A stretch of 64,000 nt of DNA from Acidobacteriota bacterium (GTDB lineage: Bacteria > Acidobacteriota > UBA6911): positions 3,296,001-3,360,000 of the forward strand of contig OY761556.1 in NCBI GenBank assembly GCA_963664705.1, read 5' to 3'. This document shows, one piece after another, positions 1 to 64,000 of this stretch. Under the pieces are notes generated by a model that worked only from the letters and a program-made list of their open reading frames with translations, made no database searches and was not told the origin of the DNA. Position numbers and translations under genes: made by a program. Numbering within the stretch: position 1 is the first letter of the stretch; each line of letters starts with the position of its first letter.

Positions 1-669
1 GGAGCGCCTCCGGTCAAAGGTGGAGACCTGATCCTGATTCCGGAGCTGGCCTGCCCCTATAATCTGAGCAAAGATCTGGAATCGATGCTCATCAAAGTAG
101 AGCAGCGCGACTACAGGCCGAGCTGGCCCATCCGTCTTCTTGATCGTGCATCGCACGCGGGATTTCACTCGGTCCACTGGGGACTGTTGCCGTTTTCGTT
201 TTCCTCCTCGAATCTCGAAAGCTTGAAGGTATACCAGGTATCCGTCCTTTCCGAGAAGCTTCCGGAAGCCGTATCCACGAATCGGGGATCGTCCCTGCCC
301 TATCCATCGATTCTGGAACGGGCCGGCACAAGGAAGCTTGCATTGATCGGCGATATCCCGATGCACATTTCCTACAAAGTGAATTTGCCCCGAAGGGGGA
401 GACTGGCTTTTGGCATTGGGGCCTTCAAGGAAAATATGAAAGACGGGCTGGCGCAGCCGGTAATGTTCTCGATCAAGCTTCACAACGCTCGCGGAGAATC
501 CAGTCCCATCTTCAGCCACCTCGCGACCTCGGCTGAAGCAGATAAACGCTTTATCGTCGATCTCCCAGGTGAGATCGAGGGAGCTTCGGAGTTGGAGTTT
601 GAGAGCACGGTCCAGGGAATTGCAGAGAAGTCGCGCGCTGCCTGGATTGATTTCTGCCTGTTGCCCTGA
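1..669 (+). CDS. 5'-truncated hypothetical protein; C-terminal periplasmic beta-sandwich domain, probably of a membrane glycosyltransferase-like protein
   Basis: Frame 1 is open from base 1 to TGA 669. The C-terminal pattern (LAFGIG...F.I.L...VDL...LEF...AAW) resembles the next gene. Lies in a glycosylation locus. Confidence 0.55.
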   Translation, partial: GAPPVKGGDLILIPELACPYNLSKDLESMLIKVEQRDYRPSWPIRLLDRASHAGFHSVHWGLLPFSFSSSNLESLKVYQVSVLSEKLPEAVSTNRGSSLPYPSILERAGTRKLALIGDIPMHISYKVNLPRRGRLAFGIGAFKENMKDGLAQPVMFSIKLHNARGESSPIFSHLATSAEADKRFIVDLPGEIEGASELEFESTVQGIAEKSRAAWIDFCLLP

Positions 670-707
670 CCTTGATATACGGGTCATACGCATGGGAGGC
701 TGTATCT

Positions 708-1259
708 GTGTACGCCAGTCAAAGTTATTGGAGGTTCCCAGCCCGTCGTCTGTTGGCGGGGATCCTTCTGCTTGGAGGCCTGGTTTCGGGCTGCAGCGAA
801 CATATCGCCAATAGTCCAAAGCCCGGCATGATCGATCTCATGCCGCCGGTGACAGCGCCCGGACAACCTCCATCCACCGGGATCCAGACGATGGCATTTG
901 CACGCAATGGACTGGAGCGCCAAGCCATCATCCTTCAGGCCGATGCCAAGGTCCCCTTGCGGCCGATGCTCATCCCCGCGCATGCAACACTGGCATTTGC
1001 ACTGGCCATGCCTTTTGACCTGGGAGATGGAGCTATGGCCCGAGTCTATTTCCGCTCTCGTGAAGGCGAGTTTCTGTTGATGGAACACCGGCTGGATCCT
1101 GCCAGGAAACGGGAAGACCGCCAGTGGTTTGAAGTTTCCCTCGACCTGGAAAACTATGCCGGAAAACAGGGGGAGATCGTTTTGCAGGCCAGCGCGGATA
1201 CCGGAGATTCCACGGGAGATTGGATCGGCTGGGGAGATGTTCAGATTTGCACTCGATAG
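708..1259 (+). CDS. Putative lipoprotein with beta-sandwich (carbohydrate-binding-like) domain
   Basis: GGGAGG RBS then GTG at 708; hydrophobic stretch ending in lipobox LVSG-C; WFEVSLDL..YAG and DWIGWGD pattern. Confidence 0.6.
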   Translation: MYASQSYWRFPARRLLAGILLLGGLVSGCSEHIANSPKPGMIDLMPPVTAPGQPPSTGIQTMAFARNGLERQAIILQADAKVPLRPMLIPAHATLAFALAMPFDLGDGAMARVYFRSREGEFLLMEHRLDPARKREDRQWFEVSLDLENYAGKQGEIVLQASADTGDSTGDWIGWGDVQICTR

Positions 1260-1275
1260 GAAGTTGCTTCCGGCC

Positions 1276-2007
1276 TCAAACGGAGCGCGGATCAGGGACG
1301 GAATCGGTTGTCCCGGAAAGAGGCGTACGGCGCCTCGTAAAGCGCTTTTGGAACATGAACAACAGATTATGCAGTCCATCGCGGTAGGGATTGAGCCTGG
1401 ATTCCCCACTGCGGTTCGAGAAATCCAGATAGACCTCCATGAACCCGATCTTCGGATTTCGTATCGCTTCTATCTTCAATTCTTCACATAGCTCCAGCAT
1501 GTCACCGACAAGGTTTACCTCGTCCAGGATGGATCGCTCGAAGACCCATAGACCGGACTGGGAATCGGAGACCCACCGGAAATAGAGCAGAGAAAAAACA
1601 AGGCTCAGAAACCGGTTTCCCAGTCGATGCTTCAGCGACATGGCATCTTTGTCTTCCAGCGGGAACCTGGATCCCGATACAAAGCGCACGTCCGAACGAA
1701 GCAGAATCTCAATAAGGTAGGAAATGGAATCCACGGGGAAAAAGTGGTCGGCATCGAGCGATACAATCACATCGCCCTTGGCCTGGGCCAGACCGGCGCG
1801 ATAGGCGCGCCCCGCGCCATGCACCTGCTCCGATATCGTGCGCACGTTGCCAAGATCTGTCAGATCCGGTTTATGCCCACCGGCATCCCCCTCCATGACC
1901 GCGATAACCTCGTCTACAAAAGATGGGACCTGGGGAAGGATACTCCGGATATCGGAGACACCGTGCGGGCAAGGTATCAGTGCTGTAATTTGCCGACCCT
2001 TGTACAT
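1276..2007 (-). CDS. Glycosyltransferase family 2 (DPM1-like), paralogue with degenerate N-terminal donor-binding motif
   Basis: MYKGRQITALIPC start, DAD motif, GSRF, DSQSG; colinear with 8253-8984. Confidence 0.8.
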   Translation of the reverse strand: MYKGRQITALIPCPHGVSDIRSILPQVPSFVDEVIAVMEGDAGGHKPDLTDLGNVRTISEQVHGAGRAYRAGLAQAKGDVIVSLDADHFFPVDSISYLIEILLRSDVRFVSGSRFPLEDKDAMSLKHRLGNRFLSLVFSLLYFRWVSDSQSGLWVFERSILDEVNLVGDMLELCEELKIEAIRNPKIGFMEVYLDFSNRSGESRLNPYRDGLHNLLFMFQKRFTRRRTPLSGTTDSVPDPRSV

Positions 2008-2102
2008 GGCGTCATCATAGCACACCTTGCAGGATCAGCCACTTGTCGAATAATGCGCAGTAATTGGAGGCAAGAAAAACCAGGCGGCAAATCGCCACAC
2101 GC

Positions 2103-3692
2103 CTAACGCTGTATGTAGTACAGCCTTGCGCCGTCGCCTGAAGGGAGCGTAAAGACCTGAACCAGACGAAAGATGCCGGGCGATCCGGTAATTATTTCGT
2201 TTAATCCTGCACTTGCTCCCGTGGTCCAATTCACGCCCTGTGCGCGTTCGGTCATGACCGCGTAGTTGTAACCGTCGAACGAGGCCAATCCGCGATCACC
2301 GGATTGCAGATGCACCACACGCGCGGAAATCCCCCGCATCCTGGCATATAAAGTAAAACTTCCTTCATTGAAATATGGCAGGTCGGGAACCATAGCCACC
2401 GACGGCTCCACTTTTCTCTGCGCCGAATCAGAGGCAAGTTTTTTCAGGATTTCATCCTGCTTCCAGTCCTCTTTCTTCGGTTTTCCAAGCAGATCGAAAT
2501 AATTCTGGAGATACAGATTCCAGTCCCAGCGAAAGGAGCCTTGATATCCTTTCAGCAAGACCACGCGCTCCGGGAGCCACGCGACGCCAAAATTGGCCGC
2601 ATACGCCTGAAAACAGAGAAGCAGCACCAGTACCGTTTTCATCACCGGGCGGAACGCAGTCTTCTTCCATGATGCAATCCAGATTCCGGGAATCACGGCA
2701 ATAGGACCCAGCAGTGGCATCGTGAACCTGGGATCCTTGGTGCGCAACAGCGTCATCACTGCCCAGCCCCCGAGGATGCTGATCACGAGGAACTTCCAGT
2801 CCTGGATCAAGCGCTTCTTGAGAACAAAGAAACTCGCCAGGCATACAAGGGCAAAAAGAAGAGCAAAGAGCTGATACCCCTCCAGGAGGCGCAGGTAGTA
2901 CACCAGCGACTGGAACGATAGGATCGGTGGCTCCCCTTCCCGTGCGCCAATGGCCGCATTCTGCGGGAAGTATTGAATCAGACGGGGAATGTTGGGCAGA
3001 TACCATGCGGCCGCCAGAACGCCGGCAACGATCAGGGTGTCGGCAAAATGGAGACTGCGGTCAGGATGCTTCCAAATGCGATTCCTCAAAACAACGTACA
3101 AGATGGGAAAAAAAACCAGTCCGGCAAAAAACCACTTCGTCAACATCCCCAGCCCGAGGAGCACACCCAGCAGCAGACTCCATCGCCGGGACTGAAAGCC
3201 CTCGGTCTTGCGAAGAAGCACAAGGAACGCGGCAAAGAACGCAGAAAGCCAGTAATCCAGGATAGTTTCCCGGGACATCCATATCAGATAAGGGATAAGG
3301 GCGGTGAGGGCGCAAGCCCAGGCGGCTGCCTCCCGGCCAGCCAAATCCCGAGCCAAATGGTAGACAGCCCAAAGCAGTAGAATGGTTGCGGGAACATTGG
3401 CGAGTGCGGCGATATGCGGCCCCGGATGCAGAATCAGGAACAGGAAAGCCATCACCAGGTGCACAAAGGGAGGATAGTTTCCTGACTTTTCCCAGTAGTG
3501 AAGAGATGGCGAATGGTCCAGGTATCCCAGCGCGTAGGTCTGGTGAAGCGCCATATCCCATACCGGAGGACGGGTATCGTTGACGAGCCAGACGAGATTC
3601 AGGCCCCACAGAAGTGCGGCCAGCAGGAGAATCGTCATCCACCCGTTATCGATCATCCCGGCCGGGTCAGGAATACTGTTGTTGCTTTTCAT
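2103..3692 (-). CDS. ArnT/PMT_2-family (GT-C fold) integral membrane glycosyltransferase
   Basis: Multiple TM segments; WD in first loop, YPP, LGLGMLTK and RFTMPL motifs. Confidence 0.8.
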   Translation of the reverse strand: MKSNNSIPDPAGMIDNGWMTILLLAALLWGLNLVWLVNDTRPPVWDMALHQTYALGYLDHSPSLHYWEKSGNYPPFVHLVMAFLFLILHPGPHIAALANVPATILLLWAVYHLARDLAGREAAAWACALTALIPYLIWMSRETILDYWLSAFFAAFLVLLRKTEGFQSRRWSLLLGVLLGLGMLTKWFFAGLVFFPILYVVLRNRIWKHPDRSLHFADTLIVAGVLAAAWYLPNIPRLIQYFPQNAAIGAREGEPPILSFQSLVYYLRLLEGYQLFALLFALVCLASFFVLKKRLIQDWKFLVISILGGWAVMTLLRTKDPRFTMPLLGPIAVIPGIWIASWKKTAFRPVMKTVLVLLLCFQAYAANFGVAWLPERVVLLKGYQGSFRWDWNLYLQNYFDLLGKPKKEDWKQDEILKKLASDSAQRKVEPSVAMVPDLPYFNEGSFTLYARMRGISARVVHLQSGDRGLASFDGYNYAVMTERAQGVNWTTGASAGLNEIITGSPGIFRLVQVFTLPSGDGARLYYIQR

Positions 3693-3764
3693 AAGGGCGT
3701 ATTATAGCTTCATGTCCGTTAAAGGAGTGCCCATTTCACATCAGCGGACTCCGCGCATGGTTGT

Positions 3765-4802
3765 ATGAGTCGATTGCTGTCGCATTACAAAAACCGCCTG
3801 GCCATTTCCTGGAGCTATCTCGCAGGCAAATCTCTTGTCGCAGGCGGGCCCAAGTATATCCTGATGGAGTCCACCGGGAAATGTAATCTCTCCTGCCCGA
3901 TGTGTCCGAGAGAGCTCGTCAAATTTGAGCCGGCAGACATTGCCCTGCCCCTTTTTGAAAAGGTCGTTGATGCATCGAAGGACTTCCTGGAATTTATCGT
4001 GCCCTACGGCGGCGGCGAGCCGATGCTGAACCCCCGAATTTTCGACATGATTCGATTCTGCCGTGAACGGGACCTGCGCGTGGGTTTTTCCACCAATGGC
4101 ACGATAAACAATCCGGAACGAAACAGGAAACTGCTGGAAGCGGGGCTGGATTACATCATCTTCGCCTTCGATGGCGCAACCAAGGAGACCTACGAGAAAT
4201 ACCGCAGAGGCGCCATTTTTGAAGACACGCGCGACAAAATTCTGCAGTTTCTGTCGCTCAAGCAGGAGCTGAAGGCCGAAACCTTCACAATCATACAAAT
4301 GGTTCGGCTCAAGGACAACGCGTCCGAAGTCGACGCTTTTCGAAAAATGTGGTCGATTCCCGGCGTGGATCAGGTCCGCATCAAAGAAGATGAAATGCAG
4401 TTCACGGGGACAGCGATTCCCCGTTCAAAAGCCGGCAGCAGGCGCCGGAATCCCTGCCACCATCTGTGGCAGGGCCCCGTGTATGTCAACCACAAGGGAA
4501 GCGTTTTTCCCTGCTGCTATATGTGGCGTGGAGAACCCATTGGGGATGCCAACCACGAACCGCTGGTAAAAATCTGGAATAACGCGCAGATGCAGAAACT
4601 GCGTCAGGCACATATTGACGGCAGGATTGATGCGTATCCGGATTGCGTGCACTGCCTTGCCCCCAGGCCGCGACTGCCGTTCATTCTGGGTAGTTTTGTA
4701 GTCAACGGCCTTGCCGCAAGGAAGCTGGTCCCTCTGATTGAGAAGCTGGCACTGCGGTTCAAAGCTCCTGTTTTCGAAAACCGCATTTCGGATGAAGCCT
4801 GA
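3765..4802 (+). CDS. Radical SAM protein with SPASM/twitch domain
   Basis: CNLSCPMC (CxxxCxxC), GGEP, STNG; C-terminal C..LW...G.VFPCC...CVHC. Confidence 0.9.
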   Translation: MSRLLSHYKNRLAISWSYLAGKSLVAGGPKYILMESTGKCNLSCPMCPRELVKFEPADIALPLFEKVVDASKDFLEFIVPYGGGEPMLNPRIFDMIRFCRERDLRVGFSTNGTINNPERNRKLLEAGLDYIIFAFDGATKETYEKYRRGAIFEDTRDKILQFLSLKQELKAETFTIIQMVRLKDNASEVDAFRKMWSIPGVDQVRIKEDEMQFTGTAIPRSKAGSRRRNPCHHLWQGPVYVNHKGSVFPCCYMWRGEPIGDANHEPLVKIWNNAQMQKLRQAHIDGRIDAYPDCVHCLAPRPRLPFILGSFVVNGLAARKLVPLIEKLALRFKAPVFENRISDEA

Positions 4803-4837
4803 CCCCCAAGACCGCCGCCGTCCCGCGAGAAGTACCA

Positions 4838-5347
4838 GGCCCGGAGGGCCGAAAGCAAGTAGCCAGGGGTGAGCGCAGCGAACCCCTGGATTGGATTAGA
4901 CCAGTAACAAGCCCTCCTAAGGCGCTCGATGCAAATCGGGAATCATAACTATATTTGTTCCAAGTATTTAACTAAACAGAGAAAAAGCAAAAAATAAATC
5001 GAGTTCCCTTGATGTTTGGAACACCACCGGTGGGCGGGCTGCTGAAGGGGCGGCAGAAGGCGCCGATCTTTCGCCCTTTCAGGGCTCTTTCTCGCGCCCA
5101 TCTTTACCAGGGGTTCGCTGCGCTCACCCCTGGCTACTTTCTGATCGCCCCTGCCGGGGCTGGTATGCATTGCGATTCCAAGTTCCCTGGGCAAATAGTA
5201 TGCGGCATCAGCCGGATGGCGGTGCTTCCAGCGCAAACTTCCCCCAAAAAGCCGGGGCTGGATTGGTTCGACCCAACGCAGGAATGATTGTCAACCTTTC
5301 TGATCGCCCCTGCCGGGGCTGATATGTGCGGCATTAGCCGGAATTGC
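4838..5347. repeat. REP/BIME-like palindromic element pair
   Basis: Perfect 32-bp inverted repeat 4858-4889 / 5107-5138 (AGTAGCCAGGGGTGAGCGCAGCGAACCCCTGG); CTTTCTGATCGCCCCTGCCGGGGCTG repeated directly at about 5137 and 5296; lies between convergent genes. Confidence 0.8.
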
Positions 5348-5383
5348 AGCAGTCCTAGTAGCGGCCAGGGGTGATCTCTCTGC

Positions 5384-6178
5384 TCAGGAGCGGCGAAAAA
5401 CGGTTTCGTGGTAATGCCGGCTCAATACATCCTCCAGTTTCCTCTCGAAAATCGGAGAATGCCTCAACCCCATGCGCTGCAGCAGCAGGCCCAGCATCAC
5501 GCCAACCGTTTTGCATCCGTAGATCGTACTTACCTTGAAATTTACACTGGAGGCTTCCGGGAAATAGCGGGCCTGCACGGCAATTTCCTCTATATTGAAG
5601 CCCATATAAACGGCCTGGGCAATCATCTGAGAATCGAAAACAAAATCGTCGGAGTTCAGCAGGAACGGAACCGTGGTCAGCAATTTACGGCTATAGGCAC
5701 GGAACCCGCTGTGGCAATCGGTAAATTTGCGTCGGTAGAGAATATTCTCGGCAATCGTCAGGAAGCGGTTGGCCACAAATTTCCAGAACGGCATTCCCCC
5801 TTCAAGCGCACGGCCGTTTAGGATGCGGGAGCCCATCACCATGTCTGCCCTCCCGTCGAGAATCGGAGCAACCATTTCCGGCACGAGTTTTGAATCGTAC
5901 TGGTGATCGGGGTGAAGCATGACGACAACATCGGCCCCTTCCTTGAGGGCCTCAAGATAACAAGTCTTCTGGTTACCGCCATAGCCGCGGTTCTGAACGT
6001 GGATCACCACGGACAGACCGAGCGCCCGGGCGACTTCGACAGTCTGATCCTGGCTGACATCATCGACCAGGATGATCTTGTGTATCTTATCCTTGGGAAT
6101 GTCTGCGTACGTTTTTTCAAGAGTCTTCGCGGCATTGTATGCCGGAAGCACAATCACAATGCGTGCATCTGAAGTCAT
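5384..6178 (-). CDS. Glycosyltransferase family 2 (polyprenol-phosphate glycosyltransferase-like)
   Basis: VLPAYN, VDDVSQD, NRGYGGNQK, HPDHQY, GSR, SGFRAY. Confidence 0.9.
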   Translation of the reverse strand: MTSDARIVIVLPAYNAAKTLEKTYADIPKDKIHKIILVDDVSQDQTVEVARALGLSVVIHVQNRGYGGNQKTCYLEALKEGADVVVMLHPDHQYDSKLVPEMVAPILDGRADMVMGSRILNGRALEGGMPFWKFVANRFLTIAENILYRRKFTDCHSGFRAYSRKLLTTVPFLLNSDDFVFDSQMIAQAVYMGFNIEEIAVQARYFPEASSVNFKVSTIYGCKTVGVMLGLLLQRMGLRHSPIFERKLEDVLSRHYHETVFRRS

Positions 6179-6180
6179 GG

Positions 6181-7179
6181 CTATACGTGGTAATAATCCG
6201 TTTTATATGAATCCGCGCGGCTCCGGAACCAATCCACCGTCTGCTCCAGGCCTTCTGCCAAGGTGAATCCCGGTTGCCAGCGCAGCCGCATCCGAGCATT
6301 TTCATTGGATGCGAATAGACGTTCAACTTCGCTCGTTTTAGGGCGGCGCCTGTTCGAGTCCTCAACAATGATCAGTTTCTTCTTCAATACTTTTCCAACA
6401 GCCTGTGCCAGTTCCAGCACGGAATGCTCGGTCTGAGAGCCGAGTTGAATTGTTGCTCCTTCAACATCGGGCGCCGAGGACGCGGCCATAAAGCCCCGCA
6501 CCGTGTCCTTCACAAAAGTCATATCCCGCGTTGCTTCCACATTGCCCAGCCGAATGCGACGTGATCGCAGGGCCTGTATGATGATAGCAGGAATGACCGC
6601 GCGAGGAGACTGGCGTGGTCCGTAGGTGTTAAACGGCCGCACGATGACAACCGGCAGCTTGTAGGTTCGGAAAAAGCTCTCCGCCAGTTTGTCGCTTCCG
6701 ACCTTGGACGCGGCATAGGGAGACTGCGGATTCAATGGGTGCTTTTCATCCATCGGGACGTATTGTGCCGTGCCATAGACTTCACTAGTGGAAGTCTGAA
6801 CGACTCGTTCCACGTCGGATTCCAGGCTGGCCTGAAGAACATGCAGCGTGCCCAGAACATTAGTATGGATAACGTCCGCAGGATTCACGTAAGAGTAGGG
6901 GATTCCGATCAGCGCGCCAAGATGGAACACCCGATGACAGCCGTGTACCGCTTTGCGAACGCATTCCGGATCGCGAAGATCCCCGGAAATCACCTCAATG
7001 GAATTCAGGCTCTTTTTATCAAGATCGTGCAGCATCCCCCAGTCGCTTCGGGAATTGTAATGTACCAGTGCCCTGACATGGGCTCCCGCCATGAGGCAGT
7101 GCTCACACAGATGGCTGCCGATAAATCCGCCCGCTCCCGTAATCAGAATTTTCGACTGCGCCAGGCTTCTCATATGCAA
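6181..7179 (-). CDS. NAD-dependent NDP-sugar 4,6-dehydratase/epimerase (LegB-like SDR)
   Basis: GAGGFIG Rossmann motif, LIGIPYSY, TSTSEVYG, YAASK, RPFNTYGPRQS. Confidence 0.88.
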   Translation of the reverse strand: MHMRSLAQSKILITGAGGFIGSHLCEHCLMAGAHVRALVHYNSRSDWGMLHDLDKKSLNSIEVISGDLRDPECVRKAVHGCHRVFHLGALIGIPYSYVNPADVIHTNVLGTLHVLQASLESDVERVVQTSTSEVYGTAQYVPMDEKHPLNPQSPYAASKVGSDKLAESFFRTYKLPVVIVRPFNTYGPRQSPRAVIPAIIIQALRSRRIRLGNVEATRDMTFVKDTVRGFMAASSAPDVEGATIQLGSQTEHSVLELAQAVGKVLKKKLIIVEDSNRRRPKTSEVERLFASNENARMRLRWQPGFTLAEGLEQTVDWFRSRADSYKTDYYHV

Positions 7180-7239
7180 CGATCATCCTACCCTAATTTT
7201 TGTCCGGAAACCCGATTTCTTTGACGGGGCTTCCAAAAT

Positions 7240-8256
7240 CTATCGAACTCGAGCGCTGGCCCAGATCGTCCCACCGGCCCCGATCGCGCTTTCCAGCCAT
7301 GCAGCCGGAAGAGAGAGCAGAAACATCCCCAGATATGCCATCTCAATCGCGCCGCCCAGGACTGCATTCGAATCCAGCCGCATGCCTTTGCGATGGATCG
7401 GATCCATCCAGAGAGCCAAGCTGGAAGCTATGGACGCCGGGTTATCGCGCAGCGAGAACCGTGTGCTCAGGCGGAAGTCGAATCCTTCCTGCCGCAACAA
7501 GTGTGCGAGCGCTTTGGGCGTGTAGTTGATCACGTGGCGCGGAACGTCGAGCCCATACCAGCGATTTCCGAACAGGCGCGCCTGCCCGGAGGATACATTG
7601 GGCACCTGAAGGATCAACAAACCACCTGGCTTCAACAGCTCTTTCGCAAAACTCAGCGCCATCCCAGGGTCGGGAAGATGTTCCAGGACGTGAAACATGG
7701 TGACAAAGTCAAACTTCGCCCCACTCCAGACCTTGCTGCCGATCTCGCCTTGCCGCACCGGGCACCCGGTCTGTTTTTGAGCAATCTCAACGGCGCGCTT
7801 GGACACATCCATCCCATGCGGAGTGAAGCCGCGTGACCCGGCTGCCAGCAGGAAGGTCCCGTTGCCGCAACCGATATCCAGCAGAAGGCGTTCGCTTCGC
7901 GGTCGCCCGCTGGCGCATTCTTCCACGAAGCGAGCATGATCCCGCGTTACAAACTCCCGGTAGGCTTTCTCGAGACTGAGGAAAGCACGCTTCAGGCGGC
8001 TTGCGCCCGACTCCGCGCCAGCCCACCAATATTCTCTCGGATAGAATGCCGCCAGCTCCGATGATGCCGGCAGGGGGTCCAGGAATATGCAGTGACACTG
8101 AGAGCATTGGAAAAGGTCAAAACTGCCGGTGGCCAGGTGAAAAAGTCGATCCATGCCGGACGGGCGCTTCGCCAACATCCGGGAGGCGCAGATCGGACAA
8201 GTGCCTTGTCGCGGGTTATTCGCGGATTGAAGGGGGACTGCAGGGCGGGATTTCAC
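7240..8256 (-). CDS. Class I SAM-dependent methyltransferase with N-terminal Zn-ribbon
   Basis: CPIC...CSQC; LLDIGCGNG; FHVLEH; LKPGG. Confidence 0.88.
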   Translation of the reverse strand: MKSRPAVPLQSANNPRQGTCPICASRMLAKRPSGMDRLFHLATGSFDLFQCSQCHCIFLDPLPASSELAAFYPREYWWAGAESGASRLKRAFLSLEKAYREFVTRDHARFVEECASGRPRSERLLLDIGCGNGTFLLAAGSRGFTPHGMDVSKRAVEIAQKQTGCPVRQGEIGSKVWSGAKFDFVTMFHVLEHLPDPGMALSFAKELLKPGGLLILQVPNVSSGQARLFGNRWYGLDVPRHVINYTPKALAHLLRQEGFDFRLSTRFSLRDNPASIASSLALWMDPIHRKGMRLDSNAVLGGAIEMAYLGMFLLSLPAAWLESAIGAGGTIWASARVR

Positions 8257-8984
8257 CCCTGCTTCTCCTGCGTCGTATCGGCAAAATGCACTGCCGGTGC
8301 CGGGCCAAGTCCGATGCTGAATCGTTTGCGCAGGAGGAAGAAAAGATTGGTAAATCCGTCTCGCCAGGGATTCAGCTTAATCTCCCCCATCCGGTTGGAA
8401 TAGTCGATGTAGATTTCCTTGAAGCCTATCTTCCTGCTGGTGATTGCCTCGATCTTGATTTCTTCGCTGAAAGCCATTCCGTCGCTGACCAGGTGCATAT
8501 CACTGAGGCAGGCGCGCTCGAACACCCACATCCCGGATTGGGAGTCGCGGACCCAGCGGAAGAAGAGCACCGACATGGCCATGCTTAAAAGTTTGTTTCC
8601 CCACCAGTGCTTGATCGACATCGCCTCTTTGTTTTTGACGGGAAACCTGGAAGCGGAGAGGAAACGAACGTGAGAACGGAGAAACGCTTCCAGCAGGTAT
8701 GAGATTGCGTCCGGCGGATAGGACTGATCTCCATCCAGAGTGACGATGATGTCGCCGCGCGCCTGGAGCAAGCCGGTCTTATAGGCCCGGCCATAGCCGC
8801 GAACGCTTTCGTGGATGACACGGGCGCCGTAGCTTTTGGCCACCTCCGCGGTGCGGTCCGTGGAGTTGTTGTCGACGACGACAACTTCATCCACAAGCGA
8901 GGGCATGCGGGAAAGGACCTCGGCAATCCCCTGCTCTTCGTTAAGACAGGGAATAACCACAGTGATACGGCGGCCTTTGTACAT
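8253..8984 (-). CDS. Glycosyltransferase family 2 (DPM1-like)
   Basis: IPCLNEE, VDNNSTD, GYGRA, DGD, DSQSG. Confidence 0.9.
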   Translation of the reverse strand: MYKGRRITVVIPCLNEEQGIAEVLSRMPSLVDEVVVVDNNSTDRTAEVAKSYGARVIHESVRGYGRAYKTGLLQARGDIIVTLDGDQSYPPDAISYLLEAFLRSHVRFLSASRFPVKNKEAMSIKHWWGNKLLSMAMSVLFFRWVRDSQSGMWVFERACLSDMHLVSDGMAFSEEIKIEAITSRKIGFKEIYIDYSNRMGEIKLNPWRDGFTNLFFLLRKRFSIGLGPAPAVHFADTTQEKQG

Positions 8985-9058
8985 AAGCGCTGATCATATC
9001 GCACGCGCCCACACAGTCGCAAGCATCTGTATGGCGCGACGGGGGGATTGAAAACAGG

Positions 9059-10516
9059 TTACACCCCGGCTTCCCGAATATACAGGGGGAGATGGGCATC
9101 GGGAGGCTTTCGGCGAAACAGCCTTTTCAGGTTCAAAATACTGGACCATATGACCTGAGTATTCACGAGGCTTTCTCTGCCTAGTTGCCACATGATCCGC
9201 GGCCGGCCATAAAACCGGATATACGCGCGCCGATAGAGTTCAAACAGGCGCTTGTTGCTGAGATGATTCCGCTCAAAGGAAACCTGTTCGGTCGTGCAGG
9301 TATCCCAATTGATGGAATCCAGGGACAGCTTGTTCTCGCGGAGCGCCTCGTTGAACAGCGCAGTTCCGGGTACCGGTATCACAATACTGAAATTTGCCCG
9401 GCTCAACGGGAGCTCCACGGCGAGGTTGATCGTTTCCATGATCTCCGCCTCCGTTTCGTCCATGAAGCCAAGCATGAAGTATCCGATGATTTTCATCCGG
9501 CTGTTTGCGGCAACCATGCGGGCTTGCCTCCGAATGGTATCCACCGTGACTTTCTTCTGAATAACCTGCTGCATTCTTTCGCTGCCGGATTCAATCCCTA
9601 CGGCAATGCACTCGCACCCGGCCGTCTCCATAAGCCGGAGCAGTTCCGGATTCAATGAATCCAGCCGCAATCCCACCGGGCAGTCCCATTTCAGGTTGAA
9701 CTGGGCTTGAATAACACGCTCGCAGAATTCCGAGGCGTACCGTTGATCCAGGGTAAATTCGTCGTCGACGATGCTGAACCGTGTGATGTTGTAGCGTTTC
9801 TTCAGAAACGCGAGCTCTTCCATGACGCGGTCGAGGTTGCGATGACGCAGCTTCTTGCCGGACAGTCCGGGTGTATTGCAGTAAATGCATGGATACGGAC
9901 AGCCACGCGTTGTCAGGAGAGGATAGTATTCGTTATAGATAAAACCCGGGTACGTATCGGGCTTGATGAGCTCCCATGCTGGCATGCCAAAGGCATCCAA
10001 ATCCTCGGTAAAGCCGACCGGGTTGAGCATGATCTTCTGCTGCGCAACGCTGCGCCAGACCAATCCCGGGATATCCAGCAGGAAGCTCTCCGGGATTTCC
10101 CTCCCGTGCTTCCCGATGAGAGAAACCAGCTTCGGCAGCCCGATTTCCGCTTCGGACCTCCAGGCGAAATCGAGGTCGGGCATGGAGTTCAGGACAAACT
10201 CCGGAAGCGCGGATGGGTGAGGGCCGCCGACAAGCGTCACTGCCTTCGGGCAAACCTGCCGAACGATCTTCAGGTGATGCTTGACGTAGTTGTGATCCCG
10301 GCTGTAGCAGCGAAACCCAATGATGTCAAAGGAACTCGATTTCAGAAACTCCTTAAAGCCGGCGAAGTTCATTCCTTCCTTGGGGCAGTCCAGCAGGGTT
10401 ACCGCATGGCCATGCTTCTGCAGCGCTGTTCCCAAAATGATGATTCCCAGGTCGGGGGCAATCTGCAGATTGTTCCCTTCGCGAACCGGCAGTACGAGCA
10501 AAATGTTCAGACTCAT
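9059..10516 (-). CDS. Cobalamin-dependent (class B) radical SAM protein
   Basis: N-terminal B12-binding domain (VGGPHPS); TRGCPYPCIYC; GIESGS; PVPGT. Confidence 0.9.
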   Translation of the reverse strand: MSLNILLVLPVREGNNLQIAPDLGIIILGTALQKHGHAVTLLDCPKEGMNFAGFKEFLKSSSFDIIGFRCYSRDHNYVKHHLKIVRQVCPKAVTLVGGPHPSALPEFVLNSMPDLDFAWRSEAEIGLPKLVSLIGKHGREIPESFLLDIPGLVWRSVAQQKIMLNPVGFTEDLDAFGMPAWELIKPDTYPGFIYNEYYPLLTTRGCPYPCIYCNTPGLSGKKLRHRNLDRVMEELAFLKKRYNITRFSIVDDEFTLDQRYASEFCERVIQAQFNLKWDCPVGLRLDSLNPELLRLMETAGCECIAVGIESGSERMQQVIQKKVTVDTIRRQARMVAANSRMKIIGYFMLGFMDETEAEIMETINLAVELPLSRANFSIVIPVPGTALFNEALRENKLSLDSINWDTCTTEQVSFERNHLSNKRLFELYRRAYIRFYGRPRIMWQLGRESLVNTQVIWSSILNLKRLFRRKPPDAHLPLYIREAGV

Positions 10517-10580
10517 GAGACGAGATTACCCCAGCCGAAGCGCGCGAGACAAATGAATTTGGCCAAAACGCGATCCTGCT

Positions 10581-10608
10581 TTGACTGGGTGCGTTGGAGC
10601 GTTATAAT
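10581..10608 (+). promoter_or_regulatory. Sigma70-type promoter of ssrA
   Basis: TTGACT-16 bp-TATAAT, ending 20 bp upstream of the tmRNA. Confidence 0.75.
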
Positions 10609-10627
10609 TAATAGGTACATATCATGA

Positions 10628-10977
10628 GGGGGTGAACTGGATTCGACGGTAATCATGAGACAATTGAGGCATGTCCGAGTACCTGGATCTCGGAATAATC
10701 TCTAGGAAAACAATTAATCGCCAACGAACAGTTGCCGATGGCTGCCTAATAGGTGGCCCGTCACCCCATGCTCCGCCCATGGTGTGGGAGCGTGACGACC
10801 GCAGTGGGATGCGCCAGGTTCAAACTTGTAGACCTGGCTAAGATTACAAGTTAGCGAGGAAGCGTCCCTGTGAGTTCGTACGACTCGATCGCGAAATCTG
10901 TAACGGACTCAATAAACATGTAGTCTCAATTGATCGAAGGTTGTCGGACGCGGGTTCGATTCCCGCCACCTCCACCA
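10628..10977 (+). ncRNA. ssrA: tmRNA; tag peptide ANEQLPMAA* at 10720-10749
   Basis: 5' GGGGGTGAACTGGATTCGAC; 3' GCGGGTTCGATTCCCGCCACCTCCACCA; Ala acceptor stem with G3:U70; tag ends in AA-stop. Confidence 0.97.
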
Positions 10978-11051
10978 GCCTTCGCTAAAGCTCCGGCTGG
11001 CCAGCCGGAGTTTTAGCGAAGGCTGTCCGCCGAAGCGCCGCGAAGGCGGAC
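10977..11051. repeat. 48-bp near-perfect palindrome plus second hairpin (REP-like) abutting the tmRNA 3' end
   Basis: AGCCTTCGCTAAAGCTCCGGCTGG/CCAGCCGGAGTTTTAGCGAAGGCT (1 mismatch), then GTCCGCC...GGCGGAC. Confidence 0.8.
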
Positions 11052-11133
11052 CCTACCGCCAAACATGCCCTGTCGAAGACAACGCTCCTGCAAGTTTTAT
11101 TGGCTCAATTCTCCTCCACTTCATTAGTTAAGC

Positions 11134-11376
11134 ATGAAATATGTATACCTTCTGCAAAGCATCGCATGCCCGGGACAACGCTACGTCGGGCTGACTGAAA
11201 ACCTTTGCCGGCGCCTGGCCGCCCATAATAGCTGCCGTTCACGCCACACCTCAAAATATGCCCCTTGGCGTATTGTTGCAGCAATTCGCTTTATCGACGA
11301 TCAGCGCGCCGTCGCCTTCGAGCAGTATCTCAAGTCCGGATCCGGCCGCGCTTTTGCCAACAAGCATCTCTGGTAA
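11134..11376 (+). CDS. Small stand-alone GIY-YIG nuclease (UPF0213/YhbQ-like)
   Basis: YVYLL...YVG.T..L.RRL..HN...T.KY.PW...E..LK pattern, 80 aa. Confidence 0.9.
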   Translation: MKYVYLLQSIACPGQRYVGLTENLCRRLAAHNSCRSRHTSKYAPWRIVAAIRFIDDQRAVAFEQYLKSGSGRAFANKHLW

Positions 11377-11426
11377 AAATTGTGGACACCCATGAATTGG
11401 GGATGAATCTTGGGTGTCCCGAATTT
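11377..11426. repeat. Imperfect inverted repeat (GGACACCCA.../...TGGGTGTCC)
   Basis: AAATTGTGGACACCCATGAATT versus AATCTTGGGTGTCCCGAATTT. Confidence 0.65.
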
Positions 11427-11447
11427 GGATTTTGATAGACGCAAAAT

Positions 11448-11492
11448 CCTTCCGTCTGGATCCACGAGATTCACGGGATCATTTTTGACGTA
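11448..11492 (-). pseudogene. Rhs core/toxin junction remnant
   Basis: Translates to YVKNDPVNLVDPDGR, the YxxNxPxxxxDPxG hallmark of Rhs-associated cores. Confidence 0.75.
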
Positions 11493-11546
11493 AATGGCAT
11501 GTGTCACGATTTATCCATCACTGAGAACCGCTATCTCTTGGGTCGG

Positions 11547-12155
11547 TCATTGCGGAGAATGCGGCAAACTAATGGTAACTTCCGTGGACGACAACATGGT
11601 CACCTGTTTTAAAAATATAGATTCAGTTCCCTTCATGATGGCCAGGACATATTCTCCAAATGGAAGTCCAGTCAGAATAAATTTTCCATCGATCACTTCA
11701 TTTTCAGCGTAGTATTTGTTGCCGGTGATTGGTAACAAGCGGACCCACAATTTGGCACTTTCAGGAGGAGATGGAACAATCCTTCCCTGACATACACTAA
11801 CCGGCCCATCAGATATTCTGGCTATCGAGAGAAAGATACGAAACGATATCTGCGGTTGCATAGCGCTCAAATGCTCTTCATGCCAGCTAAAACCAGTCGC
11901 TTTGATTCGTAGGATATAGTATCCGAATGGAACAATCGCGCTTAATAGGCCTTCTTTGATACTTATTTGCTTCGAATAATCTTTGCCAGACCCTTCTTCC
12001 ACCAATTCAGCGTTGAAATTCTTTATTGAGGCAGCTAAGGGATATCCCAGAACGATAGCTTGAATATGCGCCTCAGGAACATCCTTGGCTGTGGCTTGTC
12101 CAATTGTAATCTGCAGCAAGCAGATCCAAAGAGTCGCGCTCACTATTTTCGTCAT
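11547..12155 (-). CDS. Secreted hypothetical protein with carboxypeptidase-regulatory-like beta-sandwiches; candidate Rhs immunity protein
   Basis: Signal peptide MTKIVSATLWICLLQITIGQATA; VPFGYY.L.I.A.GF and F.LTGLPFGEYVL patterns; ATG overlaps the upstream TAA (TAATG); AT-rich. Confidence 0.65.
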   Translation of the reverse strand: MTKIVSATLWICLLQITIGQATAKDVPEAHIQAIVLGYPLAASIKNFNAELVEEGSGKDYSKQISIKEGLLSAIVPFGYYILRIKATGFSWHEEHLSAMQPQISFRIFLSIARISDGPVSVCQGRIVPSPPESAKLWVRLLPITGNKYYAENEVIDGKFILTGLPFGEYVLAIMKGTESIFLKQVTMLSSTEVTISLPHSPQ

Positions 12156-12266
12156 TATTTGCCCTTTCCTTTCACGCAATAATTTTCAATCCAGTTTGAA
12201 ATGTTTATTGAGGGCCCATGGCTCAAGCGCAGGGTATCCTGGATTTGCTCATCGCCCAAGCCTCTT
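12155..12266 (-). pseudogene. C-terminal fragment of a probable Rhs toxin domain
   Basis: RGLGDEQIQDTLRLSHGPSINISNWIENYCVKGKGK*; coupled to the downstream gene; no credible start; cut by a 7-mer repeat element. Confidence 0.45.
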
Positions 12267-12307
12267 GATTCCAACCACTTGATTTCAGATTCCAGACAAT
12301 AGACCGG
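12267..12307. repeat. 7-mer periodic element (GATTYCA family), shared with 49951-49990
   Basis: GATTTCAGATTCCAGAC..AGACCGG occurs at 12281 and at 49965. Confidence 0.6.
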
Positions 12308-12376
12308 GGGGTGCAGGTAAAGTCTGCACATACATGCGTTTACTTGCACTTACGGCATTGAGGCAAGGATCGTCCC

Positions 12377-12406
12377 AAAAAGAGGCCACTCCGAGAAGCG
12401 GCCTCT
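12377..12406 (-). terminator. Intrinsic terminator
   Basis: Minus strand AGAGGCCGCT-TCTCGG-AGTGGCCTCT-TTTT, just after the stop at 12421. Confidence 0.65.
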
Positions 12407-12420
12407 CGTAATTTTGCAAT

Positions 12421-12876
12421 TTATTGTTTGCTGCCTTGAACGGTCAGATCATAACCAAGCAACAAGGAAACAGGATTGCCTTCCAAATCAAATGTATTGA
12501 GGCGCATGTCGATTACATGCAGTCCTGCTTGCAACGGAGTTTAGACTAGATAAACGCCGACGGTTGTATCCATATCCACAAATTGGAATGGGGCGGCAAA
12601 GATGTATTTACCCAAGTCCCTCACCTTCACACCATTAATTGCGCAGGTGAGATCGCCGTTGGATGTCATGTATTGAAGCATTTCTACATAAGCGTCTTTA
12701 TCCGCAATGCTAATTGGTATACCGACCACCCAAACCAAAACGGCCTTTCCCAGCGGCACAACCGCAGGAAACCGCTGTGGAACCTCATTCCATTGTGTAC
12801 TCGGTAGGAAAAGCTTGGGTCTTTGATCAAGTAGGTATTTCTACGGATTGTCTTGCCTGCAGCTTCATGCTTCCAT
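12421..12876 (-). pseudogene. Decayed gene for a hypothetical protein (in-frame stops at 12541, 12841, 12865)
   Basis: One frame reads ...LFLP...VPLGKAVLV...INGVKVRDLGKY...GVYLV*TPLQAGLHVI...YDLTVQGSKQ* and is followed by a terminator. Confidence 0.5.
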
Positions 12877-12906
12877 TGAAACAGCTAAATGGACGGAGAA
12901 TCCACA

Positions 12907-12999
12907 ATGGTAATATTTGCCATCGGGCTATTCTTGGGTGCTACGGTCGGATTGCTGGGAGCACTTTTCTGCCTGGCCGCGGACAAATACCTGGAGTGA
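12907..12999 (+). CDS. 30-aa single-TM small protein (DUF3789-like)
   Basis: GGAG RBS; MVIFAIGLFLGATVGLLGALFCLAADKYLE*; GxxxGxxxG TM motif; too short for the ORF track. Confidence 0.45.
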   Translation: MVIFAIGLFLGATVGLLGALFCLAADKYLE

Positions 13000-13191
13000 G
13001 CAGATCCCGTTTCGACCATCCCTCTGCCGCTTCGTATCTACCCAAGGTCCTCAACTTCACGACTCATCGAGTTTTCAGTTGCAACGGCGAACAGCCGGAG
13101 TGTGCGCAGAATTTGCCCGTGCAGGGCTGAAATCAGGTTATAATCCGCACTTTCATCAACGGTACTTTTTCGTGCGAGTGCAGCCCGGGTA

Positions 13192-14262
13192 ATGGATCGT
13201 CCCAAAACACTCCCTTTTTCACTGCGATATACCCCGATGCTGGATGGCATCCGCGGTCTTGCCGTCGTCGCGGTCATGATCGTTCACATGAAGATTCCCT
13301 ATCTGCAGTGGGGATACCTGGGGGTGGATGTTTTCTTCACTCTGAGCGGCTTTCTGATCACGACGATTCTTGTGCAGGAGTGGGTGGAAACGGGAACCAT
13401 TAACTTTAGGAATTTCTATGCGCGCCGTGCACTGCGGCTCCTTCCGGCGTTGTCACTCCTGCTCATCGCAACCCTGCTGCCGCTGAACCCTGTGGCGCTG
13501 CCGCAGCGTCTCAAGGCTGCGGGAATCGCCCTCTTCTACAGTTCCAACTGGGTCCGCGCCCTGGCTCCCGACTTTAACCTCTCGGCCCTCGCCCACACGT
13601 GGTCGCTCTCTGTCGAAGAGCAGTTTTATTTCCTGTGGCCCATAGCCCTGGCCCTGTTGCTTCGCCGATGCTCTTCCGCGGGAAAACTGGTGTCCATTCT
13701 CGGTCTTGCCACGCTTGCATCCATTGCGTGCCGTGTGGTCCTTTGGAAGGCCGGCGCCGGTGCCATGCGCCTTTATAACGGCCTGGATACGCGCGCGGAT
13801 TCACTACTGGCAGGATGTCTGCTGAGTCTGCTGCTTTCCTTCGGAATACTCAAAAGCGGCATCAGGATCAGGCCGGTCGCAATCGGTGCGCTGGCTGTCA
13901 TTGCCATCCCCGGACTTCTGATGGTCTTCAGTTCAGAGTGGAACGACAGTTACATGTTCCTGGCGGGGTATACGTTGATGGCACTCGGCTCCGCCGCTTT
14001 GATTTTTCTGGCCATTAGCCCGGGTTCGCCTGCGCTGAAGGCGGTGCTTTCCTTCCGCCCGCTGGTATGGATTGGAAGTGTCTCCTACGGAGTCTACCTC
14101 TGGCATTACCCGATCTTTGCCTACTTCGAAGGACTTGGATGGCCGCGGCTGTTGAAGGTGGCGGGGATGTGGAGTACGGTTCTTGCCGTTGCAGCATTAT
14201 CGTTCTATGGGCTGGAGCGACCATTCCTTCGCATGAAACGGCGCTTTCAAAAACAGCCCTGA
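13192..14262 (+). CDS. Acyltransferase family 3 (OafA/YrhL-like O-acyltransferase)
   Basis: LDGIRGLAV..V..H, GVDVFFTLSGFLI, RRALRLLP, HTWSLSVEEQFY, SYGVYLWH. Confidence 0.93.
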   Translation: MDRPKTLPFSLRYTPMLDGIRGLAVVAVMIVHMKIPYLQWGYLGVDVFFTLSGFLITTILVQEWVETGTINFRNFYARRALRLLPALSLLLIATLLPLNPVALPQRLKAAGIALFYSSNWVRALAPDFNLSALAHTWSLSVEEQFYFLWPIALALLLRRCSSAGKLVSILGLATLASIACRVVLWKAGAGAMRLYNGLDTRADSLLAGCLLSLLLSFGILKSGIRIRPVAIGALAVIAIPGLLMVFSSEWNDSYMFLAGYTLMALGSAALIFLAISPGSPALKAVLSFRPLVWIGSVSYGVYLWHYPIFAYFEGLGWPRLLKVAGMWSTVLAVAALSFYGLERPFLRMKRRFQKQP

Positions 14263-14268
14263 GACAAG

Positions 14269-14311
14269 TCTGCCACGAACCGCACGGACCTTGCGTGCAA
14301 TTCGTGGCAGA
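14269..14311. repeat. Palindrome/terminator between convergent genes (GCCACGAA...TTCGTGGC family)
   Basis: TCTGCCACGAACCGCACG / CGTGCAATTCGTGGCAGA; same ends at 62114-62154. Confidence 0.6.
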
Positions 14312-14325
14312 AAACCTCGTCCGAA

Positions 14326-15930
14326 TTACAACCGCAGCATGGATGCTTTCAATACGCCTTCCAGCTGACTCAACTGCATCAGAACGGATTCGCTCACTTC
14401 CCCGTCCACGCTGACGAAAGACACAGCCTTTTCGCCTTTTTGGTTCCGGCTCCATTGCATGGCTGCAATGTTGATCCCGTTTGCGCCGAGCAGCGTCCCC
14501 ACGCGTCCGATGGTACCCGGCATATCGATATTCTGAATAGCAATCACATACGGTGCCGGTTCGAAATCGAGTTTATAGCCGAAGAAATCGACAATCCGGA
14601 GATCTTCCTTGGCAAACACCGTCCCGGAAATCGACAATTCCTTGGTCTTCGTGATGAATTTGACCGTGATCAGGTTGGTGTATTTGTCGAGATGGGAATT
14701 TTTGCTTTCCGTCAGTTGGAGGCCCATGTTCTCCGCAATCAGCTCCGCGTTGACATAGTTCACCTTCTCCGGAACGATCGGGCTCAGGAAGCCTTTCAGG
14801 AAGGACAGCGAAATGACCTTGGTTTCCTTGTCGGCCAGGTCTCCGCTGTAAACGACCTCCAACCTCTGCACCGTTTCCTTCTCGGCCTGGTAATAAACTT
14901 TCCCCAACATCTCCGCCAGATCGATATACGGTTTGAGCTCTTTCAGGTCGCCGGGTTTTAACGGAGGCATGTTGACGGCAGCCACCAGTTCACCGTTCAG
15001 TGCATCGCCGACAAGCTTGGTGATAGCGGTCCCGACGTTGTAATTCGCCTCCTCCGTGGAAGCGCCCAGGTGCGGGGTAATGATGACGCTGTCCAGTTCG
15101 AGCAGCGGGTTTTTATAAGTCTGGTCTTCCGGCTTCTTGTCGTAGCCCGGCTCGGGATCCAGGACATCGATGCCGGCTCCAGCCACCTGGCCGCGCTTGA
15201 TGGCATCGTAAAGCGCCTTCTCGTTAATGAGGCCGCCTCGGGCCGCATTGACGAGCCTCACACCCTTTTTGCATTTCTTCAGCTGTTCTTCTCCAACCAT
15301 GCCGTATGTTTCGGTGGTTTTGGGTGTATGGATGGTGATGAGGTCGGACTGGGCCAGCAGTTCATCCAGCGTCTGGCATTTTTCCACGCCATTGCGTTTG
15401 AATTTGTCATCGGTAATGTACGGGTCATAGGCAACAGCCCGCATATTGGCTCCGATCAGTTTTCTGGCAACGATGGATCCGATACGGCCGAGGCCGATAA
15501 TGCCAACCGTCTTCCCGTCGAGTTCCTGCCCCAGGAATTTGTTTCTCCGGAAATCCAGCTTCTTCCCGGCGGAGTTTGCCTGCGCGATGTTTCGGAAAAT
15601 AGCATATGCCATTCCAATAGCAAGTTCCGCTGCAGCCATGGTGTTGCTTTCCGGGGTGTTGACGACAATGATCCCCTTCTTTGTGCAGTGGTCCACATCG
15701 ATGTTGTCGATCCCATTGCCGGCTCTTCCCGCAACTTTCAGATTCACACCCTTATCGATCAGGGCGCGATCCACCTTGGTCACACTTCTGACTATGATTG
15801 CGTCGTATTGATCTATGATTCCGAGCAGATCGCTTTGGGAAATACCGTATTTCACATCAACATCAAACCCGTTCTGGCTCAGGTAATTTACGCCCTCATC
15901 GGCAATTCTCTCAGTAACGATAATTTTCAT
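14326..15930 (-). CDS. serA: D-3-phosphoglycerate dehydrogenase (type I, with ASB and ACT domains)
   Basis: GRAGNGIDNID, GLGRIG, NAARGG, TPHLGASTEEA, C-terminal D.PG.IG...NIA ACT domain. Confidence 0.95.
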   Translation of the reverse strand: MKIIVTERIADEGVNYLSQNGFDVDVKYGISQSDLLGIIDQYDAIIVRSVTKVDRALIDKGVNLKVAGRAGNGIDNIDVDHCTKKGIIVVNTPESNTMAAAELAIGMAYAIFRNIAQANSAGKKLDFRRNKFLGQELDGKTVGIIGLGRIGSIVARKLIGANMRAVAYDPYITDDKFKRNGVEKCQTLDELLAQSDLITIHTPKTTETYGMVGEEQLKKCKKGVRLVNAARGGLINEKALYDAIKRGQVAGAGIDVLDPEPGYDKKPEDQTYKNPLLELDSVIITPHLGASTEEANYNVGTAITKLVGDALNGELVAAVNMPPLKPGDLKELKPYIDLAEMLGKVYYQAEKETVQRLEVVYSGDLADKETKVISLSFLKGFLSPIVPEKVNYVNAELIAENMGLQLTESKNSHLDKYTNLITVKFITKTKELSISGTVFAKEDLRIVDFFGYKLDFEPAPYVIAIQNIDMPGTIGRVGTLLGANGINIAAMQWSRNQKGEKAVSFVSVDGEVSESVLMQLSQLEGVLKASMLRL

Positions 15931-16175
15931 GATGCAATGGCCCCTAATTGATTTGTATCAAAGCTGCTGTAACCGATAGGCGGGACATGCGGCGAATCAC
16001 GTCTATTGACCGGAAGGTTCTGCCTATCGGACACCTGGTCTGCACCCGTCATATTAACATGGAGCGCAAAAGTGAGAGCACGGAAACTGTCGCCTGAGAA
16101 TTCCGTGCATTCTGCTTTCTTCCGTGTTCACCGCAGCCGGAACTGTGCTAAGGTGCTTTCACTTCAAAATCGGGG

Positions 16176-17459
16176 ATGGATACCATGAAGATATGCCGGC
16201 TATCGAAACCAGTTTTGCCTTTATTGCTTTCCACTGCATTTGTTCTCGCATGTTTATTTGCCTTATCCGGAAACCCTCTGGCAGGGGAGGCAACAAAAGG
16301 TAATCGGGCCAATCCCGCGATTACGGAATACGAACCGGCGTTGGCCGTTCGCACGCCCACCTGTATCTCCTGCCATGCCAAAATCCGATCCAGCATCGTC
16401 ACCGATTTCGGTTACGGAGATCGATACTTTTTCGGCAACAAAGCCGGAGGCGGCAAATTCGGCTCATTTGAAGGACACATCTACGGCGATTTCTTCGGCG
16501 GTGAACCGAACAAAACCGGCTGGATTACGGCCGAAATGAGCAAGAGCATCATCGTACCTCAAGCCGATTTCAACCTGGATCTCGCCGCCGCCGGCTCGAA
16601 GCTTCCAGGCCAGTATAAAGAGGCGCTGCAGTCAAAATCCCTTGCTCAATATCTGCGTGCACTGGAAAAACAGAAGCAGGCGCCCGCTCCCGTGATCGAA
16701 AAGAAAAATGTCTATATCGGAGCCCCGGATGTCGCAACCCTGGAAGCGCGATTTGACATCCCTGCGGGATCAGGCGCAAAAATCAAGTATGTCAAAACTT
16801 CCAGCGCTTCCCCCGCTATCAGCGGCATCGGGCTCGCTCAGGAAAAAACCTATTTCACCAACACCGCGGAGATCGTATGCGATGGAGATCTGCTTGTGCG
16901 CGGAACCCTCTTCCTGAAGCAACCGGTTGTGGCCACCGATACAGGATGCCGCATCTATGCCACGGGGCCTGTTTTTTTGCAGGGACCCATCACCTACAGG
17001 AATCGAGGGAAATCCTCTGACGACAGAACGAACCTGCAACTGGTCAGTTCCAAAGCCATCCTGTTGGGACTGGGAGACAAGAGCTGCGATTCAACTTACA
17101 AAGACAGCCCTCTTTCCCGTCGCCTGATTTCCGGCCTGGCGGTTTCCACCTACTGGACGCGGGAAGCCGTCAAAATGTCGATCGATCCGCTCAAATGGGG
17201 AGAGGCTGTTTATGCGGAAGGCAAAAAGATTCCCGGGCTGGAAGATGCCGGATGCACCGGCGACAACCTGGATTTTTCGCGCCTGCTGCTCAATGCGCCG
17301 CAGGTGCACAGCCGTTACAAGGGAAATTTCAAGGGACTGATCATCGCGGAACTCGTTCTCTATCGGCTGGGAAAATCAAATTTCGAATTCGATCCGGTGT
17401 TCAAGAGCGTCCCGGTCCTGCCGCGTCTCAAGGATACGGATTATCTGGTGGTCCAATAG
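16176..17459 (+). CDS. Secreted hypothetical protein with a single CxxCH heme-c motif
   Basis: Signal peptide ending PLA; CISCH at 16362-16376. Confidence 0.7.
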   Translation: MDTMKICRLSKPVLPLLLSTAFVLACLFALSGNPLAGEATKGNRANPAITEYEPALAVRTPTCISCHAKIRSSIVTDFGYGDRYFFGNKAGGGKFGSFEGHIYGDFFGGEPNKTGWITAEMSKSIIVPQADFNLDLAAAGSKLPGQYKEALQSKSLAQYLRALEKQKQAPAPVIEKKNVYIGAPDVATLEARFDIPAGSGAKIKYVKTSSASPAISGIGLAQEKTYFTNTAEIVCDGDLLVRGTLFLKQPVVATDTGCRIYATGPVFLQGPITYRNRGKSSDDRTNLQLVSSKAILLGLGDKSCDSTYKDSPLSRRLISGLAVSTYWTREAVKMSIDPLKWGEAVYAEGKKIPGLEDAGCTGDNLDFSRLLLNAPQVHSRYKGNFKGLIIAELVLYRLGKSNFEFDPVFKSVPVLPRLKDTDYLVVQ

Positions 17460-17504
17460 GATTGAAGGCCGCGAGAGCCTGAGAGCTTATAAAAAGCTTA
17501 TGCG

Positions 17505-17538
17505 AATAGGCCGGGAATTTAGCTTTCCCGGCCCATTT
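17505..17538. terminator. Hairpin between convergent genes
   Basis: GGCCGGGAA/TTCCCGGCC stem. Confidence 0.55.
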
Positions 17539-17559
17539 GCGTTAAAAACCCGATCGTCG

Positions 17560-18642
17560 CTATTCAATGATCATCGTGTTGCTGTTGCTCAAATTCGCAA
17601 TACTCACCTGAACAGCTACTTTTTCGGCTACTTCCAGAAATGCTTTTGCCGCGGGAGATTCTCTATTCACAGCCACAACAGGCTTCCCTGCGTCCCCGCC
17701 TTCGCGGACCGACATGTTTAGAGGAATTTCTCCGAGGAAAGGCACTCCGAACTTATTTGCAGTCTCCGCGGCTCCGCCATGGCTGAATATATGGGTGCGT
17801 TCGTTGCAGTTGGGACACTGGAAATAGGACATGTTCTCAACGATGCCCAAGACCTCGACTCGAACCTGCCGAAACATCAGAATAGCTTTCCGAGCGTCCT
17901 GTAATGCGACATCCTGGGGAGTGCTGACCACGATTGCGCCCATCAACGGAACGGTCTGGGTCAGGCTCAGTTGCACATCGCCGGTGCCGGGCGGCAGATC
18001 GATCAGAAGGTAATCCAGTTGGCCCCAGTCGACCTGACGCAGAAACTGCTGAATGACATTGTGAAGCATCGGGCCGCGCCAGATCAGCGGCGTATCATCG
18101 CTGGTGAGGAAGCCCATGGACATCACACGAACGCCATAATTTGAAAGAGTCTGAATCCGATCTTCGACCGCATAGGGGCGACCGGTGATTCCCATCATCA
18201 GCGGCACATTGGGTCCGTAAATATCCGCATCCATCAGGCCGACGCTGGCTCCGGTCTGTGCAAGAGCGACCGCAAGGTTGACGGTGACGGTGCTTTTTCC
18301 GACCCCTCCCTTTCCGCTTCCGACGGCAATGATATTCTTAACGCCTTCGATGGATTGCTTGCCGGCAGGGGCGGTACCGCGGGATACGGCGGCGCTCATG
18401 CGGATGTCCACTTCCTGCACCCCCTCCACCTTGAGCACGGCTTCACGGGCCCACTGCTGCATTTGGTCCTTCACGGGACACGCCGGAGTGGTCAATTCTA
18501 TGGTGAACGAAACTTTGCCGCCGTCGATCGTCAGATCCTTGATGAAGTTGAGCGTGACAATGTCTTTGTGCAGGTCGGGATCCTGGACGGTTCGCAGCGC
18601 GTCGAGTATTGATTTCTCCGAAGGATTGTTTTTGCTGGCCAT
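17560..18642 (-). CDS. apbC: Mrp/ApbC Fe-S cluster carrier ATPase
   Basis: DUF59 N-terminus (LTTPACP), SGKGGVGKST, WRGPM, DLPPGTGD, ENMS..CPNC. Confidence 0.95.
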   Translation of the reverse strand: MASKNNPSEKSILDALRTVQDPDLHKDIVTLNFIKDLTIDGGKVSFTIELTTPACPVKDQMQQWAREAVLKVEGVQEVDIRMSAAVSRGTAPAGKQSIEGVKNIIAVGSGKGGVGKSTVTVNLAVALAQTGASVGLMDADIYGPNVPLMMGITGRPYAVEDRIQTLSNYGVRVMSMGFLTSDDTPLIWRGPMLHNVIQQFLRQVDWGQLDYLLIDLPPGTGDVQLSLTQTVPLMGAIVVSTPQDVALQDARKAILMFRQVRVEVLGIVENMSYFQCPNCNERTHIFSHGGAAETANKFGVPFLGEIPLNMSVREGGDAGKPVVAVNRESPAAKAFLEVAEKVAVQVSIANLSNSNTMIIE

Positions 18643-18654
18643 GGTTAACTCTTT

Positions 18655-18870
18655 CTATTTGCGAAAAATGTACATGATTAGAGTGAAAAGGACGCTTATG
18701 AGAATGCAGGTTGTCACAGGGAAGTAAAAGGAAAAGCTGCCGCGCCGAACCCGGATATCCCCCGGGAGGCGACCCAGGCCCAGGTTCGAAAACAGATGCG
18801 AATAATTTATCAGCAGGCCGGACAGCAAAAGCACGACCCCCGCGGCTATCAGCACTTTCCCAGTACTCAT
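18655..18870 (-). CDS. DUF2905 family small membrane protein
   Basis: GRLPGDI...FYFPVTTCILIS. Confidence 0.9.
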   Translation of the reverse strand: MSTGKVLIAAGVVLLLSGLLINYSHLFSNLGLGRLPGDIRVRRGSFSFYFPVTTCILISVLFTLIMYIFRK

Positions 18871-18900
18871 ATTATTGATTTTAGAGGATCAGGCGGCATT

Positions 18901-18983
18901 TACGAATGACGATTTACGCTGGATGACTGACGATGGTCTTCAAAAGCATGAAGCCATCGCCAATCATCCAGCGTCATTCGTCA
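18901..18983. repeat. Inverted repeat built from 7-mer units (GACGATT/AATCGTC family)
   Basis: Five degenerate 7-mers, a loop, and four complementary 7-mers; the right end overlaps the ndk stop codon. Confidence 0.7.
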
Positions 18984-19397
18984 ATTGGTTTCCAGTTGGT
19001 TGAAGAAGTAGGCGGTTTCGAATGCAGCCGTTTCCGGGGCATCCGAACCGTGTGTGGTGTTGCGTTCAATGGATTGACCGAAATCTTTTCGGATGGTGCC
19101 CGCGGCCGCCTTGGCGGGATCGGTTGCGCCCATCAGTTCACGCCAGCGCAGAATGGCCCCTTCGCCGCTCAAAATCATGAGAACGACGGGCCCCTCAGCC
19201 ATGAACGCAGTCAGGCTGGCGAAAAAGGGTCTTTCCTTGTGAACGGCATAAAAGCCTTCAACCTGTTTCTGCGACAGGTGAAGCATCTTCATGGCCTTGA
19301 TCTTCAATCCGCTCGCTTCAATTCGCTGAATGACAGCCCCGACAAGATTGCGGGCAACCCCATCGGGCTTGATAATCGCTAGTGTCTGCTCTACCAC
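18981..19397 (-). CDS. ndk: Nucleoside diphosphate kinase
   Basis: [25 protein letters not shown]. Confidence 0.97.
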
Positions 19398-19406
19398 GAA
19401 TTTCTC

Positions 19407-20273
19407 CTATAATAGTTTTGAAACTGCTTCGCCGATATCGGCCGGGCTCAGGACAACGTGAATCCCGCACTGCTGCATTTTTTCAATTTTTTCGGCTGCA
19501 GTGCCCTTGCCGCCGGCAATAATAGCACCGGCGTGCCCCATCCGTCGTCCCGGAGGCGCCGTTCTTCCGGCAATAAACCCTACCACAGGCTTCTTGACAT
19601 TCGCCTTTATAAAATCGGCCGCTTCCTCTTCCGCCGTGCCGCCGATCTCGCCAACCATAACAATGGCGTGCGTGTCGGGATCATTATTGAACATGGTCAG
19701 GGCATCAATAAAGCTGGTCCCGATGATCGGATCCCCGCCAATCCCGATACAGGTGGATTGCCCGATATTTCTGGTCGTCATCTGGTGCACGGCTTCATAG
19801 GTCAGGGTGCCGCTGCGGGAAACCAGTCCCACATGCCCCTCCTTGAATACCTGTCCCGGCATGATCCCGATTTTGCATTTTCCGGGTGAAATGACACCGG
19901 GGCAATTCGGCCCGATCAGGCGACTCTTGGATTCGGCGAGCACGGTCATCGTCCGCACCATGTCAAAAGTCGGAATACCCTCGGTGATGCAAATAACCAG
20001 AGGCAAATTCGCGGATGCTGATTCCATGATGGCATCGGCCGCAAATGGAGGAGGAACAAAGATGACGCTGGCATTTGCCCCTTCCTTTTCCACCGCCTCC
20101 TCAACCGTGTTGAAAATGGGGATGCCTTCGTAAGAGGTTCCCCCTTTGCCGGGCGTAATGCCGGCAACAACATTTGTGCCGTAAGCCTTGCACTGCAGTG
20201 CGTGAAAAGAACCTTCTTTCCCCGTAATTCCCTGTACCGCCAGACGCGTGCTTTTATCGACTAGGATGGACAA
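19407..20273 (-). CDS. sucD: Succinyl-CoA synthetase alpha subunit
   Basis: [31 protein letters not shown]. Confidence 0.97.
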
Positions 20274-20284
20274 TGGAAACCTCC

Positions 20285-21442
20285 TTACTTGGCTAACGCA
20301 ACGACTTTATCTGCGGCATCCTTCATTCCCTCCGCCACCGTGAACTGAAGCCCCGAAGTGCGGAGTATTTCCTGCCCTTTCTCGACGTTTGTGCCTTCCA
20401 GGCGAACAACTACCGGGACCTTGATCCCAATGGCTTTTGCGGCGCCAACGACACCGCTGGCGACTATATCGCAGCGCATGATTCCGCCAAAGATATTGAT
20501 GAGGACAGCTTTGACATTGCCATCGCCCAGTATGATCTTAAAGGCATTCTTTACCTGAGCCTCGGTCGCGCCACCCCCGACATCCAAAAAATTAGCCGGG
20601 CTCCCACCCGCCAGCTTGATGATGTCCATGGTTGCCATGGCAAGGCCGGCACCGTTAACCATGCACCCAATATTCCCATCGAGGCGGATGTAATTAATGC
20701 TGTGCCGGGAGGCTTCTATTTCGAGGGGATCTTCTTCGTAGAAATCGCGGAAAGCGACAATATCTTTGTGTCTGTATAGCGCATTGTCGTCAAAGCCAAC
20801 CTTGGCATCGGCTGCATACAGTTTGCCCCCCTCCGTAAGCAGAAATGGATTGACCTCGACAAGAGTCGCGTCAACCGCCTCGAAAACCCGATAGAGCGAC
20901 TCGATGGCTTTTATCGCCTGGTTCAGCAAGTCTCCGCTCAAGCCGAGTTTGAATCCCATCTTTTTGGCCGCAAACGGTCTCAGGCCGACCGACGGATTCA
21001 CATACTCCTTGTAGATCAGGTCCGGCGTCTCGGCAGCAACCTTTTCTATATCCATGCCGCCAGCCGGAGACACCATAAGGACCGGACGCCGTGTGCCCCG
21101 ATCCATGATAATCCCCAGATAAAACTCCTTCTTTATCGCCAGCGTCTCCTCGATCAACACCCGCCGCACAATACGGCCCTCCGGCCCTGTCTGATGGGTC
21201 ACCAGCGTCATCCCGAGCATCTTATGCGCAATCTCCTCCGCTTCCGCAGGCGAGGATGCCAGTTTGACGCCGCCCCCCTTCCCGCGTCCGCCGGCATGAA
21301 TCTGCGCCTTTACCACGACGGAACCGCCCAGCCGGGACGCAGACTCGTAAGCCTCATAGGGATTGGAGGCTATTTCCCCACGAGGAACAGGAACACCGAA
21401 CTGCGCGAGTATCTGTTTGGCTTGAAACTCATGGATTTTCAC
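20285..21442 (-). CDS. sucC: Succinyl-CoA synthetase beta subunit
   Basis: [42 protein letters not shown]. Confidence 0.97.
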
Positions 21443-21677
21443 AGTGATTGTTTCCTCATTCCCGTAAGCCCCCCTACGGATCTCTCGGGTTTATTGTGGA
21501 CTGATGTGGGAGCCTGAAACGGTAGGGAGTTTCAGGAGTACTGCCCATTCTATTGCACAGCGGCAAGCCGTTCAAAACAAAAATGTGCCCCAATTACAAT
21601 CACAGTTCATATATCGGCTGTCCCCGGAATATTCGTCGCTCGCATGAGTAAATTTGGTATCAAGCCTATGCAAGGCG

Positions 21678-21706
21678 TTGACGTCCTTGGGACGGTTTGG
21701 TAGTAT
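21678..21706 (+). promoter_or_regulatory. Sigma70-type promoter of tRNA-Glu
   Basis: TTGACG-17 bp-TAGTAT. Confidence 0.7.
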
Positions 21707-21717
21707 CTTGCGGTTGT

Positions 21718-21792
21718 GGCGCTATCGTCTAGGGGTCAGGACGGGTGGTTCTCAGCCATCAAACCAGGGTTCGATTCCCTGTAGCGCTACCA
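21718..21792 (+). tRNA. tRNA-Glu(CTC)
   Basis: Cloverleaf: GGCGCTA/TAGCGCT acceptor, GGTGG-TTCTCAG-CCATC anticodon arm, CAGGG-TTCGATT-CCCTG T arm, encoded CCA. Confidence 0.96.
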
Positions 21793-22003
21793 GCCCTCGC
21801 TGCAAGCCGAAAAACCAATCATTTACACAAAAGAATAGCAGGAAATGGGGCCTTGGAACGGCTTTATGTCGCCATTCCCGGCTTCTGACGCCAACCCGCC
21901 GCTGTCGCCTGCTTCTTCCCGGAGGCGCAAGCCAAAAGCTGCAATGAATGCTTGCATCTTGCCTTGAAACTCCTGCATCCTTAATTTTTTGCGAGAGAAA
22001 AAC

Positions 22004-23005
22004 ATGAGGACAACGGCTGAGGAGAAAAAGGTGGTTCTGGCGTCCCCGAGAGGGTTTTGCGCGGGAGTTGTCCGAGCCATCGATATCGTAAATCTTGCCC
22101 TCGAGGCATACGGTCCACCGATCTACGTTCGAAAGGAAATCGTACACAACAAGTTCGTCGTCAACGAACTGCATCTCAAGGGCATCATCTTTGTTAATGA
22201 GTTGGACGAAGTACCGATCGGCAGCCGTGTCATTTTCAGCGCGCATGGCGTTTCGCCTGATGTCACCGAGGCTGCATCAGCCCGCAACCTGCAGGTCATC
22301 GATGCGACCTGCCCCCTTGTGACCAAGGTGCATCGGGAGGCGATACGATACGCACGCCAGGACTTTACGATCATCCTGATCGGCCATGCAGACCACGACG
22401 AGGTCATCGGCACACTTGGAGAGGCGCCCACATCTATAATAGTCCTCAACCCCGAGGACAAGGTCGAAGGGCTGAAAGTACCGGATCCATCCAAGATAGC
22501 CTACCTTACCCAGACTACCCTGAGTCTGAACGAAACACGTTTCCTGGTCGAGAGACTCCGCCAGAGATTTCCCAGTATCATTGCTCCTGGTTCAGAGGAC
22601 ATCTGCTATGCGACCCAGAATCGCCAAAGCGCGGTCCTGGACCTGTCACAAAAACAAAGGGCTGAGTTGATTCTGGTCGTAGGATCTGCCAACAGCTCCA
22701 ATTCGCGCCGCCTGGTGGAAGTGGCCCGCAGTACCGGCGTACCGGCTTATCTCATTGATAACACGGAAGACATCCAACCCTCCTGGCTTGAAGGCATTCA
22801 CATCATCGGACTCACGGCCGGCGCATCGGCCCCCGAAGGCCTTGTTGGAAGAGTTGTTCAGTATCTGAATGAGCTTGGCTATCCACGGGTGGAAACCGCC
22901 GGGAATATCATCGAAAATGTCGAATTTTCCCTTCCGGAGGAACTCATTAAGACAGTTCAGGAACATAAATCACGCGACGAGAAATCGAAAAGAAATTTCC
23001 ACTGA
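22004..23005 (+). CDS. ispH: 4-hydroxy-3-methylbut-2-enyl diphosphate reductase
   Basis: PRGFCAGV, IVHN, SAHG, DATCPLV, QTT, DICYATQNRQ, SSNS, TAGASAP. Confidence 0.97.
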   Translation: MRTTAEEKKVVLASPRGFCAGVVRAIDIVNLALEAYGPPIYVRKEIVHNKFVVNELHLKGIIFVNELDEVPIGSRVIFSAHGVSPDVTEAASARNLQVIDATCPLVTKVHREAIRYARQDFTIILIGHADHDEVIGTLGEAPTSIIVLNPEDKVEGLKVPDPSKIAYLTQTTLSLNETRFLVERLRQRFPSIIAPGSEDICYATQNRQSAVLDLSQKQRAELILVVGSANSSNSRRLVEVARSTGVPAYLIDNTEDIQPSWLEGIHIIGLTAGASAPEGLVGRVVQYLNELGYPRVETAGNIIENVEFSLPEELIKTVQEHKSRDEKSKRNFH

Positions 23006-23150
23006 ATCCTTTAGGATTATTGGAAAAACCATGCGCTTGGGCTATAGTTGGGTATTTGTATAGACTTTGGGGCAGTACTTTCACAAATTTCGGGGGAAGA
23101 ACTGCGAAAAATGGTAGTTAGCGGGTACTCGCAGCGGGAAGACAGGGGCT

Positions 23151-24194
23151 ATGTCTGAAGAGCTCACATTTGTGACAGGGGCCACCGGCTTTGTAGGAAG
23201 CCATGTGGTACGACAGCTCCTCCGCCGGGGGGACCGCGTACGAATTCTGGCCCGTAATTCCAGCCGGAAGTCGAACATTGAGGCCTTTGGCTGCGAGGTT
23301 GCGATTGGAGACCTCCGCGATCCCATGTCGCTCTTGCGATGCGTCCAGGGATGTGGCCGTGTCTATCACGTCGCGGCGGATTATCGATTATGGGCGCGCA
23401 ATCCCCAGGATATTTACGACAATAATGTCGGCGGCACACGCAACCTGCTTTCAGCCTGCTGCGAAGCCGGAGTAGAGAAGGTAGTCTATACCAGTACTGT
23501 GGGAGCGATCGGGTTAAGAAAAGACGGCGTTCCTGCGGATGAAGATAGCCCGGTCAAGCTTGACGACATGATTGGGCATTACAAACGCTCCAAATTCATG
23601 GCCGAGCAGGTAGCCAAGGAATTTGCCGCATCCGGCTTGCCCGTGGTCATTGTCAATCCAACCACGCCTGTCGGTGCGGGGGATATAAAACCGACCCCGA
23701 CCGGAAGGATCATTCAGGAATTCATCAAAGGGCGGATGCGTGCCTATGTTGAAACAGGATTGAATATCGTCGGAGTAGAGGATGTGGCGCGAGGACATCT
23801 CCTGGCGGAGACCAACGGTCGCGTAGGAGAGCGTTACGTACTGGGCGGAGAAAACTGGAGTCTTGAAGAAATACTCGAGGCTCTTGCAAGAATTTGCGGC
23901 AGCAAATACACGCCACTTTTCCGGATTCCTTGGGCGCTCGCATTTGTGGCCGGAGTGGTGGAAAACTTTTTCGTGGGCACGCTTCTTCGGCGGGAACCGA
24001 TGATTCCCCTCGAAGGAGTACGGATGGCCCGGTATAAGATGTTTATCAGCAGCGAGAAGGCTCGCAACGAATTGGGATACAATCCGGAGCCGGCCGAAAA
24101 TGCCCTGCGGGAAGCGGTTGAATATTTCCAGCATCAATGGCAACCGGATTCGGCGCAGGACCGGATATCGAACCTGCACATCAAGACGATCTGA
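23151..24194 (+). CDS. hpnA: Hopanoid-associated sugar epimerase/SDR
   Basis: GATGFVG, HVAADYRLW, YKRSK, D.KPTPTG; adjacent to shc. Confidence 0.9.
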   Translation: MSEELTFVTGATGFVGSHVVRQLLRRGDRVRILARNSSRKSNIEAFGCEVAIGDLRDPMSLLRCVQGCGRVYHVAADYRLWARNPQDIYDNNVGGTRNLLSACCEAGVEKVVYTSTVGAIGLRKDGVPADEDSPVKLDDMIGHYKRSKFMAEQVAKEFAASGLPVVIVNPTTPVGAGDIKPTPTGRIIQEFIKGRMRAYVETGLNIVGVEDVARGHLLAETNGRVGERYVLGGENWSLEEILEALARICGSKYTPLFRIPWALAFVAGVVENFFVGTLLRREPMIPLEGVRMARYKMFISSEKARNELGYNPEPAENALREAVEYFQHQWQPDSAQDRISNLHIKTI

Positions 24195-24230
24195 CGCAGC
24201 GGCAAACGGATGGGAGATTTTCGGAGTACG

Positions 24231-25313
24231 ATGGCAAAAGAAACGCAGCCCGGCTTGAATGGGCGGAAGATGAGGGCGGCGGTGTATCGGGGTCCATCCA
24301 ATATTTCCATTGAGATGGTGCCGGTCCCTCCAATAGAAGATGGAGAGGTTCTGCTCCGCGTACAGGCATGTGGCGTGTGTGGGACCGATTTGAAGAAGAT
24401 CGAATACGGACTTGTGCCGCCACCGAGGATATTTGGGCATGAGATCGCGGGAACCATCGTGGAAACGGGTCGCAACGTAACCCGTTTCAAAGTCGGCGAC
24501 CGGGTTTCGACGCATCACCATATCCCCTGCCAGAAGTGCTTCTACTGCGAGAAGAAGCTGTTTTCGCAATGCGAATTCTACCGGCGCACCGGCACGACAG
24601 CCGGATTTGAGCCTTCGGGAGGAGGATTTGCTGAGTACGTTCGCATCATGGACTGGATTGTTGAACGGGGAACCATCCTGATTCCTGACGATGTAAGCTT
24701 CGAGGAAGCCAGTTTCCTGGAACCGCTCAACACATGCCTGAAAGCTTTGGAAACAGCAGCTCTGGAGCCGGGAGAAGTGGTCGTCGTATACGGGCAAGGT
24801 CCGGTGGGATTGCTGATGATGCAGGCAGCCGTTTGTGCCGGAGCACGCGTGATCGGGCTGGATTTCCTGCAAAGCCGACTGGATATTGCACGCGAGCTTG
24901 GAGCCCACATGGCGCTGCACCCGGAAAGAGACAACGTCAGCGAAGCCATCGGGCAATTGACCGAAGGCCGCGGCGCGGATCTGGCGATCGTGGCAGCGGC
25001 AAGCCCTCGAGCCATCGAGGATGCCCAACGGATCGTGCGGCGAGGGGGACGCGTGCTGCTCTTTGCACAGACGGTACCCGGCGAAATGATCCCGGTGGAC
25101 GCTTCCTGCATTTGTGTCGAAGAAAAGAAGCTTATCGGAAGCTACAGCGCCTCCATTGAGCTTCAGGAGCAAGCAGCCGACATGATTTTTACACGGAAGA
25201 TCAATGTGGCAAGGCTGATCAGCCACAGATTCGCACTGGAACTGCTCCCGGAAGGGATTCACCTGGCGTCTCATCCCTCTGAGCATTCGCTAAAGGTCGT
25301 GATACAGCCATGA
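24231..25313 (+). CDS. Zinc-dependent alcohol dehydrogenase (MDR)
   Basis: CGTD, GHE, C..C..C...C structural Zn site, GQGPVG; start uncertain (24210/24231/24270). Confidence 0.9.
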   Translation: MAKETQPGLNGRKMRAAVYRGPSNISIEMVPVPPIEDGEVLLRVQACGVCGTDLKKIEYGLVPPPRIFGHEIAGTIVETGRNVTRFKVGDRVSTHHHIPCQKCFYCEKKLFSQCEFYRRTGTTAGFEPSGGGFAEYVRIMDWIVERGTILIPDDVSFEEASFLEPLNTCLKALETAALEPGEVVVVYGQGPVGLLMMQAAVCAGARVIGLDFLQSRLDIARELGAHMALHPERDNVSEAIGQLTEGRGADLAIVAAASPRAIEDAQRIVRRGGRVLLFAQTVPGEMIPVDASCICVEEKKLIGSYSASIELQEQAADMIFTRKINVARLISHRFALELLPEGIHLASHPSEHSLKVVIQP

Positions 25314-26371
25314 GAGAATTGATGAAGGTTACCAGAGACAAGATGACCGCAGCCGTTCTATACGGAAAGCGTGATGTCCGTATCGAGCAGATCCCGATCC
25401 CTAGGATTGAAGCGGGTGAGGTCCTGGTGCGGATCAAAGCGGCGTTGACGTGCGGAACGGATCTGAAGGTTTATCGTCAGGGCTTTCATGCACGCATGAT
25501 TGTTCCGCCTTCCGTGTTCGGCCACGAGCTTTCGGGCGTAGTAGAGGAAGTCGGAGAGGGAGTGGAAAGTTTTTCGCCCGGCATGCGCGTCGTCTCCGCA
25601 AATTCCGGGCCTTGTAACGAGTGCTTCTACTGCGAGCGACACCTCGCCAATCTCTGTGAAAACCTGCAGTTCATCAACGGCGCCTATGCCGAATTCATCA
25701 AAATTCCAGAACCGATTGTGCGCCAGAACCTTCTGATACTTCCCGATAATGTGAGCTTCCGGGAAGCGGCGCTGGTGGAGCCTCTCGCCTGCGTTCTTCG
25801 CGCCGTGGAAAAAACCGGCGTCGAGGAGGGAGACACTGTCGTTGTGATCGGCGTGGGTCCCATCGGACTCATGTTTGTGCAGGCGCTCAAATCGATGGGC
25901 ACGCGCGTCATAGCCCTGGGCAACCGTAGCACTCAACTGAACATGGCGGAAATGATGGGGGCCGACTTTGTCATTGACTCCACGAAATCCAATGTAGTCG
26001 AGCAGGTGCGAAAAATAACCAGCGGCCGGCGTGGAGCGGATGTGGTTATTGAAGCGGTGGGCCTCAAGGAAACATGGCAGCAGGCCATGGGCATGGTCCG
26101 GCGCGGCGGCACGATCAACCTTTTCGGTGGATGCCCTTCAGGCACGCATATCCCGCTCGACAGCACCCTTATCCATTATTCCGAAATCACCATTAAAGCA
26201 AACTTCCATCACACCCCTCGCCATATCAGGGAAGCGTTGGATGCGATTCATCGCGGCAGAATCAATGCCCAGAAACTCATCACCGGAGAAGAACAACTCA
26301 GTGCCCTGGGCAGTGTTCTGGAAAGGCTGTTGAACCGGAACGGGGACCTCAAAATAGCGATTATCCCTTGA
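25310..26371 (+). CDS. Zinc-dependent alcohol dehydrogenase (MDR)
   Basis: CGTD, GHE, CNECFYC...C, GVGPIG. Confidence 0.9.
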   Translation: MRELMKVTRDKMTAAVLYGKRDVRIEQIPIPRIEAGEVLVRIKAALTCGTDLKVYRQGFHARMIVPPSVFGHELSGVVEEVGEGVESFSPGMRVVSANSGPCNECFYCERHLANLCENLQFINGAYAEFIKIPEPIVRQNLLILPDNVSFREAALVEPLACVLRAVEKTGVEEGDTVVVIGVGPIGLMFVQALKSMGTRVIALGNRSTQLNMAEMMGADFVIDSTKSNVVEQVRKITSGRRGADVVIEAVGLKETWQQAMGMVRRGGTINLFGGCPSGTHIPLDSTLIHYSEITIKANFHHTPRHIREALDAIHRGRINAQKLITGEEQLSALGSVLERLLNRNGDLKIAIIP

Positions 26372-26410
26372 CGCCATAATCGGAACTCCCTTAGTGTTCC
26401 AGAGAGATCC

Positions 26411-27286
26411 ATGGGACCGGAACTGATCGCCTCCTATAAATCCGCAGAAGCAGTCGCGCGCAATAGCCGCAGCAGTTTCTATTATTCCTTTCTCGTGCTC
26501 CCTCCTGAGAAGAAACGGGCATTTTGTGCCGTTTATGCCTTCATGCGTTATTGCGATGATATTTCCGACGGAGCGGACAGTACGGAAGCAAAATGTGAAA
26601 TGCTCCGCAAATGGCGCACGCAACTCGATGCGGTTTTTTCCGGAGCCACCGACGGCAACCCCATCTTCCCCGCCTTTCTGGATACAGCCAGAAGATATGA
26701 AATCCCCGCGGATTATTTCCACTGGGTGATCGACGGTGCAGAGATGGATCTGACCGTTACGCGATACGAGACATTCCAGGAGCTATACAAGTATTGCTTC
26801 AACGTTGCCTCCGCTGTTGGACTGGTTTGCCTGAAAATTTTCGGCTTCACCGGGCAGCAAGCCATGAAACATGCGGAAGAATGCGGCATTGCATTTCAAC
26901 TCACAAACATCCTGCGCGACGTGAAAGAAGACTCGGAACGAGGCCGGATTTATCTGCCCCTGGAGGATCTGCGCAAATTCGGATATACGCAAGATGAACT
27001 TCATTCAGGCGTTTTCGACAACCGCTTCTGCAGCCTCATGCAGTTTGAGACGCTGCGGGCAAGAGAATATTATGCCAGCGCCCGCAAGCTTATCCCGATG
27101 GTGGAACCCTCCAGCAGACCCGCACTCTGGGCCATGATCCAGATTTATGAACGAATTCTGGACAGGATCGTACAAAAGCAATTTGATGTATTCCGTTCAC
27201 CGATACACCTGGCCGGCGCAGAAAAGCTGTCCGTTGCATTGAAAGCAATGGCAATGCGTTTCATCCCCGGTCTGGCTTTGCGATAA
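26411..27286 (+). CDS. hpnD: Presqualene diphosphate synthase (squalene/phytoene synthase family)
   Basis: SSFYYSF, YAFMRYCDDISD, YC..VASAVG, QLTNILRDVKED..RGRIYLP. Confidence 0.85.
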   Translation: MGPELIASYKSAEAVARNSRSSFYYSFLVLPPEKKRAFCAVYAFMRYCDDISDGADSTEAKCEMLRKWRTQLDAVFSGATDGNPIFPAFLDTARRYEIPADYFHWVIDGAEMDLTVTRYETFQELYKYCFNVASAVGLVCLKIFGFTGQQAMKHAEECGIAFQLTNILRDVKEDSERGRIYLPLEDLRKFGYTQDELHSGVFDNRFCSLMQFETLRAREYYASARKLIPMVEPSSRPALWAMIQIYERILDRIVQKQFDVFRSPIHLAGAEKLSVALKAMAMRFIPGLALR

Positions 27287-27334
27287 CATAGAGGTCAACG
27301 CCGGATTCAGGATGTCCAGCGGGAGGGATCGGAA

Positions 27335-29314
27335 ATGAGATCAAATGGGAGACTAGCGGTGGATGAAACCGATTTGCCGGACAGAACGGAATCTCATGAT
27401 ATCGGCGGCCTGAATCCCGCGCCTGATTCCATAAGGACGGCACTGTCCCGCGCCACCGATTGCCTTGTTTCCCTGCAGCAACAGTCGGGATTCTGGTGCG
27501 GAGAACTGGAAGGCGATTCCATTCTGCAGAGTGAATATATTCTGCTGAAATTTATCATCGAACAGGAAAACGATCCCCGCCTGCCCAAAATAGCCAATTA
27601 CCTTCGGACCCAGCAACGCGCTTCGGACGGAGCCTGGATTCAGTACCCGGGCGGCAAACCCGACTTGAGCGCAACCGTTAAAGCCTATTTTGCCCTTAAA
27701 CTGATGGGTGACAGCATCGATGCGCCGCACATGAAAAAAGCCCGCGAGCTTATCCTGTCCCTGGGCGGGGCCGAGCGATGCAACACCTACTCAAAATTCT
27801 ATCTCGCGGCCCTCGGCCAAATGCATTACGACTCCATCCCTGTCATTCCCCCGGAACTGGTCCTCCTCCCCAAGTGGTTCTATTTTCATCTCGATAAAGT
27901 GTCCGCCTGGTCCCGCACCATGATCATGCCCCTGGCGGTCGTCTCGAGTTACCGGCCCGTCCGCCAGTTGCCGGCTCCGCGCAGCATCATGGAGCTGTAT
28001 GTCAGCCATGATTATGTTCACCGGCCGTTTATTGATTTCGACAAGGAGCTGTTGAGCTGGAAAAATCTATTCCTGGCCATCGACAAGGGACTCAAGCTGC
28101 TGGAAAAAACGAATTTGAAGCCGCTGCGCCGCAATGCCCTGCAGCGAATTGAGGAGTGGATCCTGAAGCGGGCCGACGGCCAACGATCCGACGGTCTCGG
28201 CGCCATCTTCCCCCCCATGGTCTATATTATTATCGCCCTGCGCTGTCTCGGGTACTCCATGGACGATCCGCGCGTCAAAGAAGCCGCCGCACAATTGGAT
28301 CGGCTGATGATCGAGGAATCCAACAACATTCGACTGCAACCCTGTTTCTCCCCCATCTGGGATACCGGCATTGCCACCTATGCCCTTTGCGAAGCGGGCT
28401 TCAACCAGGAAAGCCAGGCAATGCAACAGGCGGTGCGCTGGCTGGTCAGCAAAGAGTGCAAAGATTTCGGGGATTGGAAAGCAAACATCCAGCAACCAGT
28501 CGAGCCGTCCGGCTGGTATTTCGAATTCAACAACTCCTATTACCCCGATGTGGATGATACCGCCATGGTGACCATGGCTTTGCTGCGTTCCGGCTGCAAC
28601 AACGGCAAAGCTCCCGTGGAGCGCGGCATTCGATGGATTCTCGCAATGCAAAACGAAGATGGCGGATGGGCCGCATTCGATAGAACCATCAATCGCCCAA
28701 TCCTCGAGTATGTGCCGTTTGCCGATCATAACGCGATCCAGGATCCGTCGTGCCCGGACATCACCGGGCGCACGCTCGAGTGCCTGGGGCACTTCGGCTG
28801 CGGTCCCGATCATCCCGCGGTTCAGCGCGCGCTCCGGTTCCTCGAGTTCGAACAGGAACCCGAAGGTTGCTGGTTCGGACGCTGGGGCGTCAATTATCTT
28901 TACGGAACATGGCAAGTCGCATGCGGGCTGAAAACTGCGGGAGTGGATATGACCCAGCCCTGGATTCTGCGAGCCGGCGAATGGCTTCGAAGCGTTCAGA
29001 AAGAGGATGGATCTTTCGGCGAGTCGGCGGACAGTTACGAATATCCATCGCAGAAAGGGAAAGGACCTTCCACGCCCTCCCAAACCGCGTGGGGGACGAT
29101 GGCGCTAATGGCCATTTACGGTCCCAATGATCCCGGAGTGCTGAAGGGAATTCAGTACCTTGTAGCATCTCAAAACAGCTCCGGCAGTTGGGACGAACCC
29201 TGGTTTACCGGCACTGGTTTCCCTCGAGTGTTTTATCTGAGATATCATCTCTATCGAATATATTTTCCTATCATGTGCCTCGGGCGCTGGATGAGATTGC
29301 TCAGTAGTCAGTAG
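27335..29314 (+). CDS. shc: Squalene-hopene cyclase
   Basis: Catalytic PDVDDTA (DxDD), QW repeats (QNEDGGW, QEPEGCW), FTGTGFPRVFYLRY. Confidence 0.96.
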   Translation: MRSNGRLAVDETDLPDRTESHDIGGLNPAPDSIRTALSRATDCLVSLQQQSGFWCGELEGDSILQSEYILLKFIIEQENDPRLPKIANYLRTQQRASDGAWIQYPGGKPDLSATVKAYFALKLMGDSIDAPHMKKARELILSLGGAERCNTYSKFYLAALGQMHYDSIPVIPPELVLLPKWFYFHLDKVSAWSRTMIMPLAVVSSYRPVRQLPAPRSIMELYVSHDYVHRPFIDFDKELLSWKNLFLAIDKGLKLLEKTNLKPLRRNALQRIEEWILKRADGQRSDGLGAIFPPMVYIIIALRCLGYSMDDPRVKEAAAQLDRLMIEESNNIRLQPCFSPIWDTGIATYALCEAGFNQESQAMQQAVRWLVSKECKDFGDWKANIQQPVEPSGWYFEFNNSYYPDVDDTAMVTMALLRSGCNNGKAPVERGIRWILAMQNEDGGWAAFDRTINRPILEYVPFADHNAIQDPSCPDITGRTLECLGHFGCGPDHPAVQRALRFLEFEQEPEGCWFGRWGVNYLYGTWQVACGLKTAGVDMTQPWILRAGEWLRSVQKEDGSFGESADSYEYPSQKGKGPSTPSQTAWGTMALMAIYGPNDPGVLKGIQYLVASQNSSGSWDEPWFTGTGFPRVFYLRYHLYRIYFPIMCLGRWMRLLSSQ

Positions 29315-29332
29315 TCAGTAGTCAGTAGTCAG
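29301..29332 (+). repeat. Tandem heptamer array (TCAGTAG)x4.5
   Basis: Perfect repeats; contain the shc stop (29312-29314) and the four-helix-bundle stop (29322-29324). Confidence 0.95.
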
Positions 29333-29708
29333 GATGTCCATCGATACCGCGGAGGCGTAATTCTTTGATTAATCCGTTAATCAACCTTCCTGTTTCGGAT
29401 GTCAGCGACAACAGTTCCTGTGCTTGATTTGGCGAAAGATATCCAAGTTCCCGAGAGATTAAAATTTGGGTTTCGGCCTCCGCAAGTGAGCCCAGAGCAA
29501 TTCGCAGATGAGGCAAAAATTCCCCCTTTGATTTTCGGCCTTGACCCTCTGCAATATTGGAGGGAACTGAAACGCATGCGCGTCGAAGCTGCGATACAAT
29601 CCCGTACATTTCCTCCGGCGGAAAGAGACGCGTTTCCCGATAAATCATTTTCACCAGCTTGAGAGCCTTCTTCCATGCAAGTAGGTCCTGGTAATCTCTA
29701 GCATTCAT
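29322..29708 (-). CDS. Four helix bundle protein (23S rRNA IVP / bAvd-like family)
   Basis: AGGAGG RBS; YQDL.AWKK, FP.EE.YG..SQLRRA.VSVPSNIAEG.GR, IA.GSL.E.ETQ. Confidence 0.93.
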   Translation of the reverse strand: MNARDYQDLLAWKKALKLVKMIYRETRLFPPEEMYGIVSQLRRACVSVPSNIAEGQGRKSKGEFLPHLRIALGSLAEAETQILISRELGYLSPNQAQELLSLTSETGRLINGLIKELRLRGIDGHPDY

Positions 29709-29765
29709 GGGATTCCTCCTACCCGTAATAAATGAACGCTCAGCTTTTTGATCCAAAATATTTCG

Positions 29766-29807
29766 ATACTGATTACTGATTACTGACTACTGGCTACTGA
29801 TTACTGG
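29766..29807 (-). repeat. Tandem heptamer array (YTACTGR)x6, reverse complement of the 29301 array
   Basis: ATACTGA TTACTGA TTACTGA CTACTGG CTACTGA TTACTGG. Confidence 0.9.
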
Positions 29808-29873
29808 CTTGTGACGTCGACGCGGTTGTGCGAAAATGCGACTCTTTCAACTATGATAGGAGCGGAATCTGCA

Positions 29874-30926
29874 ATGAGCACAAAAATCCCGGTGGGGGTC
29901 CTTGGTGCAACCGGCGCCGTTGGACAAAAATTCATCAAACTGCTGGAAAACCATCCCTGGTTTGAGGTCACAGAAGTCGCGGCCTCCGAAAGAACTTCAG
30001 GAAAACTTTACGGAGATGCCGTCTCCTGGAAGCAGGTCACACCCGTTCCAGACAACGTCCGCAAGCTTGAAGTCCGTCCCTGCACACCGGATCTGAAGTG
30101 CCGCATTGTGTTTTCAGGACTGGATGCATCGGTTGCCGGATCTATTGAGGATGACTTTGCCAAAGCCGGCTATGTGGTTTTAAGCAATTCAAAAAACCAC
30201 CGACTGGATGAAGATGTCCCGCTTGTCATTCCGGAAGTGAATCATGATCACCTTGGACTGATTCCTATTCAGCGCCAGAATCGGAAAGCAAAAGGATATA
30301 TCGTAACCAATGCAAACTGCACCACGATGTTCCTTGCGATGGCACTGGGTCCCATCCACAAAGCATTCAACATTGAAAAAGTCTTCATGGTTTCCATGCA
30401 GGCTGTTTCCGGAGCCGGCTACCCGGGTGTTCCCTCGCTGGATATCCTGGGCAATGTCATCCCCTTCATCGGCGGCGAAGAGGAAAAAGTAGAAATCGAG
30501 ACGAGAAAGATTCTGGGAACCTTTAATGGCAAGACCATCGATCTTGCGGACTTCCCTGTCAGCGCCCAGTGCAATCGCGTAGCGGTGGAAGACGGACACA
30601 CCGAATCGGTTTCAGTCAAACTGGCAAAGAAAACTTCCGTGCAGGAAATCGCGGAACTATTGAAAAATTACTCCGGCGTGCCGCAGCAACTGCGGCTCCC
30701 CAGCGCGCCCCAGGAACCATTTATTGTGATGGAAGCCCAAGACCGGCCGCAGCCCCGATTCGACGTGAACCGGGCCAATGGCATGGCTACGCTCGTGGGA
30801 CGCATCCGACCGTGTTCGATTCTCGACTATAAATTCACTTTAATGGGCCATAACACAGTTCGCGGCGCTGCCGGCGCATCTATCCTCAATGCGGAACTGC
30901 TCAAAGCTCAGGGAATGCTGGAGTAG
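29874..30926 (+). CDS. asd: Aspartate-semialdehyde dehydrogenase (archaeal/fungal-type clade)
   Basis: GATGAVGQ, NANCTT, QAVSGAGYPG, CNRV.V.DGH, HNTVRGAAG. Confidence 0.95.
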   Translation: MSTKIPVGVLGATGAVGQKFIKLLENHPWFEVTEVAASERTSGKLYGDAVSWKQVTPVPDNVRKLEVRPCTPDLKCRIVFSGLDASVAGSIEDDFAKAGYVVLSNSKNHRLDEDVPLVIPEVNHDHLGLIPIQRQNRKAKGYIVTNANCTTMFLAMALGPIHKAFNIEKVFMVSMQAVSGAGYPGVPSLDILGNVIPFIGGEEEKVEIETRKILGTFNGKTIDLADFPVSAQCNRVAVEDGHTESVSVKLAKKTSVQEIAELLKNYSGVPQQLRLPSAPQEPFIVMEAQDRPQPRFDVNRANGMATLVGRIRPCSILDYKFTLMGHNTVRGAAGASILNAELLKAQGMLE

Positions 30927-30929
30927 ATC

Positions 30930-32294
30930 ATGATAGTCTGCAAATTCGGAGGGACATCCGTACAGGATGCGGAAGCCATGACCCGCGTTGCCGAAATCAT
31001 CGGCGCCAGAATCAAACAACAGCCGGTGGTGGTCGCCTCAGCCATGGGAAAAACGACCAATGCCCTGCTCGAGGCAGCGCAGACCGCCGCAAAAGGCAAA
31101 CGGCAGGAAGCTCTCGATCTGCTTACCAAGATAAAGGACAAGCACCTCAAGGAAGCGCAAAAACTGGGAATCGCGGTAACCGAAGCGGAAATATTCCAGA
31201 CATACTTCAAAGAGATGCGCGACCTCGTCAAAGGGCTCGCCGCCCTTGGGGAATTGACGCCCAGGATTACCGATGCCATCGCGAGCTATGGCGAACGCCT
31301 GTCTACGGCCATTCTTACGCAGGCGCTCGAAAAGAACGGAATCCCGGCGCAGTTGATGGATGCGCGTGAGTGCATTATTACGGACGACAACTATATGCGC
31401 GCCGCCGTCCTGTTTGACCAAACTGATCCCGCAATCGTCGAACACCTCCGCCCTGTAATCAAGGCGGGGAAAGTTCCGGTATTCCAGGGATTCATTGGGC
31501 GCACGCGCAGCGGCATCACCACAACCATCGGACGTGGCGGTTCGGATTACAGCGCCGCTATCGTCGGAGCCGCTCTCGACGCGGACGATATCCAGATTTG
31601 GACGGATGTTGACGGGATCATGACGACGGATCCACGCATGGTCAAAGAGGCGCGCAGAATAAAGGCCATCTCATTCGACGAAGCAGCCGAGCTTGCCTAT
31701 TTCGGCGCCAAAGTCCTGCACCCGGCTACAATCATTCCGGCTGTCCGCAAAAAAATTCCTGTGCACGTGCTCAACAGCTATAAGCCGGACCAGGAAGGCA
31801 CTCTGATTACGGACGAAGCGCCTCCCTGCGAGAATCCTGTAAAGGCAATCGCTTACAAAAGCGGCATTACGGTGGTCAATGTCACGTCCACGCGAATGCT
31901 CATGGCCCACGGTTTCCTCAAAAAGATTTTTGAAATATTCGACCATTACCAGGTGCCGGTCGATGTGGTCTCCACCTCAGAGGTTTCGGTGTCGTTGACG
32001 GTTGATGACACCTCGAAATTGTGGGATATCATTACCGATCTCAAGAAGATCGGCGAAGCCAATGTCGAAGGGTCTAAATCCATCGTGTGCTGCGTGGGCG
32101 ACAATCTCCGGAACATTCCGGGCGTACCGAACCTTGTCTTCGGCGCGCTGCAGGATGTGAAGGTTCAAATGATTTCGCAGGGCGCGTCCGCAATCAACAT
32201 CACCTTCGTTATCGACCAGGATCAACTCCCGAACACGGTGCGCAACCTGCATGACGCATTTTTCCGGAAAGTCGATCCACACATTTTTGAGTAA
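30930..32294 (+). CDS. lysC: Aspartate kinase (lysine-sensitive AKIII type)
   Basis: KFGGTSV, GRGGSDYSA, WTDVDG, FGAKVLHP, two ACT domains. Confidence 0.95.
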   Translation: MIVCKFGGTSVQDAEAMTRVAEIIGARIKQQPVVVASAMGKTTNALLEAAQTAAKGKRQEALDLLTKIKDKHLKEAQKLGIAVTEAEIFQTYFKEMRDLVKGLAALGELTPRITDAIASYGERLSTAILTQALEKNGIPAQLMDARECIITDDNYMRAAVLFDQTDPAIVEHLRPVIKAGKVPVFQGFIGRTRSGITTTIGRGGSDYSAAIVGAALDADDIQIWTDVDGIMTTDPRMVKEARRIKAISFDEAAELAYFGAKVLHPATIIPAVRKKIPVHVLNSYKPDQEGTLITDEAPPCENPVKAIAYKSGITVVNVTSTRMLMAHGFLKKIFEIFDHYQVPVDVVSTSEVSVSLTVDDTSKLWDIITDLKKIGEANVEGSKSIVCCVGDNLRNIPGVPNLVFGALQDVKVQMISQGASAINITFVIDQDQLPNTVRNLHDAFFRKVDPHIFE

Positions 32295-32325
32295 GGAACG
32301 GTCAGCCCGTTCGTCAGGAGGTCCC

Positions 32326-33030
32326 GTGAAGATCGCGCTGCTTGGATATGGAAAAATGGGCAGGCTTGTGGAATCCATCGCATTGCGCGAAGGGATGGAG
32401 ATCGGCCCGAAGCTGGATATCAACGACAATCCTGAAGGTCGCGGCATCACCGCCGCTTCCATGGAAGGGGTGGACGTAGCTATCGAATTCAGTCAGCCGG
32501 ATGCCGTCATCACCAACATCGAAGCTGCCGCACGTGCCGGCGTCCATATGGTAATCGGCACAACCGGCTGGATGGACCAGAAGAGCAAGGTGGAAAAGAT
32601 TGTTCTCGACTCCGGCATTGGCCTGGTTTATGGCGCAAACTTTTCCATCGGCATGAATCTGTTCTTCGAAATAGTATCGAATTCGGCCCGCCTGATCGGG
32701 ATGCTTCCGCAATATGATGCGTTTCTTTCGGAAGAACACCACAGGGCAAAAAAGGACGCTCCTTCCGGGACAGCACTCAACCTCCTGGATTTGATGCGGC
32801 CGCACTTAAACAATCAGAACCTGAGCATCGCGTGTATTCGCGCCGGGGCAATCCCCGGCACCCACGTGATTGGTTTCGACAGCGAAGCGGACACAATTCT
32901 CCTGGAACACCGGGCACGAAGCCGACAGGGGTTCGCCGAAGGAGCCGTTTTGGCCGCCCGCTGGATTGCCGGTCGAAAGGGCTGCTACGATTTCCGGCAG
33001 GTATTCCGGCAAATCGTCGGGATTCAATAG
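32326..33030 (+). CDS. dapB: 4-hydroxy-tetrahydrodipicolinate reductase
   Basis: AGGAGG + GTG; GYGKMG, GTTG, NFSIG, E.HH..K.DAPSGTA. Confidence 0.95.
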   Translation: MKIALLGYGKMGRLVESIALREGMEIGPKLDINDNPEGRGITAASMEGVDVAIEFSQPDAVITNIEAAARAGVHMVIGTTGWMDQKSKVEKIVLDSGIGLVYGANFSIGMNLFFEIVSNSARLIGMLPQYDAFLSEEHHRAKKDAPSGTALNLLDLMRPHLNNQNLSIACIRAGAIPGTHVIGFDSEADTILLEHRARSRQGFAEGAVLAARWIAGRKGCYDFRQVFRQIVGIQ

Positions 33031-33074
33031 TCTCAATTTCACACTTCGGTATCACGAATCTGCAAAGGGGTATT

Positions 33075-33989
33075 ATGGGCACTCTCGAAAAGCTTCAGGG
33101 CGTCGGCACTGCGTTGATCACACCATTTCTGTCGAACGGCAAAGTCGACGAAAAGACTTTGGAGTCCTTGGTCAACTGGCAGATTCAGGAGGGGATCCAC
33201 TTCCTCGTCCCGTGCGGAACGACAGGAGAGAGCCCGACGCTGAATCACGATGAGCACTTGAACGTCGTGGATATTACGGTTCGCACAGCAGCGGGCCGCG
33301 TCCCCATTATCGCGGGTGCAGGCGGCAACAACACCTCAAAAGTGGTTGCAATGATTGCAGAACTCAAGAAGCTCGGAGTGAACGGAATTCTCTCCGTCTC
33401 CCCGTATTACAACAAACCGACTCAAGAGGGGATTTACCAGCATTACCGTGTCCTTGCCGAATCCACGGACTTGCCCATCATCGTGTACAACGTCCCGGGA
33501 AGGACCGGATCCAATATCCTGCCCGATACCCTTCTCCGCCTGGCAGAGATTCCAAATATCGCTGGCGTCAAGGAAGCCAGCGGCGATATCTCTCAAATAG
33601 GTGAAATCTGCACGCGTGCCCCCAAAGGGTTCAAAATCTTTTCGGGCGACGATTCGCTTACGCTGCCGGTCATTGCGCTTGGCGGGCATGGAATCATCTC
33701 GGTGGCTTCCAATGAAACTCCCGGACTGATGTCAAAATTCGCAGCAGCGTGCCTGGATGGCAAATGGGACGAAGCGCGCACTCTTAATCGTACGCTTTAC
33801 CCGCTGATGAAGATAAATTTCGTCGAATCCAGCCCAATTCCCGTCAAGGCGGCGCTGGCAATGATGGGCAAGATCCAGGAAGTTTACCGACTGCCGCTGG
33901 TGAAAATTTCGGATGGGGCACGCGCCAAGGTTGCCTCCGTTATTTCCGCCCTTGGCCTGATTCCCAGCGACAAATGGACACAGGTATAA
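33075..33989 (+). CDS. dapA: 4-hydroxy-tetrahydrodipicolinate synthase
   Basis: ALITPF, GTTGES, PYYNKP, YNVPGRT, GVKEASG. Confidence 0.96.
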   Translation: MGTLEKLQGVGTALITPFLSNGKVDEKTLESLVNWQIQEGIHFLVPCGTTGESPTLNHDEHLNVVDITVRTAAGRVPIIAGAGGNNTSKVVAMIAELKKLGVNGILSVSPYYNKPTQEGIYQHYRVLAESTDLPIIVYNVPGRTGSNILPDTLLRLAEIPNIAGVKEASGDISQIGEICTRAPKGFKIFSGDDSLTLPVIALGGHGIISVASNETPGLMSKFAAACLDGKWDEARTLNRTLYPLMKINFVESSPIPVKAALAMMGKIQEVYRLPLVKISDGARAKVASVISALGLIPSDKWTQV

Positions 33990-34063
33990 AAGGGCATCGT
34001 TATACAGTTTACATTCCGGGATTTTGATCCCTCGATCCTTCCCTTCTAGGAAATGGAGGACGC

Positions 34064-35335
34064 ATGGCTTTTCTATACCCCTTCAGAGGACTGCGCTATC
34101 GCCGAGAAGCGGTCGGCGATTTTAATAAAGTCGTCACCCAGCCTTACGACAAGACAACACTCGAAATGCAGGACGACTACTATCAGCGCTCACCTTACAA
34201 CGCGGTAAGAGTCACCCTGAATCGGGAGAAAAACCTGAACCCTGAGACTCCATACCCGGATGCGGGCAGAACATTCAATGACTGGATCGCCGATAAGGTG
34301 CTGACCCAGGATGCCCTTCCTTCCATGTATGCCTATTACCAGGAGTATGTCGTCGAGGGGCAGACCAGGATTCAGCGGGGACTGATTGCATTGCTTGACC
34401 TGGAAAAGGCCGGGTCGGGAATCATCCCGCATGAACACACGCTGGCCGCACCCAAACAGGATCGCCTCCGGCTCATGCGCAGCACCGAAGGGAATGAGGA
34501 TTTCATCTACATGCTGTACGCGGATGAAAAACTGAAAGTCAACCACATCCTGGAACAGGCCATTTCCGGCAGGCCTGCTGAAATCGAAGTAAAGGACGAA
34601 TACGATGCAATCCATCGGATCTGGGCGATAACCGATTCCAGCGCGCTGGCAGAGATTCAGGACGCTATGCAGTCCAGGAACCTTTTCATCGCGGATGGGC
34701 ATCACCGGTTCGAAACCTCCGTGAATTTCATGCGCGAATGCAGGGAGAAAGGCTGGAAACCTGCGGCGGTGGAGTCTTTCGACAAGCGGTTGGTGACCTG
34801 TTTCAATACATCGGACGGCGTCACAATCCTGCCGACGCACCGGCTCATTCGCGATCTGCCCGCCTTTGACACGACCGGCTTCCTCAACGGTATCGAGGAC
34901 CTCTTCGCGGTCGAACCGCTTCCTTCCGCATCCGCCCTGTGGGCCCAGATGAAAAAGGGGGAACAGGACAACGTGATCGGGCTTTATCCTGCCGATCAGA
35001 AAAAATTCTATATTCTGCGTCTTAAAAAACCGGCAGGATCCGAGCGTCAACTCGATGTCAGCGTTCTCCATTCCCTGCTTCTGGAACGCTCCCTTGGGAT
35101 CGATGCCGCGAAGCTTGCGTCCCAGGCTCATGTGGACTACGTCCGCGAACGCGAGGAGTGCATTAAAATGGTGGATGCGGGCGGTTACCAGGCTGCTTTC
35201 TTCCTGAATCCCACGACAGCAGAACAGATGCAGCAGATTGCGTCCTCGGGCCAGCGCATGCCGCAGAAATCCACGGACTTCTTCCCAAAACTCTTGACCG
35301 GCCTGGTCTTTATGAAGATGGCAATCGAAAAATAG
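34064..35335 (+). CDS. DUF1015 family protein
   Basis: PFRGLRY, PYD, PHE.T, IADGHHR, PTHR, MPQKST.F.PK. Confidence 0.92.
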   Translation: MAFLYPFRGLRYRREAVGDFNKVVTQPYDKTTLEMQDDYYQRSPYNAVRVTLNREKNLNPETPYPDAGRTFNDWIADKVLTQDALPSMYAYYQEYVVEGQTRIQRGLIALLDLEKAGSGIIPHEHTLAAPKQDRLRLMRSTEGNEDFIYMLYADEKLKVNHILEQAISGRPAEIEVKDEYDAIHRIWAITDSSALAEIQDAMQSRNLFIADGHHRFETSVNFMRECREKGWKPAAVESFDKRLVTCFNTSDGVTILPTHRLIRDLPAFDTTGFLNGIEDLFAVEPLPSASALWAQMKKGEQDNVIGLYPADQKKFYILRLKKPAGSERQLDVSVLHSLLLERSLGIDAAKLASQAHVDYVREREECIKMVDAGGYQAAFFLNPTTAEQMQQIASSGQRMPQKSTDFFPKLLTGLVFMKMAIEK

Positions 35336-35342
35336 CAGGATC

Positions 35343-35386
35343 GTGGAATGAGCGGCAAAAAGCTGGAAAATTGCCGCTCATTCCAC
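35343..35386. terminator. Perfect 16-bp stem between convergent genes
   Basis: GTGGAATGAGCGGCAA/TTGCCGCTCATTCCAC. Confidence 0.7.
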
Positions 35387-35391
35387 AGAGA

Positions 35392-36939
35392 TCAGACTTT
35401 CTCAGATATCACTTTGGCTTGAGTGAACAGCAGCAGGTAATCCCGGCCGCCCGCCTTTGAATCCGTCCCGCTCATATTGAATCCTCCGAACGGGTGCACG
35501 CCCACAAGCGCACCGGTGCATTTACGATTCACATACATGTTCCCGACGTGGCATTCGTCCTTGGCGCGCTGAATATGCATCCGGTCTTTCGAATATATCG
35601 CTCCGGTCAATCCATACTCACTGTCGTTGGCAATTCTGATCGCTTCATCCAAATCTTTTGCTTTTATCACCGCCAGTACAGGTCCGAAAATTTCCTCTTT
35701 CGCAATGCGTGCTTTGGGATCGACATCGGCGATAACCGTAGGCTGTATATAAAACCCATCACCCGGCGCCGGACCGCCTCCGGCAACCAGTCGTCCTTCC
35801 TGCTTCCCGATCTCGATGTATTGAAGGATGCCCTTCATCGCACTTTCGTTGATCACGGGCCCCAGGTGGCTCGAGGGGTCCATGGCCGGGCCCACCTGAA
35901 GCAGCTGAACTCTGTCTGCAAGCTTCCGGACAAAATCTGCGTATATTTTTTCGTGCACGATCAGTCGCGAACAGGCAGAACACTTTTGTCCCTGAAAACC
36001 GAATGCGCTGGCAACAACGCCGGTCAAAGCCGCTTCCTGATCGGCATCTTCGTCAACAATAATAAAATCTTTGCCGCCCATCTCGGCTATGACGCGTTTG
36101 ATCCAGATTTGCCCGGGCCTCGGCCGGGCTGCCTCCTGGTTGATATGCAATCCGACTTCTTTCGATCCGGTAAAAGCAACAAACCGAACCTTCGGATGCT
36201 CCACCAGCGTGTTCCCGACCGTGGTTCCACTCCCTGAGACAAAATTGACAACTCCCGGAGGCAGGCCTGCCTCCGGGAGGATATGCATGAAGAATGCGGC
36301 AATGGCTGGCGAATCGGAAGAGGGCTTCAGCACCACCGTATTGCCCGCTACCAACGCCGCGGCAGTCATCCCAACCATGATGGCGCAGGGAAAGTTCCAT
36401 GGCGGAATCACCGCACCGACGCCCAGCGGGATATAGCAAAGCTGGTTATTCTCTCCCTGGTATTTGGTGATGGGTTGGACTTCGTCGTACCGCAGCGCTT
36501 CCCGACCGTAGAATTCGCAGAAATCAATGGCTTCCGCGGTATCCGCGTCCGCCTCAATCCATGTCTTCCCAGCCTCCACAATCATCCACGCATTGCATTC
36601 GAAACGCCTGTCGCGCAAAATCGCGGCGGCCCGGAACAAAACGTCTGCCCTTTCACCGGCCGGGACTCGCTTCCACCGTTCAAATGCCTGCAAGGCCACG
36701 TCGACCGCATGCATTGTCTGATCAACCGTAGCACTTTGAAAGATACCGACTACTTCGTTTTTTTTGCTCGGATTAATAGACCGGAAGGTCTTCCCTGATT
36801 TCAGTCGTTCACCGCCGATCATCAAATCATATTCACGTCCCAATCGGGACTGAATGAGCGCTAAAGCATCCGCCTGATTCCTTCGATTCCCTTCCTGGCT
36901 GAAGTCCAACACCGGTTCATTCTTGAATTCGGCTAGCAT
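35392..36939 (-). CDS. pruA: 1-pyrroline-5-carboxylate (L-glutamate gamma-semialdehyde) dehydrogenase
   Basis: F.NEP, PPWNFP, FTGS, EMGGK, GQKCSACSR, EEIFGP, PFGGFNMSGTDSKAGG. Confidence 0.93.
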   Translation of the reverse strand: MLAEFKNEPVLDFSQEGNRRNQADALALIQSRLGREYDLMIGGERLKSGKTFRSINPSKKNEVVGIFQSATVDQTMHAVDVALQAFERWKRVPAGERADVLFRAAAILRDRRFECNAWMIVEAGKTWIEADADTAEAIDFCEFYGREALRYDEVQPITKYQGENNQLCYIPLGVGAVIPPWNFPCAIMVGMTAAALVAGNTVVLKPSSDSPAIAAFFMHILPEAGLPPGVVNFVSGSGTTVGNTLVEHPKVRFVAFTGSKEVGLHINQEAARPRPGQIWIKRVIAEMGGKDFIIVDEDADQEAALTGVVASAFGFQGQKCSACSRLIVHEKIYADFVRKLADRVQLLQVGPAMDPSSHLGPVINESAMKGILQYIEIGKQEGRLVAGGGPAPGDGFYIQPTVIADVDPKARIAKEEIFGPVLAVIKAKDLDEAIRIANDSEYGLTGAIYSKDRMHIQRAKDECHVGNMYVNRKCTGALVGVHPFGGFNMSGTDSKAGGRDYLLLFTQAKVISEKV

Positions 36940-37014
36940 GCTTCCTCCCGTTTGTCGCATTGTATCAGGAAATCGGAAATGCATCCAAATGAGGCCATAA
37001 ACCCGGACGCTTGC

Positions 37015-37043
37015 TTGACGCCATAATAGCCATTCCGTATATT
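37015..37043 (+). promoter_or_regulatory. Putative sigma70 promoter of ctaB
   Basis: TTGACG-17 bp-TATATT. Confidence 0.55.
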
Positions 37044-37087
37044 GGGATCATCTCGGTTACGGGTATCCCCTGGTCTGGAGTTGCTGA

Positions 37088-37993
37088 ATGAAAGCTTGTC
37101 CCGCGGCAGAATCCGCATCACCGTCCCGTATCTTCCGGGACAGGACTTTCGATCTTATCGAGCTGACCAAACCGAAACTCACCCTGCTGGTTCTCTTCAC
37201 CACTTTTGTCGGGTTTTGGACCGGATCCGATGGTTCCATCGCGGTTGCGTTGTTATTCCATACGCTGATCGGCACAGCTCTGATGTCGGGAGGGGCCAGC
37301 GCATTCAATATGTATACTGAGCAGCACACCGATGCTCTGATGGATCGCACTGCGCTGCGGCCCATCGTTTCCGGACGACTCCGGTCGGGGCATGCCCTCC
37401 TTTTCGCATTTCTTATCTCTCTCAGCGGGCTCATCTATCTTTTTATGCTGGTGAACCACCTCACCAGTCTTCTCTCAGCCATCATATTCGCCTGCTATCT
37501 TTTCCTGTACACGCCATTGAAAGCCAAAACCTGGCTGTGCACGCTTGTGGGAGCCATCCCTGGCGCTCTGCCGATTGTCATGGGATGGGCGGCAGCAACC
37601 GGATCAATGTCATCCGGGGCCTGGGTTCTCTTTGCCATTGTGTTCTGCTGGCAGATGCCTCATTTCTACGCAATCGGATGGATGTACCGCGATGACTACC
37701 GGAAAGCCGGCTTGCCGGTTCTATCGGTTGTAGACATGAGCGGGAAGAGAACCGGAAGGCAGGCCGTCGCATTTATCATCGCACTGATGATTATTTCTCT
37801 CTTCCTGTGGCCAATGGGAATGGCAGGCAGCATATATCCGGCAGGCGCGATTGCGTTGGGGCTTTTGTTCCTGCTGTCTGGAATTCACTTCGCCCGCACG
37901 CGCAGCCTGTCTTCGGCGCGCCGGTTGTTTCTGGTATCGGCCTTATACCTCCCGGCTCTACTTATTTTGCTTGTTCTTGACAGGCTGGATTGA
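37088..37993 (+). CDS. ctaB: Protoheme IX farnesyltransferase (heme o synthase)
   Basis: [35 protein letters not shown]. Confidence 0.95.
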
Positions 37994-38057
37994 TCGCACT
38001 GAGAAGTTTGCGGCGTTTGAAGCACCGCAAACTTCTCATAAGGTTGGGCGCCGCCAT

Positions 38058-40406
38058 TCAGGCTATGCGCTTCGATTCGGTGAGAGGAAAGAGTTCGCTG
38101 ATGACCTCCGCGACACTCTCGACAAGAACGAACTGCATTTCGTTTCGCACATGTTCCGGCAGATCCGAAAGACTTTTCTCGTTTTCTCTCGGAAGAATGA
38201 CCCGTTGGAGTCCCGCCCGTCTGGCCGCCAGCACTTTCTCTTTGATGCCCCCTACCGGCAGCACAAGTCCGGCCAGAGTAATTTCACCCGTCATGGCGGT
38301 ATCCCGGCGAACAGGGACCTTGGTATAAACCGACAGAAGCGCGGCCATAATAGTGATTCCGGCCGATGGTCCATCCTTGGGCACGGCTCCGGCGGGCACA
38401 TGGATATGGACCCCGGACGTTTGCAGTTGCCGAGCATCGATTCCAATCTCGTCGGCATGAGACCAGATATAGCTCCGGGCCGCGTGAGCCGATTCACGCA
38501 TCACATCTCCAAGGTGCCCGGTCAAAATCAGATCGCGCCCCTTGGGCAGCAACGCTGCTTCCACGTACAAAACATCTCCGCCGGTTTCAGTCCATGCCAG
38601 GCCTGTCGCAACACCCGGCGGCAACTGCTTTCTTCCCTGCTCAAACACGCTCTGCTCACTCCCGAGCAAATCGTTCAGCATCGATGGCAGTACCGTCACC
38701 GGCTCAGTCTTTCCTTCCGCAAACCGCAGCGCCACCTTGCGCATGAGTCGTCCTACAGACCGTTCCAGTTGCCGCACACCGGCTTCCCGCGTATAGCGCG
38801 TAATGATCCGTTTCAGCGTATCATCAGGAATTGCACAGTCTTCCGCCTTTAATCCGGTTTGAGCCACCTGTCTGGGGATAAGATATCGCTTTGCAATCTC
38901 GATCTTCTCTTCTTCACTGTACCCAGGCAGTCGTATGATTTCCATCCGGTCCAGCAGCGGCTCCGGAATGGTCTCGAGCGCATTGGCCGTGGTAATGAAC
39001 AGGACGTTGGAGAGGTCAAACGGCAGATCGAGATAATTATCCCGGAACGTGTGATTCTGCTCCGGATCGAGAATCTCCAGAAGCGCCGCCGCAGGGTCCC
39101 CGCGGAAATCGCGACCAAGCTTATCCACCTCATCCAGCATCAGGACCGGATTATTGGTGCCGGCCCGCCTCAAAGCGCGAATGATCACGCCGGGCATTGC
39201 GCCGATATAGGTGCGTCGATGACCCCGCAGCTCTGCCTCATCGTGCATTCCACCCAGGCTCATGCGCTCAAACGGACGGCCCATGGCGCGGGCGATTGAT
39301 TTGCCCAACGAGGTTTTGCCCACGCCGGGAGGTCCCACAAAGCAGAGAATTGGAGACTTTGCTTTAGGGTTGAGCTTCAATACTCCGAGTTGCTCGAGGA
39401 TCCGCTCCTTCACATCTTTGAGGTCGAAATGATCTTCATCCAGAATCTGGCGCGTTCCGGCTATATTCAGAGTATCTTCCGATTTCTTCTTCCAGGGCAG
39501 CTCAAGTACCAGTTCGAGGTAGGATTGCAGGACGTTCCTGTCTGGAGACGCGGAGGGTATTCTCTCCATCCGGTCCAGTTCCCTCTCCGCCTCTTTACGA
39601 ACAAGATCAGGAAGATCCGCGTTCTTCAGGCGTTCGCGGAGTCCTTCCACATCCGTTTTGTCTGAGCTCTTTTCCCCGAGTTCCTGCTGGATAGCCCGCA
39701 GCTGCTGCCGCAGAAGGTATTCCCGCTGTTCCTTTCCCATCTCCGTCTGCGCATCGCTGGCGATCTTGGACCGCAGTTCCATAACCTGCACTTCGTAATT
39801 GAGGTGGACGTGCATCAGGCGCAGAGCGTCCTGGACCGTTATAGCCTCCAGCAGTGCCTGCTCCTTGGCAACCTGAAGCCCTATCAGCGAAGCCAGCAGG
39901 TAGACAAGGTTCAACGGCTCTTCCACGCTCTCGACAACCTGTCCGAGTTGCTGGGCAGTCTGCGGCGTCGAAAGCGAAATCATCCGGTTGGCCATTTCCA
40001 AAATAGACCGCTGCAGCGCTTCGACTTCAGGACCTTTATCCTCGGGAAGCGGGAGAGAACGGACTCTTGCTTTCAGAAAGGGCTGCGACTGCTCGAGTTT
40101 GATCAGCACCACACGCTCAATTCCCTGAACCAGGACCTCCATATGATCAGACCGCGTTTTGGCAATCTTCTTGATGGCGGCCCGGCACCCGACCGTATAC
40201 AACTCCTCCTGGCCGGGCTTTTCCGTCGATGCATCCTTTTGCGTAAAAATCAGTATTTCATTATCTTCCGACCGTAGGGATTCCTCCGCAGCGGCAATCG
40301 ATATGCCCCTGCCAACAGAAAGAGGCATAAACAGTTGTGGGAACAGAACACTGTTCTTGATAGGCAATAGCGGAAGACTTCTCAGTTTTTCATGCTGCTC
40401 ATTCAT
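38058..40406 (-). CDS. lon: ATP-dependent protease La
   Basis: Lon N-domain, [23 protein letters not shown] (catalytic Ser), GGIKEK. Confidence 0.97.
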
Positions 40407-40713
40407 ATCAAATCCGTGACACCTTCCGAAGGCTCCAGCTCCGGGCGTAAAGTGTGGTTTGCAAACCCTTAACGCTCAATTCCGGAGCCTTTCCAACCTT
40501 CTATAAGCCTGACCGGCCGGATCAAGCATCCACTGTTTATGTAGAATCCGGGCAGGTCAATGTCAATTTGGAGGCGGCCGGCGATAGCAAAGCGGATTTT
40601 CTTTCAACGCATTGGAGAAATCTTTAAAAGCCGCGGGAAACCGAATCAATTGATGATCGAAGGGTCACCTGATATTCTAAGTGACGTTCACATACCTTCA
40701 AGGAGACGGACAG

Positions 40714-41223
40714 ATGACTCTTAAGAAAGTTCTAGCATTTGCGGTTTGTGTACTTTTTGCCCTGTCGTGCTTCGCCCAGGGAACCAGAGGCAAGGCCGAA
40801 CTGAAGGCAGGAGCCGGCCTCATTACTGTAGACTACGGTCGCCCGTCGCTGAAAGGACGCGACATGCTCGCCCAGCTCCCGGTTGGTCAATCCTGGAGAA
40901 TGGGTATGAACCAAGCCACCATTTTATCCACTCCGGTTGATTTGACATTCGGCTCAGTAAAACTCCCCAAAGGAAATTACAGCCTGTTCCTCAAAAAAGT
41001 TGATGCCGACAAATATGAAATAACCTTCAATTCTCAAACCGGGCAGTGGGGCACACAGCACGATGCAACCAAAGATGTGGCCCAGGCTCCCATGAAAAAG
41101 GAAGCGGTCGGCAGCCCGGTAGAAATGTTTACGCTCGATTTGAAGGGAACGCCCAAGGGCGGAACCATTATTATGAGCTGGGGTACCACTCAGCTGTCTG
41201 CCGATTTTCAGTTCGCTCAATAA
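40714..41223 (+). CDS. DUF2911 family secreted protein
   Basis: Signal peptide; VDYGRPSLKGR, WRMG.N.AT, G.YSLF, QWG. Confidence 0.85.
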   Translation: MTLKKVLAFAVCVLFALSCFAQGTRGKAELKAGAGLITVDYGRPSLKGRDMLAQLPVGQSWRMGMNQATILSTPVDLTFGSVKLPKGNYSLFLKKVDADKYEITFNSQTGQWGTQHDATKDVAQAPMKKEAVGSPVEMFTLDLKGTPKGGTIIMSWGTTQLSADFQFAQ

Positions 41224-41295
41224 TACCGAATTCCGATTATTAAGCCTTCGAAGCCCATTGAAGGCTCCGCGAAAAGCAACTCAGGATGTATACAA

Positions 41296-41358
41296 TTTGT
41301 GAAGTCTGCGGCCGCTTGATACATTTTTGCCGCAGATTTCGCAAATTGCGAAATCTGC
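41296..41358. repeat. Palindromic element (GCCGCAGATTTCGCA family)
   Basis: TTTGTGAAGTCTGCGGC / GCCGCAGATTTCGCAAA / TTGCGAAATCTGC arms. Confidence 0.5.
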
Positions 41359-41535
41359 AATGAGTGTTTATTCGCGCCCCGGCTCAATAGGCCACCCGCG
41401 GCAAGCGAAAAAAATCGCTTGCCGATCCGCAAGACGGATAACGGAAAACCGCACAAAACGGCACACTGCCGCAGCTCGTTCGTGCGGCGAACTCCCCGGC
41501 TGCTTCCGTAAATGCTCCTTCCAAATACACGCCTG

Positions 41536-41564
41536 TTGACTCGCCTGAAGCAGGCTGTTAGATT
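41536..41564 (+). promoter_or_regulatory. Sigma70-type promoter of gcvT
   Basis: TTGACT-17 bp-TAGATT with extended TG. Confidence 0.6.
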
Positions 41565-41597
41565 CTAAGAGCGCCCTTAAATAGGAAGCAATTTCAT

Positions 41598-42701
41598 ATG
41601 AATTCGATACCTAAAAAGACGCCGCTGAATTCGATTCATCGTCAATTAGGGGCTCGAATGGTGGATTTTGCCGGCTGGGACATGCCGGTCCAATATGCGG
41701 GCCCTTTGCCTGAACACCTGGCCGTCAGAACACGCGCCGGTATCTTTGATGTAAGCCACATGGGCGAACTGGAAGTGCAGGGGCCGAGCGCTCACGACAC
41801 GCTCCAGAAACTAACCTGCAATGACCTGAATCGCCTTGCCGTTTCTCAGTGCCAATACTCCGCTTTGACCACACCCAAGGGCGCCTTCGTCGACGATTTA
41901 CTGATTTACCGGATGGCGCCGGACCATTTTTTCCTTTGTGTGAATGCATCGAACCAGGAAAAGGACTTTGCCTGGATCCGCGATCATGCGTTGCCCAATA
42001 CAGAGGTTCGCTTTCGCAGCGATGAATTCACGCAGCTGGCCATTCAGGGCCCCAAAGCCCGGGAAATCCTGCAACCGCTGACTCCAATCCCCCTCTCCGC
42101 AATGAAGTATTACTGGTTCGCGCGTGGCATTTTTGCCGACGTGGAGGCCATCGTCTCCCGCACCGGGTACACGGGGGAAGATGGATTTGAGGTTTATTGT
42201 GCTCCCGACGCCGCGGAGCGCGTCTGGACCAGGATTATGGAATCCGGAAAACCGGCGGGACTGGAACCCGTAGGGTTGGCGGCGCGTAATACGCTGCGAC
42301 TCGAGGCGAAGCTGTTGTTGTACGGCAACGATATGGATGAAACAACCTCCATTCTTGAGGCCGATCTGGGATGGATATGCAAACTCGATAAAGGCGATTT
42401 CATCGGCCGGGATGAACTTTTGCGGCAACAACAGTCCGGACTCAAGCGAATTCTGGTCGGCTTTGAAATGATTGAACGGGGCATTGCCCGAGACCACTAC
42501 CCTGTGGAAATCGACGGGCTCCGCATTGGAAGCGTTGCCAGCGGAAGCCCTGCTCCTTTTCTTAAGAAAAACATTGGTCTGGTTTATCTCCCCATCGACC
42601 GGAAGGCCGTGGGAACCGAATTTGACGTCGTGATTCGTGAGAAGCCTGCGAAGGCACACGTTGTCCCAACCCCGTTCTACAGGAAGCCACCGCTAAAGTG
42701 A
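41598..42701 (+). CDS. gcvT: Glycine cleavage system aminomethyltransferase T
   Basis: [44 protein letters not shown]. Confidence 0.97.
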
Positions 42702-42736
42702 GCCCTGCGGAACCAGTCACTGCGAAGGAGCTTCGT

Positions 42737-43123
42737 ATGTATCCCGAGGATTATCTATATAGCAAAGATCACGAATGGATTTCAGTTCAGGACAATGTCG
42801 GGACAATCGGAATAACGGATTACGCCCAACATGAACTAGGAGATGTTGTTTATGTTGACCTTCCGGAAGTTGGTGACACTTTTGAATCCGGCGAACCCTT
42901 TGGTTCAGTGGAATCGGTCAAGGCAGTATCCGAAGTATTCTGCCCTGTAGCGGGCGAGGTTATCGAGGTCAACGCGAAGCTGGAGGAAAGCCCCGAACTG
43001 CTCAACCAGTCCCCACATCAACAGGCCTGGATGGTCAGGATACGACTTGCTCACTCTGAAGAGCTCAAATCGCTGCTTAGTTCCGAGGAATATGAGGAAT
43101 ACCTCCAGGAACAAGCCGGCTGA
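42737..43123 (+). CDS. gcvH: Glycine cleavage system H protein
   Basis: HEW, GITDYAQ.ELGD, VESVKA (lipoyl Lys). Confidence 0.97.
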   Translation: MYPEDYLYSKDHEWISVQDNVGTIGITDYAQHELGDVVYVDLPEVGDTFESGEPFGSVESVKAVSEVFCPVAGEVIEVNAKLEESPELLNQSPHQQAWMVRIRLAHSEELKSLLSSEEYEEYLQEQAG

Positions 43124-43143
43124 TCCGCATCGGCTTTCCGACT

Positions 43144-43191
43144 AAAAAGGACGCGGCCCTGATTTCTTAACAGGGCCACGTCCTTTTTTTT
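43144..43191 (+). terminator. Strong (bidirectional) intrinsic terminator
   Basis: A5-GGACGCGGCCCTG...CAGGGCCACGTCC-T8. Confidence 0.85.
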
Positions 43192-43274
43192 GCTTGCAAA
43201 AAATATTGAAAGATTGACTGCAGGCAGGTCCGGATCCAAAATACGTCCATCGGACAAGCTAGTGTGGGAGCCGC

Positions 43275-43829
43275 GTGACACCGAAGGAGGTCAAACGGGG
43301 TATGGTTGAGGAAGTAGAGGATCCGGAAGAGGAAAAAAAGAAAAGCAGTCCCCGCTGGGGAAAAACGGCAAAAGTTTCCCTGGGCGTTCTTGGAGGCCTG
43401 TCCCTGCTGATGGGCTATATCAGCGCAGCCGGAATGAAGGAATCGGAACGGGAAGCCGAAGCACGCAAACCGATAGACGAGTTCTTTGCAGCCTTCAATG
43501 CGCGCGATCTCGAGGCAGGACGGAGAACACTGCACTATCCGCACATCCAGATAGCAGGCAATGATGTTACGATTTTATACGAACCGGAATCCTTCCAGAT
43601 AGATTTCCAATCGCTGGCCTCGGAAGGCTGGACCCACGTTACGCTGGACTCCTGCGCCATGAGACAGAACTGTGACGAAAAAGTCCACTTTGAGGTCCAG
43701 CTCAGCATGCATAAGGGAGGAGAAGCCCGCTATGCAACTTATCAGGCATTGTGGATAGTGACCCGGAAAGACGATATTTGGGGCATCCAATGCCGCTCAA
43801 TCTTCCCCAGCGGCGTGCGTTTTTCCTGA
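43275..43829 (+). CDS. Membrane-anchored NTF2/SnoaL-like hypothetical protein
   Basis: One TM segment, then FFAAFNARD...HYPH...W.I pattern; start may be 43302. Confidence 0.65.
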   Translation: MTPKEVKRGMVEEVEDPEEEKKKSSPRWGKTAKVSLGVLGGLSLLMGYISAAGMKESEREAEARKPIDEFFAAFNARDLEAGRRTLHYPHIQIAGNDVTILYEPESFQIDFQSLASEGWTHVTLDSCAMRQNCDEKVHFEVQLSMHKGGEARYATYQALWIVTRKDDIWGIQCRSIFPSGVRFS

Positions 43830-43851
43830 TCCCGGCTTACCGATACCTGTT

Positions 43852-44139
43852 CTACTGCGCTTTCAACCGATCCAGGAGCATCTGCGGTATCTTCCCTGCA
43901 TGATTGGCAGCTTCCGTATTGCTGGCGGCCACCGTCAAAAATTTGGCATGATAGTCAACAGCTGCCTTCAAAGAGGAAAGCGAATAGGTCCCGCTGGATC
44001 CGAATGGCGACGGGAAAAATGCCGGCGTGTCTCCCATGGATTCGCCATTGCGGGAAAGAATATCGCTAACATCTTTCTTTTCTATCGGTTTAGACGACTC
44101 AATCAACGACTGTGAAACAAAGGCATTGTCAACTCTCAT
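43852..44139 (-). CDS. Small hypothetical protein
   Basis: GGAGG RBS, 95 aa, sigma54-like promoter upstream. Confidence 0.65.
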   Translation of the reverse strand: MRVDNAFVSQSLIESSKPIEKKDVSDILSRNGESMGDTPAFFPSPFGSSGTYSLSSLKAAVDYHAKFLTVAASNTEAANHAGKIPQMLLDRLKAQ

Positions 44140-44200
44140 AAAACCTCCGGAATAAACAAAACAGCTTCAGCCCCTCACTCCGCAGCAGGCCTATAGCGTA

Positions 44201-44216
44201 TGCATTAGCCGTGCCA
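44201..44216 (-). promoter_or_regulatory. Sigma54 (-24/-12) promoter
   Basis: Minus strand TGGCACGGCTAATGCA: GG-N10-GC with TGGCACG core. Confidence 0.65.
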
Positions 44217-44416
44217 ATGACGTCACGAACGGGGAGAAAAACGATTTGTAGCGCTGAATCTATGCCTCGGCGTCCACTGGTACATGTAAGGCTAAGCGTC
44301 TAAAGGATTTCACTGGAATACGGCAAGGAGGGTGCAAACAGATGCAGGCCTTTCCCGGTTGTACCGGGAAAGGCCTGCAGGATACTCCGCTAAAAAAACA
44401 GAGGGCAAGAGTCGGG

Positions 44417-45880
44417 TTAGACTTTTGCAAAACCGGAAAAGGATGCAGGGAAAATGCTTTCCAAAATTTTGGGCAGAATCCGCTGAGTTTGTTCCGGAGT
44501 CAGGCAGTATTGCATTTCGGAAAAACCCGCGCGGAATCCGGCGACATCGCCGGCAACGGTTTTCTTGCGCACCACAACATCCGCAACAAACCTGGCCAGG
44601 GTCGCGAAATCGGGCTCCTTCATTCCGAACCGGGTCATTTCCTGAACGCCCATACGAATACCGCTCGGGCGATAGAAGGTTTCGTCACCGGGCAACGCCT
44701 GGTAATTCGTAATAATATTGTTGGCTTCCAGGCGTGAGGCAATTTCCTTTGCATCTCCAAAAGAATTCAGCCGGATAAGAACCTGGTGCGTTCGCGTATA
44801 ACCGTCCGCCTCTCCCCCCTCCACCGGGACGCCTTCCGCTGCGCAGGCTTTTGCAAAAGCCCTTGCATTGGTCAAGACCTGCGCCTGGTATGCGTCCTTG
44901 AAGGCGTTCATTTCAATAGTAGCGGCAAGCATGGCCAGTTGAGTCCCGAGATGGTGGTTGCTGGTGGATCCTGGGAATGTCCGGGCCACAATTTCGGTCC
45001 AGAGCTTTTTATAGGCTGCGCCGTCGGGCAGCTTGGATGCAATGATACCTCGCTGCGGGCCGAAAAATGTCTTATGGGTCGAGCCGGTCACCACGTGGGC
45101 CCCTTCGACGAGTGGATCCTGGAAATGCTGCCCGAGGATGCCGAGAACATGAGCCCCGTCATACATGACCAAAGGCCGATAATCCGGGATGGTTTCGATG
45201 CAGGCACAGATCTCGCGGATGGGCTCCGGATAAAGGAACATGCTTTTCCCGAACACAATTATCGCCGGGCGGTTCTTGGTTAATAAAGCCAAAGCCTTGT
45301 CGATGTCTGTCTTGTAGGGATTTGCCTGGCTGATCGGGAAGTTGACGATGTTGCTTTCTGCGAAATTGAATAGCGCTCCGTACGGCTGAGCCGACAGGTG
45401 TCCCCCGTAATTGAGATCATTATTCATGACGCATTGAAGGCGCCCGGTTCCGCTCAATGAAGGAAACCCCTCGGGATTTGCGGAAAGGAATTTAACAAGG
45501 CCTTTGAAGACGATTTCATTGGCCATCTGGCCGCTAACGGCTCTCGATTCAACCTCGGTAGCGCCCAGAAATGCCGAAAATTCCGATTTCAACCGTTGTT
45601 CCATATGGTAGATGAAATCGGCGCCCTGGTAATAATAGACCTGGTCCCCTTTCAATGCTCCCGTTCCCGTAAGCGACTCGATTTCCTTTTTGAGCGCGGT
45701 TTTATGCTCCGCATATCGACCGGATGGATCGCTGATCTCGCAGAGTTTTACAAACAGGGATGGCGTATTTTCGGAAGGAATCAGGTTGAAGCACTTCCGT
45801 TGACGCCAGATATTGTTCTCCGCAACTTTTTCAGCAAGTTCTGTCAGCTTTTGTTCCAATGAGTTCATTTGTCTCTCCAA
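44417..45880 (-). CDS. glyA: Serine hydroxymethyltransferase-like PLP enzyme, archaeal-type motifs
   Basis: NLIPSEN, GRYAE, GGHLS, DGAHVLG, GSTHKTFFGPQRG (PLP Lys), FPGSTSNHH, SGIRMGVQEMTR. Confidence 0.8.
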   Translation of the reverse strand: MERQMNSLEQKLTELAEKVAENNIWRQRKCFNLIPSENTPSLFVKLCEISDPSGRYAEHKTALKKEIESLTGTGALKGDQVYYYQGADFIYHMEQRLKSEFSAFLGATEVESRAVSGQMANEIVFKGLVKFLSANPEGFPSLSGTGRLQCVMNNDLNYGGHLSAQPYGALFNFAESNIVNFPISQANPYKTDIDKALALLTKNRPAIIVFGKSMFLYPEPIREICACIETIPDYRPLVMYDGAHVLGILGQHFQDPLVEGAHVVTGSTHKTFFGPQRGIIASKLPDGAAYKKLWTEIVARTFPGSTSNHHLGTQLAMLAATIEMNAFKDAYQAQVLTNARAFAKACAAEGVPVEGGEADGYTRTHQVLIRLNSFGDAKEIASRLEANNIITNYQALPGDETFYRPSGIRMGVQEMTRFGMKEPDFATLARFVADVVVRKKTVAGDVAGFRAGFSEMQYCLTPEQTQRILPKILESIFPASFSGFAKV

Positions 45881-45927
45881 TTATCCAGGGATAGCATCGT
45901 ACACGCTTATGACTGCACGCGGCAAGT

Positions 45928-46743
45928 CTATGGGTTGGGGGTTACCGCCCGAAGTCTGTCGGCCACCGCAGTAATATCGGAACGGCTCGATAAATCCAAC
46001 ACCGGGCTGGTATAGGTCAGTGCTCTTAACGGCTCTTTCAAAACCTCGATTGCATACTGCACCGCATCGGTCAATTCCAGTTCACCACGAGCCGAGGGAG
46101 AAATGCTCGTACAGGCGCTGAAAATCACCGGCGAGAACATCCAGCAATTCATGCTGACATAAATGGGACTACCGAGCGAGCGAATTGTCTCCGGCAGCGG
46201 CTTTTCGTAGATTCGCTCGAGGCAACCGGCCGGATTCACTTTTGCTACTGCGAATTTTCCCACGCGATCCTCCGGGATATTGCTTCCCGCCACGAGTTGG
46301 TCGCGATCGAAAAGTGCGAGACCGGGACGGCCCAATTCTCTCAAGCCACGCAGTGCATCCACGGGGTAGTAATTATCCGAATTGATGACGAGAAAGAGAT
46401 CATTGCCTACAACCTCCCTGGCGGCAAGGACTGCATCGGCCGTACCCAGGGGTTTCTCCTGAACGGCAAACCGGATTCGGATGCGCCGGGGCACATTTTC
46501 CCGGTAATAATCCCGCACAATCTGGTGCTCCGGCCCAATAACCAGGCAGGCTTCGGAATAACCGGCATCCGCCAGCCCACTCAGCACATAGTCCAGGAAG
46601 GGCCGCCCAATCGGAATCATCGCCTTCACGCCTGAGTCTGCTATCGCCGTCTGCTGCCGATCCAGGGCGGCGGTTTCGTCCGACTTCCGCATCCTCGTCC
46701 CCAATCCCCGCGCAAGGATAACGGCCTTTTCCGAATAGTTCAT
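45928..46743 (-). CDS. Sugar-phosphate nucleotidyltransferase
   Basis: ILARGLGTRMR, KAMIPIG, Q..PLGTADA, EKP, S.RGELEL.DA. Confidence 0.9.
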   Translation of the reverse strand: MNYSEKAVILARGLGTRMRKSDETAALDRQQTAIADSGVKAMIPIGRPFLDYVLSGLADAGYSEACLVIGPEHQIVRDYYRENVPRRIRIRFAVQEKPLGTADAVLAAREVVGNDLFLVINSDNYYPVDALRGLRELGRPGLALFDRDQLVAGSNIPEDRVGKFAVAKVNPAGCLERIYEKPLPETIRSLGSPIYVSMNCWMFSPVIFSACTSISPSARGELELTDAVQYAIEVLKEPLRALTYTSPVLDLSSRSDITAVADRLRAVTPNP

Positions 46744-46888
46744 ATGGATCCCTCTAAGTGATCTTACAGCCTGGCAGTGCCAAACCTGCACAAACCCTAT
46801 ATTTTTTCACATAATAGCCAAATTCCCGACACCTTTTTCCCGAGAAAATGCATTGTATGGACCGGATCCGGTACTCTATTGTAGATAA

Positions 46889-48346
46889 ATGCCGAACAAC
46901 CTCCCCGCAGAGGGTCCGATCGGAGTCCAGGCCGCCGGCCTCGATTTTTGGATGGCGGCAGTTACAAAACAATGTGATGAGGTGCGAAGGGATTTCGATC
47001 CGACCTCTGTTCATGATCTGCGTGTTGCGTTGCGCCGGTGTCGGTCGATTGCCAATGGGTTTATGGCTCTGGATCCCGATCCTGCCTGGAAGCAAATGAA
47101 GGCCGAAAGCAAATGGCTTTTTCGGCAATTGGGAACCCTGCGCGATATGCAAGTCATGCTGGCATGGGTGCATCGCCTTTCCCCGGAGCCCGACCTCGTA
47201 TCCGCGAAGCTGCAATCATACATGGAGCCTCTGGAGCAACAAAACAGGCAGGAGGCCGCGGCGGCCGTTTCCAGTTTTAATAAGAAAAAATGGGCCGCAT
47301 GGAGGCGACTACTTTCACCACGCACCCGTACAATTCCGTTGGAAGGGATCGTCTTTCAGCATCTGGCACTTGAGCGATGGATGGACCTGAAAGCGTTTCA
47401 CCGGCAGGCTTTGCACAACCGAAGCCAGGCTGCATACCATCGAGTGCGCCTTGCATTGAAAAAATTCAGGTATACGGTTGAAAACTTCCTGCCGTCACGG
47501 CACCAACGCTGGGGCCCGGAACTGCGAGAACTGCAGGACCTGCTGGGCGAGATGCATGACCTGTATGTTCTATGGCGCACGGCCCTGGCCATTCAAGCCG
47601 TGCCGGCCAATGAAAAGTACAATCCCTGGCGGCAGCGCCTGATGAACGCCATCGAAGACAGGCGCCGGCAATACCATGCTAAGATGACCGGCAGGGAATC
47701 CCGATTGTTCGCATGGAGGGAAGACCTCCCCAAACCGGAACAGACGCGCGACGCGGCTCTGGCGCATTTTCGAGCATGGGCTTCTTTCCGGGACCCGGAT
47801 ATCTTCCGATCGGAACATGTCGCAAAACTATCGCTTCAAATTTACGACGGGCTTTCATCGATGCATCTTGCCGGAGAGGAGGCAAAGCGCGAGCGAGACA
47901 TCCTCGAGGCGGCCGCGTTTTCCCGGACCGTCGGTTTCATCGGGGATCAGAAGCGCTATCAGAAATCATCTTGCCGGATGATCAGAAAAATCGCGGTGCC
48001 GGCCGGCCTGGATTCCGATACGCTCCAACAGGTGGCGCTGGTCGTCCGTTTTCACCGAGGAGCACTCCCGCGTCCGGACCAGAAGGCGTTGTCGGGTATT
48101 TCCAGCCGGCAGTTTGCCTCCATCACACTGTTGAGCGGCATTTTGAGGCTTGCAGACGCTTTTGACCGATTGCACGGCACGCGTGTCAATAAACTCCGGC
48201 TGGACCGATCCGGAGACACGCTCTTCATTACCGCTCCTGGATACTCCGGCAGCGACATTTCGGCCGAACGGCTGGCCGGCGCTCGCCATTTGCTGGAAAG
48301 TGCCTGCCGACTGCCTGTCCTGATTCGGGGCCACGTCCATTCCTAG
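46889..48346 (+). CDS. CHAD domain protein fused to a Ppx/GppA C-terminal HD-like domain
   Basis: VHDLRVALRR.RS, LG.LRD, H..R..LKK.RY..E, LQDLLG..HD; C-terminal H.A.L.LQI.D...RFHR...ILRLADA.D. Confidence 0.85.
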   Translation: MPNNLPAEGPIGVQAAGLDFWMAAVTKQCDEVRRDFDPTSVHDLRVALRRCRSIANGFMALDPDPAWKQMKAESKWLFRQLGTLRDMQVMLAWVHRLSPEPDLVSAKLQSYMEPLEQQNRQEAAAAVSSFNKKKWAAWRRLLSPRTRTIPLEGIVFQHLALERWMDLKAFHRQALHNRSQAAYHRVRLALKKFRYTVENFLPSRHQRWGPELRELQDLLGEMHDLYVLWRTALAIQAVPANEKYNPWRQRLMNAIEDRRRQYHAKMTGRESRLFAWREDLPKPEQTRDAALAHFRAWASFRDPDIFRSEHVAKLSLQIYDGLSSMHLAGEEAKRERDILEAAAFSRTVGFIGDQKRYQKSSCRMIRKIAVPAGLDSDTLQQVALVVRFHRGALPRPDQKALSGISSRQFASITLLSGILRLADAFDRLHGTRVNKLRLDRSGDTLFITAPGYSGSDISAERLAGARHLLESACRLPVLIRGHVHS

Positions 48347-48650
48347 GAGCGGGTGAGGCCGTTCTCAACCCGGGGATCATCCTGTCTAAGCGGAAAAGAG
48401 TCTCACATTTTTTCAGGTATCTTTTTCCTGACTTGTAACAGTGCGAGCGATCAGATACCATTTTGGTATCTGATAAGTTTTTTGTGCCGAACGGTTAAGA
48501 AAATATCTCCCCTGATACGGAGCAGCCTCTGTTAGTAAGTTTCGCCTGGTTTGAAGAAGAACCGCGGAACGCATTGTCGCCAGCATTACATTTGATCCAC
48601 AGGCATTGTGTGAAAGAAAACATCGGATGAAACAACCGTTGGAGAGATCC

Positions 48651-48675
48651 GGAAAAGGCCGGCCCTTTCCTTTTT
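48651..48675 (+). terminator. Terminator-like hairpin in the leader of the RRM gene
   Basis: GGAAAAGGCCGGCCCTTTCC-TTTTT, ending 27 bp before the ATG. Confidence 0.45.
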
Positions 48676-48702
48676 CAAGTCAACTTCCAGATTAGAGGCC
48701 AT

Positions 48703-49062
48703 ATGCCGAACAAGCTTTTTATTGGGAATCTGTCATTTAACATCGCGGATGAAGGACTGAGCGAATTTTTTGCCAGTATGAATATTCCGGTTGAAAACAT
48801 CCGGGTGATGCGCGACATGGAAACCGGCCGTTCCCGCGGATTTGCTTTTGTCGAACTCCCACCCGAGGCAGATATGGGAGCTATCATCAACCAGCTGAAC
48901 GGGAAGAACCTCGATGGACGCCCGCTCACTGTCAACGAAGCTCGCCAGCAAAAACCGAGAGAATCGGGCGGCGGATTCGACCGAAATCGCAGCAAATTCG
49001 GAAAGCGCGGAGGCGGTGGCAATCGTGGCGGCCACGAACGCCGCCCACGCAACGACTACTAG
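48703..49062 (+). CDS. RRM RNA-binding protein with Gly/Arg-rich tail
   Basis: RNP2 LFIGNL, RNP1 RGFAFVEL, GRPLTVNEAR. Confidence 0.95.
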   Translation: MPNKLFIGNLSFNIADEGLSEFFASMNIPVENIRVMRDMETGRSRGFAFVELPPEADMGAIINQLNGKNLDGRPLTVNEARQQKPRESGGGFDRNRSKFGKRGGGGNRGGHERRPRNDY

Positions 49063-49068
49063 AAAATA

Positions 49069-49094
49069 AAGCCCATTCGACCTCGAATGGGCTT
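49069..49094 (+). terminator. Hairpin after the RRM gene
   Basis: AAGCCCATTCGA-CC-TCGAATGGGCTT. Confidence 0.65.
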
Positions 49095-49194
49095 CTCCCT
49101 GCCATTCTTTTGTTCCGGGAGCCTGTCGACTCTGAAAGAGTTAGTGTATCTATTTTCATATCATGCTGGAATGCTGTCCGCGAGGTAACCCTCC

Positions 49195-49902
49195 ATGCCG
49201 GAATCCGGAATGAAAATTCGCCACCAATACTGCGACGACAAAATCTGCTTCCTCCAGCTGCAACCTGGCGGCGACAGGAATTTCTGCTATCTGCTGGGCG
49301 ATGTGCCGAGTGGGCTTGCGGCGGCAGTCGATCCCGGATTCCAGGCAGAGGGATTTGTGGACGCGGCAGCAGCCCGCAATCTGAGAATCACCAGGATTCT
49401 AATCACACACGCCCACACCGATCATATGGGAGAGGCCGCAAAGCTCAGCCGGATCACCGGGGCTTCGATCCATGCCGGGGCAAATGAAAAGGTGCCGGAC
49501 GCAACGAATCTGCACGATGGAGAGGAGCTGCGGCTTGGCCACAGATCTATCATCGCTCTCGCTACTCCAGGCCACTCCCCGGGGCACTTGTGTTACCTTT
49601 TTGAAAAACGACTGCTGACGGGAGATCTTCTTTTCTGCGGGAAAGTGGGAGGAACGGGAACTTACTTCCCGGGCTCTTCCGCCGCGGAGGAATGGGAGTC
49701 CCTGAAGAGAATTGTCAGTCTACCGGCAGAAATAATGGTTTTCCCCGGGCACGATTATTACGGGGGAGCCGGAGAGATGCCACACTCTACGCTTGATTAC
49801 GAGTTGAAACAGAACCCCTTCCTGCTCTGCCAGAACCTTGATGAATTCCTGCAGCTAAAAAACAACTGGGAAACCTATAAGCGCGAACACGATATCAGGT
49901 AG
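49195..49902 (+). CDS. MBL-fold metallo-hydrolase (glyoxalase II family)
   Basis: THAHTDH, TPGHSPG, TGDLLF, PGHDY. Confidence 0.92.
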   Translation: MPESGMKIRHQYCDDKICFLQLQPGGDRNFCYLLGDVPSGLAAAVDPGFQAEGFVDAAAARNLRITRILITHAHTDHMGEAAKLSRITGASIHAGANEKVPDATNLHDGEELRLGHRSIIALATPGHSPGHLCYLFEKRLLTGDLLFCGKVGGTGTYFPGSSAAEEWESLKRIVSLPAEIMVFPGHDYYGGAGEMPHSTLDYELKQNPFLLCQNLDEFLQLKNNWETYKREHDIR

Positions 49903-49950
49903 GTATTCACGGAGCGGCGGCGTCTCGCTAATGCCGCCTGCTTTTTGCAA

Positions 49951-49990
49951 AATTCCAGATTCCGGATTTCAGATTCCAGACTAAGACCGG
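49951..49990. repeat. 7-mer tandem array (GATTYCR)x4-5
   Basis: AATTCCA GATTCCG GATTTCA GATTCCA GAC. Confidence 0.65.
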
Positions 49991-50112
49991 AGAATAAGGG
50001 CGCTGCATACCTTCGCTTTATTGATTTTTAAAGCCGGCAGCAAGCTGCGTCACTCCACGGTTCCCACTCGGGCACGCCTTTTTGCAACTTTTGCAAATCG
50101 TCAATCGTCAAT

Positions 50113-50451
50113 TCAGCAGACGGGTGGCTTGGTATTGGGCGGCGGCGGATTCTTCATCCCGATGCGAAAGAGTTCCCCGGTCTCTTTACGTTTCCAACCT
50201 GCCCGTTGGCTCAATGGGTGCTCCATGCGAATGGCCCCGGGACAAGGACAGTGCGCCACGCAACAGCCGCAAAACCAGCATTCATCCGGATACAGAACAA
50301 TGGGGGGTTCCCCGGCCTGCGGACTCGGAATCAATACATCTGTACGGCACACATCGACGCAGGTCAGGCACGCGGTACACAGGTCGGCATCAAAAATAAT
50401 GGCCTTGCAGGCAGATGAGGGATTGGCCACTAACAAAGCTTTTTCTGACAT
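50113..50451 (-). CDS. 2x[4Fe-4S] ferredoxin, AprB-like
   Basis: CTACLTCVDVC and YPDECWFCGCCVAHCP. Confidence 0.9.
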   Translation of the reverse strand: MSEKALLVANPSSACKAIIFDADLCTACLTCVDVCRTDVLIPSPQAGEPPIVLYPDECWFCGCCVAHCPCPGAIRMEHPLSQRAGWKRKETGELFRIGMKNPPPPNTKPPVC

Positions 50452-50478
50452 GATCAAAACCTCCGGAACATTGAGTCC

Positions 50479-52467
50479 CTATAGCTCGCTATGCTTCCGA
50501 TAATTTTCCTCGAAGCTGGGTGCATACGGTGGCATGAGATAATATTTTATGGGTAATTCACCGACCTTAACGCCCTTGTTGTCCTGGCAAATCGTTACGA
50601 TCTTGTGCCATTCCTGAGGATCCATATCCGGATAATCCAGCCGCTTGAAATCCAGCAGGGCACTGCTGGCTTTGCGCGCCAAGGAAGCCTGCATAATAAT
50701 TTCGCCAACCGTCATGTGAGTGTGGCACTCCAGGATGCGACAAAGCTCATGCGGATTCCTGGCATAGGCGGTGGGAGCTTCGCTTTCCCGGATGCTTCGA
50801 ATCCAATGCAATCCCATCTGCAAAACCTTCTCGCTCTTGAATTCGCCGCAATAATCCTGCATCACGCGGCATAGCCCGGCGCGCAGTTCTTTCCAGCCGA
50901 TTCCATCTTTGCGCATCACCGGTGCGTATACGCGCGTCTTTTCCGATTCGACCTGCTTTCTGTCCACAGCCCCCAGCGACGCCTGTTTGGCATAAGCAGC
51001 GGCGGTTCTGCCCGCGTATCGGCCGGTTGCGGCGGCGTGGGCATGGGTACCGCCGGAATATTGCTGGCTGCCTGCAACGTAAAGCCCGTCCAGGGAAGAT
51101 TTGAGGTCCCAATCGAAAACGATTCCCCCTCCGCCGCCAAATGCGCCTTCACGCCACTGGCGAGGCCCGTAGGTTTCCCAGGCGGGCCCGCGTCCGTATT
51201 GCTCTGGAGGCATGACCGGCAATTGAAGCATATCTTTGTCGGGATCAAATCCTGCTTTGCAGTAGTTATCGTAGATAATGCTGCATTTGCCCTCGTTATA
51301 AATCATCAGGCCCCAGATTGCGCGACGCTCATGCTCGGGCATGCCCGGCAAGTCGGCGTAAAGAGGGAGGGCGTATTCGCCCCTGGCGATGCGCTCGGAC
51401 AGATCGGGAATAAGCCCGGGTCCCCAGATGGCGTAAGGCCCCATGCGACCGTACATAAAATATTTCTGTCCGGGTGCCGGACGGTAACGCTCGGCCACCG
51501 TTTTCAGTATGTTCCCTTCCCTATCTACGTAGGGAATTTCCTTCCCGTTGGCATCGACGATCGAGCAGGCAAACCAGGTGTTGTTATGGTCTCCCGTTCC
51601 ATACGGAGGATAGCGGAAGAAGCCGCTCGACAGTCCTCGGCCGCTCCTTTCCATCAAGGCCAGGTCCGCACCGGCATTCCAGGCCATTGCAGTGCCGTCG
51701 CCGGAATTGTTGGGATCATTAAAAATTGAGCTGAACCCGGCAATTTCGGTGGAAAACACCCATTGGCCGGCAAAGACAGACATGGAAAGAATCGCTGCCT
51801 TTGAATTGAACACATAAAACTCCCCGGTCCGGATGCTTACGCCCGTAGCTCCAACAACGCGGCCGCCCGGCTTTCCATCTTCATTAAGCAGACTGGTCAC
51901 CATGATCTTGTCGAAGATCTGAACTCCCAGCCGCTTGAGTTCGTTGTAAAGTGCGACCTTGACCTTTGCCCCGCCATTGACGCGAATACAGGTCCTGTTC
52001 ACATAGTCGTAGGCGAACATAAGCTTGGTTTTTTCATCGCGAAAGTCCGCACCGGCAAACTGGTCGTCGACATCGCGAACCTTGAGGCCCATCTGTTCGA
52101 GGTCCAGCAGTGCATCATAGCTTTCCTTGCACTGGATATAACAGGTAATGCCGTTGCCGTATTCGTGATAGGAGTAGTCCCCGAATACTTTGACGATCTC
52201 CATCATCTCTTCCGGAGTCACCTTCGAGCACGGATTCGTACAAGCCGCGTGCCAGTGATCGACTCCCGCGCCGCCGGAACCGCTGCGTATCACCGCTCCT
52301 TTGTCCACTACAACGACTTTTGCGCCACGCCGGGCTGCGTGAACAGCCGCATGGCAGCCGGCAATGCCGCCGCCCAGGATAAGCACATCTGCGTTTACCA
52401 CATTCTCTTTGCCATAATGAGTCGGATAAGACCATTCCGCCGGCTGAACATTGATTGGATCAATCAT
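50479..52467 (-). CDS. FAD-binding oxidoreductase, AprA/SdhA/FrdA superfamily
   Basis: GGGIAG, RSGSGG, GDG.AMA..AGA, GLYVAG, ASL.RK.S...RLDYP; GGAGG RBS before ATG 52467. Confidence 0.88.
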   Translation of the reverse strand: MIDPINVQPAEWSYPTHYGKENVVNADVLILGGGIAGCHAAVHAARRGAKVVVVDKGAVIRSGSGGAGVDHWHAACTNPCSKVTPEEMMEIVKVFGDYSYHEYGNGITCYIQCKESYDALLDLEQMGLKVRDVDDQFAGADFRDEKTKLMFAYDYVNRTCIRVNGGAKVKVALYNELKRLGVQIFDKIMVTSLLNEDGKPGGRVVGATGVSIRTGEFYVFNSKAAILSMSVFAGQWVFSTEIAGFSSIFNDPNNSGDGTAMAWNAGADLALMERSGRGLSSGFFRYPPYGTGDHNNTWFACSIVDANGKEIPYVDREGNILKTVAERYRPAPGQKYFMYGRMGPYAIWGPGLIPDLSERIARGEYALPLYADLPGMPEHERRAIWGLMIYNEGKCSIIYDNYCKAGFDPDKDMLQLPVMPPEQYGRGPAWETYGPRQWREGAFGGGGGIVFDWDLKSSLDGLYVAGSQQYSGGTHAHAAATGRYAGRTAAAYAKQASLGAVDRKQVESEKTRVYAPVMRKDGIGWKELRAGLCRVMQDYCGEFKSEKVLQMGLHWIRSIRESEAPTAYARNPHELCRILECHTHMTVGEIIMQASLARKASSALLDFKRLDYPDMDPQEWHKIVTICQDNKGVKVGELPIKYYLMPPYAPSFEENYRKHSEL

Positions 52468-52602
52468 CGTCAGGTCCCTCCTGATATGCGTAGGGAAAAG
52501 GAGTAAAAGTAAAGGGCCACTATAGCCCACTCTTTTCAGGAGGAAAATAAAGAAAAGAAGCCGGGAGTCATAAGCCTCGCACCTTTCGACCGATCGCTGC
52601 AA

Positions 52603-53502
52603 TCAGGCACGGCGTGTGCGATGGCTTTTATTGCGGAGCTTTGCTTTCTGAGGTTTTGGCTGAGGCAGTGAAGCTTCCATCCACTGCTTGATGCGATTGG
52701 CATCCGCCAACCGGGTGTTCTTCCCAGTGGAGTTCAGGAGGACAATCAGAACCGGCCGCCGGGCCAGCAGCGTCTGCATCACCAGGCAACGACCGCCCTC
52801 CTCAATATAGCCGGTTTTGGACAGACCGATCTGCCATTTGCGATTGCGCACCAGCGCATTCGTGTTGACGAACTTCAATTTTTTCCGCCCCTGCTCAAGC
52901 GTTACTTCAGGCTGCGTGGTGAAATTGCATATCAGAGGATATCGGCAGGCTGCGTCTACCAGTTTGCTGAGATCTGCAGCAGACGCAACATTTTCGTCCG
53001 AAAGCCCGGTCGGGTCATCAAAGCGCGCTTCGCTGAGGCCCAAAACCTTCGCCTTCTCATTCATTGCCCGCACAAGCGCGTGAATGCCGCCGGGATAGGT
53101 TCTGCCCAACGCATGGGCGGCGCGATTCTCGGATGCCATCAGCGCGATCAGCAAGGCATCCCGTCTGGTGAGTTGAGTTCCAACCGGAAGATGCGAGTGA
53201 CTGAAACGCAGGATATCCTTGTCTGCCTCCTCGATAGTAATTATCTCCTCCATGTTCAGCTTTGCATCCAGAACCACCATGGCAGTCATCAGTTTGGTGA
53301 TGGAGGCAATCGGCATTGCGGTTTCCGCCCGTTTTGACAGAAGGGATTCCCCGGTGCGCTGATCCTTTACAATGAATGCGGCTGAGCGAAGCTTTGGAAC
53401 GCGGGTTGTGGGTATGGACCAGGCGCGAAGATCGGCGGCAGAAGAAGCGAAAAGCAGCCCCAGAAAAGCAAAAACAAATCTCAGCGCCATGAACAACCGC
53501 AT
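52603..53502 (-). CDS. pbpG: D-alanyl-D-alanine endopeptidase (PBP7, peptidase S11)
   Basis: SITK, SEN and KTG triad motifs; ASENRAAHAL; GRCLVMQ. Confidence 0.88.
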   Translation of the reverse strand: MRLFMALRFVFAFLGLLFASSAADLRAWSIPTTRVPKLRSAAFIVKDQRTGESLLSKRAETAMPIASITKLMTAMVVLDAKLNMEEIITIEEADKDILRFSHSHLPVGTQLTRRDALLIALMASENRAAHALGRTYPGGIHALVRAMNEKAKVLGLSEARFDDPTGLSDENVASAADLSKLVDAACRYPLICNFTTQPEVTLEQGRKKLKFVNTNALVRNRKWQIGLSKTGYIEEGGRCLVMQTLLARRPVLIVLLNSTGKNTRLADANRIKQWMEASLPQPKPQKAKLRNKSHRTRRA

Positions 53503-53772
53503 CCTTTCTTAGCTTTGACCTGTGGTGATGACTTCCATTCCTTTAACATGAGAGAGATAGTCAGGGGTTGGATCCCCCGTTTGAGCTTGGGCAATGCGTC
53601 TCAAGGTCATTGTACACATACTTGAAAAAAATTCTGCCAAAAACTTCTTCAAATTTGAATGCTCGAAAGAAAAAACCGGAATCCATGCCCCATAAATGCG
53701 ATTGACACTTGTTGCCACCTGTTACACATTGGTCTCGCTTCAATAGCTGAAAAACCCACAGGAGTGACCGAT

Positions 53773-55824
53773 ATGACAGGCGGATATCTCGGAAAAATTC
53801 TCAGACTCAATCTGACCGGCAAGGCGGTCAGCATAATCGATACGGCCAAGTACGAGGAATTCGGCGGCGGCCATGGAATAGGCTCAGCGGTTTTCTTCGA
53901 CCTGGTCGGCAGCCAGCTGCCCTTTGACGCTTTCGATCCGAGAAATGTTATCACCATCATGACAGCCCCTTTCTCAGGCACATTTGTCCCCGGTTCCGGA
54001 CGATGCGAAGTGCAGGGGCTGGCTCCAATGTACTATCCCATCGAATGGTTTAACCGCAGCAGCTGGGGCGGCAGGTTCACGGCTCAACTGAAATATGCGG
54101 GGTGGGACGGCATTGTCATTGAAGGAGTTTCCCCGGATCCCGTCTGGATTAATATTCTCAACGACAAGGTCACGTTCGAAGATGCCGGCAGCCTGTGGGG
54201 AATGGACGTGGTGGATACGCAGGAGGAAATTGCACGGCGCGTGCTTCCCGGCTTGCGCTACGGCGAATGGGCCGATTTGGATAAAGGGCAGACGACGCAG
54301 GTCCCGGCCATTGCCTGCATCGGGTTGGCGGGGGAAAACAAAAGCCGCATTGCCTCCATTGTGCATGGAGCCGGCAGCAGCGCCGCGCAAGGTGGATTCG
54401 GCGGAGTGTGGGGATCCAAAAAACTCAAAGCCATCAGCGTCATCGGCACGGGCAGTGTGCCAATTGCTGATCCCAAGGCATTGATGGAGGCCCGGAGGTG
54501 GTTCAACAAATTCCAGTGGGACGTGGATAATCCGCAGGATCTCAAAATGGAACCGCGAGCTTTCATGCTTTTCAACGGGGCTCCCAGCGGCGGGAATACT
54601 CACAATGGAACGGTCCCGCTGGAGCCGGCACGCGCCGCGGCATGCGCATCATGCCCAAGGGCCTGTCGTATGCGCCTGGCCGGGGGAAAGAGCAATGAGG
54701 CGACCTGCGCAGGTACCGTAACATTCATGGGTCTGGACGGCCCGCGGATCGACAAAATGAAAGCGACGGACCTGTTGCATGCCTATGGCATCAATCACTG
54801 GCATCTGCACGGCCCGATTGCCTACCTGCAGGGATTGTATAAACTCGGTGTCCTTGGACGCGGGAAGCAGATTGAATGCGATCTGCCTTTCGAGCAATTC
54901 AATAAACTGGAATTCGTCGAGGCATTGATGCGCAGGATCGCAAAGCGCGAGGGGATCGGAGATGCGTTGAGCGAAGGATTGGCCAGGGCCGCCATCAAAT
55001 GGGGGCGATATGAAGAGGACCTTGCCAGCGGCCTGCTTTCACTGGCCTATTGGGGGTCCTGGGAACACTACGACCCGAGGGTTGAAGTGGAATGGGGTTA
55101 TGGCTCGCTCCTGGGAGAGCGCGATATTATGATGCACAGCTTCAATTATCCCCTGCACTGGATGCCCACGGCGATGATCAGGGAAAAGGTTGAACCGTAT
55201 CTCTCCGCCGAAAGGGCCGTGGAGATGGTAGCCGCCACTATGATTCCGTATGCAGGTGATCCTTTCATGATGGATTACAGCGAAGGCTCCACAGGAATCT
55301 ATTCCGATCACAAAGTCAAACAGGTGGCATGGCACCGGCACTATGAGAGGTTCTGGATTGACAGTACGGGCTTCTGCGGTTGGCGTTGGCCGATGTTCTT
55401 TACCAACAATACTCCTGACAGAGTGGGCGCCACGCCGGAAGCAGAACCGAAATTCTATAATGCAGTGACCGGAAAAAATATCTCCTTTGCCGACGGAATG
55501 GAAATCGGACGCAAGATATGGAACCTGGATAAATCCATCTGGGTGCTGCAGGGAAGACACCGTAACCAGGAAGTATTCCCGGAGTATCTGTACACCAAAC
55601 CGTCCGAAGCGCACATTCTCCCGGTATATGAAAACGGCAAATGGTCCTATGGGACCAATGCGGGCCGCACCTTGAACAAGAATAAAGTCGAAGACTGGAA
55701 GACTCGATTTTACGAATTCGAGGGGTGGAACCAGGCAAACGGATGGCCCAAGAGAAGCACGCTTGAATCACTCGGAATGAAAAAAGTCGCCGACACGCTA
55801 CAGGCCAGGAACAAACTCGGCTAG
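53773..55824 (+). CDS. Aldehyde:ferredoxin oxidoreductase (tungstopterin WOR) family protein
   Basis: GYLGKILR.NL, LKYAGWDGIVIEG, IG.AGEN, GGFGGVWGSKKLKAI, CASCPRAC, GWP..STL..LG. Confidence 0.9.
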   Translation: MTGGYLGKILRLNLTGKAVSIIDTAKYEEFGGGHGIGSAVFFDLVGSQLPFDAFDPRNVITIMTAPFSGTFVPGSGRCEVQGLAPMYYPIEWFNRSSWGGRFTAQLKYAGWDGIVIEGVSPDPVWINILNDKVTFEDAGSLWGMDVVDTQEEIARRVLPGLRYGEWADLDKGQTTQVPAIACIGLAGENKSRIASIVHGAGSSAAQGGFGGVWGSKKLKAISVIGTGSVPIADPKALMEARRWFNKFQWDVDNPQDLKMEPRAFMLFNGAPSGGNTHNGTVPLEPARAAACASCPRACRMRLAGGKSNEATCAGTVTFMGLDGPRIDKMKATDLLHAYGINHWHLHGPIAYLQGLYKLGVLGRGKQIECDLPFEQFNKLEFVEALMRRIAKREGIGDALSEGLARAAIKWGRYEEDLASGLLSLAYWGSWEHYDPRVEVEWGYGSLLGERDIMMHSFNYPLHWMPTAMIREKVEPYLSAERAVEMVAATMIPYAGDPFMMDYSEGSTGIYSDHKVKQVAWHRHYERFWIDSTGFCGWRWPMFFTNNTPDRVGATPEAEPKFYNAVTGKNISFADGMEIGRKIWNLDKSIWVLQGRHRNQEVFPEYLYTKPSEAHILPVYENGKWSYGTNAGRTLNKNKVEDWKTRFYEFEGWNQANGWPKRSTLESLGMKKVADTLQARNKLG

Positions 55825-55845
55825 CCAATCGGAGCCGCCGCCGAT

Positions 55846-56478
55846 TTAGTGGTTTGCCAGAACGGAACGAATTTTGCCGGTAATGAGGTCAATCCCGGCC
55901 TCATTAAATCCTCCCTCTGGAAGGATGATATCGGCATACCGCATAGACGGTTCGACAAACTGAAGGTGCATCGGCCGCACGGTGGTGAGGTACTGTTCGA
56001 TAACAGAATCGACGCTGCGACCGCGCTCCCGCAGATCGCGCTTGAGCCTTCGGACAAATCGGATATCCGGATCACAATCCACAAAAATCTTGATGTCCAT
56101 GAAGCGCCGCAAACGCGGATCGAAAAAAATCAGGATTCCCTCGACAATAATGACCGGCAACGGCAGCACGGCGATAGTGTCAGGCTTGCGCGAGTGAGTT
56201 ACAAAATCATAGATCGGACGCTCGATGCATTCGCCGGCTCGCAGCGCTTCCAGGTGATTGACGAGCAGTTCGTTATCGATGGCATCCGGATGGTCGAAGT
56301 TGGCCTGATGCCGGACGTCAAGCGGCATGTCCCCGAGGTTGCGGTAATAGGAGTCCTGTTGCAGATAGGCAACGTTCTCCTCACCAATGGATGCGATGAT
56401 CTTCTGAGCCACCGTGGTCTTGCCTGAGCCGGTTCCTCCGCAAATTCCGATAATGATGCTGGACATATTAGTCGCCAC
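55846..56478 (-). CDS. udk: Uridine kinase
   Basis: GGTGSGKTT, QDSYY, NFDHPDA, VEGIL, RD..ERGR. Confidence 0.96.
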   Translation of the reverse strand: MATNMSSIIIGICGGTGSGKTTVAQKIIASIGEENVAYLQQDSYYRNLGDMPLDVRHQANFDHPDAIDNELLVNHLEALRAGECIERPIYDFVTHSRKPDTIAVLPLPVIIVEGILIFFDPRLRRFMDIKIFVDCDPDIRFVRRLKRDLRERGRSVDSVIEQYLTTVRPMHLQFVEPSMRYADIILPEGGFNEAGIDLITGKIRSVLANH

Positions 56479-56527
56479 CTCCTGATATTGCGCCCGCTTG
56501 CAAGATTTGTGACAAGGGCATGTGAAT

Positions 56528-57016
56528 TTACTTCGGGATCCCCACCTCGACTTCCGTAACAGGCAATATTTCCTTTATCCTGCGTGGATCCAATTCGACC
56601 AGGAAACCGCGCTTGCCGCCATTAATCAGTATTGTCGGAAGATCAAAAATGGTCTTCTCCACATAAACAGGGAGAGCCGCGCGGGTTCCGAACGGGCTGG
56701 TTCCTCCGAACATGTACCCGGTGAGCCTTCCCGCCGTTTTCTCATCACATGGTTCAACCGATTTCACGCCAAGAAGCCTGGCGAGATTGCGGGTCGACAC
56801 TTCGCAGTCACCATGCATCAGAACGAGAAGACCATGCTTTGTTTCCGTCTGCATGACGAGCGTCTTGACCAGGATATGCTCCGGATATCCCAGTTCGGCC
56901 GCGCCCACGCTGGTTCCGCCGTGCTCCTGGTATCGATAAAGATGTTGCTTGAATACAACATTCCTATCCCTTAAAAAACGTATGGCCGCCGTAACAGGAA
57001 ACTCAGACTTGGTCAG
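56528..57016 (-). CDS. ybaK: YbaK/EbsC Cys-tRNA(Pro) deacylase
   Basis: KTLV, TGY..GGTSPFG, INGGKRG; start either CTG 57016 or TTG 57043. Confidence 0.9.
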   Translation of the reverse strand: MTKSEFPVTAAIRFLRDRNVVFKQHLYRYQEHGGTSVGAAELGYPEHILVKTLVMQTETKHGLLVLMHGDCEVSTRNLARLLGVKSVEPCDEKTAGRLTGYMFGGTSPFGTRAALPVYVEKTIFDLPTILINGGKRGFLVELDPRRIKEILPVTEVEVGIPK

Positions 57017-57043
57017 ACCATCCTCCTTTTCGCTGCGAGGCAA

Positions 57044-57433
57044 TCATTCGTTCGAAGAAGCGGTTCCCTCAAGATACGCCATCACCTTATCGCCAAGCTC
57101 CTGCAGCGATAGGGAAGCCTTGACCAGGTACCCGGCAGCTCCCAGCGCTGTCGCTTTTTGAACCTTGGTGTCCGTCGAATTGGAAAGTATGACGACAGGT
57201 ATGCCGCGCGTTTTTTCATCCTTCTTCAGAGCCTCCAGAGTTTCAAGGCCGGAGAGCTTTGGCATCAGCATGTCCAGGAGGATGAGGTGCGGATCATTTT
57301 CGCGAGCCTGCACCAGGCCTTCTTCTCCATCCGCTGCGGTTAGAATTGTAAGGCCTCTCTTTTTCAGACTTGCTTCACAGGCCTTCCGCAAAAACTTGTC
57401 GTCTTCGATTAAAAGGACACGAGTATTTTTCAT
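57044..57433 (-). CDS. Single-domain response regulator
   Basis: IEDD, LLDMLMP..SG, ILSN, YLVK. Confidence 0.93.
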   Translation of the reverse strand: MKNTRVLLIEDDKFLRKACEASLKKRGLTILTAADGEEGLVQARENDPHLILLDMLMPKLSGLETLEALKKDEKTRGIPVVILSNSTDTKVQKATALGAAGYLVKASLSLQELGDKVMAYLEGTASSNE

Positions 57434-57443
57434 ACATACCTTC

Positions 57444-59327
57444 TTAGGCAGCCGGAGGAAGCATAAAGAGGAAGGTCGAGCCTGTTCCCTCTATGGATTC
57501 ACACCACACCTTTCCTCCGAATCGATCCATAATTAGTCGGACAAGGTAAAGACCCAGCCCCGTCCCCTCGGTTTCAACGCTTAAAACATTTCCTGCCCGA
57601 TAAAACTTTTCAAAAAGCTTGCCCTGATCAGATTTCGGAATTCCGATGCCGCTGTCCTTAACGGACCAGAGCACCTGATCCTTGTCTCTTCCGATCTGAA
57701 CCCGTATGTTCCCTTTCGCGGGAGTATATTTCACGGCATTGGAGACAAGGTTGAGAATCGCCTGACGCAGCAGCTGTGCATCTCCATAAACCGGCGGCAA
57801 TCCAGGGCCAATATCGAGCGAAAGCATCTGTTCCTTTTCGTTCGACATGGGCATGAGGTCATCGACCACGCTTTGAGTAATTTCGGCAATATCGAGGTTG
57901 CGGAAAGAAAGCTGGAGCTTTCCTCTCTCGAGGCGCGATATCGCAAGCAGATCGTTGACAAGGCCTATGAGTCGATCGGTAGCCAGCCTCGCATCCTCGA
58001 CATAGGATCGGACCTCCGCCGGATCCTCCAGGCTATCCATTGCCAGTTCCAGCATCCATTTCATACCGGAGAGAGGCGTACGCAACTGGTGTGTGACGAA
58101 TGAAACAAAGTCGGACTTCATCTGCTCGGCGTATTTGCGTTCAGTAATGTCGCTCACACCGCCGACGAGCCGGATTGGAGTGCCCTTCTGATTCCGGATG
58201 GCAGCCCCGCGATCCGCCACACTGAGGTAAGTGCCTCTTCCATCGGAAACCCGGTATTCCTCGGAAAAGGGAGTCTCCTTCTCAAAGTGATCTTTCAAAG
58301 CCTGTTCGATACGGGGCCGATCTTCAGCATGAATACTTCCCCAGTATTCCTGTCGACTCCGCGGCATTCGCTTGTTTTCCTTCCGAGACTGTTCGAAAAA
58401 CGCACCGAAGTAGTCGACGTGGTCAGCCGGCAAATCCCAATCGTAGACAATGTCCGTGGCACACTCCGCCACAATCCGAAATCGCGCCTCGGAATTCTGC
58501 AGCGCATCCAGAAGCCGAGCTGTGTGCACAGCCCCGGCTGCATTATCAGCGAAAAGGGACAACAGGCGTGCATCCGCCTCAGTGAACTCACGCATGCTTC
58601 CCTCGACTTCGTGGACTCCCAGGACTCCAATCAGCTCGCCACCGCGGATCATCGGCACGCAGGCGGCTGCCCCGATCGGCAGCTTGGAAAGGTTTTTCGA
58701 GCGATAGGGCCAGGACTGGTAATCGTTGGCGATCACCGGCTCCATTATATCGGCGACACGTCCGGCAAGGCCCTCGTGGCGGGATACATGCGTTCCAATG
58801 GGCATTCCCACTCCGACTTCAACCGCTATTTCAAAGTCGTCGCGATCCTTATCATAAAGAAAGATGGCACAACCCGAAGCGGCTACCAGCGTTTTGGCTC
58901 TCTCCAGGATCGTCTGAAGCAGAACGGTCAGTTCCTGTTTTTCGGTGACATCCTGCAGCGTGTCGTATAATGCAGCTATTTCCATCGTGCGCTGTTTGGC
59001 TTCCTGAAGCAGATCCACATTTTTGTGCGCATCGAGGGTTGCCTGCCTCGCAATCTTAAATCCGTAAATGAGCGCACCCGCCAGCATTACCAAACCCAGA
59101 CAGTTCAGCACAAAACTTATGGGGCTTGCGTCCAGGGCGCCAGGGGATCCCTTCCCTTGCCATATCCATGAATTGTGGTAGGAGCAGATGGAAATGAGAA
59201 TGGTCGCCGCCACTGCCAACACGCTGTAGATGCGGCATAATGAGAGGATGGAGGGATTCTCCGATTTCTTCCCCGCGGCAAAAAGACTCTGCAGGAATCC
59301 TCCGCGGGCTCTATTGGAACCGGTCAT
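57444..59327 (-). CDS. Membrane sensor histidine kinase (2 TM, GAF, PAS, HisKA, HATPase)
   Basis: THQLRTPL H-box, NLVSNAVKY, DSGIGIP, GTGLGL. Confidence 0.93.
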   Translation of the reverse strand: MTGSNRARGGFLQSLFAAGKKSENPSILSLCRIYSVLAVAATILISICSYHNSWIWQGKGSPGALDASPISFVLNCLGLVMLAGALIYGFKIARQATLDAHKNVDLLQEAKQRTMEIAALYDTLQDVTEKQELTVLLQTILERAKTLVAASGCAIFLYDKDRDDFEIAVEVGVGMPIGTHVSRHEGLAGRVADIMEPVIANDYQSWPYRSKNLSKLPIGAAACVPMIRGGELIGVLGVHEVEGSMREFTEADARLLSLFADNAAGAVHTARLLDALQNSEARFRIVAECATDIVYDWDLPADHVDYFGAFFEQSRKENKRMPRSRQEYWGSIHAEDRPRIEQALKDHFEKETPFSEEYRVSDGRGTYLSVADRGAAIRNQKGTPIRLVGGVSDITERKYAEQMKSDFVSFVTHQLRTPLSGMKWMLELAMDSLEDPAEVRSYVEDARLATDRLIGLVNDLLAISRLERGKLQLSFRNLDIAEITQSVVDDLMPMSNEKEQMLSLDIGPGLPPVYGDAQLLRQAILNLVSNAVKYTPAKGNIRVQIGRDKDQVLWSVKDSGIGIPKSDQGKLFEKFYRAGNVLSVETEGTGLGLYLVRLIMDRFGGKVWCESIEGTGSTFLFMLPPAA

Positions 59328-59429
59328 GTTCTGCCTTTAGCGCGAGATGTCTGAAACCTATCTTTGCCGAACTCTTCAGGATATTTGAAACCAGCGCTCC
59401 GCTTGATTCGTTTAGTGTCCCGGAACACT

Positions 59430-59816
59430 CTACAATTCTCGTCCCGGATCATGAATCAATTGTTCGAATTCCAGCAGAATAGGGTCCATTCCGATCTTGA
59501 TGTCCGTCAGCAGCTCTAGCGCTACTGTCAGATCGTGATCACGACCCATTCTTTCCAAATCCGAAAACTGGTCACGAAGCGCCCCGATCCCGAAAAACGC
59601 CAGTCGTCCTCTCAGCGTATGCGCTATTCGCTCAACGCTGGAAAAGTCGGAATGCAAAATTCCTTCGCGAAGATCTTCCGCCAGACGGGGAAAGTCCTCG
59701 ACAAACATCTGGGCAAGTTCGGAGAGCAGCGGGAGATCTCCATCCACATGGGCAAGTGCGGTCTCGACATCCAAAACTCTACCTGACTTATCCGACTGTT
59801 TCGTCATTTTTGGCAT
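59430..59816 (-). CDS. Hpt domain protein
   Basis: L...GD..LL.EL..MF...AHTLRG. Confidence 0.85.
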   Translation of the reverse strand: MPKMTKQSDKSGRVLDVETALAHVDGDLPLLSELAQMFVEDFPRLAEDLREGILHSDFSSVERIAHTLRGRLAFFGIGALRDQFSDLERMGRDHDLTVALELLTDIKIGMDPILLEFEQLIHDPGREL

Positions 59817-60029
59817 ACCATACGAAAAACGTCAAAACCTGCGCGACTCAGGGAAACATGATATACCAGGATTCAAATCAATAACAGTCGCCGGCCCCTA
59901 ATTCCGGGCTGCATCGAGGTCGTTTCTCCCAATTCATTCGGAGCCGAAATAAGTGCGGTCCGGACACAACCTTTCGAGCCTCTCACTCATCTATTACTAG
60001 TGAAGGCTGTAAAGATACAGGAGGCGGCT

Positions 60030-60575
60030 ATGAAAACAAAAACAAGGATCAAGCCCGTGCTCTTCAGGACCGCGCTCATGGTATTCCTGCTGAGCTTTGC
60101 CGGAATCGGAATGTCGTCGATTCCCAATCAGGCGGGGACACTCGGCAATGCAGTGCGGCATGAACTGCTGATGCTTCCCTACTATGACGTTTTTGACATG
60201 CTCAGTTTCACGATTGACAGCTCAAACAACGTTACATTGACAGGCCAGGTTACGCGCCCGACACTCAAATCCGATGCCGAAGCCGTGGTTCGAGGCATCG
60301 CCGGAGTCGGTCGTGTCATTAACAACATCGAGGTTCTCCCTTTGTCAACTTTCGATAACTCCATCCGGGTGGCGACATACCGCGCCATATTCGGCAGACC
60401 CGGATTCGAAAAGTATGCCATCCGGGCCATAGCCCCGATTCGAATCATTGTCAAAAACGGTACCATAACATTGGAGGGCAAGGTTGATAACGCGCTGGAC
60501 CGACAGATGGCCGAAATGGCCGCTCGCCTGGTGCCAAACGTTTTCAGCGTCACGGATAATTTGACCATCTCATAA
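60030..60575 (+). CDS. BON domain protein (two BON domains, secreted)
   Basis: Signal peptide; VTLTGQV...GV..V.N.I; ITLEG.V...VFSVTDNL. Confidence 0.9.
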   Translation: MKTKTRIKPVLFRTALMVFLLSFAGIGMSSIPNQAGTLGNAVRHELLMLPYYDVFDMLSFTIDSSNNVTLTGQVTRPTLKSDAEAVVRGIAGVGRVINNIEVLPLSTFDNSIRVATYRAIFGRPGFEKYAIRAIAPIRIIVKNGTITLEGKVDNALDRQMAEMAARLVPNVFSVTDNLTIS

Positions 60576-60831
60576 TTGACGCCGATCTTGTTGTCGGGAT
60601 ACCGGTTTGATGATATTTTCGAAGATATGAATTCAACCGGTTTCCCGATTTCAAGATACCCGGAGAGAATTGGGCTGTCGAAGAGACTGAGTCCAATCAA
60701 AGAGGGATTCCCTCAGCATCCTTCGAAACACGAGTTTTCATTCCCATTCGAAAATCCGAACCCCCATCTGAATTGCAGCATTCCCCTGGTACGAGAAATC
60801 GGGGCGGAAAGTCTATCGAGCCATCGTCTAT

Positions 60832-61641
60832 ATGCCTAAATGGAAATTGATCGTCGAATACGAAGGAACGAGATATCGCGGTTGGCAGGAACAGACAAAT
60901 GCCAGAACGGTGCAGGGTGAATTGCGAAAAGCCGCCGGGGCATTGCTCGGGCCGGAAATGGAAATAGCAGGCTCGGGCAGGACCGACGCAGGAGTGCATG
61001 CCCTGTGCCAGGTAGCCCATATACGCTCATCCAAAATCGTTCGACCGGGACTCCTTCGGCAGGAGATCAACGACAGGCTTCCGGCGGATATCAGCGTCCG
61101 TGCGCTGGAAGAGGTCAATGCCCGTTTCCATGCACGACATCATGCGGAAGAGCGTTTTTATCTGTATCAGATAGCTACCGAGCGCTCTGCCTTCGGCAAG
61201 CATTTTGTCTGGTGGATCAAAGACCGTCTCAACACCCAGGCAATGCGCGAAGCCTTCCGCCTTTTTCATGGGATGCACGATTTCACGGCCTACCGCGAGA
61301 AGGCAGAGGACCCACCCAGCACGCGCGTCGATGTGACGCGCTGTGAACTTGCAGAGCATGGCAGCCTGATCCTGCTGCGAATCGGCGCATCTCATTTTCT
61401 GTGGAAAATGGTGCGGCGAATCGTCGGCGTCCTGGTGGAGGTCGGCCGGGGGAAGCTTCGCACTCAAGATGTCATGCATCTCGGGCCAGAGGATATTGCT
61501 CGACTCACAGCCCCTCCATCGGGGCTTTTCCTGGAATATGTACGCTATGCCAATGATGCACCGCCGGCTGAGTTGACTCCGGCTTTCAGCTTCCGGCAAG
61601 GCTCAGATTTACAAAAACCAACCAAAAAGGAAATCAGATGA
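60832..61641 (+). CDS. truA: tRNA pseudouridine(38-40) synthase
   Basis: YEGT.Y.GWQ, GSGRTDAGVHA, FHAR, FLWKMVR, TAPPSGLFL. Confidence 0.95.
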   Translation: MPKWKLIVEYEGTRYRGWQEQTNARTVQGELRKAAGALLGPEMEIAGSGRTDAGVHALCQVAHIRSSKIVRPGLLRQEINDRLPADISVRALEEVNARFHARHHAEERFYLYQIATERSAFGKHFVWWIKDRLNTQAMREAFRLFHGMHDFTAYREKAEDPPSTRVDVTRCELAEHGSLILLRIGASHFLWKMVRRIVGVLVEVGRGKLRTQDVMHLGPEDIARLTAPPSGLFLEYVRYANDAPPAELTPAFSFRQGSDLQKPTKKEIR

Positions 61642-62108
61642 ACCAGAATTTATCCGTCTTGATCACCGAACTCAAAAACCGGGCAAAAATTTACGTCCAC
61701 ATCTATCGCGAACTTGCAAAGGAAGTGGGCAGCGAAAAGGCAGCCGGGATCCTGAAGCGAGCGCTTTATGCCAGGGGGCAGGAAAAGGGAGCGCAGTTGA
61801 AGACACGAATTGAACACCCTGACTTGCATCAACTGGCGATTGCCTTTGTAGATGGAAATGCCGACATGGATGCCTTTGGGCACGAGATTGTGCAGGAACA
61901 CATGGACTTCGTGCTTCTCAGGCTGAAGGGATGCCCACTTGCCGAAGCCTGGAAAGAATCAGAACTGACGCCTGAAGAACAGAAGATCCTGTGCGATATC
62001 GCCTACCAGGTGGATTTCGGGAAATTTGAAACCGCAGGATATAAGCTTGAATTCAACTGCCGCATTGCGGATAGGGGCAAAAGCTGCGACATGAAAGTGA
62101 CGCTATAA
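61638..62108 (+). CDS. L-2-amino-thiazoline-4-carboxylate hydrolase-like family protein
   Basis: CPLAEAW...LCDIA..VD.G...C pattern. Confidence 0.75.
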   Translation: MNQNLSVLITELKNRAKIYVHIYRELAKEVGSEKAAGILKRALYARGQEKGAQLKTRIEHPDLHQLAIAFVDGNADMDAFGHEIVQEHMDFVLLRLKGCPLAEAWKESELTPEEQKILCDIAYQVDFGKFETAGYKLEFNCRIADRGKSCDMKVTL

Positions 62109-62113
62109 AAAAC

Positions 62114-62154
62114 GCCACGAATTTCGGGGACCGGGGCACCTCGAAATTCGTGGC
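62114..62154. terminator. Hairpin between convergent genes
   Basis: GCCACGAATTTCGGGG/CCTCGAAATTCGTGGC. Confidence 0.65.
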
Positions 62155-62166
62155 AGCTTTCGAAAA

Positions 62167-62541
62167 CTATTTTGCTCGATGCGAGCTCTCGACCATAACC
62201 AATCCCGAACCTATTTGTTCGGGGATTTTCTTAACCATGGATTTGATATTGATCAAATCCTGTATCCTTCCCTTTACTCCAATGCGCGCTCCCTCGCGTG
62301 GGACTCCGGTTCTACAAAACACCCATAGCCTTCCAGTCCCGTCATCCACTTCATAAAAGCCTATTCCCAGCACCGAAATGCTTTGCGTCACAGTACCGAC
62401 AACTCCGACGTCACGGTTTGCATAGCGATGGGGTTCCGCCATGATCTGATTGATCGTTCTCTGTTCGCATCCGGCCATGACAAAGGCCCAAACCATGAGA
62501 AGTATCAGAATCGCCCGGTGTTGATGTTCAGGTCTTTTCAT
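62167..62541 (-). CDS. OB-fold lipoprotein
   Basis: Lipobox MAG-C; V.V.G.V...Y.VDDGTG.LWV. Confidence 0.75.
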   Translation of the reverse strand: MKRPEHQHRAILILLMVWAFVMAGCEQRTINQIMAEPHRYANRDVGVVGTVTQSISVLGIGFYEVDDGTGRLWVFCRTGVPREGARIGVKGRIQDLINIKSMVKKIPEQIGSGLVMVESSHRAK

Positions 62542-62586
62542 ATTGATCTCCCGTGCAGGATTAGATTGCCCGGCAGCTTTTTTGTT

Positions 62587-63831
62587 TCAAAAATCACGAA
62601 CGTTCCCGATGTATGGCTCGATGAACCGGTGGTGGAAAATCCGGACGACCTCGATCATGCGGGAACGCTCAACCAAAAAGCTGATCCGGAACGACGAGGT
62701 TTGCAGCCCGACCACGGGGATCGCCGCTTCCCGCAACGATACAAGCGAATCGAGCAGATAGTTTTGCCTGTCCGTAATCCCTGTGCCGATCAGAGACACC
62801 GCGGAGCAATTGCGCAGAATTCTGACTTTGGGCTCAAAGATTTTTCGCGTGCGGTCAAGCACGGAGTCAATGTGATAGTTCTCTTTCTCCGGGATAACCA
62901 GGCTTCCGCAAAGATGCCCCTGCGGTCCCGGATGAAAGGATATTTGTTTCGTTCTCAATGCCTCGCTCTCGAAAAAATCCGCAAGCGAGCAGAGAAGCTG
63001 CATTTCATTCCCATTCTCTTCCTCAACCTGCAACAGGACAATTTTCTCCTCATGCGCCACTCCGACGACTCTGGGCTTTACCCGCCCTTCGAGATCCCGA
63101 ATGATTGTTCCGGCACCATCCGGTTCCATTGTGCTCTTTGCATGGATGATCGTCTTTTTTATCTTGGCAAATTCGACGGAGCCCGGGTGCAGCACACGGG
63201 CCCCGGCCTCGCCCATCTCCTGCATTTCCTGATAGGACAGTTCATCCAGGCGCCCGGCTTTTTCTACCAGGCGCGGATCCGCGGAGAAGACACCATCGAC
63301 ATCCGAGTATATTTCGCACACTTCTGCATCAAGAGCGGAGGCCAGCGCAACGGCTGTCACATCCGAACCGCCCCGCCCCAGCGTAGTGATATCCTTGTTG
63401 AAGCTGACGCCTTGAAACCCGCCGACAACCGGGATGCACCCATCGTCCAGGGCGCGAATCACACGCGCGGGCCGGATCTCAATAATTCTGGCATTGGTAT
63501 GATTGTCGTCCGTAATGATTCCCGCTTGCGAGCCGCTCAGGGCCACTGCCCGGCAGCCTGATGCATTCAACGCGATAGACAGCATCGCGGCACTGATGCG
63601 TTCACCGCTGCTCAGGAGCATATCAACCTCTCGGGGAGAGGGGTTTGCCGCGAAAGCCCGAGCCTCGTTGATGAAGGAATCCGTCTGCCGGGCGCGCGCA
63701 GAAACCACAACTACCACACGGTATCCCGCAGACTGCTTCCGCAATACGATTTGGGCGACCTGGCGGATGCAGCTTTCATCGGCCATGGAAGTTCCGCCGA
63801 ATTTCAATACAGCAACAGGATATTGAGCCAC
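62587..63831 (-). CDS. Aspartate kinase (second, AKII/LysC-like)
   Basis: KFGGTS, VVVVSA, TTLGRGGSD, YSDVDGV..ADPR, GARVLH. Confidence 0.92.
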   Translation of the reverse strand: MAQYPVAVLKFGGTSMADESCIRQVAQIVLRKQSAGYRVVVVVSARARQTDSFINEARAFAANPSPREVDMLLSSGERISAAMLSIALNASGCRAVALSGSQAGIITDDNHTNARIIEIRPARVIRALDDGCIPVVGGFQGVSFNKDITTLGRGGSDVTAVALASALDAEVCEIYSDVDGVFSADPRLVEKAGRLDELSYQEMQEMGEAGARVLHPGSVEFAKIKKTIIHAKSTMEPDGAGTIIRDLEGRVKPRVVGVAHEEKIVLLQVEEENGNEMQLLCSLADFFESEALRTKQISFHPGPQGHLCGSLVIPEKENYHIDSVLDRTRKIFEPKVRILRNCSAVSLIGTGITDRQNYLLDSLVSLREAAIPVVGLQTSSFRISFLVERSRMIEVVRIFHHRFIEPYIGNVRDF

Positions 63832-63938
63832 AGATCCTCCATATAGTTTGCCCCATCATAACGCAGCGCTATTGGCGTAGCCAGCCACGCGATATTATAT
63901 TAGTGTTTTCGAGTGAAGAGCGCTCCGAGGACATCATT

Positions 63939-64000
63939 ATGGATAAAAATGTCAGCGCAGTACTGGATATGGCATATGGGTTCGGGCATGCCGTCGACAT
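63939..64000 (+). CDS. 5' end of an unidentified CDS
   Basis: GAGG RBS then ATG; MDKNVSAVLDMAYGFGHAVD, open to the window end. Confidence 0.4.
   Translation, partial: MDKNVSAVLDMAYGFGHAVD

Follow-up and report, generated by a model that had tools for sequence, protein, structure and literature searches.

A four-helix-bundle gene between inverted heptamer arrays, and a genome-wide repeat family whose sequence follows the gene

We analyzed a gene for a small four-helix-bundle (FHB) protein that lies between two inverted arrays of tandem heptamers in a 64,000-nt stretch of an Acidobacteriota genome (G000; hereafter, the window). The arms flanking this gene are part of a repeat family that extends across the genome and takes its sequence according to the FHB gene, a relation that the preliminary description of the locus overlooked. 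The FHB protein likely sets which repeat a genome carries. Tentatively, and at somewhat under an even chance, we suggest that a predicted pentameric ring of this protein binds its own heptamer and biases the copying of arrays. The FHB system is real and widespread; the protein is a member of PF05635, and, judged by the features that define those systems, it is not a 23S rRNA intervening sequence (IVS), a RAYT, or a diversity-generating retroelement (DGR). The features concerned, in window positions, are listed below.

27335..29314, plus strand: shc, squalene-hopene cyclase (TIGR01507), with its final codons within the left arm
29301..29332, plus strand: left arm, (TCAGTAG)4.6 (TRF, 100% matches)
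29322..29708, minus strand: FHB gene, ATG at 29708, 128 aa (PF05635/TIGR02436)
29715..29720, minus strand: AGGAGG ribosome-binding site, 6 nt ahead of the FHB ATG (from the sequence; GGAG/GGAGG in four congeners too)
29725..29755, minus strand: putative FHB promoter between the arms, TGGATCAA ... ATTNNTA block, conserved in 5/5 aligned antisense congeners
29767..29809, minus strand: right arm, about six units reading CAGTARY on the minus strand, inverted relative to the left arm (sequence and TRF)
29809..29848, plus strand: promoter-like block TTGTG ... TGCGAAAATGC, probably the promoter of the asd/aspartokinase operon, kept in filled and empty congeners
29877..30926, plus strand: asd, aspartate-semialdehyde dehydrogenase (TIGR00978)
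49952..49980, plus strand: gene-less heptamer array of another family, CAGATTY, which matches the arms flanking the FHB gene located at G000:361.6 kb
50096..50112, minus strand: short gene-less array of the CGATTGA family

The preliminary description had placed an FHB gene between inverted heptamer arrays in a shc/asd setting, and TRF, profile matches, and shuffles bore this out. The right-arm TRF entry spans 29767-29806 (TACTGAY ×5.7, 87%), the arms are identical at 29 of 33 positions in an ungapped alignment, and all seven window matches to a 19-nt array pattern fall within the two arms (three on the plus strand, four on the minus strand; mean of 100 shuffles, 0.00). The array ends had been thought able to pair, and in fold prediction the arms form a long RNA stem (z = −4.4) that none of 100 shuffles equaled. 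It was also correct that the left array supplies two stop codons, the shc TAG (29312-29314, plus strand) and, on the opposite strand, the FHB TGA (29322-29324, minus strand). The idea that three copies stop all frames by design did not survive: five of 17 common units are stop-free on both strands and only three stop on both. We rejected a universal stop-codon design; the stops in all frames are incidental. The block at 29809..29848 is host sequence bounding the cassette, and the right arm stops where it starts. The cassette sits between protein genes, not inside an rRNA gene, and Rfam gave no match in 28500-30500. A scan for the sigma-70 consensus and terminators found no match, including in the conserved block upstream of the FHB gene. 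As described earlier, no transposase, integrase, or RT is nearby: these families were absent from the 46 + 4 window ORFs scanned, while five called ORFs at 23.5-34 kb lay outside the scan and have translations that look metabolic. The sole PF00078 hit of the genome is 2.4 Mb from the FHB locus. Raw reads, which scarcely cover the stretch, contain no inversion joint. “Skips” of 453-458 nt in reads are best read as gene-less doublets elsewhere (one matches, on the opposite strand, a doublet located at G000:3808089; G000 lacks the spacer of the other).

The FHB protein scored 120 bits against TIGR02436 (cut-off, 24) and 122 bits against PF05635 (cut-off, 33.8), and it fell below the cut-offs of Avd models (26.3 vs. 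80 bits; 28.5 vs. 40 bits). Its AF2 model has four helices (pLDDT 92) and aligned with Xcc0516 (2GSC) at Z = 20.7 and an rmsd of 0.9 Å over 113 residues, followed by BT_0352 (Z = 15.8), DGR Avd (14.3-14.7), and the first unrelated bundle (12.5). The 2GSC structure comprises five chains, and by analogy the 128-aa protein is predicted to be a pentamer, forming a five-subunit ring. Among the invariant residues (Q40, S47, N51, and E77), we recognized no nuclease or transposase motif, and the only profile hits were of the PF05635/Avd type. The gene is under purifying selection in the congener pair G014/G002 (dN, 0.025; dS, 0.37). Hypermutation between the arms was considered and rejected, as FHB dS did not exceed shc dS in two close pairs. 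By eye, spacers looked more diverged.

Heptamer arrays are abundant throughout G000, which has 260 arrays of period 7; the other periods between 5 and 13 number 1-47 each. The genome encodes five PF05635 genes, four of them flanked by inverted arms and the fifth lying in a dense field of mixed arrays, with the units CAGTAGT (the shc-asd gene), CAGGAGT, CAGATTC, CGAATKA, and GGACGTT. Six unit families matching the arms of these genes account for 252 of the 260 arrays, the CGATTGA family being one base off CGAATGA. Copy number peaks at 4-5 units (detection fails below about 3), most arrays are unpaired, and 181 of the 252 are mostly intergenic by crude ORF calls. An array begins within 40 nt of a co-directional stop codon in 93 of the 252 cases (mirror control, 43; random, 2.9%). 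Same-family pairs less than 700 bp apart have a fixed polarity (38 vs. 8, with a four-copy tandem inflating both counts), and the spacers of doublets are unrelated between sites. Clustering near the matching gene, as in local spreading, appeared in one of six families only, and in an array-dense region of G000 other genes too lie between arms. The CAGATTY family is the largest (80 arrays), yet its FHB gene appears frameshifted, which counts against a protein-driven reading.

Across congeners, the presence of a unit tracked that of the matching gene. We counted six unit patterns in 30 congeners and regarded eight or more pattern matches as abundant (matches overlap within arrays). Where a matching FHB gene was present, 26 of 28 genome-family cases had the unit in abundance; where it was absent, 12 of 152 did. 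A Fisher p overstates the significance of this comparison because the congeners are kin and the families were drawn from arms. For all six patterns, 6 of 7 FHB-free genomes had 0 matches. YAGTCGK had 212, 143, 117, and 74 matches in four genomes with such shc arms and 0 in G000; conversely, CAGTAGB had 16 in G000 and 0 in those four. CAGATTY was abundant in exactly five genomes, those with a CAGATTY-armed FHB gene. There were exceptions of both kinds. A matching gene was present with few arrays in two cases (G002 and G039), and targeted searches found no matching gene for TCAGC-type arrays in G002, G017, G014, G032, and G007 or for CGAWTKA-type arrays in G002, G018, G037, and G007; CGARATT arrays also occurred without such a gene in G014 (60 matches) and G037. 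Gene loss is visible once, in G037, where decayed arms surround a 90-bp spacer, and we assumed that the other gene-less array cases are relics or assembly gaps.

Comparison of sister genomes revealed replacement of one unit by another. Between G006 and G038 (shc dS, 0.117), the flank of one site is approximately 90-93% identical and the FHB genes approximately 65-70%. At this site, G038 carries TAGGGAT arms nested inside older TAGYGGT arms, TAGYGGT being the older state as seen in G001. A genome-wide switch in G038 was predicted before the two units were counted: in G038, TAGGGAT has 33 matches, spread over about 14 sites, against 0 in G006, G001, G018, and G039, and TAGYGGT has 137 in G006, 28 in G001, and 10 in G038. 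Such displacement of a majority unit by that of a single newcomer is the work of something acting in trans. G017 and G037 (approximately 95% identical) likewise differ in FHB content, and at four of seven common array sites CAGTCGG in G017 is wholly or partly TCAGCTR in G037, with spacers partly kept; a fifth site has GGTTACA versus GATTCCA, and no precise filled/empty doublet pair occurred among the seven. One spacer compared in 26 genomes, bordered by genes that are, from their motifs, probably dinB and dnaE, has arms in 16 of them, representing about nine unit types, and lacks them in all five FHB-free genomes that were examined. At orthologous sites, gene-less arrays change their unit in place. 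The older units tend to be the outer ones, with the newer at the arm strand's 3′ end (10 vs. 2 in G037; 4 vs. 0 in G038), in counts that are small, with a G037 pattern that also catches opposite-strand blocks and three G037 loci chosen for their old units. The arrays are therefore rewritten where they stand. Inversion, loss, and exchange of the gene between arms were all observed among congeners.

The mobile cassette proposed in the preliminary description was upheld only in part. A unit of gene plus arms is indeed gained or lost at gene ends: at shc, the FHB gene is present in 6 of the 21 congeners with an shc ortholog, antisense in G000, G014, G002, G017, and G032 and flipped to sense in G010. 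On the other side, its clade is mostly single-copy per genome, no target duplication was seen, and single ancestry of the six genes was not rejected (AU p = 0.33), because of which old residence with repeated loss fits this site. The host tree (810 nt of shc) is poorly resolved and requires at least four presence changes, with gain and loss indistinguishable. An allele swap in G000 itself was considered and set aside, two trees placing the gene differently with the same AU p. This allele has one copy in G000, and divergence at the empty shc sites is too great for a junction to be delimited. The unit at shc varies among genomes, and both arms of one cassette agree in most. In G037, the arms are kept and the gene is replaced by a REP-like insert between them; G035 has a gene-less doublet of a different unit, and most remaining genomes have neither gene nor arms. 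In G002, two contigs are common to 74 nt of the shc tail and split at the first arm base, their cassettes being merely 53% identical over 57 aa; most simply, these are two alleles in one bin. FHB orientation varies among congeners at three sites; G017 and G037 differ by a clean inversion with breakpoints within the arms.

The preliminary description had also anticipated inverted heptamer flanks in other family members, and we found them in the genus, in GTDB relatives, and in two further clades. In the genus survey (73 loci from 80 hits, after merging two pairs and omitting five hits that were weak or partial), 39 of 48 near-complete copies had an array, 31 on both sides and 27 inverted; the nine without an array include most of one long-branch clade and count against our best reading. 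The GTDB survey covered the 80 nearest relatives (13 named phyla; 52 Acidobacteriota): all 77 usable loci had an array, 59 on both sides and 51 inverted, with a downstream arm in 71 and an upstream arm in 65, and none of 69 control windows had both arms. The corresponding counts (array, both sides, inverted) for relatives of the two further clades were 47, 35, and 27 of 68 and 18, 12, and 8 of 21. When brought into phase, the 72 distinct units give a loose C-R-G-T-K-K-N consensus (score, 206; highest shuffled score, 166). Protein clade co-varies with the heptamer, as had been suspected: among 3960 non-syntenic pairs from 90 loci with matched arms (a shared unit having at most one mismatch), unit sharing was 77% at ≥70% protein identity (n = 56), then 28%, 14%, and ≤2% below 50% (rho = −0.51; lowest among 300 permutations, −0.14). 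Protein similarity is a predictor of the unit across unrelated loci, and such covariation is expected as well if gene and arms merely travel together. The cassette does reach new sites, as seen from its insertion in methyltransferase-like long ORFs at 4 of 80 genomic loci and on four viral contigs, which carry three distinct alleles; the frame stays open there, and the through-frame of the cassette is open in 11 of 80 relatives anyway.

In the ring-binding reading that we favor, each subunit of the ring would take up one heptamer of a single-stranded nucleic acid, in keeping with the peak of arrays at 4-5 units. Host enzymes may then copy the arrays by slippage and by switching templates from one bound array to another, so that matching arrays would grow and overwrite older ones. 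Arm-to-arm recombination would flip and swap the gene, and arrays would decay slowly once the matching gene was lost. The system would thus be a mostly resident partner gene with a repeat population, RAYT/REP-like by analogy and transposase-free. A bolder version, which we consider doubtful but worth stating, makes the Avd-like ring, which lacks a polymerase of its own, a repeat writer: each allele would specify a 7-base unit and, with a host polymerase, extend or overwrite gene-end arrays across the chromosome.

The arrays could instead be binding sites that benefit the host, with the ring as a TRAP- or Hfq-like regulator of mRNA ends or chromosome structure, and with selection keeping matching arrays at gene boundaries. 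The gene's own ribosome-binding site, the conserved block upstream, the purifying selection, and the excess of arrays near co-directional stops would suit this explanation, as would the transcription of Xanthomonas heptamers at gene ends reported in the available text of PMC4692102. Against it, whole genomes lack both gene and arrays, the unit at a single site varies freely among congeners, and a new unit arose at 14 or more G038 sites within an shc dS of 0.117, which is hard by point mutation alone. Arm mismatches, moreover, have no G.U strand bias (108 vs. 101, 89 vs. 96, and 15 vs. 12), for which reason selection on the arms as RNA hairpins was rejected, and we judge the binding-site explanation unlikely. 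Host-driven arrays homogenized by ectopic conversion, with FHB a passenger between arms and its protein irrelevant to the unit, would explain arrays without matching genes and the other genes found between arms in G000, and nested old-outer, new-inner arms are the expected trace of arm crossovers. It is nevertheless quite improbable, given that the unit of one incoming cassette displaced the majority unit, that each of the five units found side by side in G000 is kept with a protein clade of its own, and that the gene-unit link holds across phyla and unrelated sites.

Two further explanations place the specificity or the movement elsewhere. An Avd-like ring could hold its own transcript, whose 3′ arm complements the growing strand, while a host polymerase or RT, working like telomerase, lengthens arrays at their 3′ ends, the specificity residing in the RNA. 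The structural kinship to Avd (Z = 14.3), the 3′ position of new units on the arm strand in G037 and G038, and the slight excess of downstream arms agree with this. No RT is linked, though, and the polarity arises equally if outer units are fixed by gene overlap. Dependence of the arrays on RT was discarded, as the two do not co-occur (RT is present in array-free G009, G013, and G016 and was not found in array-rich G018 and G012), and RNA-templated writing appears very improbable. The alternative of a strict mobile cassette, an approximately 500-bp unit that excises and inserts, with gene-less doublets as footprints or as miniature copies hopping like REPINs, draws on the patchy presence at shc, the occurrence of one clade at several sites, the insertions in methyltransferase genes, and the fixed doublet polarity. 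We give it little credence, since doublet spacers are unrelated between G000 sites, sisters keep a spacer partly at one site while the arms change, sites are common across the genus, no catalytic motif was recognized, and most arrays are unpaired.

The gene-repeat link joins two orphans, namely a widespread, function-less family with solved structures and the surplus of 7-base tandem repeats seen in many bacterial genomes. The sister-genome swap makes this link directly testable, as each allele predicts one unit. Should array growth be directed by the protein, a 128-aa non-enzyme would offer a new way of editing genomes in a sequence-specific manner, and the arrays would join REPINs as a new kind of repeat population within genomes. 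If the repeat-writer reading is true, it would give the origin of long-unexplained heptamer repeats of many bacteria and a means by which small genes are inverted, exchanged, and inserted without a transposase.

Cyanobacterial STRR and long SSRs are reportedly the subject of work by Mazel in 1990 and Mrazek in 2007. We found no literature linking the PF05635 family to genome-wide heptamer arrays, in a search that covered subscription journals little. The same protein family occurs in the S23p IVS of 23S rRNA in Coxiella and Leptospira, in which, according to the accessible text of PMC4990558, 2-3 strain-variable tandem heptamers (GACAGAT) lie upstream of an ORF set in the loop of terminal inverted repeats. 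That text regards the heptamers as a local feature and the ORF as being in decay, and it makes no mention of genome-wide arrays, whereas the FHB cassette lies between protein genes in either orientation, with its own ribosome-binding site and under purifying selection. As far as the available part of the preprint describes them (bioRxiv 10.1101/2021.07.10.451892), RAYTs are single-copy resident genes flanked by their cognate repeat, with several gene-repeat groups per genome, and REPINs are inverted doublets with variable spacers whose repeats decay without the RAYT. FHB is similarly a low-copy resident gene flanked by a repeat spread genome-wide; in contrast to the RAYT-REPIN system so described, it has no HUH/Y1 transposase, its repeats are tandem 7-mers and not palindromic REPs, its arrays turn over in place, and the gene flips, swaps, and occurs on viral contigs. 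Avd (4DWL) has the same fold (Z = 14.3; 1.6 Å over 106 residues), and the solved relatives are pentameric. The FHB protein differs from Avd in sequence (13% identity, below model cut-offs), in the absence of RT among the window ORFs scanned, and in a synonymous divergence that is not raised. Avd binds a defined RNA site of approximately 27 nt, according to the accessible text of PMC6182149 (see also, for Avd of DGRs, the available part of PMC10053308). Heptamers of Xanthomonas and Nostoc are described in the available text of PMC4692102 as having period 7, about four units, positions near stop codons, and a strand rule, with 70 convergent pairs in X. campestris; they are explained there as G-quadruplex candidates, with no partner gene or mobile element in that text. 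Unlike these, most units of the FHB system are unable to form quadruplexes, and X. campestris encodes the FHB protein of structure 2GSC.

In the Acidobacteriota genome under study (G000), arrays of the GGACGTT heptamer family were concentrated around the matching four-helix-bundle (FHB) gene at 1.31–1.48 Mb of contig C1, and 17 of the 23 sites of this family lay within 150 kb of that gene, against 1.0 expected. Such clustering near the family's own FHB gene was absent from the other array families of G000. Arms of the GGACGTT type also enclose two further genes in the 1.31–1.48 Mb region, which we take to be one FHA-like and one ORF6N-like gene. CAGATTY is the largest array family of G000, despite an apparent frameshift in its FHB gene (C1:361642–361990). 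In the window, two gene-less arrays of separate families face each other across 115 bp (49952–50112):

49952..49980, + strand, CAGATTY-family array
50096..50112, − strand, CGATTGA-family array

FHB cassettes were also nested in long ORFs, at four loci in viral contigs (L343–L346) and four genomic loci (L112, L133, L157, L177). In all eight, the cassette lay on the host-ORF strand in a shifted frame, and the host frame ran uninterrupted across the whole cassette. The hosts in L343, L345, and L346 were BREX-1 PglX (NCBIfam); by motif, those at the genomic loci look like PglX-type methyltransferases, in which the cassette position differs from locus to locus.

Repeats with 8–10-nt units flank all three GxxExxY (PF13366) genes of G000, inverted in at least two:

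C1:4472310, GxxExxY gene
C1:2163578, GxxExxY gene
C1:3800606, GxxExxY gene

Among G000 arrays, only those of period 7 outnumber those of periods 8 and 9, and these genes with their repeats are possibly a system parallel to FHB genes and heptamers.

REP-like palindromic elements at L102, L104, L105, L368, and L382 sit at the very gene ends where other congeners have heptamer arms. Short tandem duplications (110–290 bp), each spanning one arm and the adjoining gene end, were also observed:

G000, C1:3262349–3263227, arm-containing tandem duplication
L193:13956–14501, arm-containing tandem duplication
L037, arm-containing tandem duplication

The congener G037 carries 22 period-6 arrays (ATCGGN-type; L394–L433) across 800 kb, frequently adjoining TCAGC arrays; G000 has only seven period-6 arrays.
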